Source: Chlorokybus atmophyticus
Lineage: Eukaryota > Plantae > Mesostigma and Chlorokybus algae
Assembly: GCA_009103225.1 (NCBI GenBank)
Contig: RHPI01002451.1
Location: forward strand, 1-14,528
DNA: 14,528 nucleotides
Direction: 5' to 3'
The position numbers were made by a program, and so were the translations under genes. Positions 1 to 14,528 of the stretch are shown here, piece after piece. The notes under the pieces were generated by a model. That model searched no databases and had not been told where the DNA came from. It worked only from the letters and a program-made list of their open reading frames with translations. Each line of letters starts with the position of its first letter. The first letter of the stretch is position 1.

Positions 1-112
1 CTGGTCCCTTACGCTGAGGAGGTCTGTTCTTCCCCCTGTAGCCTTGCTCTTCCTTGCGAACACTGGCGTTGTTGTTGTTGTTACTACCCCCAGCGTTGTT
101 GCTGTTGTGGGC
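1..112 (-). pseudogene. In-frame continuation of Gag copy 1 beyond the TGA
   Basis: After the TGA the same frame reads AHNSNNAGGSNNNNNASVRKEEQGYRGKNRPPQRKGP to the window edge. This matches GYRGKNNPPKQK in copy 2. Confidence 0.7.
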
Positions 113-1696
113 TCAAGTGTTGTTGCTATTGTAGCTACTGAAGTGGTTGCCAGTGTGGCCTCCAGTGTTGTTGCTGTTGTAGCCACTAAAGTTGTTGCCA
201 GTGTGGCCTCCAGTGTTGTTGCTGTTGTAGCCACCGGAGTAGTTGTGGTTGTAGCTGTTGGCGGGCCTCAACTCTGGGAACTTGAGCCAGCAGACTGACT
301 CCAAATGACCAGTCTTGTGACAGTGGTCGCAAACCAAAGTTGAGTATTCTTCGGTGCACTCCTTTTGGTAGTGCCCATGCCGTCCACAGCGATGACACAG
401 CACAGGGGCAGCAAGTGCAGCATGAGCTGACCGTTTCCCTTTGTCGCGTGCTGGTGGAGCGTCCCGGCCACGGTCGCGGCGAGGAGGCTCAGTTGTCGTG
501 CTGACTACAGGCCGTACGGCGCTGCGGTTGGTGTCCAGCACTGCCTTCTCATACACCAAGCGCTTGTGAATGGCTTGCGCAGTCTCGAAGGCTTCTTTGA
601 GGGTATAGCCAAGGGGCCTGCTGTAGTTCAGAGTCAGGCGTGTCGACTCGCTCAGAGCAGCATCCAACTCATTAACGTATATCACTGCAGCAGCCTCCTC
701 ACTGACAGTCTTGTACTCAGTGTCCTTCAGCAGACCTTCCAGTCTGATGTACAAGCGGAGGGGATCCTCATTGGGCTTGCGTCGGAAGCGTCTCAGCTCC
801 TCAACCTTGCTGGTGGTCTGAGGCGGGAATTCCGCACCTTTGAAGGTGCGGCGCAGGGCAGCGTACATGTCCTTGAGTGGAGAATCAGAGATGGCAGCAC
901 CTACGGAGATGGCTGGTGCGCGCAGTGCTACTGACCCGAGGGTGAAAGTACTGCCTCCTGCACGAGAGCCAGGTGTTGCTGGAGGTAGAGGAGTACCCCA
1001 CTCTGCGGCTGCCGCTTGCTGTACAGCTCTTTGTTCCTTAATGATTATGGCAGAACGGTCAAGGATGCGGACTCGACGTGTGGCCTCCTTGGACTTGACT
1101 TCTGCAGGGGTCAAGTTGACAAGTACCAACTCTGGTTCCTCCTCCTCTGCCTGCTTGAGAGCTGCAGCTATGGACAAGCCTGTTACTGCAACTGAAGTGG
1201 CAGGTGGAACAACACCTGCTGGACGGTGCAGAGATGCAGATGCTATGGTGCTGGCAAGCTCGCCATAGCCGTTTACTCGATGCAGTTCAGCAACGGACTT
1301 CCAGACATCGTGTGCTTCATGATCAAGATACTGAGCAGCAATGTGGAAAGAGATCTCATCTGACCAGTCTTTGTTCTTCAGAGCTTGCTGCCGCATCTTG
1401 GAGTGGAACTTGATGATGAACTCATCCAGCGAGGTGGTGCCGGCACGTCCGGAGAAGCGCAGGGATGTGGTTGAACTGGAAGATTCCATCTCGTTGTCGT
1501 CGCTGTCCGATGATAGTGGAGAAGCTTGATGACGAGGAGTAGAGTGGAGCGGGGTGAAGCTGGAGATGGAGCGCGAGCCTCTGCTGCTGCGGTCGATGCT
1601 CCCGTCACTGGTCCGCTCGTAGGTGAGGTTGGTGGTTGGGCTCCAACTGCTGAGGTCACCCTCGTCTATTGGGGAGAACGGGGTGGGCCTGCTCAT
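113..1696 (-). CDS. gag: LTR-retrotransposon Gag (capsid plus two CCHC zinc knuckles), family copy 1; TGA at 113-115 is probably premature
   Basis: 527-aa ORF. It has a capsid-like N-terminal motif (FSGRAGTTSLDEFIIKF...AAQYLDHEAHDVW), an MHR-like segment (ELRRFRRKPNEDPLRLYIRLEGLL), and knuckles CHRCGRHGHYQKEC (356-397) and CDHCHKTGHLESVC (290-331). It is collinear with the degraded paralog at 8149-10040. Confidence 0.85.
   Translation of the reverse strand: MSRPTPFSPIDEGDLSSWSPTTNLTYERTSDGSIDRSSRGSRSISSFTPLHSTPRHQASPLSSDSDDNEMESSSSTTSLRFSGRAGTTSLDEFIIKFHSKMRQQALKNKDWSDEISFHIAAQYLDHEAHDVWKSVAELHRVNGYGELASTIASASLHRPAGVVPPATSVAVTGLSIAAALKQAEEEEPELVLVNLTPAEVKSKEATRRVRILDRSAIIIKEQRAVQQAAAAEWGTPLPPATPGSRAGGSTFTLGSVALRAPAISVGAAISDSPLKDMYAALRRTFKGAEFPPQTTSKVEELRRFRRKPNEDPLRLYIRLEGLLKDTEYKTVSEEAAAVIYVNELDAALSESTRLTLNYSRPLGYTLKEAFETAQAIHKRLVYEKAVLDTNRSAVRPVVSTTTEPPRRDRGRDAPPARDKGKRSAHAALAAPVLCHRCGRHGHYQKECTEEYSTLVCDHCHKTGHLESVCWLKFPELRPANSYNHNYSGGYNSNNTGGHTGNNFSGYNSNNTGGHTGNHFSSYNSNNT
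116..233. repeat. 48-bp coding tandem repeat (about 2.5 units; YNSNNTGGHTGN[N/H]FS[G/S])
   Basis: Units start at 131 and 179 (gtagc[t/c]act[g/a]aagt[g/t]gttgccagtgtggcctccagtgttgttgctgtt), with a partial unit at 116-130. Confidence 0.9.
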
Positions 1697-1883
1697 ACAG
1701 CTGGTCCAGAGGTGAAAGGGTAGAGTGCTTGTGCTCTACCGTCTATCCTGATGCTGTTACCACCCAACACACTAGTGCTTGTGCGCACTATGTGATGACA
1801 ATGATAACGAATGCCCAGCGATGTATCCCTGGGTGCAGACTGCACTATCTGATGCAGATTGCAACACTCACTTGTGCAAAGAG

Positions 1884-1891
1884 GGTGACAC
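1884..1891 (-). promoter_or_regulatory. Putative self-priming PBS of copy 1 (sense GTGTCACC)
   Basis: It directly follows the LTR end ...GACTTACA. It does not start with TGG, so it is not a 3'-CCA tRNA PBS. It is complementary to sense GGTGACAC at 2217-2210. Confidence 0.65.
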
Positions 1892-2372
1892 TGTAAGTCA
1901 ACAAGCCACTACGATAGGTAGTGCTGTGGACACAGTTGTTTGCATGAGTGGATAGAATGATACACTGCTAAGTGAGGTGAATGGGTGTGCAACACGTGGA
2001 TACAACACCCTGACTACTGAAACAACACACCATCGTCAAGCTCACAGCAATGACAGGCACATCGCACAAGAGCATGCACCGTGTCGCACGCAGTAAGGGA
2101 ATTCTTGGCAACCGGGGCAGCGTGCTTCCAGTTCAAGTCGCTTCACAAGCTCTTTAGAAACAGAGTCTTTACTTCTTAGTACTTCTAGTACTCACAGTAC
2201 TCACATACAGTGTCACCAGCCAGTCTGGTGACGTGACTTCCTACTTATACATGTCAAATCATGACTGTGCAGTGCCACGCGGGCACTAGGCCAACGGTCA
2301 CATCGAGGCCTCATGCTATTTCGGAAATCTCCTAAGACTCGATATAGCACATGTGTTATTAACAAACTTACA
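1892..2372 (-). mobile_element. 5' LTR of Gag-family copy 1 (inner end at 1892; outer end uncertain, 2372 or about 2558)
   Basis: Starts TGTAAGT at 1892 with the perfect inverted ACTTACA at 2366-2372. It shows blockwise homology to 10261-10710. Homology to copy 2 continues to about 2520-2560, so U3 may be longer. Confidence 0.6.
2243..2249 (-). promoter_or_regulatory. TATA box of copy 1 LTR (TATAAGT)
   Basis: Lies 32 nt upstream of the GGTGACAC motif. Copy 2 has identical spacing. Confidence 0.6.
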
Positions 2373-2808
2373 ACTGATCAGCTACGCGCGGTCCCTACAG
2401 ACAGGTCTATAAAGTAGCCCTAGCTACATGCTACATGAGCGGTACAGTAGCTAGCAGTAGGCTGGGGCTCGCGCGGTCTTCATGCTGGTAGCCCGGGCGT
2501 GGGGCTGGGTGTAGGCATGCTCGAGAAGGACTGGCATGCGAGGGTAGATGGCATGACAAGGCGGATTGCAAGAGATGTTGGGCTGCGTTTTAGGAAGCAT
2601 CAACGGGAGCAGCCGCCACTCAACTACCAACTTGCAGTGGCTATCCTCATGCTCTATCTCCCAGACGAGCCTACCAAAAAGGTAACAGCTCTGTTGCCTT
2701 AAGTTGGTGAGTGACTGCATCAAGCAGCAACGCAGTGACCTTTGTGAAATTCAGCTAGCAAGACGGTGTTGACAGACTACTGCATGGCTGAAAATGAAAC
2801 TGGTTAAC

Positions 2809-2850
2809 GTAACTGGTCATCCTGTAACCGGTCATCCTGTAACTGGTCAT
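2809..2850. repeat. 15-bp tandem repeat, about 2.8 units (gtaa[c]yggtcatcct)
   Basis: gtaactggtcatcct / gtaaccggtcatcct / gtaactggtcat. Confidence 0.9.
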
Positions 2851-2928
2851 GATGCAGGTCCGAGGTTGGTTCAGGACTTTCGGCCAAACCACGAAGGATT
2901 GGGGTGACCTGAGTATCGCGAAAAGAAG

Positions 2929-3352
2929 TGTTGAAGGACTAGCATGCACATGTAGCTGAGGCAAGCATAGACACACAGAGACACAGCTACCGCCACCAGA
3001 GCATACACAAGTCACATCACATTCATCTATTACAAGTTGTCCGCTGGTTCTTATACCAGCCAGTTACACACACGTCTACGTTTGCAAGCACTGCGTAAGC
3101 TATACTCAGCCTTTTGACGCGCTCTAAGCTGCGTTGTCTTTCTTACAACCAGAGCTCTTTAACAAGCTCTTACACGCCTAATATGAGTAATTATATGCGG
3201 AGATACGAAGCAGTTAGTAAGGCTCTGGTCTGGAGTCCGGAGTCTGGTCCGACGACGCCATCTTGCTAAGTCCGGACCTAGTGCTCGTCCTTACGACCTT
3301 CTACTCCTGTGTGTAGGGTCGATGCTGATCGTATGTTGGAATACTCTCAACA
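2929..3352 (-). repeat. Copia 3' LTR, 424 bp, TGTTGA...TCAACA
   Basis: 6-bp terminal inverted repeats. The first 395 bp match 6935-7329 except for 2 C/T substitutions (3094 and 3111). Confidence 0.95.
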
Positions 3353-3361
3353 CTCCCACGC
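3353..3361 (-). promoter_or_regulatory. Copia polypurine tract (sense GCGTGGGAG, then TGTTGAG)
   Basis: Purine-rich run abutting the 3' LTR start. Confidence 0.7.
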
Positions 3362-3394
3362 GAGCAGCTTGACCTCCAACGCTTGCTCCTGTAG

Positions 3395-6300
3395 TCAAAA
3401 CTTGATGCCAACTGTTGCGCTCCCAGCAACATAGCGTAGTACTCCCTTTGCTGCTCTCCAGTGCTCCATGCTCGGTGCAGACATGTGGCGAGCAAGTACT
3501 CCCACAGCATGTGCAACATCGGGACGTGTGCACACTGCCAGATAGAGCATGCTGCCTACCAGCTCAACATATGGATACTGAGCCTTGTCGAGTACGTCCT
3601 CATCCTTTGCCTTGATGAGGGCAGTGCCAAGTGCCAACGGTGTGGTCTTAGTCTTCGCTTCAGTGAGCCCAAATTTGGGGACGAGTCTTCTCACCATCTG
3701 CTCCTGACTGATTTTGATTGTGCGTGCAGCCCTGTCGCGCTCAATCACCATGCCAATGAACTACTTGGCCTTTCCAAGGTCACGAACTGAGAATGCTTGC
3801 TGTAGAGCAAGTTTCGTCTCCTGCAAGTGGTGCACCTGCCTGGCGGTAATGATGATATCATCAACGTACACGAGCAGCCAGACCTTGTTGTCTGCATGGA
3901 TGAAGAGCCCAGGGTCTGCAGAGGATGCGGTGAAGCCAAGTGCCTCCAGCTCCTTGGTGAGCTTGATGTGCCACATACGCGGTGCCTGTCGCAGCCCGTA
4001 CAGTGCCTTGATCAGCTTGCACGCTGTGCCTCTCTCCCCTTCTTCATATCCAGGTGGTTGCTCGATGAAGATCTCCTCCTCCAGCTCTCCATACTGGAAG
4101 GCAGTTTTCACATCGAGGTAATGCAGCCCTAGGTCTTCAGCAGCAACCATAGCTAGCAGTGCACGAAAAGTGGTATGCTTACTTGCAGGCGCAAACACTT
4201 CGTTGAAGTCCACACCTTTCTGCTGCAAGAAGCCCTTTGCCACCAATCTTGCCTTGTAGCGCTCAATGTTGCCCTGACCATCACGCTTCACCTTGAAGAC
4301 CCATTTCACTGGAATGGTCTTCACTCCTTGCGGTAACTGCTCCAGTGACCAAGTGTTGTTGGCATGGAGTGACGCAATCTCCTCGTCCATAGCACGCTGC
4401 CATTGCTCCGCATCTGGTGCTAACAATGCCTCCTCGTAGGTGCTTGGCTCCTCATTCTGCACACTGGCGACGTGTGCCTTGTGTAAGAAGTCAGGTGCCT
4501 TTCTCTCCCTCACTGGGTATCTCCGAGCTGCGTGCTCCTGCTGCAGGTGCGACTGCTTGTCTGCTACAGTGGAGTCCTGCTCACCCTTATCGTCGATGAT
4601 GGCCTTGCCTGTAGCCTCCACTGTTTCAGGATGCTCCGGCTGTGCTTCATCTTCAGGAAAGAAGCCTGCTTCTGGTTGTGATAATCCCTCGTGGAAAACC
4701 ACCTCTCTGCTCACGATGATCTTCTGAGTGTCCTCGAGCAAGATCCTGTAAGCCTTGGAACCCGGTTCATAGCCAACGAAGATGCCCTTCTTGCTGACCG
4801 GCTCCAGCTTGTGCCTGAGCTGTTTAGGCACTAGTGCATATGCCGTGCATCCAAACACACGCATACCACTCACATCTGGTGTGGCTCCATAGAAGTGCTC
4901 CCACGGAGTCTTCTGCTCTGAGCTCACCGGAGACCTGTTGCGGATGTAGTTGGCAGTGAGTACCGCCTCCTTCCACAAACTGTCTTCCATCTTTGTGTCG
5001 TTGAGCATAGCTCGAACACGCTCCAAGAGTGTCCTGTTGAGGCGTTCAGCTGCTCCATTCTGCTGCGGGGTGTAGGGTGCCGTTGTCTCGTGGCGTATGC
5101 CCTTGCTGGCGAAGAACTCCTTCAACTCCTTGTTGATGTACTCCCCTCCTCGATCACTCCTCATTGCCTTCATCTTGTTGCCAGACTGGGTCTTCAACAA
5201 GGCCACAACTGTGCGCACAGCTCCAGCAACTTCTGACTTGAGCGTCAATGGAAAGATGATGGACAGCTTGCTGCTGTCGTCGAGGAATGTAGCAAAGTAC
5301 CTGGCCCCTCCCTTCGCCACAATGCGCATAGGGCCACAGACATCCATGTGCACAAGCTCGCAAGGATGCTAACTGCTAGAAGAGGATGATGGGAATGGCA
5401 TAGCATGCTGCTTTGCAACCATGCATGGTTCACAAAGTGCACCTGATGCATTCTTGAGTTCTTCTGTGCTGAGATGGATGCCCTTGACCATATTCTCAGC
5501 GACAAGGCGAGTGAGGTTGACGTAGATGAGATGCCCGAACCTTCGATGCCACAATGTTGGCGACTCCTTATCCTTCACCACCATGGCTTGAATGTCAATG
5601 TCTTTGGGGTGCTGCTCCACGTGGTAGAGCCCTCCCGGATCAGCGATTCCAACCATGTGCACGACCCCATCAAGGATGACTGTGCAGCCACCTTTCCGAA
5701 TTAGGATCTCCGCGCCTAAGCGCTCCGCAACCCTCACAGAGAATAGACTCGCAAGAGCCTTGGGAACATGCAGGACGTTGCGTAACAACACCTCGCGTAG
5801 TGTGTTACCAACCTTGCACTGGAGTCGTACATTGCCAACTCCCTCAGCCACCAGTACTTCGCCACCGAAGCCCGCCACCTTGGTTGTGGACGTCAGCTTC
5901 CTGTAGCCCTCCATCACCTCTTTGTTTGGTGTGAGATGACGATTGCAACTAGAGTCCACCACCCAGAAAGCTGTGCCCGCCCTCGAACTGAATGCAGTGA
6001 AGGCGACATGTTTCTCCTTGTGTTGGTGCTCGTTGCCGCTGTTGCTAGTGCTTGCTCTAGGTTGCCCCTGTTGTTTCTTCCTACAATCCTTCACAATGTG
6101 CCCCTTCCAACCACACCAGTGGCATGTGAGGTTTTTGTGACAAGGATTGCCTGGCTTGTTGCCCTTGTTCTTCTCTTCATGGTTGCTCTTCTTCCCGTGC
6201 TTGTTGGTGTAGAAGGCCACGGCATCAGCTTGCTTGTCCTTCTTCATCACCCTCTGCTCCACGGTGAGCAGCTTCGGTAGTACATCGTCCAGCGTCATCT

Positions 6301-6808
6301 CCGATGACCATGTCTCCAGCAGTGTTGCCACGACCTCGTACTCTGCTGGTAGCCCTGCAACAACAGCCAGCACAACCTCCGTCTCCCCCATGTTGTGGCC
6401 GACGTTGAAGAGGTCCGCCTACAGCTCTCTCACGCGTGCAACATACTTTGTGATGGGTTCTGCTGCCTCCTTTCTGAGTGCGCTCAGCTGCTTGCGTAGC
6501 TGCAACTTTCTGGCGTTGATCTTGGCTCTGAAAACGGCTGATAGCTTTTCCCAAGCTTGTCTACCATCTTCACATGCGGTGAGCATGGCAAAGAGATGCG
6601 GTTTGCTGTTCAACACAAGCAAAGAGTGTGCTTCTGCTGAATGCTCTGACCACACAGTGTTCGCTCCTGGTGTTGGTGGTGGTGCCTTCGGATCAACGTA
6701 CTTCCACACCTTTTTGTGGATGAACAAGGCCTTCATCTCCACGCACCATGTGTTGTAGTTGTCGGTGTCCAGCTTTGCAATCTGCCCCTTGTCGTAGGTC
6801 GCCTCCAT
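3395..6808 (-). pseudogene. pol: Copia gag-pol polyprotein in one frame, broken by 3 in-frame TAGs; RNase H absent
   Basis: Starts MEATYDKGQIAKLDTDNYNTW. Contains CCHC CHWCGWKGHIVKDC (6083-6124), protease WVVDSSC (5948-5956), integrase HHCC (LWHRRFGH...CEPC) with HMDVCGP/RSDRGGEY/NGAAERLN, and RT YKARLVAKG, LYGLRQAP and YVDD (3857-3868). TAGs are at 6419-6421, 5369-5371 and 3761-3763. The ORF-track pieces 6419-7021, 5369-6391, 3761-5353 and 3395-3751 are all in the same frame. Confidence 0.92.
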
Positions 6809-6920
6809 CTTTGTCGAGCCTGCCTTTCTTGCAGTTGACACCCAAGGCTCTGCTACCAACAAGCTACCGTAGTGTAGAACTACTATGCACACAGCTAGTC
6901 TCACACTCCTCAAGCGTAGT

Positions 6921-6934
6921 GTGGGCCCATAACC
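6921..6934 (-). promoter_or_regulatory. Copia PBS complementary to the anticodon region of initiator tRNA-Met (GGTTATGGGCCCAC)
   Basis: Immediately follows the 5' LTR end. This is the half-tRNA-iMet PBS type known from Drosophila copia, yeast Ty5 and Volvox Osser. Confidence 0.9.
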
Positions 6935-7329
6935 TGTTGAAGGACTAGCATGCACATGTAGCTGAGGCAAGCATAGACACACAGAGACACAGCTACCGCC
7001 ACCAGAGCATACACAAGTCACATCACATTCATCTATTACAAGTTGTCCGCTGGTTCTTATACCAGCCAGTTACACACACGTCTACGTTTGCAAGCACTGT
7101 GTAAGCTATACTCAGCTTTTTGACGCGCTCTAAGCTGCGTTGTCTTTCTTACAACCAGAGCTCTTTAACAAGCTCTTACACGCCTAATATGAGTAATTAT
7201 ATGCGGAGATACGAAGCAGTTAGTAAGGCTCTGGTCTGGAGTCCGGAGTCTGGTCCGACGACGCCATCTTGCTAAGTCCGGACCTAGTGCTCGTCCTTAC
7301 GACCTTCTACTCCTGTGTGTAGGGTCGAT
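6935..7329 (-). repeat. Copia 5' LTR, missing its outermost 29 bp
   Basis: Matches 2929-3323, then diverges after ...agggtcgat. The stretch gctgatcgtatgttggaatactctcaaca is absent. Confidence 0.92.
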
Positions 7330-7490
7330 CTCTTCAGTAGCGTTGTTGCTGATTGCAATGCTGAGTTAGCTAGATGCTAGCCTAGAACTGGTTGATTCTA
7401 CATTTGAATTTCAGCATTGCACATCATCTACCATTGTCACCACATGCATTGTGTACGCACGGAACCATGCATTATCAACAGATGCATACA

Positions 7491-7674
7491 ACACTTTGTT
7501 CAGGATCCGGCTTAAAACTATGGGACTCAGATTATGTTTAACTGCGACACTTCGTGCATACCGCAACCCACACTTTGTTCAGGATCTGGCATGAAACTTT
7601 GGGACTCAGTTTGTGTGCAACTACCACACTTCGTGCATACCGCAACCACAACTTTGTTCAGGATCTAGCATGAA
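7491..7674. repeat. 79-bp tandem repeat, about 2.3 units
   Basis: Units start at 7491, 7570 and 7649. Units 1 and 2 differ at 11 of 79 positions. Confidence 0.9.
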
Positions 7675-8148
7675 TGTTAAAGATTGTGATCGGAGCAAAT
7701 GAAACTTTTCATATAGACTACGGCTAAAAGCCTTTTACGGATCCAGACAGCACACAATGTGAAGGTGTAAGCTGATCACAAACTTAATACTAACCAGATC
7801 AATCACAAAGATAAGGATGTGGACGAAACCACTGATTAGAAATAACAAAGAATGACACCTGATCCACTGCAAAGTGCCCACCAAGGTTAAAACATTATTG
7901 AGGATGCAGAGGTAAACAACCACTGTATAGCATTAGGATCAATGTTCTTAATGCATGATCTATCCAGCACTGAGTGCAGGATTTGGCCATTATTAAGTTC
8001 AAGAAAATACGGATACCAAATTTAATGCACGCCTTCTGTTTCATCTTAATGGCAGCTGAATACCAAACTAAGTTGTGACTAAAGCAAGAAAAGAGGTAGA
8101 AATCAGTACCCGGTTGCTATTAGATACCCGATTAAGTTACAGCTGGAT

Positions 8149-10040
8149 CTAAAACAAGTTGTGGTCCAAGCCAGACTGTTGGGGGGCCATTTCTACCGGT
8201 GCTGTGGAGGATGGCCCGGCGTCCCCTCGAGTTCGCCGTGGTGGCTGTACGCACGTAGGTGGGGTGACTTTCTTATGTTTCACTCCCATTGCTGCCGAAC
8301 GTGCCGTGTAGCGTGTGCGATATTCATCCTCCCTAACCTTCAGCATCGCGTGAAACTCATCCATCTGTGCTGTGCAGACAGCAACCACCTCTGTATTCTC
8401 CATCATAGGCGCCTTGCGGGCGGCGTTGCTTGCCTTGGGTCCAATTTAATGGTTCTTTTTTTGTTTCGGAGGGTTGTTCTTTCCCCGATAGCCGTTGTTG
8501 GCTGGCTCCTTGCCTTTATTGCCGTTATTGTTGTTGTTGTCGTAACCGCTGCTGCTGCCATTGTCGCTGCCTAAGGGTCTCGACTCAGAGTGCTTGGCGT
8601 AGCAGGCTGTCTCTAAGTGCCCGGTCTTGCGGCAGTGGTCACACACCAGGTTCCCGTATTCCTCCGTGCAGTCCTTCTGGTAGTGGCCGTGTCGACCACA
8701 CCGATGGCAGACGACAAGAGCAGGTAGTGCAGCGTGAACTGACCTCGCAGGAGATTGAGGTGTGTTGGTGGGATAAGACTTGCGGCCGTGTCGGCTAGGG
8801 TCTGGTGCAGAGGCAGAAGCACACGAGGGACCAGAGTTCATGTCCAATACGGCTCTCATCCACACCTGGGTTCATGGATTGCCTGGGCTGTTTTAAAGGC
8901 TTGAAGCAGCGAATACCCTTGTGGTCGGGTGTTGTTGAGAGCGTTGTCCACTGTATTATTCAGTGGAGGCTCCAGTTGGCTGACGAACACCACGGCGGCA
9001 GCTTCGTCGCTGAGGATCTTCTTGTTGGTGTCCAGCAGCAGCTTGACCATACGGGTGTAAGTGCGCAGAGAATCCTTCCCTGCCTTGCGCCTGAAGTAAC
9101 GCCACTCCTCCACGTTCTGACTGGTCTGTGGTGGGAATGTGCGCCGAAGCGCCAGATACAAGTCCAGCAAAGGTGACAACGTGCGGTCCACCCTAACAAT
9201 GAGGGCGGGTTCTCGTATGCTGACCAAGCTCGAAGACCGTGTACTGCCTGCAGCTGTTTCTCGGGTTCCCTGCGTCCTTGTCCGGATTGGAGTATCAGGT
9301 ACGATGACGCGCTGACGTGCTTGTGCTTCCTCGAGTGTAGTTTGTTGCTCGGTCGTAGCTTGAACGCAAAGAGTTGTACCTGGGACCGGCGTGCTTATTG
9401 CGCTGCCGCCAACTCGCGGTCGACCATGGCAGGAGCAACTGCTAGTATATCTGCTACAGCTGTCAACTGTGCTGCGGCCAAAGCTTCCGTAAGAGTAGGG
9501 CCTTGCAGTGGGACAGCTGGAATAATGGGCGTGGCAGGGAAGCCAGGAGTTGATGCTTCTTTGGGCAGAGCTCCGGTGCCGGCCAGAACTCCGTACCCTC
9601 CAATCTCATGCCGTGCAGCAACCGACCTATACACCTCATGTGCCTCGTGGTCTAAGCAAGTTGCAACCATGCGAAAAACATTACATCTGACCAGCTGGGA
9701 GTCGTGATCGAATGGTAGCTCATCCTGGAATCGAACTTGATGATCCATTCGTCTAGTGGTGTTGAGCCAGCACGTCCGGAGAGGGTGAGACCATGAGTGG
9801 AACCGGATGCCTCCATGTCGTTGCTGTCGAGCTAATTGATGAAGCTTTCGACTTGACAAGACTGAGTATGTCTAAAGCGGGGTACTGGTGAAGACCGGGG
9901 TCTGTCGATGTTGTCGTCGCCCTCTTCTTCGCCGTATCGTCCGTAGGATATGTTCAAGTCCAATCACCTGTTGAAGTCGCTGGTGGTCTCCTCGGCCACA
10001 AGGGAAAGAAAATGTACCGATGAGTGGACTCCCTGACTAG
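8149..10040 (-). pseudogene. gag: Gag family copy 2, frameshifted pseudogene (paralog of 113-1696) with C-terminal extension
   Basis: Fragments in different frames align to copy 1: LSGRAGSTPLDEWIIKFDSRM, CLDHEAHEVYRSVA..GYGVLA, SPLLDLYLALRRTF-PPQTSQNVEEWRYFRRK, GYSLLQAFKTAQAIH, CHRCGRHGHYQKDCTEEYGNLVCDHCRKTGHLETAC. Several frameshifts (about 9675, 9300-9370, 8860). ORF 8149-8406 is in frame with 8446-8865 across one TAA. No ATG was found at the expected start. Confidence 0.88.
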
Positions 10041-10252
10041 TGTAAACTCACTCGTGCAAGTCGCACGAGTGAGCGCAGAAGAGAGCGAGGCAGAGTGTGC
10101 GTGCTCTACTGGTGCTTCCCCAAGGCTACCACCCAACACACTAGTGCTTAAGAACGCACTATGTGCTGGCAATGATAACACGACACTGATGCAACCAAAG
10201 CCGCTGCAGAATGCAAGCCACACTGATGCACGACACTCACTTGTACAAGGAG

Positions 10253-10260
10253 GATGACAC
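10253..10260 (-). promoter_or_regulatory. Putative self-priming PBS of copy 2 (sense GTGTCATC)
   Basis: Follows the identical LTR end TTGACTTACA and is complementary to sense GATGACAC at 10606-10599. Confidence 0.65.
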
Positions 10261-10710
10261 TGTAAGTCAACAGCTACTACTAGAGTAGTGCTGCTTATAC
10301 AGTTTCTTATATGAGGTCGAGATAATTCCACTGTTAAGTGAGGTGTATGAATGCAGCAAGTCGTGGATACCACACTTATGCGGACTACACAACGTGCACC
10401 CACACAACCACAATCACATCAAGTGACAAGCAATGCACGTGTGCATACACTGCATTCTCTCACGTGTAGATGTGTGTTGGCCGAGGCGGTGAGGTGATGC
10501 AGTCACATCAAGCCACCACCTTCAGAGAGCAAGTCGCGAGCACTCCGAAGATCAACATCCATATTTCTTAGTTCCAAGTCTTTCAGTTCTCACTTATAGT
10601 GTCATCAACGTACAGAGACTAAGTCCTAGGCCCTTATAGTCAAGTGACACCTGTTTAATTCTAAATTGACGACTAGTTTATAAAATGACCTAGATCAAGC
10701 ATAAGTTACA
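10261..10710 (-). mobile_element. LTR of Gag-family copy 2 (outer end uncertain, 10710 or about 10893)
   Basis: TGTAAGTCAACA at 10261 is identical to copy 1, and GTTACA lies at 10705-10710. Shared blocks include cactgytaagtgaggtg, cgtggatac.acac and ttacaact. Confidence 0.6.
10632..10638 (-). promoter_or_regulatory. TATA box of copy 2 LTR (TATAAGG)
   Basis: Lies 32 nt upstream of the GATGACAC motif. Confidence 0.6.
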
Positions 10711-10792
10711 ACTCGCGACGAATCAGCTGGTACGGCTTATACTAGGTACCTACGAAGACTGACCAGCAACTGCTTCGTGTCGCGTGGGACTC

Positions 10793-10887
10793 ATGCCGGT
10801 AGCCGGGGTCGATGTCTGGCTGTAGGCACGATTGATAAAAAGGGTTGTCGATGCTGGTAGCACGGGAACGATGCTTGGCTGTAGGCA
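10793..10887. repeat. Duplicated 36/37-bp motif (58-bp spacing), also present once at 2482-2517
   Basis: atgccggtagccggggtcgatgtctggctgtaggca and atgctggtagcacgggaacgatgcttggctgtaggca, versus atgctggtagcccgggcgtggggctgggtgtaggca in copy 1. Confidence 0.75.
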
Positions 10888-10904
10888 TCAACAAGGAAGT
10901 TGGC

Positions 10905-13900
10905 CCCTCCTGGACCGCTGACATGACATCCTTTCGGCTTCCCACGTGTTGTGTCAAACACCATACCCTTTCCATTTCACCAAGTAATTACTTGGTGAAA
11001 ACTTATAAGTTGCCGCGCGTCCGTGTCGGGGCTGACAGTGACTCAGGATTGTTTCCACCTCGTACTCAAAATATCCTCGCCATCCACTGCGACAGGGGGT
11101 GGAGGAGGTTGAACCCGACCGTCTTAACGGTATGATTTTAATACACTCACATGAAACACGTTATGTATACGTATTGTGGTAACTCCAAACGATACGCGTG
11201 AGTGCCGACCCAATCAACCACTTTAAAAAGGGCGTATCCATTGAGGGAAAAACTTTCGGGTACCCATTCCCTTGATAGATATATTTTTAGTGCTTAAAAG
11301 CACCAAATTGCCCGCATCATAGACGGCATGCCTACGATGCTTATCAGCTTGGGCTATTTGCCTGTCTTGCACTGCGCGCAAACAGCTTTTTGCCAATGCT
11401 AGCCTGTCTTGCATGGCCGCAGCCATCTCGCGCGCTGCAGGCGCGCGAGTCAAGTCGCTAGCGGCAATTTAATACTCGCAGGACTTTGTGGATGCACTCC
11501 GTTATTCAAGAAAAACGGAGTTTCCTGCACACTCTCTTGCATTGTTAATCGCGAATTCAGCCATTGAAAGACAAATATCCCAATCAGACTGATTCAAACT
11601 CACGTAATGCCGAATGGTTTTCTCAATCACTTGATTGGCGCGTTCAGTTGGACCATCAGTCTGCGGAAGACCAGCGGTGCTCATGTGCTGCTATATCGAC
11701 AGGAAGTTGTTTGGAAGTTGCATAGCGACTTTCAAAACTGAGCCACACACCTCGGGTCACGGCCAAAGACAACGTTGCGAGGCAAGCCATGGAACTTGAA
11801 CACTAACGCGACAAAAACCATCGCTAGATCATGGGAGCCTATCACCGTACGGCAAGGAACAATGTGAGTAATTTTAGTCAAACGATCCACAAATACTGCA
11901 ACCGCAATATGACCCAATGCTGTGTCAGGGAGCTTAGTGCTAAGGTCTATACTCACACTTTCCCACTTATTGTCAGGGACTGTTTTTGTCGCACTAGCCC
12001 AGCGGGCTTTAGACGTAATGGTTTGTCACGTTGACATTTGTCACACGTGTCCACATACCGCTTCACATCAGCAGGCAACGATGGCCACTAATACAATTGT
12101 TGCGCTGCCTTAGTGGTCTTGCGACTACCAAAGTGCCCAGCATACGGTGGATCGTGTATATCCGCTATGCATATTACATGCAGTTCAGCATGGTCAGTTA
12201 TCACCAAACTGTTGCTCATGTAATACAGATTGTCGCATTTGTTAAACTTTTGTAACTACGGGTCCAAAGCGTACCCCTGTACAGCTTGCACAAACTCATC
12301 ATCAGGAGACAATGTGCTGCGTGTCGCGAGTAATTGCGCGCGCATCACCGCCGGTAATGACGGGCAGCGACTTAAAGGGTCAGCCACATTGGTTCTGCCC
12401 GGCCGATACACCCAATTAAAGGTAAATCGGAACAAAAACTCATTTTAGCGTGCTTGCTGTCTCCACAAGTTTTGCTGTATTAATACATCAACGGGTTGTG
12501 ATCAGTCACAACAGCAAACTGAACACCCTCTAAGTAACATCGCCATGTCTCAAGAGCATGAACTAAACCCAATTCTTCCGTTGTCATAGTGTAGTTCACC
12601 TCTGCAGGAATGAACTTCCTACTACTCTCATAAGCACAAGGTCTGCCATCTTGCAACAGTACCGCACCACACCCAAGTATTGATGCGTCACTGACCACTG
12701 TGAAGTGTTTGTCCCAATTTAGCAGTGCTAACACCGGCGCTGATGTTGAAGCCAACTTCACCTTTTGCATAGCAGCTTCATGTGCTGTCGTTCAAGTGAA
12801 CGGGGCATCTTTATGCAGCATTTTGGTCAAAGGCATGACAACTGTCGAGTACCCCATCATGAAAATGCAAAAGTAGTTTGCCAACCCTATAAACGACCTT
12901 TGTTGATGAACATTTTGAGGTTGGGGCCACTCTTTCACAACCTGCACTCTTCGAGGGTTAGGCTTGATACCCGCACCACTCACAATGTGACCAAGAAAGG
13001 GCACCTTCGTTTTACAAATCTCACACTTGGTGAGATTTGTTAACAAACGATGATTGCGCAATCTTCAAAACATCGCTTCCAAGTGTTGCCTATGTTCTTC
13101 CTTTGTTTTACAGAAGACAATGATGTCATCCAAGTATATCATGATATGTTGACCAAGCATATCATCGAAAATTTTATTCATTTCCTTCTGAAACACAGCA
13201 AGTGCATTAGTCAATTAAAAAGGTACACTCTGTATTAATAATGGCCCGTAGGTGTTTTGAATGCTGTATTATAGACATCTAAAGGGTGAATCCGGATTTG
13301 ATGATAACCACTTGTCAAGTCTAGCGTACTAAAGTATGCATATCCTGACAACGGGTATCCGTTTTGTACCGTGATGTTGTTTGGAGCACGGTAATCCACA
13401 CACATGCGCAACTTCCCGTTCTTTTTCAAACTAAACAAGATGGGTGCGCCAAAGGGTGAAGAACTTGGTTCAAGCAATCCCTTTTCCGATAACTCTTTTA
13501 TCTGCGTTTCCATTTCCCCCCTCTCACGAGGGCTCAACCTATATATAGGCCGAAATTGAGGCTCACTATCAGGAATCAAAGGTATTATGTGCCCGACACC
13601 TCGATCAGGGGACAAGCCCGGCAACTCATCTGACAATACATCCTGAAACTTCTCAATGATGTCCGCCACACCTTCTGTATTGCCTGGCACTACATGATCA
13701 TTCGATGTTAAGTGCATTGGAAAGGCAGGTGTGTTTTTACATAACGCACGCTTCACTTAATGCGCCGTAAGTAACGCAGGTTTTTTTTGCTTGTATTTCA
13801 ATCTATGCGACCCCAGCACGGACAAAGTGATGCGCTTACGCCTATTCTTTGCTGTGCACAACCGTGCAACAATATCTAACGTCATAGACACTTGATCTTG

Positions 13901-14150
13901 CCATTCTTGGCCAAATACCACATCAACACCAGCTATGTTAATGGGTACTATGATGAAAGTTTAATTGGCTTGATAACTACCAATGTTAACTTTCAACTTC
14001 ATTTCACCTTTTACTGATAACGCACCCCCAGTACCAGCAGCTGAGAAGGCTGAGGGTTTACACGCTATCTTATTGCGCATAACCCATTTTCTTCAACGTA
14101 ATTATGCGTTGCCCCGGTGTCAACCAAGAATGAGCTAGTAATACCCTGTG
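10905..14150 (-). pseudogene. pol: Ty3/Gypsy chromovirus pol (PR-RT-RNase H-IN-chromodomain), heavily degraded
   Basis: Protease FLVDTGATHNY (DTG at 14113-14121). RT SSSPFGAPILF, MCVDYR, LDLTSGYHQ and YLDD (13125-13136). RNase H VSDAS...TDHNPL (12480-12770). Integrase HDPPYAGH/CDKC (12034-12156), core VDRLTK...PQTDGPTER and GPF-like motif. Chromodomain EYEVETILSH...YLVKWKGYG.HNTWE (about 10905-11067). Many stops and frameshifts. Confidence 0.92.
10975..11000. repeat. Perfect 26-bp palindrome
   Basis: tttcaccaagtaa|ttacttggtgaaa, overlapped by the 12-bp palindrome aacttataagtt (11000-11011). Confidence 0.95.
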
Positions 14151-14332
14151 AAGGTCCACATTAAAGGTACTACTCGCCCTTGAAAGGTAGCCAAGAGACG
14201 TGACTGATGTGTGGGTTAATCAATAATGCTGACAACCGCACTGCCCCTGTCTCACGCTTTGTGAACTATTTCAACACGGTTCCCCCTTGAGTATGCTTTA
14301 GCCACGGTCCATGATACTTGGGCACTATAACN

Positions 14333-14528
14333 ACTTATTGTCAGGGACTGTTTTTGTCGCACTAGCCCAGCGGGCTTTAGACGTAATGGTTTGTCACGTT
14401 GACATTTGTCACACGTGTCCACATACCGCTTCACATCAGCAGGCAACGATGGCCACTAATACAATTGTTGCGCTGCCTTAGTGGTCTTGCGACTACCAAA
14501 GTGCCCAGCATACGGTGGATCGTGTATA
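14333..14528 (-). repeat. Exact 196-bp duplicate of the integrase zinc-finger region 11965-12160, starting right after an N
   Basis: Base-for-base identical by eye, offset 2368 bp. The N is at 14332. Confidence 0.9.

Follow-up and report, generated by a model that had tools for sequence, protein, structure and literature searches.

The window, by which we mean the whole 14,528-nt stretch of Chlorokybus atmophyticus DNA analysed here (contig RHPI01002451.1), carries on its minus strand the LTR-leader-gag segment of a Ty3/gypsy retrotransposon with a chromodomain, present as two diverged copies (Table 1). The two copies are only ~68-74% alike, where they can be aligned at all; repeat-induced point mutation was considered as a source of this divergence and ruled out, the ratio of transitions to transversions being 218:181. 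Copy 1 runs from unique DNA through a whole LTR and a primer site into gag, with no split repeat. Copy 2 is preceded by a decayed pol whose domain order (preserved in pieces only) is that of Ty3/gypsy elements with a C-terminal chromodomain. A methyltransferase was not seen in the window, and the stretch between gag and protease lies outside the window or has been lost.

Table 1. Features of the window, ordered in the reading direction of the minus strand.
Feature	Position	Strand	Remarks
Decayed Ty3/gypsy pol	10891..14331	-	Protease motif, RT, RNase H, integrase zinc finger and core, half chromodomain; precedes LTR copy 2
Half chromodomain (E = 7e-5)	10957-11160	-	Within the decayed pol before LTR copy 2
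Purine run AGGAGGGG, candidate polypurine tract	10904..10911	-	13 nt upstream of LTR copy 2 start; role inferred
LTR copy 2, old and decayed	10261..10890	-	Begins at the pol stop codon TGA (10890-10888)
TATAAG box, copy 2	10633..10638	-	Predicted RNA start 32 nt downstream
Predicted RNA 5' end and self-primer arm, copy 2, GATGACACTATAAGT	10592..10606	-	
Primer-binding arm, copy 2, ACTTACAGTGTCATC	10253..10267	-	Best duplex partner, -19.1 kcal/mol
Decayed gag, copy 2	8460..9830	-	Stops and frameshifts; ~68% alike to gag1 across 226 nt
Unrelated AT-rich DNA, ~0.8 kb	between decayed gag2 and copia-type element		
Copia-type element	7329-2929	-	395-nt repeats, 99.5% alike
Low-copy DNA, ~330 nt	between copia-type element and LTR copy 1		
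LTR copy 1, 5' LTR of a young-looking multi-copy element	1892..2602	-	5' end approximate (2570-2604)
TATAAG box, copy 1	2244..2249	-	Predicted RNA start 32 nt downstream
Predicted RNA 5' end and self-primer arm, copy 1, GGTGACACTGTATGT	2203..2217	-	Family majority A, not T, at 2205
Second, weaker U5 partner of RNA 5' end (CCTCACTTAGCAGTGT...)	1956..1977	-	-17.3 kcal/mol; used in minimum-energy fold
Primer-binding arm, copy 1, ACTTACAGTGTCACC	1884..1898	-	Best duplex partner of RNA 5' end, -23.5 kcal/mol
gag ORF, copy 1	113..1696	-	527 aa; zinc knuckle; repetitive N/G/S-rich tail

Several further features of the window deserve mention. The tail of gag1 (window 1-269, minus strand) contains 24-nt repeats that encode an N/G/S/T-rich stretch. 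Past the TGA of gag1 (115-113) the frame remains open and is homologous to gag of copy 2 as it continues, which makes this codon a stop that is either premature or read through; copy 2, too, has an open frame for ~100 codons past its gag stop. The AT-rich DNA between the decayed gag2 and the copia-type element holds two tandem 79-nt units (7484-7641), which are 84% alike. The copia-type element itself encodes gag, protease, integrase and RVT_2; BLAST places the repeat ends at points without TG...CA, no target-site duplication stands out, the 5' repeat is not followed by a tRNA-Met-type site, and at ~3.6 kb the internal part is short for copia. Finally, positions 11965-12160 (196 nt, integrase zinc-finger region) are duplicated exactly at 14333-14528, beside the N at 14332, which is probably a scaffold join or an assembly artefact within the decayed pol.

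An earlier note on this sequence had proposed that the family primes its own reverse transcription in the manner of Tf1, and all of the sequences it quoted were found on the minus strand where it had placed them. In copy 1 the LTR ends with ...TTGACTTACA at 1892 and is followed by GTGTCACC (1891-1884), and GGTGACAC is located at 2217-2210, 32 nt past the T of TATAAG (2249). The perfect 12-bp pairing that had been reported for this copy was confirmed (GGTGACACTGTA at 2217-2206 is the exact reverse complement of 1895-1884) and could be extended: the repeat finder returns 15-nt arms at 93% in both copies, so that copy 1 also pairs at 14 of 15 positions. Copy 2 has GTGTCATC at 10260-10253 and GATGACAC at 10606-10599; here too the reported pairing of 14 out of 15 bp (10592-10606 with 10253-10267) was reproduced, and the spacing of 32 nt to the TATAAG box (10638) is exact in both copies. 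The second base of the inner arm is G in one copy and A in the other, matched by C or T in the outer arm. The mirrored base (G-C becoming A-U) therefore stands as one matched, compensatory change between copies 1 and 2, each of which carries one mismatch. By itself such a single change is weak evidence; we estimate the odds of a matching change at one given partner base at a few per cent for this level of divergence. From the TATA spacing only, the RNA is predicted to start at 2217 and 10606, with T/G as the -1/+1 bases in both copies.

To place copy 1 in its family, contigs of three public sequencing runs (Logan contigs) were placed on window positions 1-2950. Contig depth ranges from 100 to 585 over 1-2574 and drops to 6-10 from 2575 upward, where the neighbouring low-copy DNA begins. 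Of the contigs placed from run X1, 61 out of 313 are at least 99% alike to copy 1, which, along with the long open gag, makes the family of copy 1 look young; this family has tens of copies. At position 2205 every covering contig of the three runs has the base that removes the mismatch of copy 1, and with this base the duplex becomes perfect over 15/15 bp (GGTGACACTGTAAGT with ACTTACAGTGTCACC). The reads also contain a third, diverged LTR variant (loose end at 2220), in which GTATAAGTAGG is retained in the same register while most bases between the TATA box and the arm differ from the window. Contigs depart from the window sequence at two points, 2365 and 1896, the loose ends at the latter being similar in two organisms.

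An exhaustive HMMER search over 1.8 billion representative proteins found a closest gag relative that is only 34% identical, from which it follows that other copies of the family are not in the protein collections. A word-indexed search with gag1 gave no match, and the exact DNA pattern of the junction had 0 matches in metagenome contigs. Three of the distant gag relatives carry a pair of complementary arms of their own. The first (L001) is a gag-only element on a 127-kb eukaryotic metagenome contig, where a pair of LTRs defines the LTR end; it has a perfect 16-nt inverted repeat with arm one within the LTR and arm two starting from the last LTR base. The second (L003) is a tandem array of 5-kb units (5035 nt, 96% alike) with a perfect 17-nt pair, 306 nt apart, which starts at the A of CA and ends 94 nt before the gag ATG. 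The third (L004) is a Closterium element in which gag and a DNA methyltransferase are fused; its pair is perfect over 14 nt, and there is a weaker second partner as well. The sequences of these pairs are unrelated to one another and to those of the window. Two other gag relatives (L006 and L007) show no such pair, and their short contigs may stop before the LTR. Complementarity is thus kept despite sequence change, in one matched change and in the distinct pairs of L001, L003 and L004; the covariation for which the earlier note had suggested a check is seen once between the copies, in a within-family sample that is small.

The lack of TGG after the LTR was borne out as well: by sequence inspection TGG is absent from the first ~27 nt after ...ACTTACA in both copies. 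In two complete Closterium NIES-68 chromoviruses (L009 and L010), members of a clade that is a weak sister to the window pol, the same inspection did find sites resembling tRNA-Met after the LTR (TGGTATTCAGAGCC and TATCAGAGC), which we take to be of the tRNA-Met type. Neither of these two controls has a complement of at least 8 nt within its LTR. The internal complement is present in elements without a tRNA site and absent from the two that have one. The tRNA-Met site is the commonest type of primer site (PMC6317226). A tRNA scan found no tRNA genes in the window or in 8 loci.

With respect to the boundaries of the LTR, the earlier note had let it start with TGTAAGT at 2371, which is probably wrong, given that the repeat extends to ~2575-2604. 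Homology between copy 1 and copy 2 reaches as far as GTTGATGC at 2604-2597; position 2604 is the counterpart of the pol stop codon of copy 2, with the purine run 13 nt upstream, and 2605-2928 does not resemble the pol end. The idea that a chromodomain remnant lies upstream of copy 1 was rejected for this reason and for want of a Pfam match. The high-copy stretch to ~2575, the homology to 2604 and the unrelatedness to pol of the DNA beyond together give an LTR of ~680-710 nt, so that its length is probably ~700 nt and not 480. The heptamer TGTAAGT (2371-2365) is exactly complementary to ACTTACA at the LTR end, and equally to bases 9-15 of the family RNA start; as it mirrors the LTR end and contigs diverge there, the 480-nt model keeps some plausibility.

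The 3' end of LTR copy 1 (...ACTTACA, 1892) is an assumption made via the CA rule. On this assumption the primer-binding arm of copy 1 consists of the last 7 nt of the LTR (1898-1892) and the 8 nt beyond (1891-1884), or, for the 15-bp duplex, 7 bp inside the LTR (U5) and 8 nt outside. In L001 and L003 the duplex begins at the last LTR base, but here 7 of its 15 pairs fall within the assumed LTR; either the LTR end or the cut site must be misplaced. The primer of ~8 nt suggested earlier likewise hangs on the assumed ...ACA end, whereas the family duplex measures 15 bp; primer length could be anywhere from 8 to 15 nt, and up to 15 if the LTR ends further upstream.

Could the match between the arms be a product of chance, aided by a TG/CA-rich composition and by the shared ancestry of the two copies? 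We generated 5000 dinucleotide-preserving shuffles of the LTR and scored perfect complements to a 20-nt window at the junction. For copy 1 a perfect complement of at least 12 nt occurs in 6/5000 shuffles (~0.001), and for copy 2 its 9-nt perfect run is matched in 256/5000; with a TG/CA-rich LTR, chance matches are likelier than uniform odds imply. Moreover, copies 1 and 2 stem from one ancestor, so that conservation between them does not represent two independent events, and the number of compensatory changes seen is one. Against chance, the duplex sits at the sole place where it is functionally required, it reaches 15/15 with the base read at 2205 by every covering contig, and its arms form islands of identity within an LTR that is otherwise hard to align. 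In addition, L001, L003 and L004 have perfect pairs of 14-17 nt at the same place with unrelated sequences, each of which is expected ~0.003 times or fewer per kilobase by estimate. The same position in copies that are ~74% alike, the fixed TATA spacing and the matched change are together beyond what chance would give, and we regard a chance origin as highly improbable.

Folding of the leader RNA gives a more nuanced picture. When the first 18 nt are scanned for duplexes against the whole leader, the region of the LTR end and primer site ranks first in both copies, at -23.5 kcal/mol for copy 1 and -19.1 kcal/mol for copy 2. A site in U5 ranks second (1977-1956, -17.3, in copy 1; 10343-10322, -15.5, in copy 2), and in the unconstrained minimum-energy folds of both copies the 5' end pairs with this second site and not with the primer-binding site. 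Forcing the duplex between 5' end and primer site costs 4.1 and 5.4 kcal/mol, out of -116 and -135. Given this small cost, the priming fold is an accessible alternative and not the predicted ground state. The second U5 site (1956-1977 and 10322-10343, minus strand) is conserved, and L004 likewise has one arm with two partners; this site may act as a switch between a closed fold and the priming fold.

These folds bear on an explanation in which the inverted repeat is a genuine RNA structure, one that would close R-U5 and act in packaging, dimerisation or translation control, with another RNA, namely an internal tRNA fragment or a small RNA pairing just after the LTR, serving as primer. The leader indeed has several conserved complementary segments, including the second U5 partner that the minimum-energy folds prefer, and half-tRNA primers without a TGG site are known in copia-type elements (PMC6317226). 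Half-tRNA priming has, however, been reported only in Ty1/copia lineages (PMC6317226). Furthermore, the second arm lies exactly at the LTR end, the position required of a primer site, in the window family as well as in L001 and L003, and no such complement exists in the elements with a tRNA-Met site, which fits the two kinds of site being alternatives. Consequently, we consider a purely structural role unlikely.

A different route of replication might also call for such a complement, if it served strand transfer or end-joining (compare the internal complementary regions of DIRS-type elements and the permuted-LTR gypsy elements) and not the formation of a primer. The best gag relative, L001, has a permuted layout A-internal-Y-A-Y (6876-9999) in which the polypurine tract AGGGGGGAA precedes Y; a palindrome, GACAG/CTGTC, is found at the Y/A junction, the tips read TGTCATG...CACGACA, and a 4-nt target duplication (CAAC) is present. 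This layout coexists in L001 with a clear self-primer pair. Units of pol-LTR-gag or tandem type recur in window copy 2, L003 and L005, and TGTAAGT at 2371-2365 mirrors the LTR end at a point where the read contigs diverge. On the other hand, the layout of copy 1 is ordinary, and in L001 the complement is placed as a self-primer/primer-site pair with a polypurine tract at hand, which argues that unusual integration does not replace priming. A role in strand transfer thus seems improbable to us. As to the recurrent arrangements themselves, the order pol, LTR, gag is seen at window 10891-10253, at L003 1-11711 and at L005 5279-10955 (Closterium), and in L009 (1318-12677) a 5.7-kb stretch, part of an element, is duplicated in tandem; recombination, integration of a multimer or circle, or assembly collapse could each account for this order.

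Overall, Tf1-like self-priming that replaces the tRNA primer is our best reading for the Chlorokybus family, and judging from the sequences we consider it likely. What the sequences show directly is that the arms are complementary, where they lie, that they are conserved, and that a tRNA-type site is lacking. It is this core of the earlier proposal that the data support best (no TGG site, the junction as strongest partner, the pairs in L001, L003 and L004, and controls without a complement), while its details, i.e. the RNA start, the 8-nt primer and the LTR start, are not established and the minimum-energy fold uses the second U5 site. In self-priming of this kind, the predicted transcription start is G(G/A)TGACAC, ~32 nt past the TATAAG box. 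From this start, 8-15 nt of RNA would fold back across ~305-325 nt of R-U5 and pair with the LTR end and the adjoining bases, a site that would stand in for the tRNA-binding site. The RNase H of the element would then cut the RNA at the end of the duplex, as in Tf1, and the freed 3' OH would prime minus-strand DNA. Since the plus strand would later copy the primer, the primer-binding site would be rewritten from the RNA 5' end in every cycle, which by that alone would keep the two sites matched. The matched change from G-C to A-U might accordingly be expected from the mechanism and not only from selection.

To determine the position of the family among chromoviruses, we compared its decayed RT-RNase H with the available hits. 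Across the 25 best-matching chromovirus hits listed, identity is 40-50%. In a tree of available hits, none of them a named Tf1, sushi or Tcn1 reference, it falls among the chromoviruses on a long branch, as a weak (83) sister to the Closterium clade. A search with the intact Closterium RT-RNase H gave many chromovirus matches, none of them a named Tf1, sushi or Tcn1 reference, and the RT piece matched just generic RVT_1 clusters from Streptophyta in the ESM Atlas. The window pol is no closer to the pol of L005 than to other chromoviruses. In Closterium, a single ORF of L004 (10001-12772) and of L005 (8772-10955) joins a gag-like N-terminus to a C5 DNA methyltransferase, with RT coming next in L004; because the pol of L005 has a chromodomain, these methyltransferase-carrying elements appear to be chromoviruses.

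To our knowledge, self-priming is a rare alternative to tRNA priming that has been proven only in Tf1 of fission yeast. The Tf1 primer comprises 11 nt just outside the LTR. Tf1 is the established case of self-priming, which has also been proposed for Tj1 and for elements ranging from fungi to vertebrates (PMC4600332). Among plant LTR elements it is predicted for 12% (Neumann et al. 2019, PMC6317226), and these predicted self-primers comprise TAR copia elements along with 83% of the Tcn1 chromoviruses that occur in mosses and clubmosses (PMC6317226). Tcn1-like elements have been reported as missing from those algae that were examined (Novikova et al. 2010, PMC2864245; PMC6317226), and the restriction to Tcn1 has been used as an argument for horizontal transfer of Tcn1 into plants (PMC6317226, PMC2864245). 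Literature text searches found no report of self-priming for Chlorokybus or other streptophyte algae.

The mechanism is therefore already known, and what is new is the lineage, i.e. the host range of self-priming. A probable self-priming chromovirus in one of the earliest-branching streptophyte algae, together with the pairs in Closterium and in environmental relatives, widens the known range, and this wider range weakens the argument for horizontal transfer of Tcn1. Tentatively, and with considerable doubt, the observations can be read jointly: self-priming would be old and vertically inherited in a green-lineage gypsy group (Chlorokybus, the gag-methyltransferase element of Closterium and two uncharacterised elements from environmental assemblies), not confined in plants to Tcn1, which is thought to be fungal by horizontal transfer, and the primer site of the present family would be unusually short at 8 nt, with a duplex that runs 7 bp into the LTR tip recognised by integrase. 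In practical terms, LTR annotation pipelines that seek tRNA sites would misjudge self-priming elements, and the young-looking family of copy 1 could serve as a testable system.

Compared with known systems, the family shares with Chlamyvir and other tRNA-Met-primed chromoviruses the chromodomain-bearing Ty3/gypsy type, its RT-RNase H falling within the chromovirus group, but it lacks the TGG-type site seen in L009 and L010; algal Chlamyvir has a tRNA-type primer site, assigned to tRNA-Met or tRNA-Ile or left undetermined (PMC6317226, supplement). Its gag is distantly related to that of the KnitGypsy-Dnmt3 elements, green algal gypsy elements with permuted LTRs and a methyltransferase (PMC5890265), and two distant gag relatives (P0021 and P0090) consist of gag and a DNA methylase. 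A self-primer/primer-site pair is likewise present in the Closterium member L004 of this methyltransferase-carrying, permuted-LTR clade, from which copy 1 differs by its ordinary LTR layout. With the Tcn1 clade of mosses and clubmosses it has in common that both are green-lineage chromoviruses with a chromodomain and predicted self-priming; the gag and pol of Tcn1 mostly occupy overlapping stretches in different frames, but in window copy 2 the frame continues open past the gag stop. Tf1/Tf2 of Schizosaccharomyces pombe and Tj1 of S. japonicus, self-primed Ty3/gypsy chromoviruses, resemble the present family in three respects: a primer site next to the 5' LTR that can pair with the start of their own RNA (described for Tf1 and Tj1 in PMC4600332; a predicted start in the present family), no tRNA site, and a chromodomain at the integrase C-terminus. 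The differences are that the host of the Chlorokybus family is a streptophyte alga, that its RNA start and cleavage are predicted, and that its duplex of 15 bp apparently extends 7 bp into U5 and 8 nt outside the assumed LTR, with the arms separated by a loop of ~305-325 nt.
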